Source: a virus
Taxonomy: Duplodnaviria > Caudoviricetes
DNA: 64,000 bases
Virus record (IMG/VR): IMGVR_UViG_3300035520_001860
Coordinates: 1-64,000 of that record
Strand: one strand, 5' to 3'
Shown in pieces: positions 1-64,000 of this stretch. The notes beneath the pieces are model-generated. The model did no database searches. It saw nothing but the letters and a program-made list of their open reading frames with translations, and was not told where the DNA came from. The position numbers and the translations under genes are program-made. Position 1 is the stretch's first letter, and each line of letters begins with the position of its first letter.

Positions 1-639
1 ATGGCACGATACATTATAGGTTTAACACTTGTAGGTATTATACCAATGATACTTGTAACAGTATTTTCAATGATAGACAAAGAGGTAAGTGAGAGAATCA
101 AGCCTCATAAAGTAGATTACTTGATAATATTGTTATCAGCAATAGCCTATATAGTAATAACAACTATTAAAAAACAAACGGACATATATGAATATATAAA
201 TATGTCTGTATTGATTGGATATTTGGTCTTTATGAGTTATACAGACCAAAAGATGAAAATGTTGTACAACATAGCATCTATATGGATGATACTATTTGAA
301 ACAGGTTGGCTAGCATATAGTTATTTTATAACAAAAACAGTTAACTTAACAAAATATGATTTGATAGCAATACCAATTTTGATAGCACTTGTGATTTTAT
401 CAAAATTAGACTTCATAGGATTTGGAGATGTACTGATATATTTTGTGTTTGCAATATATGAAACAATATATTCTTATATACCTTTCTGGTACATACTGTG
501 GAGTTTATTGATATCAAACATAATGTTTGTAATAGCAACAAGTGTAATAAAATTGATAACACATAATAAAGAGAAGAAGCAACCATATACAATTTATATA
601 GCAATATCTATTTTCATAGTAAACATATTCTTAGTATAA
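1..639 (+). CDS. Prepilin peptidase (A24 family), possibly 5'-truncated by the window edge
   Basis: Multi-TM protein with the two catalytic Asp motifs YTDQK and IGFGDV, and a C-terminal QPYTIYI resembling the A24 'PF.P.I' segment. Confidence 0.75.
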   Translation: MARYIIGLTLVGIIPMILVTVFSMIDKEVSERIKPHKVDYLIILLSAIAYIVITTIKKQTDIYEYINMSVLIGYLVFMSYTDQKMKMLYNIASIWMILFETGWLAYSYFITKTVNLTKYDLIAIPILIALVILSKLDFIGFGDVLIYFVFAIYETIYSYIPFWYILWSLLISNIMFVIATSVIKLITHNKEKKQPYTIYIAISIFIVNIFLV

Positions 640-648
640 ACATAGCAG

Positions 649-684
649 ATACCCATCTCAGTAAAACAGAGGTGGGTATTTTTA
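649..684 (+). terminator. Rho-independent terminator
   Basis: Stem ATACCCATCTC / GAGGTGGGTAT (one G-U pair) followed by a T-run, directly after the stop codon. Confidence 0.8.
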
Positions 685-1466
685 TATACATTTCATACAT
701 AAAAATATACAAAAATAGATAAAAACAAACAACTATGTATAAATTATAAACAGGCTATATTTATAGTGGTGCAATAAAATTAGCATTTATATTATTTTAG
801 ATAAATTTTAAATTTAATTTTAATATAAAGTAAAACAGTCAGATTTAGATTAAATACATATGAGTTAAATTTAATAGGAAAAATTCATAGTATCCAGAAT
901 TTACAATAATAGAGCAATCTATAAAAACGAATAAGCGAATATAATGATTTCATATACGAAATACAGCTAAATTTAGCATAGTAACCTTAGTGTATGGAGC
1001 AGACTATAAATTTTATTAAACAGTATGAAATTTAATATAAGAGGCAACTGAATTTTAACTGTATGAGCACAGAAAAGTAAATCATTAAGCATCATAAGTT
1101 TAAACAAAAGAGAATTTACTAAAAGTAAACTAGTGAGAAAACCCGAAACAACATAAAATTGTAAACAGCTAAGCAAATATATAAGTTTAGATAAGCAATA
1201 TAGATAACCACAATTAATCATACAATTAAAAGACTTGTAGCAGTCCAACAGCATTAAGAATTAAAAAATAAATGTGCAACTGACAATAAATCATTGCAAC
1301 CAATGTACAATACATGTATAAGTAGACATATGAAATTCAAAACAATAAACAACTATGATAAATCAAGATGCAAATATGAAAATTGTGGTATATACAATAT
1401 AGTAAACAAATCAAAACACGAACAAATAGGAACAGCAGATAGGGTTTAGAAGCTAAACAATATGAA

Positions 1467-1570
1467 TTAAAAGAATAAACAATAAGATTTAAAAGAATAA
1501 ACAATAAGGAGGATAACATATGACATAAGAAAATAGTAAATTAACATTACAAATTAAAAGAACAAACAGT
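1467..1570. repeat. 22-bp tandem direct repeat (2 copies) plus a degenerate third copy
   Basis: TTAAAAGAATAAACAATAAG at 1467 and 1489; TTAAAAGAACAAACAGT at 1554. Confidence 0.7.
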
Positions 1571-1650
1571 GCATAAAGAACTAAAACAGCAAGAGAAAAT
1601 TAAAAAGACATATCAATAATAAAAAAATAAATGAAATTTATAAAAAATAG

Positions 1651-1679
1651 TTGACAAATGGTCGGATTTAGGTTAAAAT
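1651..1679 (+). promoter_or_regulatory. SigA/sigma70 promoter of the HTH operon
   Basis: TTGACA-17 bp-TAAAAT, with an A-rich UP-element-like tract upstream. Confidence 0.85.
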
Positions 1680-1776
1680 GTAGGTAGGTTGAGAATAATT
1701 AAATTCAGAAAAACTGCTAAAGGTACATTATCTAAATTCGGAAAGCATTATAGTAAGAAAAGGAGTGCAATACAGG

Positions 1777-2007
1777 ATGATGAAACAGAAAATTAAAGCA
1801 GTTTTGGAGAAGTATGGTCACACACAGAATGATTTGGCTGAAATCTTAGGAATTACTTATCAGTCAGTATCAATCAAACTTAACGGTCATAAGGATTTTA
1901 CACAGTCTGAAATTTTTAAAATCATGGTGTGTTATAATCTAACGCCAGAAGAAGTGGTAGATATCTTCTTCAATATGAATGACAGAATAAAGGGCGACGA
2001 GGACTAG
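1777..2007 (+). CDS. Small XRE/Cro-family HTH regulator
   Basis: TQNDLAEILGITYQSVSIKLNG...FTQSEI pattern. AGGAG at 1761 favours ATG at 1777 or 1780 over the GTG at 1765. Confidence 0.85.
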   Translation: MMKQKIKAVLEKYGHTQNDLAEILGITYQSVSIKLNGHKDFTQSEIFKIMVCYNLTPEEVVDIFFNMNDRIKGDED

Positions 2008-2023
2008 AGAGAAGGATAACACT

Positions 2024-2602
2024 TTGGTAGATAATAATAACATTGAGGAAGAGAACAAAGTTAATAATGAAGAACCAAAGATGACTTCTGAGGAACTGGA
2101 AAAATTAAATAAACAGATAATTCTTACAGTAATGGGTGATGAAGGTGCTAAAGATATATCTGTTAAAGAAATAGAAGATACATTGGGTAATCATGAACTT
2201 TCTAGGATTTTAGCAGACAATACACTGGATACGAGCAAGAAAGAAGAACTCGTCAACGAGCAAACCAAAGCTTATCTTCAGAAAGCATTTGGAAATAGTA
2301 AACTAACAGAAATAACTAGTGATAATATCAAGGATGTTTTTATGAACAGCTATATTGAATATCATGTATCTTCTATTTTCGAGGAAAGTAATGAAAAAAT
2401 AAACATGAAAGTTAAAGACTACATGCTTATTAAACGAATGAAGAAGAGCATATTGTACATGTGTTTATATGTTCTGATTACGAGAATGTATGATGAAGCA
2501 ACAACATTTTTATTAATAACAGCTGTTTTAGTATTCGCATATGCACTATCATCAATAAAGGATAGCCTTCTAAGAATAAAAGAATTAGAGGGTAACAATT
2601 AG
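2024..2602 (+). CDS. Hypothetical protein with C-terminal TM helices
   Basis: 192-aa ORF with GAAGGA RBS and a hydrophobic C-terminal pair of helices. Confidence 0.7.
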   Translation: MVDNNNIEEENKVNNEEPKMTSEELEKLNKQIILTVMGDEGAKDISVKEIEDTLGNHELSRILADNTLDTSKKEELVNEQTKAYLQKAFGNSKLTEITSDNIKDVFMNSYIEYHVSSIFEESNEKINMKVKDYMLIKRMKKSILYMCLYVLITRMYDEATTFLLITAVLVFAYALSSIKDSLLRIKELEGNN

Positions 2603-2603
2603 A

Positions 2604-3092
2604 ATGGAGACATATACAATGAATGGTGCAGTGGATATTAAATTGTATGAAACCATACCTATGCTATCTGGGTCATCGGTGGATAATTTAACAAAGAAAG
2701 TGCGTAGAGATTTAGGAAGATTCTTCGGTATTAGCGTTGGAACACTTCTGAAAGGTAAGTGGGTAGACATAATAAATAATAAGGAAGTTGAGATCAGATT
2801 TTTACTTGCTTATGGAAGAATGTTTATATACAAAGACTCAACTGGAGAGGATGGCAAGGATGAGGGCGAATCAGCTTCATTCTATGTTATACCTAAGGAA
2901 TTGTTGGGAACTTATGTAATAAACATTGAAGATGATGCCAATAATCCAATGATACAAATTATTACAGTAAATTTCATATGTAAAGACGGTTCATTTTTTA
3001 CATATGAAGATAAAGAGATTAACTGTGTGAGAGTAACATATAACAGTGCAAGTAGTTATACAGCTACATTAATGCAGAAGTTTATGGGATAA
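2604..3092 (+). CDS. Hypothetical protein
   Basis: 162-aa ORF abutting the upstream gene, GAGGG RBS. Confidence 0.7.
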   Translation: METYTMNGAVDIKLYETIPMLSGSSVDNLTKKVRRDLGRFFGISVGTLLKGKWVDIINNKEVEIRFLLAYGRMFIYKDSTGEDGKDEGESASFYVIPKELLGTYVINIEDDANNPMIQIITVNFICKDGSFFTYEDKEINCVRVTYNSASSYTATLMQKFMG

Positions 3093-3121
3093 AGTAGATA
3101 GAATAGATAGTGGGAGAAGCA

Positions 3122-3865
3122 ATGAGACGCATTATAAATGAGGAGCAGAACAAATGGAAAATTGTTCTGGTAAAAACGATTGATAATGTAGAACCTATAT
3201 ATTACAGAATAGTCAACTTGTATACTTATGATATTAAAACAATTCCAGCATACAGAATTTTTGATGCAGTCTTTAATGATGGATTGAATATCATAAATTT
3301 AAAATGTGAAAACAACAAAGCTTCGATAGTTGACAGTATGGGGTATGTAAGTACAGATGAGGTTATAGTCACTGATGAGTTTGATAGTGAAGTACCTAAT
3401 ATTTATGATTGGTGTTTGGAGCACAGTGGTATAGGTGACTATATAATTGGTAGATATGACAGTGAGAAAAATACATTTTCACCTGAAAGTTATGATATAG
3501 ACAGTGGAGAAAAGATAGCATGGACATGCAAGAATGGACATACTATAAAGTGTGGATTTCCTTCATATGTGAGTACTCAAGGGAGTTGTCCTATATGTGC
3601 ATTGGAAGAAAAAGGCGAGACTCCTTCATTTGCATATTGGGCTAGCCTAACAGATAATAAAGAGTTACTTAATATGTATGAAACAGCAACTGATAATTTA
3701 GACCTAAGCACTAAAATAAGTTATAAGACAAAGAAAAAGGTTTGGTTCAGAGACAATGAAACTGGAGAAGAAGTACTTGAATCATTATGTGACATAACAG
3801 TTGATGGAAAGAAACCTTCCTTTAAAAACAAGAAGTCAACAGTGAATATTAAAAAGAAGAAATAA
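3122..3865 (+). CDS. Zinc-ribbon domain protein (DUF4379-like)
   Basis: KIAWTCKNGH...SCPIC motif plus a second degenerate copy (KKKVWF). GGGAG RBS favours ATG at 3122. Confidence 0.6.
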   Translation: MRRIINEEQNKWKIVLVKTIDNVEPIYYRIVNLYTYDIKTIPAYRIFDAVFNDGLNIINLKCENNKASIVDSMGYVSTDEVIVTDEFDSEVPNIYDWCLEHSGIGDYIIGRYDSEKNTFSPESYDIDSGEKIAWTCKNGHTIKCGFPSYVSTQGSCPICALEEKGETPSFAYWASLTDNKELLNMYETATDNLDLSTKISYKTKKKVWFRDNETGEEVLESLCDITVDGKKPSFKNKKSTVNIKKKK

Positions 3866-3872
3866 AAATATA

Positions 3873-3914
3873 GGGAAGGATACAGATGAAAATCTGAAGT
3901 ATCCTTCTTTTTTT
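3873..3914 (+). terminator. Rho-independent terminator
   Basis: GAAGGATAC...GTATCCTTC stem with an inner CAGAT-GAAA-ATCTG hairpin and a T-run. Confidence 0.75.
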
Positions 3915-3960
3915 ATTTTCAAAAGCTGTAATGGAATAGTTAAGCGTGAGGGAATAATAA

Positions 3961-4623
3961 ATGATTAGCATGGATGAAATTATTAAAGCTGGGGAAGCTA
4001 TTGAAGATATCAGAGAACAAGAATATGATACAATGGAAAGTATGTTAAATATGGTAGACCCAGAGCATAGCATAATAATTGACAAAAACATCGGACTAAT
4101 TGGTTATGTAGACGATGAGAGGGATGAAGAGAGAATAAAACTATACAATAAAAGACGAGGGTACAAAGAGTATGAAATGCTTAAAATTGGAAGAATCAAT
4201 GATTGGAGCGGGACAAAACGAGATATATGTAAGAAAGGATCATCTTTTAAAGTAGTAGATAGCAATGGATGGATCATGTTTGACGAGAGGATAACCAGAG
4301 TATACAAACTTTATACTGATGAAGGACCAGATATGTATGTATTCTTCCTTAGAGACAAAGAGGCATCTCAAACTTTTGATGTATTCTTTGACGATGAAGA
4401 TTATTGTCCAGCAGTACTATTATTAGTTGGTGACAAATTGTATATAAATGATTCAAAAGATGATGAATTAACGAGCAAATATGAGGTAGATAAGAACATT
4501 GTACTAATTGAGGATAAAGCTTATCAATGGGGAATAGAGTATAAAGGTAGCATATATAGACCTGCACCTCTGAGTATAAATAATAATATATTCAGTTGCA
4601 GAAAGGTTAAGATGCGGTTGTAA
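3961..4623 (+). CDS. Hypothetical protein
   Basis: 220-aa ORF, GAGGG RBS. Confidence 0.7.
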   Translation: MISMDEIIKAGEAIEDIREQEYDTMESMLNMVDPEHSIIIDKNIGLIGYVDDERDEERIKLYNKRRGYKEYEMLKIGRINDWSGTKRDICKKGSSFKVVDSNGWIMFDERITRVYKLYTDEGPDMYVFFLRDKEASQTFDVFFDDEDYCPAVLLLVGDKLYINDSKDDELTSKYEVDKNIVLIEDKAYQWGIEYKGSIYRPAPLSINNNIFSCRKVKMRL

Positions 4624-4674
4624 TGTCCTCCTTGTATAAAAAGATAATAATTTTAAATTTTTAGGAGATAAGGC

Positions 4675-5502
4675 ATGGACATTTTAAAAAAGCGTAAAGC
4701 AGTAATAGTAAGTATAATTACATTCTTAGAAGTATTAGTTAGTGTGTATAATTGTATAAATTCATATAGTGAAGAAAAAGGCATTGTATTAGCAATAATA
4801 ATTGGAGTATTATTTGCAGCTTGCGAGTGTTTTCAGTTTTACTCTATTGTGGAGATTGCAGAGAGACCTGTAATCGGTGTAATAATGTTAGCAATTTCTC
4901 AGGTATTCACATTTGTTTATGAGGTTGTAACTGGGGCAACAGCAAATGAAGCATTGAATGATATGGGTGTTATAGGATTCATTGTTATAATTGCTATGTT
5001 AATTCATATGATAATCACTAATAAAATTGTGAATGATAAAAAGAATAATAATAATGACAAGATTGGAAAGAGATTTAAAAACATTATTTTTTATAAGAGA
5101 AACTTATTAAAGATTAAATGGTATACAAGAGTTATAATTTATTCACTTATGATAACAACAGTAATGTCATTAGCAAATAGTGAGATAGTTACAACTTTAA
5201 ATGATAGTACAACATTTAGATTGTATGCAGCATTAGTATTAGCAGTTCCAACATTTCTAGTATTTGGAATATTAACAACATCATACATGGCATATGAAAT
5301 GATGATATTTAAAATTATGTTGGAGATTTATACAATTTACTTATTGTCAACTGTAAATAGTATGGATTACATACAAATTGTTTATATTGTTATAGAGTTA
5401 ATTGTTATTACTTATTCATATGCAGTAGTGTTTAGAAATGAACAATTAGAAAAAGAAAATAACAAGGAAGCTAAAAAGGTAAGTCATAAGAAAAGTAAGT
5501 AA
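4675..5502 (+). CDS. Polytopic membrane protein (about 7-8 TM; weak PnuC-like topology)
   Basis: AGGAG RBS; two hydrophobic blocks separated by a basic loop. The family is not established. Confidence 0.6.
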   Translation: MDILKKRKAVIVSIITFLEVLVSVYNCINSYSEEKGIVLAIIIGVLFAACECFQFYSIVEIAERPVIGVIMLAISQVFTFVYEVVTGATANEALNDMGVIGFIVIIAMLIHMIITNKIVNDKKNNNNDKIGKRFKNIIFYKRNLLKIKWYTRVIIYSLMITTVMSLANSEIVTTLNDSTTFRLYAALVLAVPTFLVFGILTTSYMAYEMMIFKIMLEIYTIYLLSTVNSMDYIQIVYIVIELIVITYSYAVVFRNEQLEKENNKEAKKVSHKKSK

Positions 5503-5534
5503 TAACAAGTAAGAGTAATTGAAAGGAAAGATAA

Positions 5535-6776
5535 ATGAGTAATAGACTTGATGAAAATATTACATCTGACAAGGAATTAAGTAAGGAACAAGAAAAAGAG
5601 TTAAACAGCATACTTGATACAGTAAGTAAAGATGCTGATAAAACTTTAAATAAGTTAAACATACGAAACAAAAAGAATTACAACAAAAAGTATTTTAAAG
5701 ATACATCAATAGTAATTATAAGAGCAGCCATAGTTTTAGTAATGTTACTTGCAATGATTTGTGTAGCAACATATAGTCAGAGAAATAAAGAATTTGCTGA
5801 TAATGAGAAACAGGCAGCAGTGAGTTCGTCAGGAACAGTATTAAATATTTCAATGAACTCAGCGAATAAGTTAGATTACAGTGTAAAATCAGTCAGTGTA
5901 TATAATGCACAGGATGAAACAGATGAAGATGATAAAGAAAACATTTATACAGAATTAAATAGCATCAACTGGGTAGGAACTGATATAGATTGTGAATCTG
6001 AATCTTATAGCATAGACGGAGTTGAAACAAGTATTAGCAAAGAAACAAGCCTTAATACAATAGTTTTAAATTCAACATACTTTTATATTGAATATATTAA
6101 CAGTGAAAATAATGCAGCAAAAGAAATTTTGTTTAGTGCAGCAAAACCAGATGATGTAGATACATCAGATATTCAAAAGCAGTCACTTAGATATTTTGAA
6201 TCAAGCAATCCAGTTGTTGATAGGGCTTATACAAATAGTTATAATGATTCATTTTTAATGCTGACAGAAAGAATTGGTGGCGGAGAGTTAACAATTACAA
6301 CTCTTAAAAATGAGATTGAATATCTTGAAAGTAATATGAAAGTAGCAGATATGTCTAATGGAATAACATTAGAGTTTAATGAACTAGGAAGCATAAATCT
6401 AAGTAACTTCGAGGAACTCGGGGATGAAACACAGGTTATATACAGTTCATCAGATGATGTATTAAGAATATCAAATAGAGAAGATAATATAGACTATATG
6501 TATATTTTTAATATAAATAACGAAACAATAGGGTGCAACGCAACTGATTTGTTAGAAACAGATATTGAAAATGTATATATTACGAAAACATTTGATGATT
6601 CAGAGAGTTATAATTATAGAACATTGGCATTAGCAACAGAAAACAGTTTGTATTGTGTCAAGTTTAATATAGATTATTATGAATCATTAAAAACAGAGTT
6701 ATTTGAACAGTTGGGGATTGATAACTCAGAGTTGAAAGTGAAAACTATACAATCTGTAATTAAAACAGACGACTGA
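5535..6776 (+). CDS. Single-TM membrane-anchored extracellular protein
   Basis: One TM at about aa 58-80, followed by an acidic Ser/Thr/Asn-rich domain. Confidence 0.7.
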   Translation: MSNRLDENITSDKELSKEQEKELNSILDTVSKDADKTLNKLNIRNKKNYNKKYFKDTSIVIIRAAIVLVMLLAMICVATYSQRNKEFADNEKQAAVSSSGTVLNISMNSANKLDYSVKSVSVYNAQDETDEDDKENIYTELNSINWVGTDIDCESESYSIDGVETSISKETSLNTIVLNSTYFYIEYINSENNAAKEILFSAAKPDDVDTSDIQKQSLRYFESSNPVVDRAYTNSYNDSFLMLTERIGGGELTITTLKNEIEYLESNMKVADMSNGITLEFNELGSINLSNFEELGDETQVIYSSSDDVLRISNREDNIDYMYIFNINNETIGCNATDLLETDIENVYITKTFDDSESYNYRTLALATENSLYCVKFNIDYYESLKTELFEQLGIDNSELKVKTIQSVIKTDD

Positions 6777-6805
6777 AATAAATAAGAAAAGAAGGATTGT
6801 TAATT

Positions 6806-7774
6806 ATGAATACATTAACAGAACTTGGTAGACGCGAAATATGCAAGATGATTGGAATTAAAAATCCAAAGAGCATATTTGTAAAAAATGAAAATGCTTT
6901 TGTAGATAGAATGACACTACTCAATGTGATGTATAATACACAATATATTATTGATGTATATAAAGAGGAAATGAGTCAATACAATAGTGAAGAGGAATAC
7001 ATTAAGTTCTTAAATGAGCAAGAAGAGCAGATAGGTAGCGAGATAGTTAATAAGTTACTTGTAGTCGAAACACTTGGAGTATTATTTGGTGACGAAGAAT
7101 ATCAAGATTCACTACTTAACACTCAAGAGTACTCAGTGTTGAAAAGAGCAGAAGATCCTTGTATTTTGAGAATATACTTTGAAGCTCCAATGTATGAATC
7201 ATTTAAGTACATTATGTCTGAAATATATGATTGTGAGAGTGACTTTCATGAGTTTGTTTATAACTTAACAGGAAGTAAGTTTTTAGCATTATATAATGAT
7301 ATACAGACTGAATGGCTTGATGATGAGTACTCGGTTGAATTATTGAAATCACAAATGAATATAATAAGTTCATTGATGCTTACAATAGTATGTCCAAAGA
7401 GTTTGAATACAATTAACTTGAGGAAAATGGGAGAAGCAGAGTTACAGTTTGATTCAACAGAGAGAAAGTCAATAGAATCCATTGATAGATTATATCAGTT
7501 ACTTTCAAACAATGATAGATATGACTTTGACAAAGCAATAATAGAATTATATAAATTTGAGAAACTTGCAGAAAATGAGGATATAATCATTAAATTATCT
7601 GCATTAGCAGATAAAGATTTAGGTGTATACAATATAAGTAATTATGACCAATATACACTTATAAGATACTTAAGACATATAAATGGTGAGCCAATATCAA
7701 AATATGATAACTATTTAGATATGAATGGTAGCGAAATAAAAGTAATGCACGGCAAGAAAATAAAGTGGTTTTAG
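6806..7774 (+). CDS. Hypothetical protein
   Basis: Long ORF; AAGGA RBS favours ATG at 6806. Confidence 0.7.
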   Translation: MNTLTELGRREICKMIGIKNPKSIFVKNENAFVDRMTLLNVMYNTQYIIDVYKEEMSQYNSEEEYIKFLNEQEEQIGSEIVNKLLVVETLGVLFGDEEYQDSLLNTQEYSVLKRAEDPCILRIYFEAPMYESFKYIMSEIYDCESDFHEFVYNLTGSKFLALYNDIQTEWLDDEYSVELLKSQMNIISSLMLTIVCPKSLNTINLRKMGEAELQFDSTERKSIESIDRLYQLLSNNDRYDFDKAIIELYKFEKLAENEDIIIKLSALADKDLGVYNISNYDQYTLIRYLRHINGEPISKYDNYLDMNGSEIKVMHGKKIKWF

Positions 7775-7923
7775 TAAGTAAAGCCTTTAAAGTTACGTCT
7801 GAATCATAAGTAAGATGTAATAAATTTTTATTAAATACGTTGTATTATATGCCTTGTATTGAGTGCCTAGTGAGAAAAATCTCAAAATTTTTGATGCTAA
7901 TATACATTAAGAAAAATGAGGTC

Positions 7924-7951
7924 TTGGCATTAAATATACAGTGCATATAAT
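7924..7951 (+). promoter_or_regulatory. Putative SigA promoter
   Basis: TTGGCA-16 bp-TATAAT; closely resembles the element at 14054-14080. Confidence 0.5.
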
Positions 7952-8043
7952 TTACCAACATTTATTTACTAATTTTTAGTATATGATAAAGTAACGGTAA
8001 GAAATATATATTTAATAAAACTTTTGAAAACAGACGAAAGGCT

Positions 8044-8685
8044 TTGGTTACTAATATTATGCAAAAAACAATTCTATCTAAAAATGAAACATCATATATA
8101 CTTGTTAGTGATACAACAATCTTAGTTAAAGATATAGTGAGCAATTGGTATTCACCATTAGCAATAATGGTTTATGATAGTGTTTATATTGAATTTAACA
8201 GACCAATGAAAGATTTCAAAGAAGCAATATCAAAAACAAGATTGCCATTATTAGTAAAGGATATACAGATACCAATAAGTAATATTCGGTTGTACCAGTT
8301 GATAAGAATGCAAACAGGAAATGTAGATGACAAGGTAATAGTAGAGATAACAGAGAAGAATAATAAGATAACTGGTATAACTTTTAATAAGAATTTAAAG
8401 AATGATGCTAAGTACAGAAAATATAATCCATTACCTGCTGGAAATCAGATATCAATACCTGTGATAGAAGCTGGTAACGATAAAATTATGGGATTAAAAT
8501 TTCAAAGTCAATTAGCATTTATAATACAAGCATTGTTTAAATGTGAAGTAGATTTTGTTAAAGCAAACTACATGACTAATAATGTTGATATAGTTGTAAA
8601 TGCTGCTGATACTGATATTAAGATATCATTATTGTTAAATAAGAAAGCAGGAGCATTTGAGTTAGACACAATATCATTAATTTAA
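8044..8685 (+). CDS. Hypothetical protein
   Basis: 213-aa ORF; start uncertain (TTG 8044 or ATG 8059). Confidence 0.65.
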   Translation: MVTNIMQKTILSKNETSYILVSDTTILVKDIVSNWYSPLAIMVYDSVYIEFNRPMKDFKEAISKTRLPLLVKDIQIPISNIRLYQLIRMQTGNVDDKVIVEITEKNNKITGITFNKNLKNDAKYRKYNPLPAGNQISIPVIEAGNDKIMGLKFQSQLAFIIQALFKCEVDFVKANYMTNNVDIVVNAADTDIKISLLLNKKAGAFELDTISLI

Positions 8686-8703
8686 AGCTAGGAGAAAAAA
8701 TAA

Positions 8704-9168
8704 ATGGCAATAGGAGTATATGTTGCACAAAATGTTAAAGTAAACATAGGAGAAATGAAAGAACAGCTTTTGTTCGATTTAGATAAGGAAAAGATTGCTT
8801 ACAGTGTGCCTTTTGATAAAACAAATACAGAGGGTATAAAAGAGACAATTATAACTATGAGAGATCCTGATGTTGAGATAAGTGTTGATAACGATATTAT
8901 TTCTTTTATAAAAACAGATAATACTGATTTTTCTAACCTTGATAATGTTAAGGACGTAAATGTTAACATTATGGAACATCTGAAAAAGATATATGAGAAG
9001 TTGAATGAGAAATTTGATACACAGGATAGTCTTATTAAAATTGAGAAGATAGATACTAAAACACTTAATATTACTGTTATTATCATTTCTGGTGGTGTTA
9101 AGGTTAGAGTTCAGATAGTAAGAGATGCATTTGGTGATGTGTACATAAATACTATAAGAAAGATATAA
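8704..9168 (+). CDS. Hypothetical protein
   Basis: AGGAG RBS, 154 aa. Confidence 0.7.
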   Translation: MAIGVYVAQNVKVNIGEMKEQLLFDLDKEKIAYSVPFDKTNTEGIKETIITMRDPDVEISVDNDIISFIKTDNTDFSNLDNVKDVNVNIMEHLKKIYEKLNEKFDTQDSLIKIEKIDTKTLNITVIIISGGVKVRVQIVRDAFGDVYINTIRKI

Positions 9169-9187
9169 GCATCTAAAGGGGTTTATA

Positions 9188-10870
9188 ATGAGCGTAGAAG
9201 ATAATAGAGTACAATTTTTAAAAGATAAAATGTATGAAAAGATGGAAAAACTACGCCCTTTCATAAGTGATGTACGTTATAGATTATATTGTGCTCAGAT
9301 AAATGATTGCAATACATTTGATGAAATAAGAGAGTTATCAGATAATAGTCTTCAAATGGAAATGTTGAAATACATTGGAAATTTGGAGACTAAACTTCAT
9401 ACTAGCAATATAGATCTTAATAATTTGGATTTTGTAACAAGTAAAACAACTCAAGGTTCCAAGTTAGCAATGATTACACCTAGAGCAATAAGTAAAACAG
9501 AAGTATTAGCAAATACTATTGATTTATCAACTCTTGGTGAGGATTTGGAAGATGATACTATAGCAGAGGCTGCTGCTAATATTCTTTTAATGCGCTTAAA
9601 AAGTGAGCCATTAGAAGAAACATACAGAGATGAAATTGAAAACTACGAAGAAGATACATCTGAAGCAGATATAGATGAACTAGACGACAGTGACATGTTT
9701 GGGGATGAAGCAGAGGATGAATATAACAACGGCGAAGATGAGTTCAGTGACATAGATAATTTGGAGCTTGATGAAGAAGAAATAGAGGACGCAGACGATT
9801 CAGACGAAGATGATGAACTTGATGAAGAAGACGAAGTACTCTCCGAACTTGAAGATGAACTTGAGGAAGAAGCTAAAATAAAGAAGCCAGATATAAGAGA
9901 CTTCAAGAGTGTAGACTTAAGTAAAGAAGATGATGACATCATAGATTTTGGTGATGATGAAAGCACTGAGGAACCAAAGAAAGATACAGAGACTACACAG
10001 AGTAATAATACTAATACAGAAGATGAAGAGGGATTTACACTAGATGAATTAGACAATTTAGATATGGAGGATTCAGACTTCATTGATGATTCAGAAGATA
10101 GCAGTGAAGATGAATTTGAAGATATTGATAACTTGGATGATTCAGCATTATTTGATGATTATGACATAGAGGGAAATCAGGATGACGATGAATTTAGTGA
10201 TATAGATTCATTGGACGATTCAGATATGTTTGATGATTCAGATGATAACAGCGAAGAAGATGAATTTGAAGACATAGACTCACTTGACGAATCAGATATG
10301 TTTGATGATGAAGACGACCCAGATGAAGATTCTGATAGCGACGAGTTTAGTGATATAGATTCATTTGATGACTCAGATATGTTCGAGGATACAGATGAGG
10401 GTGACGAAGATGACTTTGAAGATCCAATGGATGCCATAGATAATATGGATACAGATGAGATGTTTGATGAGTCAGATAGTGGTGATGATGAACCTGACAT
10501 AGAAGATGATGGCTTAGACGGGTTAGATATAGAAGACCTCGGAGATGAAGATGGAGATGAAGATGAATTTGACATTGATGAATCTGATTTTGCACCAGAT
10601 GAACCTGAAGATGACATAGACGATTTCTTCAAAGACATAAATGACATATCAAATAAGACATCATCAAGTAGTCAAACTAGTAAAAGAGAGATGACACCTA
10701 CAAAAGTATTTGATAACGGGACAAAGAGGGGTCAGCAGACACAGCAAATGTTTAATTTACTTGGAAGTATATTTGGTGGAACAGCTAGACTTGCTTCTAA
10801 AGCATCAAATAGTGCAAGAAAGAGCATAAGTAAGTCGGGGTTCTTTAGTCTTGATAAAGCTGGGAGATAA
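9188..10870 (+). CDS. Highly acidic low-complexity repeat protein
   Basis: Folded-looking N-terminus, about 350 aa of D/E-rich sequence with DEF(S/E)DIDSLDDSDMFDD repeats, and a basic amphipathic C-terminus. Confidence 0.8.
   Translation: MSVEDNRVQFLKDKMYEKMEKLRPFISDVRYRLYCAQINDCNTFDEIRELSDNSLQMEMLKYIGNLETKLHTSNIDLNNLDFVTSKTTQGSKLAMITPRAISKTEVLANTIDLSTLGEDLEDDTIAEAAANILLMRLKSEPLEETYRDEIENYEEDTSEADIDELDDSDMFGDEAEDEYNNGEDEFSDIDNLELDEEEIEDADDSDEDDELDEEDEVLSELEDELEEEAKIKKPDIRDFKSVDLSKEDDDIIDFGDDESTEEPKKDTETTQSNNTNTEDEEGFTLDELDNLDMEDSDFIDDSEDSSEDEFEDIDNLDDSALFDDYDIEGNQDDDEFSDIDSLDDSDMFDDSDDNSEEDEFEDIDSLDESDMFDDEDDPDEDSDSDEFSDIDSFDDSDMFEDTDEGDEDDFEDPMDAIDNMDTDEMFDESDSGDDEPDIEDDGLDGLDIEDLGDEDGDEDEFDIDESDFAPDEPEDDIDDFFKDINDISNKTSSSSQTSKREMTPTKVFDNGTKRGQQTQQMFNLLGSIFGGTARLASKASNSARKSISKSGFFSLDKAGR
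10109..10470 (+). repeat. Coding tandem repeat, ~70-80 bp period, ~5 copies
   Basis: Variants of GATGAATTTAGTGATATAGATTCATTGGACGATTCAGATATGTTTGATGAT at about 10109, 10187, 10259, 10340 and 10409. Confidence 0.8.
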
Positions 10871-10871
10871 G

Positions 10872-11444
10872 ATGATTAGCATTAAGAAATTAAGTAAAAT
10901 ATTACCAATAAAGTATAATGGATTAACTTTAGATTTATTAACATTGGAAGATTTGGATTGGTACTTAAAAAATTTGAGGTCACCTTATTATGAAAAGTAT
11001 TTGGATTTCAAGTTTTCAAAAGATATCTCAAGTAAAGAATTAAGAGAAGCTATATCTAATATGATAGTAAGTTATCAATTAAAGATAGAATCACCATGCG
11101 AGGCAAGATTTCTCTTAAAAGAGGATGATACTAATACAATAATAGGTGGTTGTACAGTATTTGAGAGAAATACACATCCAGATAGTGTAGAAATAGCATA
11201 TTTTATAATTCCTGAGTACCAGAATAGAAATATGGGATATCATATGGTTAAGAATCTGTGCCAAGCTATGAATCAAACAGACATGCAATTCAAGAAGATT
11301 GAGGCTGTAGTTAGAAGTGATAATGCAGCATCAATAAATATGTTAAGTAATCTTGGATTTAGAGAAAAATGTAGAGAGCATGGAAAATACAGAGAAAACA
11401 TAATTATGTGGTTGAACAGGGAATATATAAATGATATTAAATAG
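10872..11444 (+). CDS. GNAT N-acetyltransferase (RimJ/RimL type)
   Basis: EIAYFIIPEYQNRNMG acetyl-CoA loop and NAASINMLSNLGF motif; GGGAG RBS before ATG 10872. Confidence 0.85.
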   Translation: MISIKKLSKILPIKYNGLTLDLLTLEDLDWYLKNLRSPYYEKYLDFKFSKDISSKELREAISNMIVSYQLKIESPCEARFLLKEDDTNTIIGGCTVFERNTHPDSVEIAYFIIPEYQNRNMGYHMVKNLCQAMNQTDMQFKKIEAVVRSDNAASINMLSNLGFREKCREHGKYRENIIMWLNREYINDIK

Positions 11445-11916
11445 ATTTGATAGAATACAGTATATTGATAAGGGTAAACAAACAAATATTGGAATATTGT
11501 TTTATAATTATATGTATGACATAATACCAATATATTACTCGAATGATATAAAAAAGTACTCAATACTTAGTTTAAATGGACACATATTACCTGTGTTTAA
11601 CAAGAGTTATATAGAGTCACTTGATGATACATATAGAAATATACTTATCATAGATAAGGTTATTGAGTGCAGTAAAGTTATAACTGATAGGTTATTGATA
11701 GACTTGCACTTAGCAAACTGGTTTGGATACAATATCACTATGAATTATATAGAAAACAGCAAAAGTAAGCATTATAGTGATAGGATTAGAAAATTAGAGA
11801 CATTTTTTGACAAACCAATAAATAGTAAGATATGCAGCATGGAATATATACTAAACACTATTAATTTTGTAAAACTTAATGAAGTGGGGAATACGACATA
11901 TGAAGAAATTAGTTAA
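11431..11916 (+). CDS. Hypothetical protein
   Basis: 161-aa ORF overlapping both neighbours, consistent with operon coupling. Confidence 0.6.
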   Translation: MILNRFDRIQYIDKGKQTNIGILFYNYMYDIIPIYYSNDIKKYSILSLNGHILPVFNKSYIESLDDTYRNILIIDKVIECSKVITDRLLIDLHLANWFGYNITMNYIENSKSKHYSDRIRKLETFFDKPINSKICSMEYILNTINFVKLNEVGNTTYEEIS

Positions 11917-13042
11917 TGGAAAAGTTGTAGATATAGATAACATTGAATTATTTGAATTAGCAGCTGAAGGAACTGCACTACAAAACACAGCAGTAAGTAT
12001 TACAGCAGATGGTATAGAGGCAAACATAAATTCTCCACTAATCAGGAAGTACATAAAACAATATGATGCATTCTTTAAAGCTATGCCATATCCTTTATAT
12101 GCAGTAGAAACAGATGTTAAATATGCAACACTTGGAAATTTTATAAAGTCTTTATCAAAAGAACATATAGCAATGTGGGTTGATAATGGTTTATGTATCA
12201 AACTTGATAAAGATACTGGAATGACATTAAGAATAGTAAATAATACATGGAGTATAACATATACAAAGGAAGAGAGAACCGATAACACATCTATGGAGTT
12301 ATATAAGGACTCTGTGGGATATAATGAATACTCATGGATTTTAAGACGTGTATTAAGTAAGGAATCAACATCTGGCTTTTATGCAGAATTTATGGGAGAA
12401 TTTCTTAAAGCATGCAATAATCAGCCAATGGTCATTAAATGGGAACTAGAAAACATGCTAACATTTGGTACAATACCAAATAAGACAGAGTTTAGACCTA
12501 ATAAAATAATATGTCCGGATGCAAATGAGGAATACTCATTAGATATTTTCTGTACTGGAGTTGCAGAGACAGATGAGCAAACCACAAGTTGGGATTTAAC
12601 AGGGTCAGGTCCATCAGCAAACGTTAAATATAAGACAATAAAGACATATGGGTTTGATGCATATGCAAAGCCATTATCTGATGGGTCCAAGACATCTGGA
12701 AAGTTGGAAAAGTGCAAAGTTACAGGGTTACATAACTTGTTTATGCAGTTATGCGCAATTAAGTCAGCAAATGATATGAGTAGATTTCCTAATTTTGAAG
12801 GAATAATCACTGATAATATGATAGTATTTGTTATTGATAATAGATTATACATGACTAAAAGTAACAGACTTATGGAACCAAAGGACATTGCACATGGTAT
12901 AGAGCTGTATACAGTTGATAAAGGTAAAATATACTTTATTAAATCTAAGAGAATAAATGATAAGATAAGTAAAGATTACTTATACAGCTATGCAATGAAA
13001 ACTGGAGCACTTAGACTATGTAAAATAGTGTTTAGCTACTAA
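11900..13042 (+). CDS. Hypothetical protein
   Basis: Long ORF; GGGGA RBS favours ATG at 11900. Confidence 0.75.
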   Translation: MKKLVNGKVVDIDNIELFELAAEGTALQNTAVSITADGIEANINSPLIRKYIKQYDAFFKAMPYPLYAVETDVKYATLGNFIKSLSKEHIAMWVDNGLCIKLDKDTGMTLRIVNNTWSITYTKEERTDNTSMELYKDSVGYNEYSWILRRVLSKESTSGFYAEFMGEFLKACNNQPMVIKWELENMLTFGTIPNKTEFRPNKIICPDANEEYSLDIFCTGVAETDEQTTSWDLTGSGPSANVKYKTIKTYGFDAYAKPLSDGSKTSGKLEKCKVTGLHNLFMQLCAIKSANDMSRFPNFEGIITDNMIVFVIDNRLYMTKSNRLMEPKDIAHGIELYTVDKGKIYFIKSKRINDKISKDYLYSYAMKTGALRLCKIVFSY

Positions 13043-13057
13043 TTATTGGAGGGACAC

Positions 13058-14023
13058 ATGAAATCTGAGGAACTATACAACATATTAGTTAATAATATAA
13101 ATAGTATATTAACACCAGAAAACTACAAACACGTAATAAATAAAAACAATAATCTTAGTAGATATGATATACTGAACAGATTATTGATTGAGATACAATA
13201 TCCTGGTGCTTATGATGTTAGAACTGAAGATGAGTGGGTAATGGATAATCGTTGTATAAAATCCAATGCTAAAAAGATAAATATTATGTGTCCAGTGTAT
13301 AAACATCAGTACATTGATACAAAAACAAATGAGCCAATCAAAGATGATGATTTAAGTATAGACGAAATAAGTTTAGCATTGAAATATGGAATAATACGTA
13401 GAGATGATAGCATAAATGACGTATCAGTTATTAGTGTATATGATATAAGAGAAACAAAGAATACAGTAGATGATAAATATGATATCCTAAAATTAAAACT
13501 AGGATATCAAATATTATTATATGTAGCAACTAATATATTAAGATGTTCAGTAGTTCAATCTGAAAGCAACAGTTATTCAAAAGAAAACAAGAAGCTATTT
13601 GTAATGAAACAAGATTATAATAGTATGGCAGCATTTGTAGCTAAGACATTAACAGAACATTATAAAGATGACTTGGTTAAGGATGCTATAAAATCATATA
13701 ATCCGACTATTATAGACAATATGACAGAGTATGATAATGAATTACTCATTAATACAATACAATATACCATTGAAACAATGTTCGGTTTGCAATCAGAAAT
13801 AAGCTTTGACATAGTAACACATACAAATTCAGAAAGAGCATTAGATATACTTATAATAGCCGATAGTATAACATCTGAATTAAACAAGTACCTAGTTTAC
13901 AATAAAGATAATGACAGTACTAGTACAGATATGACATACAAAATTGAAATAATGAAAAGAGCTGAAATGCTTCTAGACATTATGGAGGCTAATAAGATAA
14001 ATAAAATTATGAAAGGTGCATAA
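13058..14023 (+). CDS. ArdC/LtrC-like ssDNA-binding (anti-restriction-like) protein
   Basis: YDILNRLLIEIQYPGAYDVRTEDEW...RCIKSNAKKINIMCP...VYDIRET matches the ArdC N-domain pattern YS..N.LLI..Q.P.A..V.....W....R.VK.GE..I.I..P...VFD..QT. Confidence 0.6.
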   Translation: MKSEELYNILVNNINSILTPENYKHVINKNNNLSRYDILNRLLIEIQYPGAYDVRTEDEWVMDNRCIKSNAKKINIMCPVYKHQYIDTKTNEPIKDDDLSIDEISLALKYGIIRRDDSINDVSVISVYDIRETKNTVDDKYDILKLKLGYQILLYVATNILRCSVVQSESNSYSKENKKLFVMKQDYNSMAAFVAKTLTEHYKDDLVKDAIKSYNPTIIDNMTEYDNELLINTIQYTIETMFGLQSEISFDIVTHTNSERALDILIIADSITSELNKYLVYNKDNDSTSTDMTYKIEIMKRAEMLLDIMEANKINKIMKGA

Positions 14024-14053
14024 AGTTAATTTTATAACTATTATAAAAACTAG

Positions 14054-14096
14054 TTGGCATAAGTGTATACAGTATATAATGTGTATGTATACACTT
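14054..14096 (+). promoter_or_regulatory. Putative promoter overlapped by an 11-bp perfect inverted repeat (operator candidate)
   Basis: TTGGCA-15 bp-TATAAT. AAGTGTATACA (14061-71) and TGTATACACTT (14086-96) flank the -10 box. Confidence 0.55.
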
Positions 14097-14193
14097 GTAG
14101 TATGTTTTGTTGCGATGTAGATGACATTAAAATAAGAATAATTAGTTTTTATAAATGATTAAAAAAGACTTTATAAAAATTTAGGTGAATAGC

Positions 14194-14997
14194 ATGGCAA
14201 ATGATGGATTTGACGATTTCGGTTTTGATTCAAACAGTGGTTTTGGAGATGACTTCGATTCAGGTTTTAGTAACGACGGTGGATTTGGGTCTAATGATTC
14301 CTTTGGTGAGGACGATATATTCGGGGATGATTCCAGTAGCACACAATCAAGTGGAGATGTACAACAGAGCCAATTTGGAGAATCATTAAATAATCTTAAC
14401 AACCAGTCACAAAATGCAGGTAATGATAATAAGAAAGCACTTACAAAACAAGCTATCATAACAATAATTGTAGGTGTTATTGGAATTATATTAGTACTTG
14501 TCATAGCTGGGGTAATTAAGAGCAAGAAGTCAAATACTGATACATCAAGCTTGGATCAAGTACAAGTTACAAGTACAACAAACAATCAGCAAAGCAGTGA
14601 TGTTAATGTTGATGATGTGATGAGTAACTCCTCAAGTACAGATAGTCAAGATACTAGCAGCAGTACTAACAACCAAACAGTTGTTACAAACAAGGTTGAC
14701 GATGACTTCACTTGGACACTCATAACTGATTCAGAGAATGTTACATTCAATGATGAATATTCAGATATGGTGTTTACTATTACGAACATTGAGCATAAAG
14801 CAAGAGTCGTTGATACTAATAATAATCTAGTTGTAATTACAACTCTACAAGGCAGTATATCTGGTTTATCAGGTACTTATGAGATAGATGTACCTTATAA
14901 CAAGGGTGTTAAACTAGTTGTTGGTAACAATTTTACAGTTCATGTTCAATTAGGAACTTACAACGGAAAAACAGTTGTGGGCGAAATTCAATATTAG
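14194..14997 (+). CDS. Bitopic membrane protein: cytoplasmic G/F/D-rich tail, Ser/Thr linker, C-terminal beta (OB-like) domain
   Basis: AGGTGA RBS, DDFGFD-type low complexity and a single TM. Confidence 0.7.
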   Translation: MANDGFDDFGFDSNSGFGDDFDSGFSNDGGFGSNDSFGEDDIFGDDSSSTQSSGDVQQSQFGESLNNLNNQSQNAGNDNKKALTKQAIITIIVGVIGIILVLVIAGVIKSKKSNTDTSSLDQVQVTSTTNNQQSSDVNVDDVMSNSSSTDSQDTSSSTNNQTVVTNKVDDDFTWTLITDSENVTFNDEYSDMVFTITNIEHKARVVDTNNNLVVITTLQGSISGLSGTYEIDVPYNKGVKLVVGNNFTVHVQLGTYNGKTVVGEIQY

Positions 14998-15037
14998 AAG
15001 TAACGAAAAAATTTTTTGAAAAAACTATATTTTTATA

Positions 15038-15066
15038 TTGACAAAGTGAAAAATTGGCGTTAATAT
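15038..15066 (+). promoter_or_regulatory. SigA promoter P1
   Basis: TTGACA-17 bp-TAATAT. Confidence 0.75.
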
Positions 15067-15163
15067 GTATTTAGAAGTTGAGAGAGATAAGAATTTTGAA
15101 TTTAAAAAATATTTGAAATCAAAAATCTTTTAAAAATTTCTGATAAAAAGTTTTAAAAAATCC

Positions 15164-15192
15164 TTGACAAGCAGTAAGTTAAGGGATATAAT
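15164..15192 (+). promoter_or_regulatory. SigA promoter P2 (perfect consensus)
   Basis: TTGACA-17 bp-TATAAT with an A/T-tract upstream. Confidence 0.9.
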
Positions 15193-15326
15193 GTAAGAGT
15201 AATAAGGAAAGTCATTATTACGAAACAATTTAAAAGATATCAAGTACAAAGGTGTTTCGAGTGTACATGATATAGATACCCGTAGGGGTGATAAAAATAT
15301 TATTATTATTTAAGGAGGAATACATC

Positions 15327-16100
15327 ATGGATTCTATGGATCAGGTATTCAGCACAGTAGCTACGCAGGATGCTCCTATTCAGGAGACCGCTACACAGGC
15401 ATCAGAAGAGAGAAAGCAGAAGTTAGCAGAGATGAAGGCTTCTTTGAAAGAGACCATTCAGACTTCTCCTGACTACGCTCAGAAAGTTCGTAGACTTTCT
15501 AACAGCATTAAGGTTGTTAACACCCTTGGTTTTGGTAAGGGCGGAAACATCGTAGTTGACCACAAGGCATCTACGAAAGATAATCGTGTTCTTAAGCAGG
15601 TTTCTACCGTATGTGGTTACATTCTTGAGAACATTGGCGAGGAGCCAATCGAGTACAAGACAGAAGTTTTCCATCTTGAAGGCGACAAGTATGTAGGAGA
15701 AGTTGTTTCCAAGACCTGGAAGCCTGGTGAGCAGATTAAACTTACTCGTCAGTATACCACAGTTCTTTGCGCAGCTCCAGAGATTTCCTTCACTCTTGCA
15801 AATGGTAAGATCGTTCAGTCTTCTAAGAAGAACGCTAAGAGCATCAAGGAAGAGTTATCTTCTTACTACTTCAGCTTCAACAAGAACGAGGATGGAACTA
15901 CCGTTCAGGTTAACGATGATGAAGTTAAGTTAGCAGTAGATGATGCTGATGGAAAGGTTAAGCCAGAGTATGTTGAGACCTTCGGTTACCTCAACAATCC
16001 AAAGGAAGGCAAGACCCGTACAGCTGGTACCAAGTATACTACTCAGGATATGGCTGCAAACTTCGTTTACAAGATGATGCAGGAAGGCGGACTTGTGTAA
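15327..16100 (+). CDS. Predicted highly expressed protein of unknown function
   Basis: AAGGAGG RBS before ATG 15327. Codon usage is shifted to TTC/TAC/AAC/ATC/AAG/CGT, unlike neighbouring genes. Has its own promoters and terminator. Confidence 0.85.
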   Translation: MDSMDQVFSTVATQDAPIQETATQASEERKQKLAEMKASLKETIQTSPDYAQKVRRLSNSIKVVNTLGFGKGGNIVVDHKASTKDNRVLKQVSTVCGYILENIGEEPIEYKTEVFHLEGDKYVGEVVSKTWKPGEQIKLTRQYTTVLCAAPEISFTLANGKIVQSSKKNAKSIKEELSSYYFSFNKNEDGTTVQVNDDEVKLAVDDADGKVKPEYVETFGYLNNPKEGKTRTAGTKYTTQDMAANFVYKMMQEGGLV

Positions 16101-16196
16101 TCCAGAAAGCTGAAAAGCATAAGGAATACATTAGGTTCAACCTAACAGAATTGCTAGAGAATCACCACCTGGCAAAAAGCGAATCGAACATAAAGA

Positions 16197-16225
16197 GAGT
16201 CAGTACGAAAGTGCTGGCTCTTTTT
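16197..16225 (+). terminator. Rho-independent terminator
   Basis: GAGTCAGTAC-GAAA-GTGCTGGCTC followed by TTTTT. Confidence 0.85.
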
Positions 16226-16326
16226 GTATGATATAAATAGCATAAAGCAATAGATAATATATCCTAAAAATAAACATGATAGTATAATAGATAATATTTT
16301 AAATCATTTTTAAGAGGGTAGGAAAA

Positions 16327-17361
16327 TTGGCAAAACGTATAGATATAACTGGACAACAATTTAGTAATTGGAAAGTAAATTATAGATTGAATAATAGCAG
16401 ATACATGTGCACATGTTTATTGTGCGGTAAACAGTATGAAGTTGAATCATACAAGCTTAGGAAAGGTTTGACTAAGTCATGCTTTAATTGTGCAATGAAT
16501 AACAGAAGTAATCAGCAAGTTAATAATAAGTATAACAAACTTTATAAATTATTTAAAAGTGAAAATGTTATATATAACACTGAAATATTTGCTTATTTAC
16601 CTGACAAAAAGATTGGGGTAAATTTTGTACCTAATGTTGACAATGAAAATACTACAATGTACAATGTTCAAAAATTAACATTACAGTATAGAGAAAAAGG
16701 TATAAGGCTTATTAACATTTTTAGTTATGAATGGGAAGATGAAGATAAGCAAGATAAATTAGTAAATACAATAAAGATCGCACTTGGTACATCAGAAATA
16801 AGAAGAATATATGCAAGAAAAACAAAAATAGTACTTATGAATAGTAGGGATACTAGGGAGTTTCTTGATGAAAACCATTTACAAGGCTACACATCAGCAC
16901 CTATAAATATAGGATTAACATATAATAATGAACTTGTAGCTTTAATGACATTTGGAAGGCCAAGATTTAGTGGTGAATCAGAATATGAATTGATTAGATT
17001 AGCATTTAAAGCAAACACAATAATCCTTGGTGGAGAAGAAAAGCTATTTAGATATTTCATACAAACATATAAGCCAGATAGTGTACTAAGCTATTGTAAC
17101 TTAACAAAGTTTAGGGGAGATTCATATTATAAAGTAGGATTTAAAACATATGGAGATTGTATTACATCACCTAATTATATGTGGGTAAATGATGAATTAA
17201 AATTAGCATTACCAAGATATAAGTGTATGAAACATAAATTATTACAAAGAGGCTGGGGAACAGCAGATATGACAGAAAATGAAATTATGAGATCAATAGG
17301 TTTCAAAAAGGTTTATGATGCAGGTAACATAAAATTTTTATGGTATGCAGAATCAAATTAG
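16327..17361 (+). CDS. Zn-repeat / degenerate PD-(D/E)XK / Mom-like GNAT protein, paralog 1 (1 repeat)
   Basis: One DITGQQF...CTCLLCG...SCFNC repeat; eroded nuclease motif EIFAYLPDKKIGVNF; intact YARK...NHLQGY...TFGRPRF...YELIRL domain. Confidence 0.75.
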   Translation: MAKRIDITGQQFSNWKVNYRLNNSRYMCTCLLCGKQYEVESYKLRKGLTKSCFNCAMNNRSNQQVNNKYNKLYKLFKSENVIYNTEIFAYLPDKKIGVNFVPNVDNENTTMYNVQKLTLQYREKGIRLINIFSYEWEDEDKQDKLVNTIKIALGTSEIRRIYARKTKIVLMNSRDTREFLDENHLQGYTSAPINIGLTYNNELVALMTFGRPRFSGESEYELIRLAFKANTIILGGEEKLFRYFIQTYKPDSVLSYCNLTKFRGDSYYKVGFKTYGDCITSPNYMWVNDELKLALPRYKCMKHKLLQRGWGTADMTENEIMRSIGFKKVYDAGNIKFLWYAESN

Positions 17362-17377
17362 TAGGAGGCACACAGAT

Positions 17378-17953
17378 ATGGGATTATTTAACAAAAAGAA
17401 AAATAAAGATGATATTCAAATTGATATTAGTAAGCTTAGAATGAATGAAGGAGCAATATTCGGTGAAGCAGTACCAACAAATGAATTTAGTAAAGATGAT
17501 AGTTTTAGTATAAAAGGCAATGGTGATACTGAAGATGATAGATTTGAAATAGAAGATGATGGCTTTGGAAAAGATCCATTTAGTGCAGACGATGATTATT
17601 TTGATGGCTTTGGAAACGAGCATAGTTATTGGACTGAAAGTTTACATAAGTTTAAATCAGAAGATGAGAAGCATAAAGAAAAATGTGAAGAACTTAGAAA
17701 AATTAGAAAAAGTATGGCAAAAACATTAGGTGCACCAGAGTTAGTAAGAGATGAACCATGTAATTATGAAGGACACTGTAGTGGAACATGTCCAGCATGT
17801 TGCATGGAAGAAAGAGCTCTTATGGATAGAATATATGAGCTTCATGAAAATGGTGTAATCAATATGGTGTATAGTGATGACATCAAGAATCTACAGAGAA
17901 AAGCAGAAAAATACAATGATGCTAATAATATGATTATGGGAGGCCTTGAGTAA
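17378..17953 (+). CDS. Cys-cluster protein (C-x23-C-x4-C-x3-CPAC) with an acidic N-terminal region
   Basis: KCEELRKIRK...CNYEGHCSGTCPACCMEE; AGGAGG RBS before ATG 17378. Confidence 0.75.
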   Translation: MGLFNKKKNKDDIQIDISKLRMNEGAIFGEAVPTNEFSKDDSFSIKGNGDTEDDRFEIEDDGFGKDPFSADDDYFDGFGNEHSYWTESLHKFKSEDEKHKEKCEELRKIRKSMAKTLGAPELVRDEPCNYEGHCSGTCPACCMEERALMDRIYELHENGVINMVYSDDIKNLQRKAEKYNDANNMIMGGLE

Positions 17954-18027
17954 TACACCGATGGACTGAATAGTGGTTTTGATATAGATGACAATAAAGG
18001 TACAGATAATACAGAGGAAACCAAAGA

Positions 18028-18642
18028 GTGAGCACATTCAAAGTTCAAGCAATCAACAGACACAGATTTAGTACAGATGGAAAAGGAGTTACAACATTAG
18101 TAGGTTTAGCAGGATGTCCATTAGATTGTAAATACTGCATAAACAAAAAGATATTACACAATGGTAAAATAAAAGAGATGACACCAGAAGAATTGTTAAG
18201 TAAAGTAATAATTGATTATTGTTACTTTTATGCAACAGGTGGAGGCATTACATTTGGTGGTGGAGAACCACTATTACAAAGTGAACAAATATTAGAGTTT
18301 ATTAACATTCTACCAACTAACATAGCAGTAAATATTGAAACATCATTAAACATTGAAAACAGCAGTGAAATAGAGAATCTAATAAATAAGATAGATCATT
18401 TATACATTGACATAAAAACAACAAACACAGAAGTTTATAAAGCATATACAGGAAAAAATAATGAAAACACACAAAATTTACTAAATTACATAGTAAAAGA
18501 AAACTTACAAACCAAGTGTACAATAAGAATACCAAGTATTCCAAATTACACAACAAAATCAGATATAGAAGAATCTATAAAGATAATTAAGCAACTAGGA
18601 TTTCAAGATATAGATACATTTGAATACATAATTAAAGATTGA
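18028..18642 (+). CDS. Radical SAM protein, glycyl-radical activating enzyme (PflA/NrdG)-like
   Basis: DGKG...GCPLDCKYC (CxxxCxxC), GGITFGGGEPLLQ, IETS, DIK. Confidence 0.88.
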   Translation: MSTFKVQAINRHRFSTDGKGVTTLVGLAGCPLDCKYCINKKILHNGKIKEMTPEELLSKVIIDYCYFYATGGGITFGGGEPLLQSEQILEFINILPTNIAVNIETSLNIENSSEIENLINKIDHLYIDIKTTNTEVYKAYTGKNNENTQNLLNYIVKENLQTKCTIRIPSIPNYTTKSDIEESIKIIKQLGFQDIDTFEYIIKD

Positions 18643-18694
18643 AAAATGTCAGTTTAATATATTAGGAAATATTTAATTATATAGGAGAAATAAA

Positions 18695-20119
18695 ATGGCA
18701 GACGAAGTAGGAAAGAGCTGGTACACGAAATATAGACCAGTTACATTAGCTGAATACTCAGGAGATAGAATAAAAGAAATAGTAGATAAACGTTTTAAAA
18801 AAAGAGATAGCATGCCACATGTTGTAGGTTTATTTGGAAGCAGGGGGTGTGGCAAGACAACTCTAGCAAGAATCATTTCAAAATATTATTTATGTCTAAA
18901 TCCACATGAAGATGGCACTCCATGTGAGGAATGTGAAGCATGTAAGGAAGTAAATGAAGTGCTAATTGCAGGCAATAGTACAGAAGTAGAATGTACTGGA
19001 GTTACAGAATTAGATGCTACAATCATGCGAGGAGTTAATGAAGTAGAGGCAGTATTAGAAGATGCTATACAGGCACCAATATACAGTCAGTATAAAATAC
19101 TAATCATAGATGAAGTTCATATGCTTAGTAATTCTGCACAGAACAGTCTACTTAAAACAATAGAGGAGCCACCTAGTCACTTAATCATTATATTTTGTAC
19201 AACTAACCCTGAGAAAGTGTTACAGACAGTTAAATCTCGTATACAGCTTACTATTGAAGTAAGAAAGCAATCAGTCCAAGACATGACAAATCGTCTAATG
19301 CAGATATCAGAAATGGAGAAACTTACTGTAAATAAAGCTGCTCTTGAGATATTGGCACGAAAGGGAAACAGAGTACCAAGAGAGTGTATTAACTTACTTG
19401 AAGGAGTTGCAAAGACATATGATGGTCAGATAACCATGGATAATGTAAAGGATTATCTTGGAGGTGTATCGAGTGATCTTTATATGGAATACTTTCAAGC
19501 AGCTAATAAATCATTAGCAGACATTCTAGTATTTATTAAGAAACTAAGAGATAACGACGTTAAGTTAAATGAGTTCGTCTCTGGTTTAATGCAGTTTGTG
19601 TTAGATAGTATGTATATAAAACATGGAATATCATTGGAAGATTATCCATTAGACTATATAAAGTCAGTAAAAGAATTGTTTGATATGTATACTAGCAATG
19701 ATTTTGATATGCTATTACAGATAATTGAATACTTATCAAATCAATTAACACAAGAAGACAATGCAAAAAATGAAGTATTACTTACAACAACTGCTATGAG
19801 AATTAGCAAAGTTAATTTGTTAGCAAATGGTTTAGCTAATGAACAGAATCAGGCAATTGCAGAGAATAAAATTTCACTTTATGAGCATAGTAAACAATTA
19901 AAGGTAGATAATGAGTCAGTTGCAGAACAGATGAAAACAGATATTACTCCAGCAGAGATAAAAGATTCATTTGGTGATATTAGACAGGTAGTGAATACAG
20001 CAGGTTTATTAGATAATATACAATTACCAGAGCTAGAACAGCCAGTGACATCTGAAGCAGACGAAAGAAATGAAATTTTACACCTTGGAAATGCTGTTGA
20101 TAGCTTTTTTGATAATTAA
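18695..20119 (+). CDS. dnaX: DNA polymerase III gamma/tau clamp-loader subunit
   Basis: KYRP, Walker A GSRGCGKTT, zinc motif C...CEECEAC, Walker B IIDEVHML, LLKTIEEPP, and SR sensor. Confidence 0.92.
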   Translation: MADEVGKSWYTKYRPVTLAEYSGDRIKEIVDKRFKKRDSMPHVVGLFGSRGCGKTTLARIISKYYLCLNPHEDGTPCEECEACKEVNEVLIAGNSTEVECTGVTELDATIMRGVNEVEAVLEDAIQAPIYSQYKILIIDEVHMLSNSAQNSLLKTIEEPPSHLIIIFCTTNPEKVLQTVKSRIQLTIEVRKQSVQDMTNRLMQISEMEKLTVNKAALEILARKGNRVPRECINLLEGVAKTYDGQITMDNVKDYLGGVSSDLYMEYFQAANKSLADILVFIKKLRDNDVKLNEFVSGLMQFVLDSMYIKHGISLEDYPLDYIKSVKELFDMYTSNDFDMLLQIIEYLSNQLTQEDNAKNEVLLTTTAMRISKVNLLANGLANEQNQAIAENKISLYEHSKQLKVDNESVAEQMKTDITPAEIKDSFGDIRQVVNTAGLLDNIQLPELEQPVTSEADERNEILHLGNAVDSFFDN

Positions 20120-20238
20120 ATAACACTTGATTTTAAAAGACTAGTTAGCAGATTGAAATAACTAAAAACGAACTAGTTGATAGATGAGTATGTACCTAGA
20201 TTTTTAAAATTTAATAACATAAGGATATGACTAGTTAG

Positions 20239-20282
20239 AAAAAATGGCTACACTATATACTATATAGGGTAGTCATTTTTTT
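20239..20282. terminator. Long inverted repeat, probable bidirectional terminator
   Basis: AAAAAATGGCTAC-A-CTATATA / TATATAG-G-GTAGTCATTTTTT. Confidence 0.65.
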
Positions 20283-20344
20283 ATGCGTTAAAAACAATTT
20301 TGGTTAAATAAAATTTTTATTAAATAAATTAGGAGGAAATCTTT

Positions 20345-21184
20345 ATGAAAAAGGTATTAATGACATTATTAACATGTGCAATGCTATTAACAATACCTGT
20401 GACATCTGTGAGTGCAGGATCACTCGATAACTTAATCAGTGGTTCAGAAACTACAACTGATTCAAGTGCAAGTGATAATTCTAACTCAAGTTCCAGTTCT
20501 TCATCTTCACAAGCATCAAGTAGCTATGTATCTGCTGATGAGTATATAGCAGACCTGCAGTCTGCAACTGATTTATCAAGTGTTGATGTAGCTGGCGCAG
20601 ATAAAGTTAATGAAGGAATAAAGAAAGTAGCAGCTTTCATTATAAGAATAATATCCTATGCATTAACAGCATTTTTAGTAGTAAGAGTACTGTTAGATTT
20701 ACTTTACATTGCAATTCCTTTTACAAGATCATTCTTGTCTAACGGCTATGCAGGAAACGCAGCAGCTGGCGGTGGTGGAATGGGACCACAAGGCGGCATG
20801 GGCATGGGAGGCATGGGCGGAATGTCCGGTGGCTTCGGTGGCATGGGCGGCATGGGAATGAACAGAGGTTACGGCATGCATGGTGGTATGGGAGGCATGG
20901 GAGGCAGCATGGGAATGCAGAGCCAAGCAGGTGCTAGTCCAGCTATGGGTCGTACACAATGGGTATCTTCAGCAGCACTAAATGCAGTAGCAGCTGAATC
21001 TCAGCCTGGTCCAGATGGAAAACCACAGAGTGCACTTAAGTACTATGCAAAAGACATGGCAGTTACACTTGTACTTGTACCTATTCTTTTAACATTAGCA
21101 ATTACTGGAGCACTTTCAGATTTAGGATTCTTACTTGGTGATGTTATTGCAAAAGGTATTGCTAGCATAGGGTCAATGATTTAG
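20345..21184 (+). CDS. Exported membrane protein with Gly-Met-rich loop (two-TM paralog family member 1)
   Basis: Sec signal peptide (VSA), Ser-rich linker, TM with DLLYIAIP, GGMGGM repeats and a second TM. Confidence 0.75.
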   Translation: MKKVLMTLLTCAMLLTIPVTSVSAGSLDNLISGSETTTDSSASDNSNSSSSSSSSQASSSYVSADEYIADLQSATDLSSVDVAGADKVNEGIKKVAAFIIRIISYALTAFLVVRVLLDLLYIAIPFTRSFLSNGYAGNAAAGGGGMGPQGGMGMGGMGGMSGGFGGMGGMGMNRGYGMHGGMGGMGGSMGMQSQAGASPAMGRTQWVSSAALNAVAAESQPGPDGKPQSALKYYAKDMAVTLVLVPILLTLAITGALSDLGFLLGDVIAKGIASIGSMI

Positions 21185-21211
21185 GGATATGAAAGTAACA
21201 GGAGAGCTTAA

Positions 21212-21523
21212 ATGAGTAGAACAAGCGACGTTTTAAAAAATAAAAACAAGGTAGAAAAAGCTAGAAAAGCTCGAAGAAAAAATGAGATAAATAGCTTAAG
21301 AGATAGTTCAGCATTTAAGGCAAAGCTATATGACGAGTTAAAACATATAGAAATAATATTCGAAGATGAACATGTGGATGCTGTTAAAATAGCAGTACCA
21401 GACAGGTCATTAGCACAGTTTAATGCAGCAATATACTCAGAAGATTTGGCTGGGTATGATATACAACAGGTAGCAGACCAGCCAAATGTATTCTACATAA
21501 GAAGAAGGTATATATCTTTCTAG
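21212..21523 (+). CDS. Hypothetical protein
   Basis: AGGAG RBS, basic N-terminal helix. Confidence 0.7.
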   Translation: MSRTSDVLKNKNKVEKARKARRKNEINSLRDSSAFKAKLYDELKHIEIIFEDEHVDAVKIAVPDRSLAQFNAAIYSEDLAGYDIQQVADQPNVFYIRRRYISF

Positions 21524-21563
21524 TCAATTAGATAGGAAAAATAATTTAGGAGGAAAAACATAA

Positions 21564-21968
21564 ATGAATGGAATCAGCATACAGGAAAGATATGATGACA
21601 TATCAGAAATATCAGGTTTATCTGAAGATATAATTAGGCGAGTACTAAAAGCATCCAGACAAAGTATGGTAAAGTCACTTAAAAAAGGTGAAAGAGCAAC
21701 ACTACCTGGTATAGTAACTGTGACTCCAGAACTGAAACACAGATATAAGATAGGTTTAGAGACAGAATTAGAAGAGTACATTAAACTTAAAGCAAGTCCT
21801 TCACCAGCATTAGGTACTGAGATGGAAAAATTAAATCAGTTTGTTAATCCAGAAGATGAAAGTACTAGACTAGCAAAAGAAGAGGCTAACATGAGTAGAT
21901 TGAATATAGGTGGAAGATATAACAACCAGAATAGAATCATAACAACTCAGATAAATGCACTCTTGTAA
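21564..21968 (+). CDS. HU/IHF-family DNA-binding protein (divergent)
   Basis: ISEISGLSEDIIRRVL...SLKKGERATLPGIVTV resembles the HU consensus IA..SGLSK...LKKGE.V.L.GFG.F. Confidence 0.7.
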   Translation: MNGISIQERYDDISEISGLSEDIIRRVLKASRQSMVKSLKKGERATLPGIVTVTPELKHRYKIGLETELEEYIKLKASPSPALGTEMEKLNQFVNPEDESTRLAKEEANMSRLNIGGRYNNQNRIITTQINALL

Positions 21969-21985
21969 TGTGGAGGTGCTTTTAA

Positions 21986-22597
21986 ATGACAGGACCTACA
22001 CATAAGCAATATTCAATTTGTTTCGCTTGCTTAACTATGATGTTGTTTTATAAGTTAGGTATAACAGAAATAAATTACTACTTAGCACTTATAATAGTGT
22101 TAATGACATCTAAAGTTGGAGCACTGTTTCCAGATTTAGATCATGACTGGCATAATATAGGTAACAAGACAGTGCCAAACAAAATAATAAACGTACTAAT
22201 TCATGCAACTGGGGGTAAGCATAGAAGTTGGCAAACACATAGTATTGATATATGTGCATGGTTCACAGTAGCAGCCTTCACTCTTCCTGGTTATTTAACA
22301 AATGAGGGTATCATTTCACAAGTAAACAGAGAAGTATTGAGCATATTATGGTTAGGGTTTGCATCTGGTTGGATAAGCCATTTGTTTAGTGATATGCTAA
22401 CAAGTGCAGGTGTTAGATTATTTTGTTTCATTAATAAGAAAATAAAACTTGTTCCGAAAAAGATAGGTAATTTATCATTTAACACTGGTCATGAATGGGA
22501 AGCATTCAATTACAAAGTAATAAAGATACTAAATATATTTTTAGGCATTATATGTCTAGCATATCCACTTATAATAGAGAGTGGGATATTAAACTAA
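21986..22597 (+). CDS. YdjM-like membrane-bound metal-dependent hydrolase
   Basis: MTGPTH, GALFPDLDH, HRSWQTHS and SHLFSDMLT..GV motifs. Confidence 0.85.
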   Translation: MTGPTHKQYSICFACLTMMLFYKLGITEINYYLALIIVLMTSKVGALFPDLDHDWHNIGNKTVPNKIINVLIHATGGKHRSWQTHSIDICAWFTVAAFTLPGYLTNEGIISQVNREVLSILWLGFASGWISHLFSDMLTSAGVRLFCFINKKIKLVPKKIGNLSFNTGHEWEAFNYKVIKILNIFLGIICLAYPLIIESGILN

Positions 22598-22630
22598 AAA
22601 ATTATTAACTCAATTTAAGGAGGTAACAAC

Positions 22631-23461
22631 ATGAAATCTATTAAATCAAAATTAGGTTTAATTATAGTAGCATTTTTAATTGCAGTATCAATGTTTACAA
22701 TGATCAATCCAGTCAAGGCTTACGCAGGAACATCAGCTCAAATTAAAGAAGTAATTGAGAAATATGCACCTGAAGCTAATAATAGTGACTATAGTGGTTG
22801 GCCTAGTAAACTTCAGCCATATTTTAGTACAGCTTATAACAAAGATGATGGATTTACTCAGGTAATAGAAGGTAAGATTAATGGTAATTCATACGAATAT
22901 TATTATAATCCAGATGAAGCATCAGCTATAATAGCAATAGCAGACGCATTAGATAAATCTACAGAAAAAACTGGCGAGGATATAGTGAATGACCTAGATG
23001 AGGTATATACACTCAAAGCCGATGTAAAATCAGCAGCTGGTGTGATGAATGGATTTACTAGCGTATTTCAAACATTCTTAGGATTTATAGTGACAATGCT
23101 AACAATAGGTATGACAGTATTTACAGCATTAGATCTTTGCTATATAGCATTTCCAGTATTTAGAGGAAAATGTGATGATGCAAAGGCAAATGGAACTAAG
23201 GGTGTAACCTCAACAGATAAAAAGACTGGTGCAACAAAGCTTACAATAATTTCTGAGGATGCACAGTTCTCTGTAGTATCAGCAGATATGGTAAATACAG
23301 GTAAAAGTCCATTTGTTATTTATTTCCAGAAGAGAGTAATATCATTCATTGTATTAGCAGTACTGATCTTTATATTATTAACTGGAAACATCAACATAAT
23401 TACAAACATTGGTGTTAAACTAGCATCCGGTATACTTGAGGTAATAAATAACACATTCTAA
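22631..23461 (+). CDS. Exported membrane protein (two-TM paralog family member 2)
   Basis: Signal peptide (AYA), DLCYIAFP TM and C-terminal YFQKR...LTG TM. Confidence 0.75.
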   Translation: MKSIKSKLGLIIVAFLIAVSMFTMINPVKAYAGTSAQIKEVIEKYAPEANNSDYSGWPSKLQPYFSTAYNKDDGFTQVIEGKINGNSYEYYYNPDEASAIIAIADALDKSTEKTGEDIVNDLDEVYTLKADVKSAAGVMNGFTSVFQTFLGFIVTMLTIGMTVFTALDLCYIAFPVFRGKCDDAKANGTKGVTSTDKKTGATKLTIISEDAQFSVVSADMVNTGKSPFVIYFQKRVISFIVLAVLIFILLTGNINIITNIGVKLASGILEVINNTF

Positions 23462-23488
23462 AAAAAGAACCAGGACAGGTGATACATC

Positions 23489-23998
23489 ATGAATACATAT
23501 TGGTTTGTAGTCATGACTGTAAACAAGATAACAAAAGAATTAAACGATAAGTTATCAGCTGACAGTGATATAGACTACATAGAACTAAAAGAATCATCAA
23601 GCATAATATCTAGAATAGGGAGCATGATATTAGGATTATTATCCTACATAATATTAATATTGTTTCCAATAATAGTAGGACTAGAGCTAATATACATATG
23701 TCTACCAACAATAAGAGATATGGAAGATGCTGCATTGATAAAACTAGAGTCTAAGGGTGTTGATAAAAGAATACTTGGAGTAGCATTTAGAGATGCAAAG
23801 AATGCAATAAAACAAGTTTACTGTAATAGTGAACTTATAGGTAGCACAAACGATATACTGTGGGCATACTTTAAAATAAAGATAAAGTCAATAATATTTG
23901 TATTCTTTGTACTTTCATTTGTAATTCAAGGCTGGTCAAAAATAGTAGATGTAGTGTGGAGTTATGTAGGTAATATTGTAGAAGCTATATTTGGCTGA
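23489..23998 (+). CDS. Membrane protein (two-TM paralog family member 3)
   Basis: ELIYICLP TM and YFKIK...QG TM; no signal peptide. Confidence 0.7.
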   Translation: MNTYWFVVMTVNKITKELNDKLSADSDIDYIELKESSSIISRIGSMILGLLSYIILILFPIIVGLELIYICLPTIRDMEDAALIKLESKGVDKRILGVAFRDAKNAIKQVYCNSELIGSTNDILWAYFKIKIKSIIFVFFVLSFVIQGWSKIVDVVWSYVGNIVEAIFG

Positions 23999-24004
23999 TG
24001 TAAT

Positions 24005-24043
24005 AATGGCTGTTCAACATACAAAGTGTGATGAACAGCCATT
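24005..24043. terminator. Intergenic 12-bp perfect inverted repeat (terminator, attenuator or processing stem)
   Basis: AATGGCTGTTCA / TGAACAGCCATT; short T-tail. Confidence 0.6.
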
Positions 24044-24060
24044 TCGTTTAGGAGGCAAAC

Positions 24061-27054
24061 ATGAAAAGAAAATTAAAAACATTAATATTCTTAATAGCAA
24101 TGGTGATTGGAACATTATCAGTATCTGGATGTAGCAGTCCACTTACTGATTACATTATTTCAACATATCCACAGGCAGTAAGAGACAGAGAGCAAGCAAA
24201 TATAGATATAGCAACTAAACTTAGAAGTAAAGGGTTAATATCTGAACTTACTTATAATAACATAGTATCAAATATAGAACAAGCTACTAAAGATATATTA
24301 ACAGGTATTAGTGAAAAAACCACTGCAGATGGGAGTTCTGCAGCATCAGCTACAGCATCAAATTTTGCAAAGGTTGTATCTAACGTTAAATTATACATGC
24401 CTGACTATGTAGACATATTAGAGGAGCAGGATGATGGTACATATAAGTCTGTAAAAACATATACAAAAGGTACAGACTACCATAAGAGTATAGAAGAAGC
24501 TGATGGTGATTCATGTAATTTTCCAGAGGCTAACTCCAAATATAATTTTTATTATCTAAGTGACTCAGACGCTAATGACTATGTAACAATGTCTTCTTTT
24601 TTACTTGGAAACTACATATACGGTGATCAGCAGGGTCATCACCAAAAATGGTACACTACACAAAAAGGAGTAGACAATGGTAATTATAATAACACTACCG
24701 AGCACTGGTGTAAAAAATGTGGTACTGGTAACTGGCATAAATCAAACGAATGGCTAGAAACAGACACTGTAGATACAATAGATTTCTTTTCAAGTTGCAG
24801 TGAAAGCCTAACAGAAGAATTAAACAGCATGCTTGACCTAAATATATATGTACTAAACCCAACAAGCATTTTAAACAGTGGTAAATCAATAGATGAAGTG
24901 CTGGAAGACATATATGAAGCTAGACAAAGTGAAAATGAAGATGCTATAGAAAGCTTAATAAGTAAGTACTTTATAGATACAGGCAAGTCACTAACTGGTG
25001 AAATGTTATCAGTTGCAGATGGAGAAGACAGCACAAGAGATAGCAGTTCATTATGTATAATAGGAGATAGTACCTTCAATGAAAATGGTGGTGGACCAGG
25101 AAATGACTTGATAATAACACAGTCAATATGGACTGGTACACATACTGATGCTACGATGACAGACCTAGAAGTTGCAGCAGTAAGATTTCACGAATTTAAC
25201 GAAGAAGTAATAAATGAGATTCTTGACTTGGTAGAAGCTAATGACGGTACATATTATTTTGGAGCAAGTGGAGCATATTTATTAGAATACCCTGTATCAA
25301 TAATAGACACATTTGAATCAGATGCAAATGATCCTACTACAATCTATGGAAACTTAACAACAGATTCAGGTATAGGCATAAATATAGGTACAGGTTCAAT
25401 AGTGTATTATACTAAAAATAATGATGGAACATACTCACGTACAGGAAAGACTATTGAAAATGGAGACGGATACTTAACAACATCATTTACAACCAGTGAT
25501 ACTGAGGGTAAATCATCATTTGCACTAGGCGGAATGACCAAATATAAGCTAAGATTTTCAAATGGGCAGACATATACAACATATATACCACAAATAGTAT
25601 TAAGAGACTATTTGGAAGCCACATGGTCACCTGGTGTTATAGATGATGAAACACTAGTTGTTTATGGTAGAAAGATAAGATTTCAAACTGGAAGTACCTT
25701 TTGGGCAAACGACGAGTATCTAGATACTATTAATAATAAAGACATATACAGTTATAAATTGAAGTATAGTACATCTGGAAGTGACTATTGTGCATACTTT
25801 GTAGATGTAGACGGAAATACAGTAAGTACATCCAGTTATTTGTACATTTATGATATATGCGATATTACTAGTTTGGTTGACACTACACCTACTACCATAA
25901 CTTATGCAAGATATAATTCAAGTGCAAGTAATAAAACAAATATCGCAAACACGGTAGTAAGAGTAAAATACATGTCAGATTTTACTGGTAGCCAGATGGC
26001 TAATCAAGAATTATGGCTAAAGAGTGTGCTGCCAGATGACTGGGTGACAACTTTAAAAAATAATACAGGTGGGTGGAGATTAAATGATGGAGAAACAATT
26101 AGTGACTATGGGTACTGGAATACAATAATTTATTATCTAGAAGCTTGGATGAATGGAAAACATGCATCTACAAGTGATGCAGTCACAGGTGCAGAAGCAG
26201 GTTCTGGATCAGCATCTGGATGGGCAAAGTATTCAGTAACACACTTCCCAGAAGCAGCTATGACAGCACAAGAGACAGTTAAGGAATGCACAGCTGAAAA
26301 CAGCGACACACAGCCAAAACAAGATACACTAAGAGAATGTACAAAAGTTAATAAGATTAATGCAACATTGAAATTTCCTGGTGAATACATAGGAAAAATA
26401 GATATAGATAATGATGCATCTACAATAGAGCAATTCTACTGTGTAGCAACAACAAAAGGGTTGTTTGACTCAAATCTGTTTAGTAGTTGGATAAATAGTT
26501 CTACATCAAAAGAATCATTAGTATGGTGGAATAGCTATTTAGCAGAAAAAAGTTACAAATATACAATTGATATGGACGGATTGGAAGATTATCTTGAAAC
26601 AACATATAGCTATGAATTAAGTCAGACAGGTGCCATAATACTTGATTTGACAACAGTAGCAAAAATTCAAGAAATATTTGATAAAGACAGTGATGAAGAA
26701 AGAGCATCCAAACTTAAAACACTATTCATAGTTATAGGTATACTTTTAATAGCTTATTCAATGGCAATTATGCTTTGCTGGATAGTAGATACTCATATAG
26801 ATTTAGGATTTTCAGTATTAAATAAAGCAACATTTGGGCATTGGATAGCAGTAACATCTGAAGATGATATACCATCATATAGAACTGGTGAGCATACCTA
26901 TGTAACAGGCTCAAAAATGTTTATTAGATGTTTAATAATTATTGCTGTTGCAATAGTTTTAATCAGAGTAAATATACTTCAGATAGTATCTATGTTGATA
27001 ACCACATTTGGAAAAATAGGTGGATACATAGAAGGAGTAATGAGAGGCAGATAA
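24061..27054 (+). CDS. Large lipoprotein with C-terminal TM helices (conjugation cluster)
   Basis: Lipobox VSGC, about 860-aa extracellular region and two C-terminal TMs. Confidence 0.75.
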   Translation: MKRKLKTLIFLIAMVIGTLSVSGCSSPLTDYIISTYPQAVRDREQANIDIATKLRSKGLISELTYNNIVSNIEQATKDILTGISEKTTADGSSAASATASNFAKVVSNVKLYMPDYVDILEEQDDGTYKSVKTYTKGTDYHKSIEEADGDSCNFPEANSKYNFYYLSDSDANDYVTMSSFLLGNYIYGDQQGHHQKWYTTQKGVDNGNYNNTTEHWCKKCGTGNWHKSNEWLETDTVDTIDFFSSCSESLTEELNSMLDLNIYVLNPTSILNSGKSIDEVLEDIYEARQSENEDAIESLISKYFIDTGKSLTGEMLSVADGEDSTRDSSSLCIIGDSTFNENGGGPGNDLIITQSIWTGTHTDATMTDLEVAAVRFHEFNEEVINEILDLVEANDGTYYFGASGAYLLEYPVSIIDTFESDANDPTTIYGNLTTDSGIGINIGTGSIVYYTKNNDGTYSRTGKTIENGDGYLTTSFTTSDTEGKSSFALGGMTKYKLRFSNGQTYTTYIPQIVLRDYLEATWSPGVIDDETLVVYGRKIRFQTGSTFWANDEYLDTINNKDIYSYKLKYSTSGSDYCAYFVDVDGNTVSTSSYLYIYDICDITSLVDTTPTTITYARYNSSASNKTNIANTVVRVKYMSDFTGSQMANQELWLKSVLPDDWVTTLKNNTGGWRLNDGETISDYGYWNTIIYYLEAWMNGKHASTSDAVTGAEAGSGSASGWAKYSVTHFPEAAMTAQETVKECTAENSDTQPKQDTLRECTKVNKINATLKFPGEYIGKIDIDNDASTIEQFYCVATTKGLFDSNLFSSWINSSTSKESLVWWNSYLAEKSYKYTIDMDGLEDYLETTYSYELSQTGAIILDLTTVAKIQEIFDKDSDEERASKLKTLFIVIGILLIAYSMAIMLCWIVDTHIDLGFSVLNKATFGHWIAVTSEDDIPSYRTGEHTYVTGSKMFIRCLIIIAVAIVLIRVNILQIVSMLITTFGKIGGYIEGVMRGR

Positions 27055-27075
27055 AGGAAAGGCGGATAAGTAAGT

Positions 27076-30000
27076 ATGATATCAAAAGTAAAGCACATAC
27101 TGAAAAATATTGTCATTGGAGCACTATGTGCAGTATCAGTATTTTCAGCTGTATATACAAGCATACCAACAGCAAAAGCAGCTACTACAATATTAAATAC
27201 AAATGCTGCACTTGGATCTCCTATACTAAATAGTAGTGCAACATCAGACGACTGGAATAAATGGGAGATGGTTTGTTGGGGAGTATTCTTAAGTAACTGG
27301 TGTCAACCACTGATAGATACTTATGAATCTGCCTATTCTACTTCTAGTAGTAAGGGGTCACAGGGAGCCGGATATCAGGCACTTTGTTTCGGTAGTGGTA
27401 GTGACTCATCTAATAATGAGACTATCCAGGACTTCTGTACATATGCACTTCAAGTACAGTCACAATCAAATATTAACACAGTATATGTAGCATATACAAA
27501 GGTAAGTGATGGAGTACTAGGAGATAAAGTAGATCCTAATACAGATTCATCTGTACTCAGAGAAGCTAGATTTAATGACTTTTTCTTTTCAAACGATGTA
27601 CCAGACGCTAGTGATATATCAGAATATACAACAAGTATTGAGGTAGCTAAAAGTGATGCTGAGGGATATGGTGGATCAAGAGCATACATAAAAAGTGGAT
27701 ATATACCAACATTCTATGTTAAATCAGCTACAAATGAGCAGAAGTATACTGTAATATTAGACTATACTGACACATGGGACATACAAGCATTTGCAGCAAT
27801 GATAACGGCTGTGAGAACATCAACATCATCAATTGATTATGAAAAATTATTCTCAGAGGCATATAACTCTTATAGTTCATCAAATCCTGTTATCGGAAAA
27901 GACGTATTTGGAAATTTAATTATATACTCAGACAGAGTTATGCTATTTCCAGCTGCCAACAATCAGAATATAACAGAAACAAAGTCAATTAACTTATTAA
28001 ATTCTTGGATAATGAATAGCTACATATCTACTTATTCATCAAGTAAGTTGATTAATGAGTTACATCAAACAGATAAGGGTGATGATACTTTAGGGTCAAT
28101 GCTTAGTAACTGGGGAAATACAGACAAAGAGTACTGGGGACTGCCTGCTTTTGGTTCAGATACAATAAAGGGTGCTGGATTCTTATATTACGATACAGAT
28201 TTAATAGCTAGTTCCTATTATGCAGATTCAGCTGACATGTCACCTAGATATATTAAGATTATGACAGACCTATTTGATTGTGATATAACAAATAGCAGTA
28301 ATAAATATCCAATAGAATTTGAAGTATCAGGAGCAGGGTATGCAGTAACAAAGCTAAAAAGCAAAGGTTTATCAGATAGCATAGAATTAACAACATTTGC
28401 AGGATCCTTACTTCCTAATACAATAGCTGAATCTGGATATCTAACATCATCATCACAAACAGAAATGTTACACAGTGTAATAAACACTGATGGTGATGAA
28501 ATATCACTATTTTCTGAAAATGCAATAGTAGTACCAGTACAAGCAGTAGCAGCATCAAAAGATAGTGGTGGATCAAAAGATGGTGAGGCTTTAAGACAAT
28601 ACTTCAACTGGTTGTACAAGATATACTCAGGAACAATAGATTCATCAGGTAAATCAGAAATATTAACATCAACATCATTGAAAAATATGCTAAATAGTGA
28701 TGATAATAGAAGTATAAGTGACTTACAATACTTAACGAAAACTACTTTATGGAGTTATTTCACAAATTCAGAAACAAGCTACAAGAAAAATGATATAACT
28801 GGATCAACATTCTGGGATGCAGGTGACAATGAAACAATTAATGATAATGCATCACGATTAGTAAAGGTATATCCAACCTCACAAATAATGTCAGCAGTGT
28901 CATCAGTATTAGCATTACAAGATGGTACAGAATTTAATACATACTGTACATTAATTTATATGACATACTTAGATTGGTATGGGGTAGTAAATAAGACATC
29001 ACTTAATTACGGAACAGAATCACAAAGTAATTTTAATAAAGATATTTATAGTGAGTCATCAGACATCTTAACAGTAGATCCAACTGATATAACAGATATA
29101 ATGTCAGAAGATGACATGGAATCTGAGGTATTACAGATGAGTTATTTAATGTTATCTACTGAAAATGGTAGATCATATAGAAAACAGCTTATTTACAATG
29201 GTATTTCAGACTTCCTATATGAACAATATAACAGGATGGTTTATGGAGGATCATCATCAGTATATAGCGGAACATCAACAAAAAGTAACTCAGGATTTTT
29301 GGCAATTCCAACATATTCGGAGAATTTTCTTACAGGATGGTTTTTGGATTATTACACAACAATAGCTGTTGTAGCAATAATGCTTTGTATAATAGCTATG
29401 ATAATTTTTGGATTACTTAAGGGAAGGAAGATAAGTTGGTATGTACTAACAACATTTACAATAGTAAACGTAATACTGTTAGTACCAGCATCTGGAGAGA
29501 TTACGCCAGCAGTAACAACAGCATTTACACAGAAAATATTTAACAGTAAGATGACTTTCTGGGCAATAAGCGAGGGTGTATCAAATGCATCATTAGAATC
29601 GGATGCATACACAACATCAGGGGATTTATCAGGACTAACATCAGAAGAAGCAACAACAGTAATTAAATTAGTAAATACATTATCAGTTGTATATACAGAC
29701 AGAAGTTTAATGTTAAAGCAGGATATATCACAAAAAATAACACAACAGCTTGGCGGTGTATATACAAGTATACAATCGATACAATCAGCCCGATGGATAC
29801 TACCAATGGTAATGCAACAATTCTCGTCATCAGACGAAGAACAAGCAGAAAGTTATGTTTATGTTAAGTTATCAAATGTATGGGATGACGGTTCGAACTT
29901 ATATTGGTATTACTTCCCATCCGATGCAATGACAACAACTAAGGCAACATCAACATCACAGCAGTTTGCAACAGGAAATGCAGTTATAGCTTGTACATCT

Positions 30001-32148
30001 GATCTGGATATTACAACAACAGATGCAGCTGGAAACACAGTAAGTGTAGCAACTGAAGCAGAAACAGGCAACAACGGAAATAAATATGATAACATAACAG
30101 ATTATTATGTAGATTATAAAGAACCCACATGGGCAGATGATACAGATTATGATACAAATTATGCTTGTTATGCTTATACATTACAAGATGATTACAACGA
30201 CATAGTTCACTTATACTCATATATTTTACATGATAATAACCTAGGAATGGATAATGCAAACTTATCAAGAGAAAATGTATTTGGAAGTAAGCTAGAGAGC
30301 TATGAAGATGCAGACTCATGGCAAGATTGGATTGACGTAGCAGCAGGGGATGATAAGGTATTAAATTCAGACAATTGGGCAACAGATACTAAATCTAACA
30401 GTAGCTATTATGCATATGAGAGTATAGCAGAGACATACGATAGAACAGATGCAACTACAATGAGTGATGGATATTCATATTACAAAACTACTGAATCAAC
30501 ATACTATTACTTTTTTAACGTAGTAAAAGATTCATTTCCACATACATCAACTGTAGGATCTATAATAGGTAGATTACAAGGTGAAATAGAGACAGATTTT
30601 GGTGGAGTAAACGAAGTAAGAAGTAACTTCATGTATGCAACTACAACATCATTAAAAGAGAAAGAAAATGATGCAGGAACAGCTATAGGTAATGATGATG
30701 TTAATTACACAGGATATGTACGTGATGTACTAGACTTACAGGAGTTCTTCACAAATGTATTACCATACATGTATGAAATGACACTTGCAGCAGGTGGTTT
30801 TGATGGTGAATCAGGTATACTTGAGAGTAGTACTATATCAGATGCATCGTCCTATTATGAAGGAAACATGCAGTCTTGGGCTTATAGATGTAACTGGGCA
30901 GTAAAGATTATGGAAAACTCAGAATACTGTAAGTCAACAACAATAAAAGATTCAGATGGAAACAAATATACCATAACAAATCCATTACTTCCAGAGTGTT
31001 ATCCTGATAACAGACCAATGGTGTTCAGTGAAGCTCAGAAGAAAGCATATGAATTAACAGATGCAGATCTAAGTATTGTAGAATTAAAGTGTATAGCTGT
31101 TAATGAAGCAGTAGCAAAAGATTGGACACTACTTATCAATTATGCAGGAACATCTGGATTGACAAAAGAAGTGCTGTTTAGAGTAATGGCAACAGATGCA
31201 ACAGAGGAGTTCTGCCAAGAGTTTAGTACATCAGGATTATTAGATACATCATATGAAATATATCCACAATCAATAGATTTAAGATACTTGTCATTTGATG
31301 CAATAATGAAAATGTTAATGGTAAACGTGTCTAAGAATACATCATATTCATATGGTGATACAATGGATACATTATTAGAAGATTCAGATTTATTTACAGC
31401 ATTCCTGTTATGGTTATGCACAGCTTTATGTGTATTTTGGATGCCACTGTTTCAAAGAGGTGTGCTAGCAATCATATTCTACTCAGGATTTGCAGCAATA
31501 TTCAGATCATTATTCAGTAATGCAACATACAAGTGTAAGGTTGCAGCATCACAATTAACAGAAAACATATTCTTTATGATATATACATTAGTGTACTATT
31601 TTGCTATATCAATGCTAATGCAATTATCATCTAGTGATGAGGTATTATCAGTAAAAAGTGTATCAACAAATCCTGGTAACCCAGTATGGATGCTCCTAGC
31701 AGTAATATTACTTAGTGCAGCATACACATTTTATATGGGAAAACAAATTATATTTATAGGAAAACACTGGTACGACATGGGACTTGAAGTAAAACAATTT
31801 ATGCTAAACACAGTTGTTGCTAAAGCACAAGATATAGCAGGAACAGTGAAAGATGGAATAAGTAGTCTAGCACGTGATGATAATGACTCTGGTAAAACAA
31901 GTGATACTTCTAGTGTAAAGGGTACTGGAGCATCTGAGGGAGCAACACAGAATGTAAATGTTACACAAGCTAATGAAAGTAATATAACAGTAAATAATAA
32001 GAATGATGATGCAGCAAAGGCATTGGCTGATGAAAATGCAGCAGCTTCTTATAATACTGGAGAAGTTGTGAAACAGGATGATACAACAACTGCAGCTGAT
32101 ATAGATGCAGAAATAAAGACCGGTGAAAAATTAGAAGGTGATTCTTAA
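27076..32148 (+). CDS. Giant polytopic membrane protein (1690 aa), candidate extended VirB6/TraG-like channel subunit
   Basis: Signal peptide (AKA), TM pair near aa 760-810, several TMs near aa 1440-1560, large extracellular domains. The functional call rests on context only. Confidence 0.55.
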   Translation: MISKVKHILKNIVIGALCAVSVFSAVYTSIPTAKAATTILNTNAALGSPILNSSATSDDWNKWEMVCWGVFLSNWCQPLIDTYESAYSTSSSKGSQGAGYQALCFGSGSDSSNNETIQDFCTYALQVQSQSNINTVYVAYTKVSDGVLGDKVDPNTDSSVLREARFNDFFFSNDVPDASDISEYTTSIEVAKSDAEGYGGSRAYIKSGYIPTFYVKSATNEQKYTVILDYTDTWDIQAFAAMITAVRTSTSSIDYEKLFSEAYNSYSSSNPVIGKDVFGNLIIYSDRVMLFPAANNQNITETKSINLLNSWIMNSYISTYSSSKLINELHQTDKGDDTLGSMLSNWGNTDKEYWGLPAFGSDTIKGAGFLYYDTDLIASSYYADSADMSPRYIKIMTDLFDCDITNSSNKYPIEFEVSGAGYAVTKLKSKGLSDSIELTTFAGSLLPNTIAESGYLTSSSQTEMLHSVINTDGDEISLFSENAIVVPVQAVAASKDSGGSKDGEALRQYFNWLYKIYSGTIDSSGKSEILTSTSLKNMLNSDDNRSISDLQYLTKTTLWSYFTNSETSYKKNDITGSTFWDAGDNETINDNASRLVKVYPTSQIMSAVSSVLALQDGTEFNTYCTLIYMTYLDWYGVVNKTSLNYGTESQSNFNKDIYSESSDILTVDPTDITDIMSEDDMESEVLQMSYLMLSTENGRSYRKQLIYNGISDFLYEQYNRMVYGGSSSVYSGTSTKSNSGFLAIPTYSENFLTGWFLDYYTTIAVVAIMLCIIAMIIFGLLKGRKISWYVLTTFTIVNVILLVPASGEITPAVTTAFTQKIFNSKMTFWAISEGVSNASLESDAYTTSGDLSGLTSEEATTVIKLVNTLSVVYTDRSLMLKQDISQKITQQLGGVYTSIQSIQSARWILPMVMQQFSSSDEEQAESYVYVKLSNVWDDGSNLYWYYFPSDAMTTTKATSTSQQFATGNAVIACTSDLDITTTDAAGNTVSVATEAETGNNGNKYDNITDYYVDYKEPTWADDTDYDTNYACYAYTLQDDYNDIVHLYSYILHDNNLGMDNANLSRENVFGSKLESYEDADSWQDWIDVAAGDDKVLNSDNWATDTKSNSSYYAYESIAETYDRTDATTMSDGYSYYKTTESTYYYFFNVVKDSFPHTSTVGSIIGRLQGEIETDFGGVNEVRSNFMYATTTSLKEKENDAGTAIGNDDVNYTGYVRDVLDLQEFFTNVLPYMYEMTLAAGGFDGESGILESSTISDASSYYEGNMQSWAYRCNWAVKIMENSEYCKSTTIKDSDGNKYTITNPLLPECYPDNRPMVFSEAQKKAYELTDADLSIVELKCIAVNEAVAKDWTLLINYAGTSGLTKEVLFRVMATDATEEFCQEFSTSGLLDTSYEIYPQSIDLRYLSFDAIMKMLMVNVSKNTSYSYGDTMDTLLEDSDLFTAFLLWLCTALCVFWMPLFQRGVLAIIFYSGFAAIFRSLFSNATYKCKVAASQLTENIFFMIYTLVYYFAISMLMQLSSSDEVLSVKSVSTNPGNPVWMLLAVILLSAAYTFYMGKQIIFIGKHWYDMGLEVKQFMLNTVVAKAQDIAGTVKDGISSLARDDNDSGKTSDTSSVKGTGASEGATQNVNVTQANESNITVNNKNDDAAKALADENAAASYNTGEVVKQDDTTTAADIDAEIKTGEKLEGDS

Positions 32149-32167
32149 AAGCTTGGTTCATTGGTTA

Positions 32168-32201
32168 AAGAGGCTGAGTTTTATACTTAGCCTCTTATTT
32201 T
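32168..32201 (+). terminator. Rho-independent terminator
   Basis: AAGAGGCTGAGT / ACTTAGCCTCTT followed by ATTTT. Confidence 0.75.
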
Positions 32202-32222
32202 AAATTCATGGGAGAATAGGAA

Positions 32223-33515
32223 ATGGCAAATACAAAACGAAGAGAAAACTTTACAGACAAGAGCGGAAACATGCTAATACCTACTAACGTTGAGGGAGGA
32301 TACTACAATGAGAATTTCATAACAGCACCTAAACTCATTTTAATGGCTATGATATTAGTAGCTTTAGCCTGGATAATATATAAATGTGTAAATGGTAACA
32401 GTAGCTTACTAACATGGGTAATTTGGTTAGCAATGTGGCTTGGTTTATCAAGCTTAATAATGAGATTTTTCGTATTTGAAGAAAAATTTTATTACAGAAT
32501 GTATTTGGATTTAAAAGAGAATGAAATAACAACTCCAGCAATATACTGGAATATAGCTTCAATAAAAGACACTGATGATGGAGCTATAATAACATATGCA
32601 GATGGAAAGATAGCAATTATTGCAAGAGTTGATAGAGATACAATTACTGGTAAAACAAGAGATTTTAAAGAGACACACTATGATGCAATATCTGATTTTT
32701 ACAAAGATGTTATAGTGCAAAAATACTCATTCGTTCAAATGAATGTAATGGAAACAGCAGGAAAAGACCCAAGACTTAATGAACTTTCAAAGTTAACATA
32801 TAAAAGTGATAATGCTAACATATGTAAGCTTATGGAACTTGAGATAGGACACATTAAAAATATAACACATACATCATTATATGAGAGTGATTATTTCTTA
32901 TTCTATACAAGTGATTTGTCTAAGATGGACTCAATAATAAATGATATTACAGAATCATTGTTTAAACTGCTTGATGGAGCATATGTAGGATATAGCTTCT
33001 TAACAAGTAAAGAAATAGTTGAATTACTAAAAGATTATTCTGGTGTAACATATTTCAATTATACTGAAGCATCATTACTTATGTATAATAACAATAAAAA
33101 TTCAGCAGTTCCTCCATTTACTGTAAAGGGCATTTTGTGGGATGATGGAGAAGATCAAACTTTGAATCCAATGGAAGTAAATAAACTCAGAAATATAACT
33201 AGTAATGTAATTAAAGAGACATTAAGTGTTAAAGATATGTCTATTAAAGATACTATATATAGAAAGGAAACAAAAAATAAAGTTGGTATTGATTTTAATT
33301 CATTATCTAAAACAACAGTCAATACTAATAAACCTGCTAGTAACAATATTAGACGACCAAGTCTTAATATGGGTATGAACAGAAATGCAATGAAGCAACA
33401 GCATACTAATAAGGTCAACTTACAAAAAGAAGAAAATAATGACATATTAGATGATGACTTTGAAGTTAATGAAGTAACAAATACAGCAGATGATGAAGAA
33501 TACATTGATATATAA
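32223..33515 (+). CDS. Membrane protein, candidate VirB3/PrgI/TcpE-like subunit with cytoplasmic extension
   Basis: Two N-terminal TMs then a soluble domain; first gene of the operon containing VirB4. Confidence 0.45.
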   Translation: MANTKRRENFTDKSGNMLIPTNVEGGYYNENFITAPKLILMAMILVALAWIIYKCVNGNSSLLTWVIWLAMWLGLSSLIMRFFVFEEKFYYRMYLDLKENEITTPAIYWNIASIKDTDDGAIITYADGKIAIIARVDRDTITGKTRDFKETHYDAISDFYKDVIVQKYSFVQMNVMETAGKDPRLNELSKLTYKSDNANICKLMELEIGHIKNITHTSLYESDYFLFYTSDLSKMDSIINDITESLFKLLDGAYVGYSFLTSKEIVELLKDYSGVTYFNYTEASLLMYNNNKNSAVPPFTVKGILWDDGEDQTLNPMEVNKLRNITSNVIKETLSVKDMSIKDTIYRKETKNKVGIDFNSLSKTTVNTNKPASNNIRRPSLNMGMNRNAMKQQHTNKVNLQKEENNDILDDDFEVNEVTNTADDEEYIDI

Positions 33516-33533
33516 AGAAAGGAAAAGTAAAAC

Positions 33534-36350
33534 ATGAGAGTATTACTATCTGGTGGAAAAAAGACACAAAATATAATTGATGGAATCAGTAAAAGATTTA
33601 CAACTAGCGGAGATGAATTTCTTGTAATCGAGTATTTGGAGGATATAATAGGTATATTCAGTCGTGGTGATTACTTCGATAAGGCTGTAATTACTGAGCA
33701 GAGTATTACAAGAGATGGTGCTATAACAGATGAAATGCAGCTTAGAAGCAGAGTAAATGAATTTGCGTCTAATATGGCAAGTAGATCACATAAGTACAAT
33801 TATGTATTCCTAGCACAAACAGAAGAAATAGCAAATATAATTTATGAGGAGTCACTTCCTATTTCTGATGAAAGTGCAGTAGTATACAAGAAACCTAGAT
33901 ACAATGTAACATTCTTTGTTGATTTAATTGTCACAGAAGCAAAAGACTTACCATCTGATTGGGTTTATGTACCAGAGTTAAGCATACCAGAATCAGAAAT
34001 GTTTAATATAGGCAAGGAGAGTGAAAGTACTAATACAGAGGATGTAATAGATACATCAGATATGAATATTGGCATGGAATTACAGGATATGCCAACAGAT
34101 GATTTATTTAGTGGTGATTGGAATAATATTGATGGTTCAAACAATGATAATGGTCTGAACTTTGATCTAGGTGACATAGGACAGGAAAATAGCTTCAATC
34201 TCGATGAAGAAGGTGGTGGATTTACCATTGATGAAAATGGTAATCTCATTGAAGATTCAGATGATAGTACACAAGGTTTTGGAAATCAGTATGGTGGAGG
34301 ATTTGATGATACAGATACTGATGGAGTAGAACTTAGTGAGAATGATCTAATACCAGACAATAGTGATGGTACAGGCTTTTATAATAATGGTAACTTTGGA
34401 GAATCTGACTTCACATCAGATGAAAATGACAGCTCTAGCTTTGATATTAATGGAGACACTGGATTCAGTAATGAAGGTGATTTTAATACAGAGTTAGGGA
34501 ATGATAATTTTGGATTAGATAGCAATAATGGTTTTGATGACTTCAATAACAATAATTACTCTAACAGCTTTGAAAATGATGAAATCATTGATACAGATAA
34601 TACAGAAGCTATAAAACAATCTGGTAGTCTTCCTGACTATAGAGAACCAGTAGATAACACCTTTGAAACATCAGAAAATGATAGTTTAATGGGTGGAATT
34701 GGTTTAGCAGCTGGAGCAATGACAGGTGCAGCAATGAATAATACATCCGACATATTTGGTCAAGAAGGACAATTAGATGAGGAACAATATAATTACGATG
34801 AGACTGATGGGGGTAATCAGATGAACAATGATGGCTTTAGTAATAATCAGTATGGAAATGGTATGAACAACGGATTTGATAATGATGGTTATGCTAACGA
34901 TGATTATGCTAATGATGATTTTACAAACAACAACGGTTTTGGTGATGAGGGATTCAGTAACAACAGCTTTGATGACGATATGGGATACAATGATGGGTTT
35001 AGTGATCCTACACAAGGCAGCAATGTGAGTGTTAACATTGGAAAGAATACCAATAACCTTGATGATTCAATGTATGGAAATAGTGATGCTGGCTTTGACA
35101 ATTCCATGTATACTAACAATGACATGTATCAGAACAATGAGCAGTATGATACAGCAGGATATGGTGGGGTTGATTACGGTAACGAACAGGATAATTACCA
35201 AAACAACATTGAGAATAACATGTATGGAAATCCGACAGGATTTGAACAGTCAATGTACGACGATGCAGCGGCTATGGCTGCAGGAGCTGCTATTGATGCT
35301 GCAATGCAACAGAATAATCAGCTGCCTAACCAGACAATGCAAGTTTCTCCTAAGAAAGGTTTAAAAGGAATCTTTGGTAAGAAGAAAGGTACTGCTCAAT
35401 ATCAGAATGCAGCAAGTCAGTTAAATGCACCTCAACCAGTTCAAGGTTGGCAGCAGGAAGTTCAGACACAGCAGGTAAATACTGGTAGACACAGAGGTGT
35501 TGATATAAATACAATTAAACAACAGTTGAAACCATTTGCTTCTAGAGGTAACAGCATTGTTGTTACTGGTTGTGGTGGATGTGGAACAAGTACAATAGCA
35601 TATAACTTAGCTAATATAGTACATCAGCTTGGATATTCTGTACTGTTAGTAGATATGGATACAGAGGGAAGAACACAAAGTTACATATCTAAAACAAACT
35701 ATGACAGTATGGAGCCAGATGGAGCAAACTTAATGTCAGCTGTAAACAGTAGTACTGGTACAAGTGCTCAAGAAGCTATTGTAAAACAGGGATTCCATTT
35801 ATTAACGATGGGTCTTGGAACTGATACAGCACAGGTTAATGAGTTACTACATAAGGAAAAAATTAGTAGATTTGCTAACCTTGTTAAGTCATCTCATGAC
35901 TTTGTAATTTATGACATTCCATTTAAGAGTGCAACAGATTACTTATCAGAGATTACCTATACAGCAGATAACTTAGTACTTGTAGCTGATGCTAGTAACT
36001 GGGGAATAACAAAGTTAATGCTTAACGTATGTAATATAAGTGCTGATGATATGCAGGATACAATATTCAACAGAGCACAGCTTGTATTTAACAAATACAG
36101 AAACTTAACAAAAGTATTTGGTAGAAAAGTAAGAACTGGTATTGATATCACGAAGATCATTGATATGAAAGTTCAAGAACTCATTGGTGAGGACCCTGGC
36201 TTCCATTTTGAGGATTTACATATAGCTGGAATACTGAATGATGACCCAGATTTTGAGCAGTCTTGGTTTGAAATGGTTCAGTACTCTGATACTCAAAAAG
36301 GACAGGCAATATTCTTAGAATTACTTGAGCATATAGTACTTAAAAAATAA
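33534..36350 (+). CDS. MinD/ParA-superfamily ATPase, CpaE/TadZ-like, with a ~480-aa acidic disordered linker
   Basis: Receiver-like N-terminal domain; deviant Walker A GCGGCGTST; NLA...VLLVDMD and HDFVIYDIP motifs. Confidence 0.75.
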   Translation: MRVLLSGGKKTQNIIDGISKRFTTSGDEFLVIEYLEDIIGIFSRGDYFDKAVITEQSITRDGAITDEMQLRSRVNEFASNMASRSHKYNYVFLAQTEEIANIIYEESLPISDESAVVYKKPRYNVTFFVDLIVTEAKDLPSDWVYVPELSIPESEMFNIGKESESTNTEDVIDTSDMNIGMELQDMPTDDLFSGDWNNIDGSNNDNGLNFDLGDIGQENSFNLDEEGGGFTIDENGNLIEDSDDSTQGFGNQYGGGFDDTDTDGVELSENDLIPDNSDGTGFYNNGNFGESDFTSDENDSSSFDINGDTGFSNEGDFNTELGNDNFGLDSNNGFDDFNNNNYSNSFENDEIIDTDNTEAIKQSGSLPDYREPVDNTFETSENDSLMGGIGLAAGAMTGAAMNNTSDIFGQEGQLDEEQYNYDETDGGNQMNNDGFSNNQYGNGMNNGFDNDGYANDDYANDDFTNNNGFGDEGFSNNSFDDDMGYNDGFSDPTQGSNVSVNIGKNTNNLDDSMYGNSDAGFDNSMYTNNDMYQNNEQYDTAGYGGVDYGNEQDNYQNNIENNMYGNPTGFEQSMYDDAAAMAAGAAIDAAMQQNNQLPNQTMQVSPKKGLKGIFGKKKGTAQYQNAASQLNAPQPVQGWQQEVQTQQVNTGRHRGVDINTIKQQLKPFASRGNSIVVTGCGGCGTSTIAYNLANIVHQLGYSVLLVDMDTEGRTQSYISKTNYDSMEPDGANLMSAVNSSTGTSAQEAIVKQGFHLLTMGLGTDTAQVNELLHKEKISRFANLVKSSHDFVIYDIPFKSATDYLSEITYTADNLVLVADASNWGITKLMLNVCNISADDMQDTIFNRAQLVFNKYRNLTKVFGRKVRTGIDITKIIDMKVQELIGEDPGFHFEDLHIAGILNDDPDFEQSWFEMVQYSDTQKGQAIFLELLEHIVLKK

Positions 36351-36374
36351 GGGTAATACAGGAGGAAACATTAA

Positions 36375-37817
36375 ATGACAAAGTACTTACTAAACGATAC
36401 ATTTCATGGATATGAAAAACTCGATGTAAAGGATATAAGTAAGGCAGAGGAAGCAGGCAACTTATTTGTAATAATTATAGACAAGACCTGTGATGACTCT
36501 TTATCTGATTATTATATGCTTGTTAATTCAGCATTAAAGCATCAGAACAGAGTTATAGCAATATCTGTAATGGACGAAAATAGATTATTTAGATCATTAG
36601 CAGCACTTATGGTAACATATAATGATTATGACATCTACGAAGTAGCAGAAAAAGAAGCTATATCAGCAGAATACTTACTAAAATTAGAAAACAGAACGCC
36701 TGATTATAGTGAAGTTCAAACCTATATAGGTGGTGATGTGACAGCTTATTCAGATATGAATATGATTTTGTTTGGTATTCAAAGCTTAGCAGAAGAAGGA
36801 AATCCAGAAGCATTAAAGTCATTCCTTGAAGATCATATGTTAAGCATAGATAATTTAACAACATCACTTAACATGATGAAGAAAACATGCGATCTGTTTA
36901 ATTCTAATGAATTGGTTGGAGAAATAAACAATCTCAAGGAACATGAGAAGAGGCTGAATAAAAACTTAGCAGATAAGGAAACAGCATTAGCTGAAGCTAA
37001 ACATGACAGAGATGAAAATAAAGTAGCAGCTGATACTCTTAAAAGAGAGAATGAGAAGTTAAAAGAGAAAAATAAAGAGTTGCAGGATAACGGTGGAGGT
37101 TCTGGTGATGCAACAATAAGGTCATTTAGAACAGTAAATACTTCAATGTTAGCAGGTAATAGAGCTAAGATTGTTCTTTACTTTAAGGAAGTATCTTATG
37201 TAAGATATACAAATACACTCGTAAGTATTATATTTGAGCAGATAAAGTTAATGAAGTTAAAAACTAAACTATTAATATATGATACTGGCTCAGAGATGTA
37301 CAACATATACAAACCATTGAGAGTTGTGACTGGTTCTGATTATTTTTCTGAAAAGACAAGCTTAATTAAAAAAGTAGAGAAATTTGTTGTTGCTGAACCT
37401 GTACAAACTATTATAGAGGATATATTAAAGTCAGATGAGCAATTTGATGTAGTCATTATATATGACAGAATGCATACTAATCTTGATGTGGTTGCTGGTA
37501 ACTTAGTTACTAAGTTCTTCGTAATTAATTCAAGAGACGATTATGATCGTCTAAAAGATCAGTTAAAAATAAATGATACATCATACATTATCACAAATGC
37601 AGAGAGTTCCATAAATATGGGCGGAAAGAATAATGAGTGGGGACCTATAGGAGATAGAAATTTCATAGATATACCTACTATTCCAGAGTTTAAGAAAAAA
37701 GAATTAAACTCTAGCTCATTTGCAATTTCAAGGTATAAAAGACAGGCTGGAACATTAACACAAAAGCCTATCATTGATACTATAATTGAAAAAAGTAAAA
37801 TAAATACATTAAAATAA
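36375..37817 (+). CDS. Coiled-coil protein with a possible inactive MinD-like C-terminal domain
   Basis: Heptad-rich aa ~180-240; KLLIYDT and FDVVIIYD strands, but no P-loop. Confidence 0.55.
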   Translation: MTKYLLNDTFHGYEKLDVKDISKAEEAGNLFVIIIDKTCDDSLSDYYMLVNSALKHQNRVIAISVMDENRLFRSLAALMVTYNDYDIYEVAEKEAISAEYLLKLENRTPDYSEVQTYIGGDVTAYSDMNMILFGIQSLAEEGNPEALKSFLEDHMLSIDNLTTSLNMMKKTCDLFNSNELVGEINNLKEHEKRLNKNLADKETALAEAKHDRDENKVAADTLKRENEKLKEKNKELQDNGGGSGDATIRSFRTVNTSMLAGNRAKIVLYFKEVSYVRYTNTLVSIIFEQIKLMKLKTKLLIYDTGSEMYNIYKPLRVVTGSDYFSEKTSLIKKVEKFVVAEPVQTIIEDILKSDEQFDVVIIYDRMHTNLDVVAGNLVTKFFVINSRDDYDRLKDQLKINDTSYIITNAESSINMGGKNNEWGPIGDRNFIDIPTIPEFKKKELNSSSFAISRYKRQAGTLTQKPIIDTIIEKSKINTLK

Positions 37818-37827
37818 AGGGTAAATC

Positions 37828-40026
37828 ATGTTTAATAAGAAAAACAAGCAGAATAATCAAAGTAAAACACCTAATAATGTAAATCAGCAACAACAATTGC
37901 AACAAGCACAACAGCAAGGAAATCTTACACAAGAACAGAAAATGTTCTTAGAGCAATATGAAAATAATAATAGTAGCAAAAATAAGAGAACGTCCAAAAG
38001 AAAAGAAAAAGTGGACATGTATGACATGATTGTAGCTAACTTTCTTGCTGGAAATGCTATAATAGAACCTACGCAAAAGTTAAATAATAGTCAGATAGCA
38101 ATTGGGTTTAGTAATATTTCATCTGAAACACAGATTACTAAATATTACATGATAAATAGATTTCCAGACTGGCTGCAGCCAAGACTTGTTGATAACATTA
38201 GAGCAAGATGTATGAACCCTGGAGTGAAGATAAACTTTTATTTTCATTGTCAGCCACACAGAATAAACTGGGACTCACCTGAAATGAGAAACAGAATGAA
38301 TGTTTGGAGAGACTTTAGTAAAGAACACTCTGGATCAATAGATGTTTTTGATTATAGGGCACAGCATAGTGATTCACAGTTAAGAAACAGAATGATAAAC
38401 TCAACAAAATATCTTAATGAAGCAGAACTTGAATATAAGAGAAGCTTTATGAAAGTATATTTTATTATAACAATTTCTGCAAAACGTGATGAAAATAGCT
38501 TGGCAAACATGTCAGATTCAATTAGTTCACTGAAGAATCTATGTAGTCAGTCTGATATTAAGCTAACAGAACTTAGGGTAAACATGATCGATTGGTTAAG
38601 GGCAATATCGCCATTCTCATTGAACCCTCTTAAAGAAGTTGAAAGCAAATTAGCTAAAAGAGTATTTACTGATGATTTGTTAGCTAACTTTAATAGTTAT
38701 AAACAAGGACGTGTTGGTAATGAAGGTGTATGTCTTGGAATAGATATACTATCACAGACTCCAGTAATGAGAAAATTTAAGAAAGACCCTGATGCAGCTG
38801 ATAACTGGTTAATAAGTGCTGGTACAGGTGGTGGTAAGTCTTTCTGGGTTAAATCATTATTGACATATCTATTAGCAGATGGATTTGTATGTTGTGTAAT
38901 GGACTACGAAGGTGATGAATATACAAACCTAGCAAACTTTATTAGAGCAGGAAATCCAGATGATGTTAAAATAGTTTCTATGGGTAAGGGCAGTAATGTT
39001 TACTTTGACCCTTGTGAAATACCAGATTTAACTGGGGACCCACAAGTAGATGATGACCTTAAGGAAAGTGCTACAAGCTTTATAATGTCAATATTCAGAC
39101 TTATAGTTAGAGGTATGGATGAACCTTTTTCAAAAGAAGAGGAACGTGTAATGTCTCTAGCAATATCTAGAATGTATGATACAGCAGGTGTTACAGAAGA
39201 TAAGAAAACATGGCACAGAAGTAAAGGATTAAGACTACACGACATATATCGTGAAATAAGAGAAATAGTAGATAGCAAAGAGTTAGTTGATAATGATGCA
39301 GATAATCTTAAACACAAAGCAGCCGTTTCTATCATGGATTCATCAAGTATTTATTTTGAGCCTGGTGAGACAAAATCAGAAGTGTTTAAACAGCCTATGA
39401 GTGCTAATGAGTTATATAAAGGTAAGTTTATTGTATTCTCATTTGGTATGAAAGGTGCAGTAGCATCTGCAACAGACCCAGTAATACTTGGACTAAAGCA
39501 ATTATCTGTTGCATACGTTAATATTCAGATATCTAACTATTGCAAATATGTTCGACATTGCTTTAATGTGAAGGTCTGGGAAGAATTTCAAAGGTACGGT
39601 GAAGTTAAGGGTAGTGCCGAGACTATTGCAAACAGCATAACAGGCGGTCGTAAACGAGGCGACGTTAACTTCATTATAACAAATGACTTAGCAGCAATGC
39701 TTGATGATGAAAATACATTAAGTAAAAAGCTTAGACAAAATATACAAAATTTTGCAATAGGAAAGATACCTGATGCATCTACACGAGCAGAGTTTTGTAA
39801 GAAATTTGACCAGCAAGAAATAGCATTGGCACTTGATAATATTGCTAAAGCACATGCAGCTCAGCAATCTGGAGCACAGAAAGTATCAGGTTCACAAAGT
39901 AGATACAAAAATGCATTCTGTGTAGCACTGGAGGATGGAAAGAAGGCAACTGTAAAAGTAAGGCTTCCTTCGGCACTTATGAAATCTTCACTATTCAAAA
40001 CTGGTGTAGACGTAAAAGATGAATAA
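37828..40026 (+). CDS. virB4: VirB4-family conjugation/T4SS ATPase
   Basis: Walker A AGTGGGKS, VMDYEGDEY, YFDP, WEEFQRY (Walker B), GGRKRG; Gln-rich N-terminus. Confidence 0.82.
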   Translation: MFNKKNKQNNQSKTPNNVNQQQQLQQAQQQGNLTQEQKMFLEQYENNNSSKNKRTSKRKEKVDMYDMIVANFLAGNAIIEPTQKLNNSQIAIGFSNISSETQITKYYMINRFPDWLQPRLVDNIRARCMNPGVKINFYFHCQPHRINWDSPEMRNRMNVWRDFSKEHSGSIDVFDYRAQHSDSQLRNRMINSTKYLNEAELEYKRSFMKVYFIITISAKRDENSLANMSDSISSLKNLCSQSDIKLTELRVNMIDWLRAISPFSLNPLKEVESKLAKRVFTDDLLANFNSYKQGRVGNEGVCLGIDILSQTPVMRKFKKDPDAADNWLISAGTGGGKSFWVKSLLTYLLADGFVCCVMDYEGDEYTNLANFIRAGNPDDVKIVSMGKGSNVYFDPCEIPDLTGDPQVDDDLKESATSFIMSIFRLIVRGMDEPFSKEEERVMSLAISRMYDTAGVTEDKKTWHRSKGLRLHDIYREIREIVDSKELVDNDADNLKHKAAVSIMDSSSIYFEPGETKSEVFKQPMSANELYKGKFIVFSFGMKGAVASATDPVILGLKQLSVAYVNIQISNYCKYVRHCFNVKVWEEFQRYGEVKGSAETIANSITGGRKRGDVNFIITNDLAAMLDDENTLSKKLRQNIQNFAIGKIPDASTRAEFCKKFDQQEIALALDNIAKAHAAQQSGAQKVSGSQSRYKNAFCVALEDGKKATVKVRLPSALMKSSLFKTGVDVKDE

Positions 40027-40040
40027 AACACATATAGCAG

Positions 40041-40076
40041 AAAGGGTACATCATTAAAATGTATCCTTTTGTTTTT
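40041..40076 (+). terminator. Rho-independent terminator
   Basis: AAAGGGTACAT / ATGTATCCTTT followed by TGTTTTT. Confidence 0.75.
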
Positions 40077-40229
40077 ACATTTTAATAAACATAAAAAGAT
40101 TTTTATTTTTAGTTAATATACACAAATAATGCAACAATGCATTAACTACATAAAGGTAAATCTTATTATAGTACATTAACAGCAATATAAATAAATTTTA
40201 AATTATTATAATAACAAGGAGTAAAGAAT

Positions 40230-40385
40230 ATGTACTTTTTACTGTTTATAGTAGCTTTTATAGTTATATATGTAGCATCATTTAAAGATAACTTCACACA
40301 GGAAAATATTGAGAAAGTAGCTCCTGTTTTCGTGTTATTAGTATTTGCAACTTTAGTAATTATAGTACTAAAATGCATAGTGTAG
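40230..40385 (+). CDS. Small two-TM protein (51 aa; absent from the ORF track)
   Basis: AAGGAG RBS; MYFLLFIVAFIVIYVASFKDNFTQENIEKVAPVFVLLVFATLVIIVLKCIV*; ends 13 nt before the FtsK-like start. Confidence 0.65.
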   Translation: MYFLLFIVAFIVIYVASFKDNFTQENIEKVAPVFVLLVFATLVIIVLKCIV

Positions 40386-40398
40386 TGGAGGAGAACAA

Positions 40399-42753
40399 AT
40401 GGGATTATTAGACAACAAGATATCACAAGATGATTTGAATAGAGTTAATGATATAAGACATCATCCTGACCTCGAACCTGGTTTTGATGGTGGTGGAGAT
40501 GACTGGTTAAGCGGAGGTGACTCTGGCGGTGGGAGTGACTTTGATGGATTAGACAGTCTTTTTTCTGATGATCTAGGGTCCTCTGGTGGAAACGACATAT
40601 TTGGTGGAGGTTCATCAGGTGGAAGCTCTTTTGGTAGCGATAGTGGTACATTTGGCAGCAACAGTGGTACATTTGGCAGCAATAGGTTTAATAATGGAGG
40701 TACTTTTGGTAACAGTGGAAGTACCTTTGGTAGTAATGGATTCGGTGGTAATACATTTGGTAACAACGGATTCGGCGGTCTTGGTGGGCAAAACCAAATG
40801 CAGGGACAACAAGTACAACAGAAAGATACACTTGATAAAATGATGGATGCTGGGGCAGAGGCAGCTTCTGGCGTTGGGGCAATACTCGTTGAAATGGTAA
40901 AGTCATTCAAGGAAAGAAATGTAGATGACTATGGATACTTGAGTAAAAACCTAATTATTACTGGAGCAGCAATGCTAGGTATAAGTATCTTTGTAGCAAT
41001 TGCTGGAACAGTAGCTAGAGTAACAGCATTTCAATCTTTAGGAATAGAGTCAGCATTAAGTGGAGCACTGCTTGCAACAACGGGTATAGCAGGTTTAGGT
41101 ATAGCAGCTTTCATTTTAACTAAAATGGGAGATCAAGAACTAAATAATAACAACATTTCAAATATACCTGATGAACCAGCTGGTGATGACAATTTTACAG
41201 ATACATTAGATGATAACTCTGGAGATATAATGGATGACTTATTTGGTGATGACTTTGATGATTTATTTGGTGATGATACAACATCAAATATAGCAGCTGA
41301 ACCTGAGGAACCAGAACCAGAAGCAGAATCATTAGAGGTAACACCAATAAATTATAAGGATGAACTTGAAAAAATAAATGAAAACACATATTTATCTAGA
41401 CAAACATTAGTTGAAACATTCTGTAATATGTTCACAACAAATACTGTTGGTTTTGAAAAGAAAACAGAGATTAGTCCAGATTCAACAGAATGGAATCAGC
41501 TTGAGGCAATTTGTCTAAAAGCATTAGCAAACTTAGCAAACTGTACACTTGAGGAAGTAAACTCAAATTTGGAATCAGCAGACAAAACATTATTTGCTTA
41601 TGAACTCAGACTGAAAAGAATAAACAAAGTAAAACAGCCAGATGCTTTAGCAAAAGAAATAGAAATCTATGTAAGAGATGATGATAGTCCAGACGCAACA
41701 GTTACAGCTACAATCTCTGGTGATTTCTACAACATAATAATTGCAACAGGAGAAAATTATGTTGTAACATTTGGTGATGTATTTAAGCTTGATTATTGCA
41801 AGAATTTCTTCTTGAGTGATAAGAATAAGCTACCTATGATAACAGGTATAACAGAGTTAGGTAAAGTAATAGTCGATGATGCAAAGAACTTCGATACTAT
41901 GTTAGTAGCAGGTAAGCCTAGGTCAGGTAAATCATGGTATGTATTAAGTATACTCATGAGTTTAATTCTGTTTAATACACCAGAAGATGTTCAGTTTATC
42001 ATTGTGGATCCAAAAGAGTCAAACCTGTTTAAGACATTGAGTCTATTTCCCCATGTGTGTGGACTACATAATGATAAGCAAATCATTAAAATATTAGATG
42101 ATATCATTGAAGTAGAAGCACCAAGACGTAAGAAATTATTATCAGACAACAGATGCGATGATATATGGGCACTTAGAAAGAAAGGAATTAGACTTCCAGT
42201 GCTTTATTTAGTTATAGACGAGTATATAACTGTAATAAACAATTTAGACAAAGATGCTGCCAAAGAATTTGATGGTAAGATACAGACTCTAATTAGTCAG
42301 CTACCTTCCCAAGGAATCAGGCTCTTGTTCGTACCTCACAGAGCAACTGGGGTTGTAAATAAAACCAATAGAACAATGCTCCAATTTACGGCGGCCGTCA
42401 GAGCTGATATAGACGATGTAATTGATACACTCGGTGTTAAAAAGTGGGATAGAGCACTTACAAAACCCGGTGATATAGCTATAAAGACATCATCAACTCC
42501 TAAAGCAACATATGTTAAGGGTGCAGCATTAACTCCTAGTGACGAAGAGAATACACAATTTATGGAAACTGCAGCAGCAGCCTTCTATAAGATGGGTGTA
42601 GACATACCAGATATGAGTTCAATGAGAATAGCATGTAACAGAGACGAGGAATATGTTCAAAGTGAACTTGGAGCAACTGGAACAAACAGAGTGCAGTATG
42701 ATGCATCTGCAATAATAAATGATCTAGACAATATAGATTTAGACAACTTATAA
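40399..42753 (+). CDS. FtsK/SpoIIIE-family ATPase (TcpA/Orf21-type coupling protein or DNA translocase)
   Basis: Two TMs; LVAGKPRSGKS, IVDPK, LVIDEY, GIRL; Gly-rich N-terminus. Confidence 0.85.
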   Translation: MGLLDNKISQDDLNRVNDIRHHPDLEPGFDGGGDDWLSGGDSGGGSDFDGLDSLFSDDLGSSGGNDIFGGGSSGGSSFGSDSGTFGSNSGTFGSNRFNNGGTFGNSGSTFGSNGFGGNTFGNNGFGGLGGQNQMQGQQVQQKDTLDKMMDAGAEAASGVGAILVEMVKSFKERNVDDYGYLSKNLIITGAAMLGISIFVAIAGTVARVTAFQSLGIESALSGALLATTGIAGLGIAAFILTKMGDQELNNNNISNIPDEPAGDDNFTDTLDDNSGDIMDDLFGDDFDDLFGDDTTSNIAAEPEEPEPEAESLEVTPINYKDELEKINENTYLSRQTLVETFCNMFTTNTVGFEKKTEISPDSTEWNQLEAICLKALANLANCTLEEVNSNLESADKTLFAYELRLKRINKVKQPDALAKEIEIYVRDDDSPDATVTATISGDFYNIIIATGENYVVTFGDVFKLDYCKNFFLSDKNKLPMITGITELGKVIVDDAKNFDTMLVAGKPRSGKSWYVLSILMSLILFNTPEDVQFIIVDPKESNLFKTLSLFPHVCGLHNDKQIIKILDDIIEVEAPRRKKLLSDNRCDDIWALRKKGIRLPVLYLVIDEYITVINNLDKDAAKEFDGKIQTLISQLPSQGIRLLFVPHRATGVVNKTNRTMLQFTAAVRADIDDVIDTLGVKKWDRALTKPGDIAIKTSSTPKATYVKGAALTPSDEENTQFMETAAAAFYKMGVDIPDMSSMRIACNRDEEYVQSELGATGTNRVQYDASAIINDLDNIDLDNL
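40630..40780 (+). repeat. Coding short tandem repeats (GTFGSN/GGFG)
   Basis: AGTGGTACATTTGGCAGC at a 21-bp period, followed by degenerate copies. Confidence 0.7.
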
Positions 42754-42784
42754 AATATTAAAAAGGTATACAAGGAGATAATAA

Positions 42785-44767
42785 ATGGGAGCACCTAGTA
42801 TTCCAAAGGAAAACATTACAGGTTTAGTTGTAAAGGGATGGATAGTAGATAGGTATGACACAAAAGGTAAATGGGTATGCAAGTGTGAAAAGTGTGGAAA
42901 AGAAGAAATATTCAGAGCATATCATTTAAAAGAAGCACGAGTTAAAATTTGTAATCATTCAAATAATAAGGCTACACATACATTTAAAGATGATTTGACA
43001 GGAAGAACCTTTGGTGAACTAAAAGTAATAGGATTTGATATAGTGAATGGTGTGTGGAAGTGTAAATGTTCATGTGGAAAAGAAGTATACCATACTACAT
43101 ATCAATTAGTAACAAGGGGTGTGAAAACATGTGGACACAGCAGTGGTGTACTAAAAGACCTTAGAGGAAAGAAATTTGGAGAATTAATACCAATTGAATA
43201 CCTAGGTGATAGAACCTGGAAATGTGAGTGTTCTTGTGGAAAAATTACAAACGTTAGAACAACTGACCTTGTGAGTGGAAACACACAATCATGTGGTCAT
43301 CTTAAAACCGGAGCACCTGTAATAGACTTAACAAATCAGCAATTTGGAAACTGGACAGCTTTAAAATATGTTGGAAACAGCTATTGGCAATGTAAGTGTA
43401 CCTGTGGTAATATAGAAAATGTTCATTCATATACATTAAGAAATGGAACATCAACAAGGTGTTCATCACCATTGCATAGAGTAACAGATATAAAAGGAAG
43501 ACAATTTGGTGAGCTACATGTTGAAGAATATACAGGCAATGGATTCTGGAAATGTAAGTGTTCCTGTGGTAAAACAAAAAACATACTTGGAGTCAACTTA
43601 AGAAATGGAAGTACTAGATCATGTGGATGTATGACAGACAAATTATTAAGACAAACATTATTTAGTAGATACAATGAGATATGTCCATCAAGAGTAGATA
43701 ATGCAAGAAGCACACAACAGATAGAAATTTTACATACAAAAGAATTGTTTAATGCACTCCTAGTAGAATACACAATAAGTTATGGAAAACCAGATGCATA
43801 TGCATTAGCAGATATATTAGGCGTTAGTAGATATACAATAGTCAACATGGCTAATAAGTATGATTTACTAGATAAAATAAAAATATACTATAATAGTAGT
43901 AAAGGAGAAAACCAGGTAGCAAACTTTGTAAGAAACATATACAACGGAGAAGTAATACAAAACACTAAGAAAATACTAGATAATGGCAAGGAACTAGATA
44001 TATACATCCCAGATAAACACATCGCAATAGAATTTAATGGAACCTACTGGCATTCCACAATCTACAAAGATAAGTATTATCATCAACAGAAAACATTAGA
44101 TTGTCATAGGCAAGGAATACGATTAATCCATATATTTGAATATGAATGGAATGATGCAGACACACAGCAGAAAATAAAGAATCACTTAGAATTACTATTA
44201 AGTAACAATATACAAACCATTGGAGCACGAAATACAGAAGTAAAAGAAATAGATAAGCAAACAGCAAAAGAGTTTATAGATAAGTACCATCTTCAGAAGT
44301 ATAGTGAGTCATCGGTTAATATAGGATGCTTTTACAACAACGAACTGATTGGAGCATTAACATTAGGTCATCCAAGATTCAACAGTGAGTATCAGTATGA
44401 AATCATAAGATTTTGTTGGAAAGATAGAGTAAAAGTAACAGGTGGCCTAGAGAAATTATTTTCATACTTTATAAAAAATTATCATCCAAAGTCAATAATG
44501 GCATACTCAGATATATCAAAGTTTACTGGCAATTGTTATACAAAGATAGATTTCAAACCAATAAAACAAAATACAATCACAGAACCAAACTACGTATGGG
44601 TTGATATAGAAAGCAACCAAGTACTATCAAGATACCAAACACAAAAGAAGAAGCTAATAGCTAATAATTTAGGTACAGAAGAACAAACAGAAGATGAGAT
44701 AATGGATAATAATGGATTTTTCAAGATATACAACTCAGGTAATATTAAGATGCAATGGGAATACTAA
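42785..44767 (+). CDS. Zn-repeat / HTH / PD-(D/E)XK nuclease / Mom-like GNAT protein, paralog 2 (5 repeats)
   Basis: Five DL.G..FG...W.C.CSCG...SCGH repeats; HTH ALADILGVSRYTI; ELDIYIPDKHIAIEFNGTYWHS; C-terminal GNAT-like domain. Confidence 0.82.
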   Translation: MGAPSIPKENITGLVVKGWIVDRYDTKGKWVCKCEKCGKEEIFRAYHLKEARVKICNHSNNKATHTFKDDLTGRTFGELKVIGFDIVNGVWKCKCSCGKEVYHTTYQLVTRGVKTCGHSSGVLKDLRGKKFGELIPIEYLGDRTWKCECSCGKITNVRTTDLVSGNTQSCGHLKTGAPVIDLTNQQFGNWTALKYVGNSYWQCKCTCGNIENVHSYTLRNGTSTRCSSPLHRVTDIKGRQFGELHVEEYTGNGFWKCKCSCGKTKNILGVNLRNGSTRSCGCMTDKLLRQTLFSRYNEICPSRVDNARSTQQIEILHTKELFNALLVEYTISYGKPDAYALADILGVSRYTIVNMANKYDLLDKIKIYYNSSKGENQVANFVRNIYNGEVIQNTKKILDNGKELDIYIPDKHIAIEFNGTYWHSTIYKDKYYHQQKTLDCHRQGIRLIHIFEYEWNDADTQQKIKNHLELLLSNNIQTIGARNTEVKEIDKQTAKEFIDKYHLQKYSESSVNIGCFYNNELIGALTLGHPRFNSEYQYEIIRFCWKDRVKVTGGLEKLFSYFIKNYHPKSIMAYSDISKFTGNCYTKIDFKPIKQNTITEPNYVWVDIESNQVLSRYQTQKKKLIANNLGTEEQTEDEIMDNNGFFKIYNSGNIKMQWEY

Positions 44768-44789
44768 AGGAAAGACAGGTGGATAAGAG

Positions 44790-46235
44790 TTGAAGATTGA
44801 TTTTCTAGGGAATAAATCATCTAATAGCAACATTAGTTTGGGCACTGAATCATTGGACATTTCGGGATTTGACTTTGATGAACTAGATGACAGCAGCCAA
44901 ATTAATATAATAGAAGATGAGACGAACAAGCCTAATAAGCCTAAAAAGACAAAAAGCAGCATAATAAATAAGTTTTCTCTGCTTCAAAATACTCCAGAAA
45001 TACAGTCTGATGAAGTTATAGATTATTCACAAAATACAGTGGATGCAACAGATTTTGATTTTAGCTTTGATGAGACAGATAAAGAGATTCAAGAAAACAT
45101 TATAAATAACGATGAAGAGGCAGCTGAGGCTAATGCACTTATGCAAAAGATCCTAGCTGAGGATACTATATCAGAACAATCAACAAATGAAGATGACATA
45201 GTTGATATGGAATCAGATGATGGGATAGACTTTGATGAAGAACAAAGCTTAGAGGATGAATTTGACGGTATTGAAATAGATACAGATGATACTATTTCAG
45301 AACAATCAACAAATGATAATGACATTGAAATAGATGATTCAGATTTTGATATAGAAGACGATAGTATTGAAAATGAAGATGATGGAATGAGTTCTATAGA
45401 TGATTTAGATTTTGAGGATGATACATCTGATGAAGAAAGTGAATCAGATTATGATCCAATGTCATCAATAGATAATCTTGATCTTGACTTCGAAGATGAA
45501 GATGAATCAGAAGAGACAAATAATGAGACACAAGTACAAGTATCAAACAATACTGAGGATGATGAAGACTCATTCACACTGGAAGATTTGGACAACATAG
45601 AGGAACCCAGTAATAAAACACACAGTACTATTTCACAACAAATTACAAATAGTAATAACAAAAGTAATGAAATTACAATAGATTTAGAAGATGATTCAGA
45701 CCTAGAAAATGAACTGAATGATTTACAGAATGAGCTCATAATACAAGACAGTGCTAATAAGATAGGGACAACACCAACAAGTACTAATATAAATCAAAGT
45801 ACAAAACAACAGAACACTGATAGCAAACTGAAACATGAGATAGAATCAAATAATGAAAAAGTTTTAGAAATGCAACAAAAGATTGCATTAATGGAGCAAG
45901 AGTTGCAGAGGCTTAAAGGTGGTGGGGCGAAAGAAACTGCATCAAATATAGAGAATAATGTTAATATTAATGATGAAGTTGATAAGATTGACGACCTTAT
46001 TAATGGCAATAAGCCTAAAAAAGAAAACGATATTGGAAAATATGATAGATATGCACTAATGTCTACTGAAGCATTGTACAAAGAAGTTAAACAGTACATG
46101 AAAAAGATGGGAGTAAGTAAGAGACCCATTGATCAGTCAGCATTAAATAACAAGTTTGGAGAGACCAATATCAAAAAGTTAATACAAAAAAGCTATTTAA
46201 TAAAAGCAGGTAAAGGAGTAACAACAGGACGATGA
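44790..46235 (+). CDS. Acidic low-complexity protein with coiled coil and small basic C-terminal (wHTH-like) domain
   Basis: About 250 aa of D/E-rich sequence with DTISEQSTN repeats; C-terminal LYKEVKQYM...KFGETNIKKLIQKSYLI. Confidence 0.7.
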   Translation: MKIDFLGNKSSNSNISLGTESLDISGFDFDELDDSSQINIIEDETNKPNKPKKTKSSIINKFSLLQNTPEIQSDEVIDYSQNTVDATDFDFSFDETDKEIQENIINNDEEAAEANALMQKILAEDTISEQSTNEDDIVDMESDDGIDFDEEQSLEDEFDGIEIDTDDTISEQSTNDNDIEIDDSDFDIEDDSIENEDDGMSSIDDLDFEDDTSDEESESDYDPMSSIDNLDLDFEDEDESEETNNETQVQVSNNTEDDEDSFTLEDLDNIEEPSNKTHSTISQQITNSNNKSNEITIDLEDDSDLENELNDLQNELIIQDSANKIGTTPTSTNINQSTKQQNTDSKLKHEIESNNEKVLEMQQKIALMEQELQRLKGGGAKETASNIENNVNINDEVDKIDDLINGNKPKKENDIGKYDRYALMSTEALYKEVKQYMKKMGVSKRPIDQSALNNKFGETNIKKLIQKSYLIKAGKGVTTGR

Positions 46236-48517
46236 AAAAGAAGAACATTACAAAAGTAATAGCACTACTAAGTGCATCATCTATGATGTTTACTGGATGT
46301 GGTTCATTTATAAGTGAAGATGTTGCATCATATCCGTTAGCATCATCACTTACATCAGCAGAACTTATTGATTACTATGCAGAGGCATTAGATTATGACT
46401 CTGTTGTAACAAGAAACGTTACTGTGCATGAGACAACATATGTAACAAAAGATATTCAAGGTGAAAAAGCTACAAAACTTGAAGAGTTGTATAAGGCTTG
46501 TGAAGATATATTAGGACAAAGTGAATATGAGCCTACTGAAGATTCATTAAAACTTGTATCTGAGGATACATTCTACTATTTAAAAGGTGTGCTTGACAAT
46601 GAAGTATTATCCAACGGTACTATTAAGAATATAACTGGGGCACTTGGATATTATTTTGTTGATGTTGAATACGATTTAAGTGCAAAAACAGCTGGAACAT
46701 TTACTAATTGGGCACAGTTAGTAGGTTTAAACGGAGCAATTAGTTATAATGCATACTTAGATGAATACTCATTAAACAGTTCATATTCACAAGCAATTTG
46801 TCAGGAAGTAAATGAGTACTTTACTGAAAACAAGGTAAATCAGATATTAACATATGATACAACATCATACGAATTGAATATAGCTGAGGGAGATCCTTCA
46901 ACATACAATGCAACTAATAATACAACATCTACTGTCACTGATACAGAATATGATGATGAAACATCAGGAAGTTCAGGTGGAATTACCATTTTAAATGAGC
47001 CTGGTGACGAAGATGAAACAGATACAGATATTTCAGATATTGAAACAACATCACTTGATGATATAGTAGATGATGATGAAGATACAGTAGCATCTGATGA
47101 TGAAGAGGTTGTAGAAGATGATGAAGATATAATATCTACTGATAATACAACTACAGTAGTTAGTACTGGTGTAGCGGCTACAACAAGCACTGTAATGTCA
47201 ACCTTATCAAGTAGTAGTGGAGCATATACAATAGTAACACCTACTGAAAGAAGAAACTGGTTAGACGTTGGGTTATTAAATAAGTTAGTAGGTTCATCTA
47301 TTGAAAGCAAGGCAACAATGCCAGAACTTTCTCAAGTATATAATATACCTGAAGCAGAAGGTACAATATCAGGATATGGTATTGCAAACTCCGGTTCAAA
47401 CGGATTAAAGATATTTGGATATGACAGAGATAAGTTATCTGGAACAGCAACTTTAAGATATGTGTTTAAAGATGATAGTACAGGTACTGGAGATATATTA
47501 GGAACAAACATTTATGTTACAGAGGAACAGATAACAAACGGTGTTACAGTATCTTCAAGTACACCTTATATAGCAGAGTTCCTTGAGAGTGAATTTGAAC
47601 AGATTGTTGAAAGATCTGACAGAGTTCAAGTTAACTGTGACTTAGCTGGTGCATTATCAAGTGACTTGTATGAAGATATTGGTATTGGGCTACTTATTGG
47701 ATTCAAAGATAAAAATACAAATACAACAAAGTATATGTCAAAAATACGTCAGGTTTTAGGTAGTGATAAATCTAATAATGCTTACTTATTAGAGGTTGAA
47801 ACAACTACAATTGATGGACCAAAGGATATAGATATTTATGGAACATATAAAGAAATTTATTATATTGTAGTTCAGCAGCAGGATACAGAATTTAAGATTA
47901 TTGATATGCTGAGAACATCAAGAACAATGACTCATGAGCCTGACATTGATCCTGATAGCAATATTACAAAGAGATTAATTGCATTGAACCTTGCAGGTGA
48001 AATCAGTGATGATAATAAGACATCAATCAAGAGTTTAATGAGTGCACTGTATACAGCTGGAACAAACAGAATACTGTACGGACCTAAAGATATAGAAGCA
48101 AACGGTGAGACAATAACCATTGAAAAAGGTATGTATGACTGCTTCAGTGATGATACATCAATATTATCAAGTGATGATAAGGAATACATAAACTCTTCTA
48201 TTAGAAGTATATTAACAGGTATACATGGTACTGATACATCAGCATATTACTCTGGAGATGTAGTAGAGTGGATAGGCGGCTATGATAACCAAGCAGAGTT
48301 CGTAACACAAGAAACAGTTACTTACAGTGGATATGATGACTACTACGAAATGACAGTTTACTACTTAGTATCCATTGAGAATGATGAATGGGTAATTGAT
48401 GAAAGAACTGTTATAGATGGTGGACTTGTAGATGGAAGTGGAAATAGTCTTGAAACAGAAGATACAAGCTCAGATGTTTCAACAGAAACAACTGAATCAA
48501 CAGAAGTAACAGAATAA
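46232..48517 (+). CDS. Large lipoprotein, candidate VirB8/TcpC-like with NTF2-type domains
   Basis: Lipobox FTGC; two domain-terminal strand pairs (YIVVQQQDTEFKIID, YYLVSIENDEWVIDE) typical of NTF2-like folds; ATGA overlap with the upstream gene. Confidence 0.55.
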   Translation: MKKKNITKVIALLSASSMMFTGCGSFISEDVASYPLASSLTSAELIDYYAEALDYDSVVTRNVTVHETTYVTKDIQGEKATKLEELYKACEDILGQSEYEPTEDSLKLVSEDTFYYLKGVLDNEVLSNGTIKNITGALGYYFVDVEYDLSAKTAGTFTNWAQLVGLNGAISYNAYLDEYSLNSSYSQAICQEVNEYFTENKVNQILTYDTTSYELNIAEGDPSTYNATNNTTSTVTDTEYDDETSGSSGGITILNEPGDEDETDTDISDIETTSLDDIVDDDEDTVASDDEEVVEDDEDIISTDNTTTVVSTGVAATTSTVMSTLSSSSGAYTIVTPTERRNWLDVGLLNKLVGSSIESKATMPELSQVYNIPEAEGTISGYGIANSGSNGLKIFGYDRDKLSGTATLRYVFKDDSTGTGDILGTNIYVTEEQITNGVTVSSSTPYIAEFLESEFEQIVERSDRVQVNCDLAGALSSDLYEDIGIGLLIGFKDKNTNTTKYMSKIRQVLGSDKSNNAYLLEVETTTIDGPKDIDIYGTYKEIYYIVVQQQDTEFKIIDMLRTSRTMTHEPDIDPDSNITKRLIALNLAGEISDDNKTSIKSLMSALYTAGTNRILYGPKDIEANGETITIEKGMYDCFSDDTSILSSDDKEYINSSIRSILTGIHGTDTSAYYSGDVVEWIGGYDNQAEFVTQETVTYSGYDDYYEMTVYYLVSIENDEWVIDERTVIDGGLVDGSGNSLETEDTSSDVSTETTESTEVTE

Positions 48518-48538
48518 GTACTAAATAAATCAGTATTT

Positions 48539-48570
48539 AAAGAGGTGGATGTTTAATCCACCTCTTTTTT
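48539..48570 (+). terminator. Rho-independent terminator
   Basis: AAAGAGGTGGAT / ATCCACCTCTTT followed by a T-run. Confidence 0.88.
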
Positions 48571-48615
48571 ATATATTATAATAAATTATTTAGTATTTTA
48601 TGAGAGGATAAAGAT

Positions 48616-48786
48616 ATGAGAGATAACAGTACAGAATTAGCAACAAACAGTAATAATTATGCTGTAGATAATTCTAAACTTAGAAATATGACATTAAAAG
48701 AATTGTTAGACACTTTAAAAGATGTAAGAAAAAAGATACATGAGGGCAGCATGTCAAATAAAGAGTTAATAGAGTGCAGATGTTGA
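48616..48786 (+). CDS. Small hypothetical protein (56 aa; absent from the ORF track)
   Basis: GAGAGGA RBS; MRDNSTELATNSNNYAVDNSKLRNMTLKELLDTLKDVRKKIHEGSMSNKELIECRC*. Confidence 0.5.
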   Translation: MRDNSTELATNSNNYAVDNSKLRNMTLKELLDTLKDVRKKIHEGSMSNKELIECRC

Positions 48787-48834
48787 GTTAAAATACATAG
48801 AGTATAACAAAGGAAAGAGAGGAAAAGAACAGTA

Positions 48835-49092
48835 ATGATTGATATTGTAGTACCAACAAGAGTATGGAAAGCAGCAGATATAGTAAGACACTTTAAAGGA
48901 AATATGTACATGATAGTGTGCATCGCAAAAGACAGTACAGATTTAAGAGACAAAGTAGTATATAAACATATAGGTGGAAATGGAGAACTTTGGGTAAGAG
49001 ATTTGGAAGAGTTTAATAGTGAAGTAGACCATGAGAAGTATCCAGATGTAAAGCAGAAATACAGATTTGAACTTGTGGAAACACATGATTAA
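48835..49092 (+). CDS. DUF1653-family protein
   Basis: RHFKGNMY...VVY...LWVR...F.SEVDHEKYPDVKQKYRFE signature. Confidence 0.88.
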   Translation: MIDIVVPTRVWKAADIVRHFKGNMYMIVCIAKDSTDLRDKVVYKHIGGNGELWVRDLEEFNSEVDHEKYPDVKQKYRFELVETHD

Positions 49093-49112
49093 TTAGAGGG
49101 GTAGACAATAAA

Positions 49113-50867
49113 ATGGCAGTACTAAACATAATTAAAAAGGACCTAATACCTAAGTATTATGTGTGTGAATTAAGCAAAGATAAGAGTGTAATTGTACATG
49201 AGAATTTGCTAGATAGTAACTTTACTAAAGTAAGAATGGACAAGAGAACTATAGATTTAACAGAAAGTAAGTTTGGTAATTGGCATGTGCATTATTATCT
49301 TGGGGATAGGAAGTGGTTATGTGAGTGTTCATGTGGTAGGCTATGTGCAGTTATTGGATATAATCTAAGTTCTGGTAGATCAACATCATGTGGGCATGAA
49401 AACTATGATGATTTAACAGGTAAGCGGTTCGGAGATTGGCAGGTACTAGAATATGCAGGAACTGAGCATGGAATGACTAGATGGTTATGTGAGTGTTCAT
49501 GCGGAAATAAAAAAGAGGTATATGCAAAAGTACTTACAAATGGGAGGAGTAAGTCATGTGGACATAGTACTAATGCTTTTAATGACCTTACTGGAAAGCA
49601 ATTTGGAGAATGGAGTGTTTTAGAGTATGAGGGGGACCACTATTATAAGTGTCAATGCTCCTGTGGCAAAATAAAAAGCGTAGCTGGGTATTCTTTAACA
49701 CGAGGAGATAGCTTATCTTGTGGGCATAAATCAGCAGCCTGTAGAAAAGATACAATGATGCAGAGATACGGAGACACAGTTCCTGGAAAAAATAGAGAGC
49801 AATGGCAAATAGATATATTATCATCAAAGGAGATATTGGAAGCTTACATAATACACAAAGGGTATAAGCCAACAGCAGAAGAGTTAGCTAAGGAACTTGG
49901 TATAAATAAAACTAATATGTATAGAAATATACATAAGTATGGTATAGAGAACCTTATACTCATAGACTATAATTCATCTAAATATGAAAGAGAGATTGTA
50001 GAATTACTGAATAGTTGGGGAATATGCAACATTGAGGTTAGAGATAAAAAACATGTACCTGGTTTCGAACTAGATATATACATCCCAGACAAAAAACTAG
50101 CAATAGAGTTTAATGGTAGTTATTGGCACTCAGATTTATATAAAGATAAATACTATCATCAAGAAAAAACAATCGAATGTGCAAAACGACACATACAATT
50201 AATTCACATATTTGAATATGAATGGAATGATAACGATACTAAAGAAAAATTAATTAATCTACTGTATACAAGACTAGTTAACACAAAAAATTATATAGGA
50301 GCAAGGGAAACAGTAGTAACATTTATAGATAGTAGTATAGCAAAAGAATTTTGCAATAAATATCATTTGCATGGGTATAGTAATTCAAGTATAAATATAG
50401 GATGCTATTATAAATCAGATTTAATAGGGGTTTTAACATTTGGAAAACCAAGATTTAACAGTAATTATCAATACGAATTAATAAGACTGTGCTGGAAAGA
50501 TGATATAAAGGTACACGGCGGATTAGAAAAAATGTTTACATTATTTATAAAAAGTTACAATGTAAATAATATTATCAGTTATTGTGATATATCAAAGTTT
50601 AATGGAAATGCATATTTGAGACTTGGTTTTACAGTGCAAAATATAAGTGAGCCAAACTATATATGGTATAATTTAAGTAAAAAAACTAAACTAACAAGAT
50701 ATAAAACTCAGAAACATAAATTAGTAGAGGCAGGATTTGGCGATGCAAACAGTACAGAGTCAGATATAATGGAAGACCTAGACTATGTAAAAATACATGA
50801 TAGTGGAAACTTAGTTTTAGAATGGAGAAATCAAAATGGCAGTCAAAGTACCAACAATATGGAATGA
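49113..50867 (+). CDS. Zn-repeat / HTH / PD-(D/E)XK nuclease / Mom-like GNAT protein, paralog 3 (3 repeats)
   Basis: Three repeats; HTH ELAKELGINKTNM; ELDIYIPDKKLAIEFNGSYWHS; GNAT-like C-terminus. Confidence 0.82.
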   Translation: MAVLNIIKKDLIPKYYVCELSKDKSVIVHENLLDSNFTKVRMDKRTIDLTESKFGNWHVHYYLGDRKWLCECSCGRLCAVIGYNLSSGRSTSCGHENYDDLTGKRFGDWQVLEYAGTEHGMTRWLCECSCGNKKEVYAKVLTNGRSKSCGHSTNAFNDLTGKQFGEWSVLEYEGDHYYKCQCSCGKIKSVAGYSLTRGDSLSCGHKSAACRKDTMMQRYGDTVPGKNREQWQIDILSSKEILEAYIIHKGYKPTAEELAKELGINKTNMYRNIHKYGIENLILIDYNSSKYEREIVELLNSWGICNIEVRDKKHVPGFELDIYIPDKKLAIEFNGSYWHSDLYKDKYYHQEKTIECAKRHIQLIHIFEYEWNDNDTKEKLINLLYTRLVNTKNYIGARETVVTFIDSSIAKEFCNKYHLHGYSNSSINIGCYYKSDLIGVLTFGKPRFNSNYQYELIRLCWKDDIKVHGGLEKMFTLFIKSYNVNNIISYCDISKFNGNAYLRLGFTVQNISEPNYIWYNLSKKTKLTRYKTQKHKLVEAGFGDANSTESDIMEDLDYVKIHDSGNLVLEWRNQNGSQSTNNME

Positions 50868-52467
50868 TATGTATATAGGAAATATGAGTGAACCACAAGC
50901 AGAACTAATAATGCAGACAAGACAATCCAATGTTATTCCAAATTTAAAGAAAATGCTATTTAATTTTCCTTATGAGCTCATACAACAGAGTATAGAAGAA
51001 CAACAAAGTATAAGAAATATAATTAAAAGAGATAATATAGACTATACACAATACATATCAGAATTAAGAGATTACCAAACAGTGGGGACTGCATTCATGT
51101 ATTTATCACCAAGAAGCATAATCGCCGATGGGTGTGGGCTTGGGAAAACTGCTGAGGTCAGCGCTCTTATCAACTGGTTACTTTATAAAGGTGAAATGAC
51201 AAGATTTCTTATGGCTGTTGAAAATAGTGCTGTTGGTCAAACACAGGCTGAAATTATGAGATTTACTGGACTTTATGTCGTTGCATTACCATCAGAGGCA
51301 GCAAAGCTAAAGAAAGTAATAGAGCACACTGATTGGACAAAAGTTGACGGTATTGTAATTAAGCACAGTACATTAAGAAGTGATGCATTCAGTAAATGGT
51401 TAGCACTGAATATCAATTCTGAAGGGCTATGTAATTTATTTGACACTTTCTTTCTTGATGAATCATCAGTAATAAAGAATGATACAACAAAAATGTATCA
51501 GTATACAAAGAACATATGTCAAATAGTCAAGAGAGTTCATCTTATGAACGCTACTACTTTTGAAACTAGCATTGTTGATATTTATAATCAAATTGATATG
51601 ATGGACCAAACACTGTTACCAAAGAAGTGGAGAATAGAAAAAGAGTTCTGTACATTTACACGTACACAGTACTGGACAAAAGAAAATGGCAAAGCTAAAT
51701 TAAACTGGAGGCATGAACGATCTGGATATAAGAATCAAGCAATATTTAAGGAATCATTGAAACTCGTTTATTTTGGCAGATGTAAAGCAGACATTGGCAT
51801 GGATTTACCACATGTTTACAAAGTGTTTGAAGTAGAGCCAACAAATGCTATGAGTGTTGGGTTATCCAAAGGGTATAGATACAGTGAATTACTTAATTGT
51901 CCAAGTCTAATTCCAGAAGCAAACATACCAATGGATAGAAAGAATGTTCCAAAACTTGATAGGTTATGTGACCTTGTAGAGAATGACTTTTCAGATTCAA
52001 GTATAATGATATATTGTTTTCACATAGAGGCACAGAGAGTAATAGCAGATGAACTTGCAAAGATTGGTAGGAAACCAGTAATACTTAATGGAAGTATCAC
52101 AGATTCAAATGAGAGATACAAGATTCAACAAGATTTTAACAATGGGATTTATGATGTAATCATAACAAACATTAAGAAATCATTAAACTTATATGGTGGG
52201 GATGTTTGTATATTTTATAGCATGGAAACAAATCCTAGTAAGTCTTTTCAAATAGCATCTCGTATAGATAGAAATGTCTCTGATGATATAAAAACATTCG
52301 TTATGTTATTGTATAAAGGCACTGATGAGTATAAGTTCTTTACTACAACAGTTAAGCAGCGAGCAAAAGATGCTAGGGATCTTACAATTGATGCTAAAAC
52401 AACAGTAGATTTCTTCTTTGAATCAATGATGGCAGAGGAAACAGCCGAACTAAATGGTAAAGCCTAA
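50836..52467 (+). CDS. SNF2-family helicase/translocase
   Basis: LRDYQ, IIADGCGLGKT, LDES, SLNL, Q..SRIDR motifs. Confidence 0.85.
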   Translation: MAVKVPTIWNDMYIGNMSEPQAELIMQTRQSNVIPNLKKMLFNFPYELIQQSIEEQQSIRNIIKRDNIDYTQYISELRDYQTVGTAFMYLSPRSIIADGCGLGKTAEVSALINWLLYKGEMTRFLMAVENSAVGQTQAEIMRFTGLYVVALPSEAAKLKKVIEHTDWTKVDGIVIKHSTLRSDAFSKWLALNINSEGLCNLFDTFFLDESSVIKNDTTKMYQYTKNICQIVKRVHLMNATTFETSIVDIYNQIDMMDQTLLPKKWRIEKEFCTFTRTQYWTKENGKAKLNWRHERSGYKNQAIFKESLKLVYFGRCKADIGMDLPHVYKVFEVEPTNAMSVGLSKGYRYSELLNCPSLIPEANIPMDRKNVPKLDRLCDLVENDFSDSSIMIYCFHIEAQRVIADELAKIGRKPVILNGSITDSNERYKIQQDFNNGIYDVIITNIKKSLNLYGGDVCIFYSMETNPSKSFQIASRIDRNVSDDIKTFVMLLYKGTDEYKFFTTTVKQRAKDARDLTIDAKTTVDFFFESMMAEETAELNGKA

Positions 52468-52525
52468 TTATAGACTTTTTCAATAAAAAATAGTAATTAA
52501 ACTTTTTAAAGTGGAGGACACAATA

Positions 52526-53305
52526 ATGAGAAACAAAGCATTAAGCTTAATGTTAATAGCATCTATTTCATTATTAACACTTACAGCATGCGGCGGTGAT
52601 GGAAGTACACTTTCCAGTATGAGTAAATCAGAACTCATAGAAGCATATCAACAGTTATCTGCCCAGTATAGCAGTTTAGAAGATGAGTATGAGCAGCTTG
52701 ACTTATCATATGAAGCACTATCTGCAGATGGAACAGTTACTGAAGCAATCACAACAACTGGTGATGGAACAGGAAGATTTACATTTAACTCAACTGATTC
52801 TAAGATAATTTTTCCAAATTCATTTGTATATCCGAACTCTACTACTATAGTTCCTGACGGAAAAATTAACATCACAAGTTCTGTAGCAATATCACCATCA
52901 TCATCTTGGATTTCAAGAATAAATGGTTCAGCGCTGGAGATTGAGCAGACAGTAAATAGTATATCTGGAACAATCAAGATAAATGCTGTTGAAGATGAAG
53001 TAGACGTTGATTCATTACAGACAGACGTTTTGGAAGAGTGGTTTGACAATGATATAGCATACAGTGGTGTAACATATTCTGATATATTTATTGATGAAGA
53101 CCCGTGTGGAAAACAAGCAGAAACACCTATTTTGATAGATAGTGAAAATGCTTATTTGATTTGCGGTATGGCTGCATACAATGAATATTCTGTAACATAC
53201 GTATTTGTTTATAGAGGAAATCAGGATGCAACAAAGACAGAACTCATTAAGAACTTGATAAATACAATATCAATAAACGGAGATTATCTGTTAGTACAAA
53301 ACTAA
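52526..53305 (+). CDS. Lipoprotein with N-terminal coiled coil
   Basis: Lipobox LTAC; GGAGG RBS before ATG 52526. Confidence 0.75.
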   Translation: MRNKALSLMLIASISLLTLTACGGDGSTLSSMSKSELIEAYQQLSAQYSSLEDEYEQLDLSYEALSADGTVTEAITTTGDGTGRFTFNSTDSKIIFPNSFVYPNSTTIVPDGKINITSSVAISPSSSWISRINGSALEIEQTVNSISGTIKINAVEDEVDVDSLQTDVLEEWFDNDIAYSGVTYSDIFIDEDPCGKQAETPILIDSENAYLICGMAAYNEYSVTYVFVYRGNQDATKTELIKNLINTISINGDYLLVQN

Positions 53306-53404
53306 TAAACAGATTTAATTATAAGTACTGTGAAGATAATTTGCAGTACTTATAATTTTGCTTTTTAGTATATTAAGGAAAGATAAATTTTTAAGGAGAC
53401 AAAA

Positions 53405-54544
53405 ATGGATTTTTTGGATAATACATTTGAAGAAATGGGCATAACAACTGAAGAAGTATCTGAAACAAATAAAAAGCTTCAGAACGAATGTAAAGAAGTT
53501 GGTATGCAAGTAACTGAAAGTATAGATAATTCAGAAAATCATCAGCAACATAAAATATTCTATGGAATATCAAAAGATGATAGAGAGCAAGCAGTAAAAG
53601 AATTTATCATACCAAAAGCATATATGAATGCATCATTTAGTTCAGAACGTATTCGTGATAATTTAAGAGAATTATACCCAAGAGATTCAAGAAGAACACG
53701 TGGATTTGATGAATATGAAGCAACTTGTAATGGTATTTTATCATCTATAAGAATGAAAAACCTACCAGATAAAAGTTACATCATAGGTGCTCCTAACGGA
53801 TTTGGAAAGAACAGCTTCGTAACAGAGTGCTTAATAACACTTCGTAAACATGGGTTTAATACAGTTCCATACATTTCATTAAATGAATTAGCAGATATAT
53901 CTAATGAAAATGATATCAGAATACAGAGGTCTGAATCAGATTTTATTAGAAGAAGCAGTGACACAAATGATAAAAACATTGTATATTTATTAGATGTTTT
54001 GAAGAGACTTGGTTCACTTGAAGCATTAACAGAAATGAAAAATAATGGAACACTTGATAAGATGGTTGAAAATAAAATATGTAATCCTACACAAGTGGCA
54101 GTTGTGAAGAAAGTATTAAGTGATACAAGTGAAAGAGATACATATGGCAAGCCTAAAATTAAGAATACATATATGTATTTAAAAACTCCAGAAGTAATAA
54201 CAGGTAGATACAGTTACAGTGAGTACATTAACGCGGATTGTTTGTTTGTATTCACTACTGGAATACTTAAAAAAGATATAGAATCAAAAATTTTATATCA
54301 ATTGTTAAATATTAGAGGCGCTAAGGGGTTACCTACAATAGTAATGGTGTCAACATCATTAGATGTGTATACAATGGATAGAAAATTAAAAGAGCAGATA
54401 TGGGATGAAATATTGGCATATTCAGAAAAACAGTACTGTTATGATAGATTATACCACGTGTCATGTTATAGGGATAAAGTTGGAACATCTAAACTTGATG
54501 ACAAAGGAAAAGCTGTTGAACCGGATACTGGAATAGTTCATTAA
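53405..54544 (+). CDS. DnaC/IstB-like AAA+ ATPase (divergent, with a large insert)
   Basis: IPKAYMNASF, GAPNGFGKN P-loop, ADCLFV, LLNIRGAKGLPTIV. Confidence 0.6.
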   Translation: MDFLDNTFEEMGITTEEVSETNKKLQNECKEVGMQVTESIDNSENHQQHKIFYGISKDDREQAVKEFIIPKAYMNASFSSERIRDNLRELYPRDSRRTRGFDEYEATCNGILSSIRMKNLPDKSYIIGAPNGFGKNSFVTECLITLRKHGFNTVPYISLNELADISNENDIRIQRSESDFIRRSSDTNDKNIVYLLDVLKRLGSLEALTEMKNNGTLDKMVENKICNPTQVAVVKKVLSDTSERDTYGKPKIKNTYMYLKTPEVITGRYSYSEYINADCLFVFTTGILKKDIESKILYQLLNIRGAKGLPTIVMVSTSLDVYTMDRKLKEQIWDEILAYSEKQYCYDRLYHVSCYRDKVGTSKLDDKGKAVEPDTGIVH

Positions 54545-54852
54545 TGGAGAGGAACATCAGCATGAAGATTAATAAAAGTGAACATGTAAGATGCCCCTGG
54601 TGTATAAAAATAAGTACACTTGAAACATGGGAGAATTTGACATATAGTAAATGTACTAATCGAGAGATGAGGAGAGACTATACACATTTATATGATAGTA
54701 AAGCATTTAGTAGAAATACAGAAGCATACTATATGTGTCCTAAGTGTGGAAAATGGAGCAAAGGAAGCCAGCTAAAAATCGTAGATACAGAGTATGAAGC
54801 ATTACAAAAACTAGGTGGAGAACCATTAATTAAAACTAATAAAAAACAGTAG
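54544..54852 (+). CDS. Small zinc-finger protein
   Basis: CPWC...CPKC; TAATG overlap with the upstream ATPase. Confidence 0.7.
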   Translation: MERNISMKINKSEHVRCPWCIKISTLETWENLTYSKCTNREMRRDYTHLYDSKAFSRNTEAYYMCPKCGKWSKGSQLKIVDTEYEALQKLGGEPLIKTNKKQ

Positions 54853-54886
54853 TAGCAATATGATAGTAAACAATCATTATAAACAA

Positions 54887-54926
54887 AAAATAAACTAGTT
54901 AGGAATAGACCTGACTAGTTTATTTT
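54887..54926. terminator. Bidirectional terminator-like hairpin
   Basis: AAAATAAACTAGTTAGG / CCTGACTAGTTTATTTT. Confidence 0.7.
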
Positions 54927-55114
54927 ATACTCAAAAATAAGTTAAAAGTTTTAAACTAGTTTTGAAAAAGCAAGAACTAGTTTGAAGTTTTGCTATGACA
55001 ATTAAAGATACTCATAATTTACAATTTAAAGTCTTTTTTGATAGGCACTCAAAGATACATTGGTATGAAAATTGGGTAACAATTAAAAAATTGATTAAGG
55101 ATAAGGTGGTTCAA

Positions 55115-56029
55115 ATGATTAATCCTAACGTACATTATAGTGTGACTGGCAGATATATGGATGGTCAAAAGATAATTGGGTATCACTTAGTAGGTGAAGA
55201 TGGAAGCCAGTCTCAAGAGAGTAAAGATAGAGTAATATACTTAATAAAACAAGATATAATCACTAACATGAGAGTTCAAACAGGACCAGATGGTGATATT
55301 ATACTTAGAGGAAAAGGAATAAACCTTAATAAATTACCTGTATATGACCCAAATAAGGATAAATATCGTAATACAGAGAGTTCACAAACAGTAGCAAATA
55401 CACATGTTAGTACTAAAAATTCAACAGTACAAGGTGCAAGTCCAATGGGACAGTACACAATAGTACGAAGAATAATGTTTAAGAGTCAGTGTCTTGGATA
55501 TGAATTGAGAGATCATAGTGGACAGGTAATAAGAAAGAAAAGAGCAGACGTTATAAAATTAGCAGCACAGAGATTAATTAGTAACGCAATAGCACAGAGA
55601 TATACAAGAGAGGGAAGTGGAACAACTGAACTTATTCTGAGAGGTCAAGGGTGTGATTTAAACAAGTTACCTATATTGATTGTAAATGAACAGGGTAAAA
55701 TAGTTGATCCAACTAAAGACACTAGTGGACTTACAGTTAGAAGCGCTTACATGAAACATAGTGGAGTAATCATAGATACTATACATGATAAGAAAGTTCC
55801 TTTCAAAGCTGGAGACTTTATTATTTGTGGACCTAACGGTGAAATATTAATAAAGGACAGAGGAAGTGTAGAAAGGGAGTATAGAAAAGATACTGAGAGT
55901 CAAAGTGCAGTATGTGATGATTACTTAAGTATAACTAAGAGCTACTTTATTGAGGTATTTGGTAACAAACCGATTCAATTATCAGATCAGTTTGTTAGGA
56001 GATGGATTATACTAAAGCCCGCGAGTTAA
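55115..56029 (+). CDS. Hypothetical protein with an internally duplicated ~75-aa domain
   Basis: Two copies of Y...R......GY.L....G......VI.L.....I.N...Q......ILRG.G..LNKLP; AAGGTGG RBS favours ATG 55115. Confidence 0.75.
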   Translation: MINPNVHYSVTGRYMDGQKIIGYHLVGEDGSQSQESKDRVIYLIKQDIITNMRVQTGPDGDIILRGKGINLNKLPVYDPNKDKYRNTESSQTVANTHVSTKNSTVQGASPMGQYTIVRRIMFKSQCLGYELRDHSGQVIRKKRADVIKLAAQRLISNAIAQRYTREGSGTTELILRGQGCDLNKLPILIVNEQGKIVDPTKDTSGLTVRSAYMKHSGVIIDTIHDKKVPFKAGDFIICGPNGEILIKDRGSVEREYRKDTESQSAVCDDYLSITKSYFIEVFGNKPIQLSDQFVRRWIILKPAS

Positions 56030-56050
56030 GAATGGACATAAATAATTGAG

Positions 56051-56093
56051 AATAAATAGCATCTAGCATTTTAGCTGGGTGCTATTTATTTTT
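56051..56093 (+). terminator. Rho-independent terminator
   Basis: AATAAATAGCATCTAGC / GCTGGGTGCTATTTATT followed by TTT. Confidence 0.85.
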
Positions 56094-56500
56094 GTGTAAA
56101 ATAACCTATTAGTATAGCAGTAGTGTACTATTAAAAAACAATTTACAGTGTTCCTACAATTTTTAAAAATTATAATCATAAATAATAGATTAGTGGTTAA
56201 TAAAAATTAAAAATTTAACAACAAAATACTATTTTACAGCGTCAAACAATTAATATATGTAGCATTTGGTAAAAATTGAGTAAGCACCAAAGGTTAAAAT
56301 TTTGGGTTGATTTTTGAAAAAATTTCTGTGTAGGTTAATTTGAAAAGATTATGAGATAATATACTATTACAAGACTGTAGTACAAAACATATTAGCAATT
56401 TTACTATTTTAAATACCAATTACAAATAAATATAACCTAAATAAATACAGTTTTATATGATAGGTAGTTTTAATTTTTACATTTTATTATGGAGAATACT

Positions 56501-59425
56501 ATGAGTAAGATTGATATTAAGACTTTAAAATTGACAGATGACCAAAAAGAAGTTTATAATGAAGCTATGATTTCACTTGCAAATCATAATCAGGCTGCTA
56601 TACATTTAGTGACAAGTGGTGGTAAGTCATATATCTTAGCAGCTATTCTTGATACTCTTAAGAAGCAGAAGAAGAAAAGACGTAAGAATCTAAGTGTATT
56701 ATACATATCTACTGCTGGGTCATGTACTAACTTTTTAGAGTGTATGTCAGATGAGTATTGGGATGATGTACTGTCAGTCATTAACTATACTCAGCTAAGT
56801 GTCGATGAGAAATATGTGGATAAACTTAATAAAAAGGATTTTGACATCATAGTTCTTGACGAAGCACATCTTGCTCTTGCAGAAAAAACATACAAAGGTG
56901 TATTATATACAGAGAGTAAATATCCAGATGCAGCTATAATTGCAATGTCTGCAAACAACAGAAGATATACAGGCAGAAAGCTTGTATTTGAAATACTGAC
57001 ACCTGAACTTGAAGTTGGTGTAGACTACAATAATAGAGGGTTGAAGTATGCAATAGCAAATGATAAAATATGCAAGTTTAATTACAAGTGCTGTGATATT
57101 AAAAGACTTAAAACATATTGTGATGTGTTTGAACAACTAAGACAAAGAGGATTGATTTATGTAGATGCAGATGATATACTGAATAAAGCAAGAGATATAG
57201 TAGACAGATATAAGAAGAATGCATTTAATAAATTAGGAGTACAGATAAGACAAGATTTGTCAGATATTGGTATTGATGGAAGCAAAGGGGATAGATGGTT
57301 TATCTTCTTTAATACAATAGCTGAACTTGAGGAATCAGCAAGTGCTGTGCAAGATATGTTTGAAACAGCATATAATAGTCAAAATATCACTGTAAAATGT
57401 CATCATTATCATGGCAAAAACAGAGATGTAGAGGATATCGAAAAGATTTTAACAGGTAAATCAACTCCTTATACAGTTGATGTTATAATGACATGTGAAA
57501 AGGGTGGAATGAGCTTTCATCCAGAGAATACACGTGGAATTATTATGAACAGAAAAAGTGGTTCAGAAGTTAAAATCACTCAGCAGTTGGGTAGAACACT
57601 TCAGATTAAAGAGTTATGTTCAGATTGTAAATTGATTTATGACCTTGTTGGAAATAATGAAACAATTGATATAACTCAAACAATCTTTAATGGAAAGCAG
57701 CAGCCTGATGAAAGAGATATTATATCTTGGCTTAATATGAGTACTAACACAGATAAAATGATGGAGTCGCTTGAGAAAGAATATGGTGACACAGGAGAGT
57801 ATTCAACAATTCAAGATGTAGAACTAGAAGACATTCTATCACAATTTGATGAATATAAAGAAAAAGTTGAAAACATACTTTATGCAAAAATCATAGCAAA
57901 CTTATTTGATGTGTATAAGAGTGAACATGATGGAGTTATGAGTGAGCATCCATTAGCTATACTTCGATCTTATGATAAGAGGGCTGAACTCGATAAGAAA
58001 TATGGATTAGCAGATGCATTTTCTGCTTTACAGAAGTTGTTTATTCAAGGCTACTTTGGAAATTATACCATGGATGCAGTACCAGAAGGTAGCGATTTCT
58101 ATAAGATTTATAGTTTACTTGGTGACACATTGTATATGACATCAAAGTGTAATGCTGATGCAACATGGGAGGATAAAGAATACGAAGAAACAGCTAATAT
58201 TAAACTTGTAGAGTTACAGGAGATAGCACTTAAAGTTAAGGGTTATGACTATGACTATGCAAAGAGAATATCACATACAAAGGATTTAAACAATAAGATT
58301 ACAAGACTAAGACAGCTTAATCTTGAAGGTAGACTATCTGAATCTTATCAGAAATACTGCATGAGAAACAAGATAGATATAGATGGAACTTATGTAAACT
58401 TGATAAATGCAGTATTAAGTCTGCCAGAAGCAGATAAGTTTGAAAAGATTACCAAAGAATTTAAAGCCATTGTTTCAAAGATGACAAACATTGAAACACA
58501 GATAGCATGTGGCATAAAAGTAGATGAAATGAGAGATGACTTATTAAAAGTATTTGCAATGCATCAGATATTTAGTATCAGATACAGAAGGCATACTTAT
58601 GGTAATCAGGCTATTATTGCAATAAACGTTAGATTTAGAAATATAATCATTTTAAGAAATAAAATGCTATCTCGTGATGATGTACTAACAGCACAGAAAG
58701 ATATAATGACAATAGTAAGAATAAGAATGTGCAAAGGGGATGCATCACTTAGCAGTAGAATAAATAAGGATTACGAGTTAGCAATGATGCAGTTGTCCAT
58801 TAGAAATGAGAATGGAGCAATTGGAGAATATGAATCGGTCGTACTAGATACATTAGGTATGAGATTTAGAGGTAAGTATGACAGCAAGATTAGAGACTTA
58901 ATAGATCATACTCCATTTGGTATTGCATATAATCAACTGTTAGAAAGCGGTTCTGAAACAGCTTATAACAAGCTTATGGAATACAAAATTGAGAACATGC
59001 CATTGTATTGTAGAAAACTACTTAATACGAAAAAATTCAAGCAGTCAACTGATGAAGTAAAGAGTAACAAATTACTTGTAAAAGACAGTAAGGAGATTAA
59101 ACAGCTTGTGTCAAATTTAGTATTTCCATCTGAACAAGATATAAATGACCTTAAACATAAAGTCGAAACAGAAGAATTTGATCCAAGAAATTTGATTAAG
59201 TATGCAATACCAGAGAAAGTTTATTTAAGTAACAAGAAGTTTCTTGATAGAGCAATTACTGAACAGTGGGGCAGTATAGAGAATAATGTACAGAATATTA
59301 TTCTCTCTATCATTAAGAAAAATACAATGTGTACTGGAGATATTGTAGAATGTCTGTATACTAATAAACTTATACCAGAGATTCAGATGGAATTTGCAGA
59401 CAATGTTATTAAAGTTACACAGTAA
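56501..59425 (+). CDS. Superfamily 2 helicase (ResIII/DEAH-like) with a long helical C-terminal region
   Basis: LTDDQ, TSGGKS, LDEAH, MSAN, QQLGRTL; GGAG RBS favours ATG 56501. Confidence 0.78.
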   Translation: MSKIDIKTLKLTDDQKEVYNEAMISLANHNQAAIHLVTSGGKSYILAAILDTLKKQKKKRRKNLSVLYISTAGSCTNFLECMSDEYWDDVLSVINYTQLSVDEKYVDKLNKKDFDIIVLDEAHLALAEKTYKGVLYTESKYPDAAIIAMSANNRRYTGRKLVFEILTPELEVGVDYNNRGLKYAIANDKICKFNYKCCDIKRLKTYCDVFEQLRQRGLIYVDADDILNKARDIVDRYKKNAFNKLGVQIRQDLSDIGIDGSKGDRWFIFFNTIAELEESASAVQDMFETAYNSQNITVKCHHYHGKNRDVEDIEKILTGKSTPYTVDVIMTCEKGGMSFHPENTRGIIMNRKSGSEVKITQQLGRTLQIKELCSDCKLIYDLVGNNETIDITQTIFNGKQQPDERDIISWLNMSTNTDKMMESLEKEYGDTGEYSTIQDVELEDILSQFDEYKEKVENILYAKIIANLFDVYKSEHDGVMSEHPLAILRSYDKRAELDKKYGLADAFSALQKLFIQGYFGNYTMDAVPEGSDFYKIYSLLGDTLYMTSKCNADATWEDKEYEETANIKLVELQEIALKVKGYDYDYAKRISHTKDLNNKITRLRQLNLEGRLSESYQKYCMRNKIDIDGTYVNLINAVLSLPEADKFEKITKEFKAIVSKMTNIETQIACGIKVDEMRDDLLKVFAMHQIFSIRYRRHTYGNQAIIAINVRFRNIIILRNKMLSRDDVLTAQKDIMTIVRIRMCKGDASLSSRINKDYELAMMQLSIRNENGAIGEYESVVLDTLGMRFRGKYDSKIRDLIDHTPFGIAYNQLLESGSETAYNKLMEYKIENMPLYCRKLLNTKKFKQSTDEVKSNKLLVKDSKEIKQLVSNLVFPSEQDINDLKHKVETEEFDPRNLIKYAIPEKVYLSNKKFLDRAITEQWGSIENNVQNIILSIIKKNTMCTGDIVECLYTNKLIPEIQMEFADNVIKVTQ

Positions 59426-59649
59426 CTATATTTTAACAAGATACAAAACAATTATACAGTGAAATTATAAAAATTGACACTAATAAATATAGGGTAATCT
59501 GTGCTAATTTTTAGTATACAGTATTATATATTTGAATAATCTGGGCAAACAGCATTATTGTATAATAAGTATGATTTATTATTAGTTAATTATTTTAAAA
59601 AATAATTGATTAAAACATGTAAAATTTATTTAGGAGGACATACGGAAAG

Positions 59650-61659
59650 ATGGCTAATCAAGTACAAACTGACAATCGTAACATGAAACGATTGAAAGAC
59701 GAACAACAGGTTAGACAAAGACCAGCGCCTATATTCGGAACCAATGATGAAAAAGGTGCATTTCATTCAGTAGATGAGGTTATAGCAAACTCTATTGATG
59801 AGGCACGCGAGGGATATGGTAAGGAAATTGATATTACTGTTGAAGAAGGAAATGTAGTCACAGTAGAAGATAGTGGACGTGGACTTCCAATGGATTGGAA
59901 CGAAGCAGAGAAGATGTACAACTGGGAGTTAGCACTTTGTACATTGTATGCATCAGGTAAATATGATGCATCTCAGTATGGACAGTCACTTGGACTTAAT
60001 GGACTTGGACTTACAGCAACACAGTATGCATCAGACTTCATGGAAGTATGGTCAACATATGGTGGTAAGACAAGATACATGCAGTTCTCAAAAGGAAAAC
60101 CAGTAGGTCAGATGAAAATAATGAACCCAGTTAGAGAGGGAACAGGTACAAAGATTCGATTCAGACCAGACCCAGAAGTATTCCCAGCATTGAGATATAA
60201 TAAACTTACACCTGATATGTTTGTTGATATGCTTAATAGTCAAGCAATGCTTTTAGATGGACTTGCAATTAACTTTAAACATTGTGACTTGACAAACACA
60301 ATTGTGTTTAAGTACGATGGTGGAATGGCAGAGTATGTAGATAGAGTAGTTGAAGACAAGAAAATATTACCAGAGGCTGCATACTTCTTTGATAGTGAAA
60401 CAGGAACAGATGACCCAGAACATGATGCTATGAATGACATTCCAAACTATAAGGTTGATATGCGATTAGCATTTAACTTCTGTAGAGATAGAAGCGTTGT
60501 AAGAGTATATCATAACGGTTCAAACATGTTCGAGGGTGGAGTTACAGTAGATGGATTACAAAGAGGTATTGTTGGTGCTTTCTCTGATGTAGCAAAGGCT
60601 ACTGGTAAGATAAGTAAATCAGACAGATTTTCATACAAAGACATTGAGAGCATGCTAATCTGTGTAGCTAGTACAGATGCACCAGGTAATAGAACATGGT
60701 TTAAAAACCAGACAAAAGGAGCAATCAATAACCCATTCATTGGTAAGGCATTTGCACAGTTTGTATATAACAAAATACGTTACTGGTTAGAACAGAATAC
60801 AGCTTTAGCTACAAAAGTAATTGCAGAAGCAGTTATCAATAAAAAAGCTCGTGAGGAAGCTGCAGAAGTATCTAAGAAAGTCGTTCGTTCTTTAAGTAAA
60901 TCAGTTAACTTTTCAAACAAGCCAAAAGATTTTAGAGATTGTTCTAGTAAGAATATCTTTGAAAGAGAGCTATATATCGTAGAAGGACGTTCCGCACTCG
61001 GTAGTGTAAAACTAGCATGTAATCCAAAATTTCAGGCTGTAATGCCTGTTAGGGGCAAGCCTATCAACTGTCTAAAGGAAAACATAACAAGAGTACTCAA
61101 TAACGATATTATTATTGACTTATACAGAGTATTTGGTTGTGGAATGGAAGTTAAGCATAAGAACTTGGAGGATTTACCAAAGTTTGATATTACAAAACTC
61201 AACTGGGGAAAATTAATCATATGTACTGATGCCGATGTTGATGGAAACCATATCAGATGTTTGTTAATTACAATGTTCTATATTCTTAGTCCTAGTCTGC
61301 TAAAGGCTGGTAAAGTTTATATTGCAGAAACTCCATTGTATGAGATGACATACAAGAAAGAAACAAAATTTGCATTTGATGATAATGAGAAAGAGCAAGT
61401 GCTTGCTTACTTCAAAAACATGGGAGCAAAGGATGGACAGGTAAAGATTCAGCGTTCTAAGGGATTAGGTGAGAACGATCCTGAGATGATGAGTTTATCA
61501 ACAATGAATCCTGAGACAAGACGACTCATTAGAGTTGAATATCCTGAGAATGACTCTGATTTAAGAACATACTTCAATGCATTACTTGGAGATGACCTTG
61601 AAGCAAGACGAGCATTAATTGATGAGTATTTTGATTTAGTTGATGGAAACTTAGACTAA
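59650..61659 (+). CDS. gyrB: Type IIA topoisomerase subunit B (GyrB/ParE)
   Basis: VRQRP, EVIANSIDE, DSGRGLP, GLNGLG, VEGRSA, PVRGK, DADVDG, RSKGLGE. Confidence 0.92.
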   Translation: MANQVQTDNRNMKRLKDEQQVRQRPAPIFGTNDEKGAFHSVDEVIANSIDEAREGYGKEIDITVEEGNVVTVEDSGRGLPMDWNEAEKMYNWELALCTLYASGKYDASQYGQSLGLNGLGLTATQYASDFMEVWSTYGGKTRYMQFSKGKPVGQMKIMNPVREGTGTKIRFRPDPEVFPALRYNKLTPDMFVDMLNSQAMLLDGLAINFKHCDLTNTIVFKYDGGMAEYVDRVVEDKKILPEAAYFFDSETGTDDPEHDAMNDIPNYKVDMRLAFNFCRDRSVVRVYHNGSNMFEGGVTVDGLQRGIVGAFSDVAKATGKISKSDRFSYKDIESMLICVASTDAPGNRTWFKNQTKGAINNPFIGKAFAQFVYNKIRYWLEQNTALATKVIAEAVINKKAREEAAEVSKKVVRSLSKSVNFSNKPKDFRDCSSKNIFERELYIVEGRSALGSVKLACNPKFQAVMPVRGKPINCLKENITRVLNNDIIIDLYRVFGCGMEVKHKNLEDLPKFDITKLNWGKLIICTDADVDGNHIRCLLITMFYILSPSLLKAGKVYIAETPLYEMTYKKETKFAFDDNEKEQVLAYFKNMGAKDGQVKIQRSKGLGENDPEMMSLSTMNPETRRLIRVEYPENDSDLRTYFNALLGDDLEARRALIDEYFDLVDGNLD

Positions 61660-61680
61660 TAATCAAATATAAATGAGATT

Positions 61681-61721
61681 AAAAATAGGAGCATATATTA
61701 AAAATATGTTCCTATTTTTTT
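61681..61721 (+). terminator. Rho-independent terminator
   Basis: AAAAATAGGAGCATAT / ATATGTTCCTATTTTT. Confidence 0.82.
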
Positions 61722-61781
61722 ACATTGTTAATAATATTATTATAAAATCAATTTTTTAAAATTTAGAAACAGGAGATTAAA

Positions 61782-63374
61782 ATGCAACCGACTTTTCAAG
61801 ATTTGACTGGACAAAAATTTGGTGAAATGACAGTAGTTGGATATAACAGGGATGTAAGAAGATGGATTTGTGTTTGTGATAAAGGGCACTATTGTTACAA
61901 GCAAACAACACACTTGAAAACAAGACATAATATATGTAAACAGTGTAAAGCACAAAAAGATGCTTCATTAGTTGGAAGTAAAATAGGAGAATTGACAGTA
62001 CTAAAACAGGTATCAAGCCAAGAATATTTATGTCAATGTTCATGTGGAAAGACATGTATAAAACAAAAAGGACACTTAGTAGGTGGATATGTAAAATCAT
62101 GTGGACATTTGAACAAAAATAAATTTGAGAATTTAAGAGGTCAAAGATTTGGAAAACTTGTAGCAGAAGAGTATGTATCAAAAGAGGCAGGTTGGAAATG
62201 CAAGTGTGATTGCGGTAATATAGTAAATGCTCTACCAGCTAATCTAAAAAACGGAAGTACAGCTTCATGTGGATGTAGTAATCCATATAAATTAATAGAT
62301 ATAACAAACAAGAGATTTGGAAAATTAGTAGCAGTAAGACACATATACAGAGGATTGTGGGAGTGCCAGTGTGATTGCGGTAACATATGCGAAAAACAAT
62401 CATATGATTTAAGAAATAACAGAGTTATATCATGTGGATGTGAGTCTAGCGAATCATATAAAGAGTTTCAGTTATATGAATATATAAGGTCAATATACAA
62501 CGGAGAAATTATAAAGCATAACAAAACAATATTAAAAGGTAAAGAGATAGATATATACATACCAGAAAAACATATTGCAATAGAGTTCAACGGTAACTAT
62601 TGGCATTCTTTAAAAGAAAAAAGATATCATCAAGATAAAACAATAGACTGCGTAAAACAGAAGATAAGACTGATTCATATTTTTGAGTATGAATGGGATA
62701 ACGATATTATACAAGAAAAATTAAAAATATACTTAAAGACAATATTAAATGAAAGTGAAGCTAAAGTAATATATGCAAGAAACACAAATGTACACGAGAT
62801 AAATCAGGATATAGCACAAGAATTTTTAAATAAGTATCATTTACAAGGATATGCATCATCTACAATTAACATAGGATGTTATTATAATGAACAACTGATT
62901 GGAATGATGACATTTGGTAAACCAAGATTTAACAACTCCTACGAATATGAAATAGTAAGACTATGTTGGTTGCCTACAATACATGTAGTTGGGGGCTTGG
63001 AAAAATTATTTAGCTATTTCCTTACAAAATATAATCCACAATCTATTATAACCTATGTAGACATTTCCAAGTTTACAGGTAATTCATATTTAAGAATAGG
63101 GTTTAAGTTGATACTACCAGACCCTATAACTAAGCCAAACTATGTATGGGTATCACACCATGGCAACACAGTAAAAAAACGGTATCAAACACAAAAAGCA
63201 GACCTTGTTAAAAATGGACTTGGAACAGAAGACCAAACCGAAGATGAGATTATGGAATCATTAGGTTATTATAAAATATATGATTGTGGTAATATCAAAC
63301 TAGAGTGGGTTAAGGAGGATAACAATAAATGGGAAATCACGACTATATACAAAAGGGAAATAACGGTGGTATAG
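61782..63374 (+). CDS. Zn-repeat / PD-(D/E)XK nuclease / Mom-like GNAT protein, paralog 4 (4 repeats, no HTH)
   Basis: Four repeats; EIDIYIPEKHIAIEFNGNYWHS; GNAT-like C-terminus. Confidence 0.82.
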   Translation: MQPTFQDLTGQKFGEMTVVGYNRDVRRWICVCDKGHYCYKQTTHLKTRHNICKQCKAQKDASLVGSKIGELTVLKQVSSQEYLCQCSCGKTCIKQKGHLVGGYVKSCGHLNKNKFENLRGQRFGKLVAEEYVSKEAGWKCKCDCGNIVNALPANLKNGSTASCGCSNPYKLIDITNKRFGKLVAVRHIYRGLWECQCDCGNICEKQSYDLRNNRVISCGCESSESYKEFQLYEYIRSIYNGEIIKHNKTILKGKEIDIYIPEKHIAIEFNGNYWHSLKEKRYHQDKTIDCVKQKIRLIHIFEYEWDNDIIQEKLKIYLKTILNESEAKVIYARNTNVHEINQDIAQEFLNKYHLQGYASSTINIGCYYNEQLIGMMTFGKPRFNNSYEYEIVRLCWLPTIHVVGGLEKLFSYFLTKYNPQSIITYVDISKFTGNSYLRIGFKLILPDPITKPNYVWVSHHGNTVKKRYQTQKADLVKNGLGTEDQTEDEIMESLGYYKIYDCGNIKLEWVKEDNNKWEITTIYKREITVV

Positions 63375-64000
63375 TGATAGACTGCAGAAGTGTTCCCGAT
63401 AAAGGATTTTTGAATGCAAACAAAACTAAGATAATAGCAAAAGCAAAGATAATGACAAAGGAAGAAAAAGCTAATTCACAGGATTTTGTTCCTGGTGGAC
63501 CAGATGTTATTCTAAAATACTCAACTGGAGAAACTAAACTAATTTCACGTAAGGAATTAGCAGCTAATTTTGTGCACTCCAGTGGAAATAAAATAATAAT
63601 ACCATTTTTAAAATCAAATACACAATACTTTGTATATGGTACATGCAATGAAAAATACAAGGTAATGAAATTACCAGAAAATTGCATAGCAATATTACCT
63701 AATGGTACAAGGTCAAAACCTGGATGCTACATAGTAGCTAAGGAAGGTGCAAATGGTCAAATAGATAAGAGTACAATAACATCAATGCCAAAACAAATGT
63801 TTAAGAAGTCATTTAAGGTTCCTATGCAACCAGCTATACAAAAACACATGCATGGTGCTTCAAAATCTAGCAAATCATTCAAACTCTTTAATAGAAACAA
63901 TGCACCTAAAATGAATATGCGTGCTTCAATGAAATCAAATATAGATACATCAGAAATTGGAATGAATCCAGCAAATATTCATGTAAGTTCTATAAATGAT
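63329..64000 (+). CDS. Hypothetical protein, 3'-truncated by the window (absent from the ORF track)
   Basis: AAGGAGG RBS at 63312 and ATG 63329; MGNHDYIQKGNNGGIVIDCRSVPDKGF... stays open to the window end. Confidence 0.75.
   Translation, partial: MGNHDYIQKGNNGGIVIDCRSVPDKGFLNANKTKIIAKAKIMTKEEKANSQDFVPGGPDVILKYSTGETKLISRKELAANFVHSSGNKIIIPFLKSNTQYFVYGTCNEKYKVMKLPENCIAILPNGTRSKPGCYIVAKEGANGQIDKSTITSMPKQMFKKSFKVPMQPAIQKHMHGASKSSKSFKLFNRNNAPKMNMRASMKSNIDTSEIGMNPANIHVSSIND

Follow-up and report, generated by a model that had tools for sequence, protein, structure and literature searches.

The segment 44215–44767 of the 64,000-nucleotide stretch of phage DNA analysed here (the window) very probably encodes a Mom-family GNAT domain as the C-terminal part of a free-standing homing endonuclease of the Hef-like type. 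Genes for Hef-like endonucleases rank with the commonest selfish elements in large phages. Should the fused domain be active, it would explain how free-standing homing endonucleases spare their own genome, and naturally targeted DNA-acylating enzymes would be available. Should it be inactive, it would clearly exemplify the takeover of an enzyme fold for DNA handling.

Neither the fusion of Mom to a nuclease nor the idea that it works like a restriction-modification system is new. Iyer, Anantharaman, Krishnan, Burroughs and Aravind described Mom-nuclease fusions of jumbo phages in 2021, assuming an acyl-CoA donor and predicting restriction-modification-like behaviour as weapons (PMC7824862). 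These Mom-REase fusions belong to the same protein family as the gene studied here; phage PA5oct, credited with ‘five momylating enzymes’ (PMC7824862), has five matches to our domain, annotated as Hef-like homing endonuclease. Homing-endonuclease behaviour, the changed positions S124 and Y59, and nuclease-dead copies are not discussed in that work, and the nuclease-dead paralog with a preserved GNAT domain that we describe below (16327–17361) is new relative to it.

Domain architecture of the endonuclease and its paralogs

The focal open reading frame (42785–44767, plus strand) encodes a Hef-like homing endonuclease of 660 aa, of which the segment 44215–44767 is the C-terminal portion. From its N-terminus, the protein consists of Cys-rich repeats, an HTH, an EDxHD/Vsr-type nuclease and the Mom-like GNAT domain. 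This reflects the general architecture of the family, in which a Cys-rich repeat array, sometimes an HTH, and the nuclease precede a C-terminal GNAT domain. The array (approximately 42785–43700, plus strand) comprises about five repeats of ~55 aa (C.C.CG ... SCG), which are visible in tblastn self-matches and in the alignment of paralogs; PHROG 374, 22195 and 18493 each match it in several stretches. It is presumed to be the DNA-targeting module of the protein. The EDxHD/Vsr-like PD-(D/E)xK nuclease domain follows at 43898–44194 (plus strand), with the motifs ELD..., IEFNG.YWHS and RLIHIFEYEW, and the GNAT domain extends from 44216 to 44764 (plus strand; residues about 478–660), directly before the stop codon.

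The assignment to the homing endonucleases is supported by a match of the focal protein to PHROG 3339 ‘homing endonuclease’ (E 1.8e-88), and by its matches in phage collections, which carry the annotations Hef-like or EDxHD homing endonuclease. The nuclease domain is homologous to that of I-Bth0305I (family profile against PDB 3r3p, E 1.8e-6), and Pfam REase_MTES_1575 matches the paralogs weakly. I-Bth0305I, the prototype of the family, is intron-encoded, carries N-terminal NUMOD/HTH motifs and has no GNAT domain (PMC3239194), whereas the paralogs described here have Cys-rich repeat arrays in place of that N-terminus. The likeness to Hef-like and EDxHD enzymes extends to gene setting, with free-standing genes beside conserved replication genes and a patchy distribution between related phages, and relatives are annotated in databases as Hef-like, F-LimX or EDxHD.

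Five such genes are scattered through the replication module of this large (jumbo-type) phage, with topoisomerase, helicase, DnaB-like and FtsK-like genes as neighbours. A tblastn comparison of the focal protein with the window located three further paralogs, all on the plus strand. Paralog 2 (49113–50867; 584 aa; GNAT domain about 50274–50828) lies directly upstream of, and overlaps, a helicase gene. Paralog 3 (61782–63374; 530 aa; GNAT domain about 62751–63308) sits between the gene for the topoisomerase II large subunit and the next gene. In paralog 4 (16327–17361; 344 aa), a single Cys repeat and a degenerate nuclease precede a GNAT domain that is intact (about 16789–17343). The fifth copy is located in the same phage record outside the window (G000:C1:74503-76395). 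The copy number of the Cys repeats varies among paralogs. Their GNAT domains are 42–63% identical, a similarity that is one of homology and not of chance.

Four of the five paralogs have undamaged ELD and IEFNG.YWHS nuclease motifs and keep 27–29 of 29 conserved positions. The 344-aa paralog keeps only 14 of the 29 family-conserved nuclease positions, with the catalytic D, E and H gone, as against 41 of 43 conserved GNAT positions (Fisher p 5e-6 for the contrast). Its nuclease is, on these residues, predicted to be catalytically dead. Because the GNAT positions are kept despite this loss, the comparison argues for a function of the GNAT domain that is independent of the nuclease. The argument uses the comparison of paralogs within this genome alone; a wider set of 285 relatives was picked by GNAT similarity and is unfit to show faster nuclease decay generally.

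Kinship with Mom and conservation of the active site

The earlier note had proposed, from shared motifs, that the C-terminal domain resembles Mom-type GNAT enzymes. The five motifs are indeed present in all four copies in the window, save that the 344-aa copy has ‘T.EF’ in place of ‘A.EF’, and Mom is the nearest relative by family HMM, profile-profile comparison and fold search alike. The AF2 model of the focal domain (pLDDT 95.5) has a mixed alpha/beta core (beta1-alpha1/2-beta2-4-alpha3-beta5-alpha4-beta6-7) that superposes on solved GNATs. Its top match in Foldseek is phage Mu Mom (8bv8, E 6.9e-7), followed by an entry at 1.3e-5; there were 63 matches to the PDB at E<=1e-3, and those listed are Mom and GNAT acetyltransferases, with about 60 GNATs behind Mom. 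Comparison with 8bv8 by VIA likewise gave the highest Z-score (14.3, with an rmsd of 2.4 Å over 132 residues), within a range of 12.4–14.3 across 50 entries in which ordinary GNATs tie with Mom to within 1 Z unit. By the ranks of both methods, Mom is the closest solved structure to the domain.

Sequence-based comparisons lead to the same family. Pfam Mom (PF25680) is the sole significant Pfam family for the focal domain, at 28.2 bits against a gathering threshold of 27.1 and over profile positions 2–51 of 202 only; the other paralogs score 21.7–22.4 bits or do not match. In precomputed annotations, PF25680 is assigned to the window protein and to about 15% of its close relatives. Paralog 2 matches PHROG 1384 ‘Mom-like DNA modification protein’ (E 3.2e-8, profile positions 11–179 of 245). 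An hhalign comparison of the domain profile with the Mom profile gave 88% probability and E 2.9e-6, and an N-terminal block, ARxT.V..I....A..F...H, is common to both according to the HMM and the profile comparison. Profile searches of PDB sequences with the paralogs (A1) and with 60 family members (A2) returned only 3r3p and no Mom, and no significant match resulted when A2 was aligned by hhalign with the Mu Mom sequence alone. The kinship came to light only through family HMMs, the comparison of one profile with another, and fold search. The residue registers used below derive from local low-mact hhalign together with secondary structure, global-mode hhalign having aligned poorly.

In Mu Mom, R111 and S124 are essential, and H58, Y59, D149, R151 and Y159 are functional residues. 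Equally essential in Mom is an HTH-like insertion of two helices that separates beta6 from beta7 (PMC13219725). Much of this constellation is retained here, namely the GNAT fold, equivalents of H58, E108, R111, G156, Y159 and W181, and the beta6-beta7 insertion. Across 165 family members, the equivalents of H58, E108, R111, Y159 and W181 are 98–100% conserved. Those of E108 and R111 on beta4 (E73 and R76) occur in 165/165 members and in all five paralogs, and the equivalent of Y159 (Y119) is 99% conserved. The GG pair at the start of helix 88–100 is invariant or 97% conserved, but lacks the full spacing of the consensus Q/R-x-x-G-x-G/A, the phosphate-binding loop of GNATs. Active-site equivalents are also kept in members with 20–30% identity, one of them encoded at the hef locus of a T-even phage. 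Every distant member aligned has the Arg equivalent to R111, and one, OP1, has Asp instead of the Glu equivalent to E108; an out-of-frame translation of F-LimVIII was left aside in this comparison. The domain model contains the two-helix insertion as helices 155–160 and 170–176 between strands 146–149 and 180–183; in a Mom-homolog model, helices 174–178 and 184–192 occupy the same topological place, as judged by a comparison of secondary structure and not by superposition.

The domain keeps most of the Mom active-site constellation, but S124 and Y59 are changed in these paralogs. Where alpha3 of Mom begins with the essential S124, all four window paralogs have Glu (GG.EK); in a register based on hhalign and helix starts, this position is Glu in 67% and Ser in 9/165 of the close relatives, and Ser/Thr followed by Lys/Arg (GGASKL, GGLTKM) in distant members, including the T-even hef-locus gene. 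In the H58-Y59 pair, the His is kept in 98% of members and the Tyr is replaced by Leu, Ile or Met (Leu in the paralogs here). At the equivalent of D149 (D110), 81% of members have Asp and another 15%, among them the 344-aa paralog, have Asn. There is no Arg at the R151 position, +2 from D110; a 98%-conserved Lys stands one position further on, at +3. The domain also differs from Mom in lacking the 89–105 loop and in having Gln, within a high-confidence block of the profile alignment, opposite W48, which is needed for the Mom dimer. Finally, Mom is a stand-alone protein of ~230 aa under Com control, whereas the domain described here is the C-terminal part of nucleases of 344–660 aa.

Distribution and mobility of the family

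In a library of 1.84 billion proteins, 13,886 cluster representatives match the domain at E<=1e-3, and metagenomes hold about 14,000 such clusters. It is present in 348 sequenced phage genomes, with five copies in PA5oct and up to 11 per genome in Campylobacter phages. Most of the genome annotations seen read plainly ‘homing endonuclease’ and take no account of the C-terminal half, conserved though it is; two say nuclease/acetyltransferase. In one T-even phage, a gene with this nuclease-GNAT architecture lies between nrdA and nrdB, which is the hef locus, and the hef gene product of the T-even phage U5 has been reported to cleave the nrdB gene (PMC2988022).

Almost all of the 285 top-ranking family members have the domain fused to a nuclease. 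A survey of nuclease motifs in this set found 16 to be motif-less and 15 (about 5%) to have little or nothing upstream of the GNAT domain. Two candidate stand-alone domains were also noted. P0160, which overlaps an upstream ORF of 295 aa, probably results from a split gene; P0167, with 28% identity, stands alone beside a PadR regulator on a contig that looks bacterial.

Comparison with a related phage genome (G001; 268 kb, 89% complete) reveals presence/absence differences between related phages. This genome has one copy, at a single shared locus, versus five in the focal phage; the comparison covered the loci of three further copies, and all three are missing from it. Copy 3 is cleanly absent from G001, where the flanking genes are adjacent and 81% and 52% identical to their counterparts, and the place of copy 2 is occupied by unrelated ORFs. 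Such patchy presence at intergenic sites beside conserved genes is typical of mobile homing endonuclease genes. A search for recoded ‘immune’ target patches in the endonuclease-flanking genes, by synonymous differences and CpG counts relative to G001, gave no local signal, with divergence uniformly high at 0.4–0.5 differences per identical codon, and is uninformative on this point.

Possible roles of the fused GNAT domain

Mom was shown in 2026 to transfer glycine from Gly-tRNAGly to adenine N6 in dsDNA (PMC13219725), and the acetyl-CoA and Fe chemistry that the earlier note had in mind is thereby superseded. By analogy with Mom, we tentatively favour a cut-or-mark mechanism that couples an array-targeted nuclease to an active, self-marking GNAT transferase. 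The repeat array would bring each paralog to its own DNA site, where the nuclease would cut alleles without the gene. The GNAT domain would be an active nucleic-acid-directed acyl or aminoacyl transferase which, like Mom, may act on a flipped-out base and use an aminoacyl-tRNA or similar activated donor. By marking the resident genome’s own sites it would leave them uncut, in the manner of a single-chain restriction-modification enzyme, and the nuclease-dead paralog would serve as a pure marker or protector. A role as single-chain restriction-modification system or as homing endonuclease protecting its own allele, as the earlier note had suggested, is plausible, and the same prediction was made by Iyer et al. 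in 2021 (PMC7824862). Type IIG and IIC enzymes such as MmeI and BcgI offer an analogy only: they also combine nuclease, DNA modifier and shared targeting module in one chain, but use SAM-dependent methyltransferase domains and short sites, and their modifier is not homologous to the GNAT domain. The absence of a GNAT domain from the intron-encoded I-Bth0305I fits a need for self-protection in free-standing forms only. Also in favour of the proposal are the fold and kinship with Mom, the conserved active-site equivalents, the preservation of the GNAT domain in the nuclease-dead paralog and the homing-endonuclease setting of the genes.

Several observations weigh against the cut-or-mark mechanism. 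S124 is replaced by Glu (though Ser/Thr in distant members) and Y59 by Leu, 15% of members have Asn for D149, no residue clearly corresponds to R151, and Mom and ordinary GNATs are tied in Z-score. A modifier that shares the specificity of its nuclease would protect the naive target too. Moreover, other free-standing homing endonucleases protect themselves by differences in target sequence, with no modifier needed, and we know of no bulk nucleoside analysis of phages rich in Hef-like genes that has reported modified adenine. In its most specific form the proposal appears unlikely: the paralogs would be programmable, with Cys repeats choosing the site, naive alleles being cut and a Mom-like tRNA-derived (or other acyl) base adduct rendering the resident allele immune, and the 344-aa copy, its nuclease dead, would work alone as a site-specific DNA aminoacylase. 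If this specific form holds true, the very large family (about 14,000 clusters) would constitute a second, sequence-targeted class of DNA-acylating enzymes.

The changes at residues required for Mom catalysis (S124, Y59, D149, R151) are also consistent with a pseudoenzyme, an alternative that we find doubtful. The GNAT domain would here be a DNA-handling module that binds or bends DNA, uses the Mom-like cleft and its helix insertion to hold a flipped base, or dimerises, and so aids site finding or cutting by the nuclease with no group transfer; on this view the nuclease-dead paralog would bind DNA site-specifically, for instance as an occlusion protector or a regulator. In Mom, which is a dimer, the helix insertion and a positively charged cleft have been proposed to bind DNA (PMC13219725), EDxHD enzymes are homodimers acting over long footprints (PMC3239194), and the near-constant fusion to a nuclease, with about 5% of the top 285 members having little or nothing upstream, agrees with an accessory role. 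However, active-site residues are usually lost in pseudoenzymes, and the best-conserved residues of this domain map to the Mom active site (R111 and E108 equivalents in 165/165, the GG loop at 97–100%). Furthermore, I-Bth0305I recognises and cuts its site with no such domain (PMC3239194), and the variable Cys-repeat arrays already look like a specificity module.

Departure from the Mom active site at S124, Y59 and R151 could also reflect an active transferase whose substrate is not its own DNA target but a tRNA, a protein, a small molecule, a cut DNA end or competitor DNA, with a role in host takeover or repair bias instead of immunity. GNAT acceptors are very diverse and include aminoacyl-tRNA, as for TacT and AtaT (PMC13219725), and preservation of the domain in the nuclease-dead paralog would suit such a role. 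We regard this as improbable, however, as so constant a fusion to a DNA-targeting nuclease speaks for a role linked to DNA and the Mom-type helix insertion, thought to touch DNA, is still present.

Least probable is the published reading of Iyer et al. (PMC7824862), in which broad modification of phage adenines and attack on unmodified foreign DNA make a restriction-modification-like weapon against host DNA or superinfecting phages and not a homing system: many copies per genome in several phage groups would favour it, but one broad modifier would suffice, patchy intergenic placement beside conserved genes and the reported cleavage of nrdB by U5 hef (PMC2988022) are typical of or point to homing, and every copy has its own GNAT domain beside a different repeat array.

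Gene copies, architecture and nuclease family

The focal open reading frame (ORF) of 660 aa lies on the + strand at 42785-44767, with its final ~183 codons at window 44215-44767. With its protein as tblastn query, paralogs were found in the window at 49113-50867 (584 aa), 61782-63374 (530 aa) and 16327-17361 (344 aa). The virus record to which the window belongs (G000) is 133.6 kb long (CheckV completeness 59%); the window covers its first 64 kb, and a fifth copy lies beyond it at G000:C1:74503-76395. IMG/VR classes this record as a provirus, yet its nearest relative among those found is a linear phage contig of 268 kb. Every large ORF in window 1-64000 is on the + strand, GC content is about 31%, and the window contains no tRNA genes.

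Common to all copies are an N-terminal Cys-rich array, a nuclease block with the motifs ELD.Y.P, IEFNG.YWHS and RLIHIFEYEW, and a C-terminal domain of ~190 aa. The motifs that the earlier note listed for this domain recur in the alignment of all four window copies, the sole deviation being T.EF for A.EF in the shortest. The Cys-rich repeats are ~55 aa each and vary in number between paralogs, with about five at 42785-43700, three at 49113-49800, four at 61782-62500 and one at 16327-16540; this number is the main difference among the paralogs. The repeats match PHROGs (phage protein families) 374, 22195 and 18493, and look like modular zinc-ribbon units for reading DNA.

The copies match PHROG 3339, ‘homing endonuclease’, with E values of 1e-65 to 1e-89, and the family profile matches the crystal structure of the I-Bth0305I nuclease domain (PDB 3r3p, E 1.8e-6). 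The EDxHD/Vsr-like homing endonucleases have I-Bth0305I as their prototype, and its authors also assigned the Hef-type enzymes to this family (PMC3239194). Relatives in sequenced phages are annotated as Hef-like homing endonuclease, F-LimX or EDxHD homing endonuclease, and occasionally as ‘nuclease/acetyltransferase’.

Resemblance of the C-terminal domain to Mom

Family models, profile-profile comparison, fold and a common insertion together identify the C-terminal domain as a Mom-type GNAT. The only family to match the domain significantly is Pfam Mom (PF25680), which scores 28.2 bits for the focal copy (cut-off 27.1) and 21.7-22.4 bits for two of the paralogs; the matches are always confined to the first 50 profile positions. 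PHROG 1384, ‘Mom-like DNA modification protein’, matches over most of its length (E 3e-8). The proposed likeness to Mom was upheld when a 165-sequence domain profile was compared with a 111-sequence Mom profile (probability 88%, E 2.9e-6). The GNAT fold was likewise borne out by an AlphaFold2 model built from 60 relatives (pLDDT 95.5); its top Foldseek match is Mu Mom (8bv8, E 6.9e-7), with dozens of GNAT acetyltransferases next in rank. VIA-align superimposes the model on Mom with Z 14.3 and rmsd 2.4 A over 132 residues; ordinary GNATs follow closely at Z 13-14, so the fold by itself supports a GNAT, and it is the sequence-level evidence that points to Mom. Two helices are inserted between beta6 and beta7 in both the domain model and a Mom-homolog model (pLDDT 92.1), an insertion described as Mom-specific and essential by Silva et al. 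(PMC13219725).

Residues of importance in Mom are H58, Y59, R111, S124, D149, R151, Y159, W48 and W181 (PMC13219725). Equivalents were mapped from the hhalign alignment, secondary-structure registers and an alignment including distant members; numbering is that of the domain construct (add 466 for the 660-aa protein), and conservation was counted in 165 relatives. Mom E108 and R111 correspond to E73 and R76 (both 100%), H58 to H36 (98%), and G156, Y159 and W181 to G116, Y119 and W139 (99% each). D149 corresponds to D110 (Asp 81%, Asn 15%), and R151 has no exact equivalent, a Lys one position on being 98% conserved. Y59 is replaced by L37 (Leu/Ile/Met in the relatives), and S124 by E90 (Glu 67%, Ser in 9/165). 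In Mom, S124 occupies the third place of alpha3, with Arg next to it; the corresponding position here comes after an invariant GG pair and reads Glu-Lys in all four window paralogs. Members only 20-30% identical have Ser/Thr then Lys/Arg, like Mom. One of them is a T-even phage gene lying between nrdA and nrdB, the interval in which hef replaces mobE (PMC2988022). By this mapping, the family retains most of the Mom constellation, with the clade of the window paralogs altered at two functionally important positions.

Proteins of this kind have been described before and are very common, with 13,886 clusters and occurrence in 348 phage genomes. Iyer et al. predicted that phage DNA is shielded by momylation and other DNA attacked by the nuclease; they counted five enzymes of this sort in phage PA5oct (PMC7824862). 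There are exactly five PA5oct matches to our domain, annotated as Hef-like homing endonuclease, and these are therefore the same family. Both the Mom resemblance and the restriction-modification idea of the earlier note are thus in print; its structural observation is correct and its interpretation a reasonable hypothesis. The acetyl-CoA/Fe chemistry that it suggested goes back to a 2020 model (PMC7261163) and has been superseded by the demonstration in 2026 that Mom uses Gly-tRNAGly (PMC13219725). A literature search found no published tests of the fused Mom-like domain. The present analysis usefully adds a residue-by-residue comparison with the new Mom structure, and a nuclease-dead paralog.

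A nuclease-dead paralog and the role of the GNAT domain

With conservation defined as presence in at least 85% of 259 relatives, the nuclease has 29 conserved positions and the GNAT domain 43. The four long paralogs keep 27-29 and 38-43 of these, respectively, whereas the 344-aa copy keeps 14/29 nuclease positions against 41/43 GNAT positions (Fisher p 5e-6) and lacks the Asp, Glu and His matching the catalytic residues of I-Bth0305I. Its ORF is intact. This pattern argues that the GNAT domain is selected for some role that does not need cleavage.

We tentatively favour a mechanism in which the GNAT domain would be an active transferase marking sites of the resident genome, which the linked nuclease would then spare. 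The most conserved residues are those of the Mom active site and persist in very distant members; each copy has kept a GNAT domain of its own, next to a repeat array that differs from copy to copy; the nuclease-dead copy retains the domain; and an intron-encoded relative, whose own target is destroyed by its insertion, lacks it. The main rival, which we consider somewhat less likely, holds that the domain is a catalytically silent module for DNA binding, base flipping or dimerising; the altered S124, Y59, D149 and R151 positions speak for it, and the retained active-site residues for the marking transferase. Less likely still are action on a non-DNA substrate and a genome-wide modifier coupled to an anti-host nuclease.

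Mobility and relatives

The copies directly adjoin genes of replication and DNA handling, which encode an FtsK-like ATPase, a helicase, the topoisomerase II large subunit and a DnaB-like helicase, with the clamp loader nearby. The related phage record G001 (268 kb, 89% complete), whose flanking proteins are 52-85% identical to those of G000, has one copy of the domain. It follows the FtsK-like gene, in the same place as the focal gene, and is only 42% identical to it (window 42785-44767 against L003 8097-9782; flanking genes 57-85%). Either an old, fast-evolving insertion or a separate invasion by a different paralog could account for this pair. The third copy (61782-63374) is cleanly absent from G001, where the topoisomerase gene directly adjoins the homolog of the next gene, and the place of the second (49113-50867) is taken by two unrelated ORFs. 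Free-standing homing endonuclease genes usually show such patchy presence. Two genes downstream of the third copy and shortly past the end of the window, an ORF of 1248 aa (G000:C1:64364-68110; L002 1364-5110) has no PHROG match and is absent from G001, where its neighbours adjoin; it is a second insertion at this spot.

Elsewhere, the domain occurs in 9-11 copies per ~132-kb genome in Campylobacter phages of the NCTC12673 type, and in 2-3 copies in Lak megaphages of Prevotella. The relatives P0002 (1039 aa, with two GNAT-matched stretches) and P0290 (1114 aa) are about double length and may be tandem-fused endonuclease genes. P0160 (L005 2169-3669), a 222-aa GNAT-only ORF that overlaps, in a different frame, the end of a 295-aa ORF upstream, is probably an endonuclease gene split by a frameshift. 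P0167 (L007 3001-3666) is a stand-alone 221-aa relative, 28% identical and without a nuclease, which keeps the His, the Glu..Arg pair and GGLDK; its gene adjoins a PadR-type regulator on a contig that looks bacterial.
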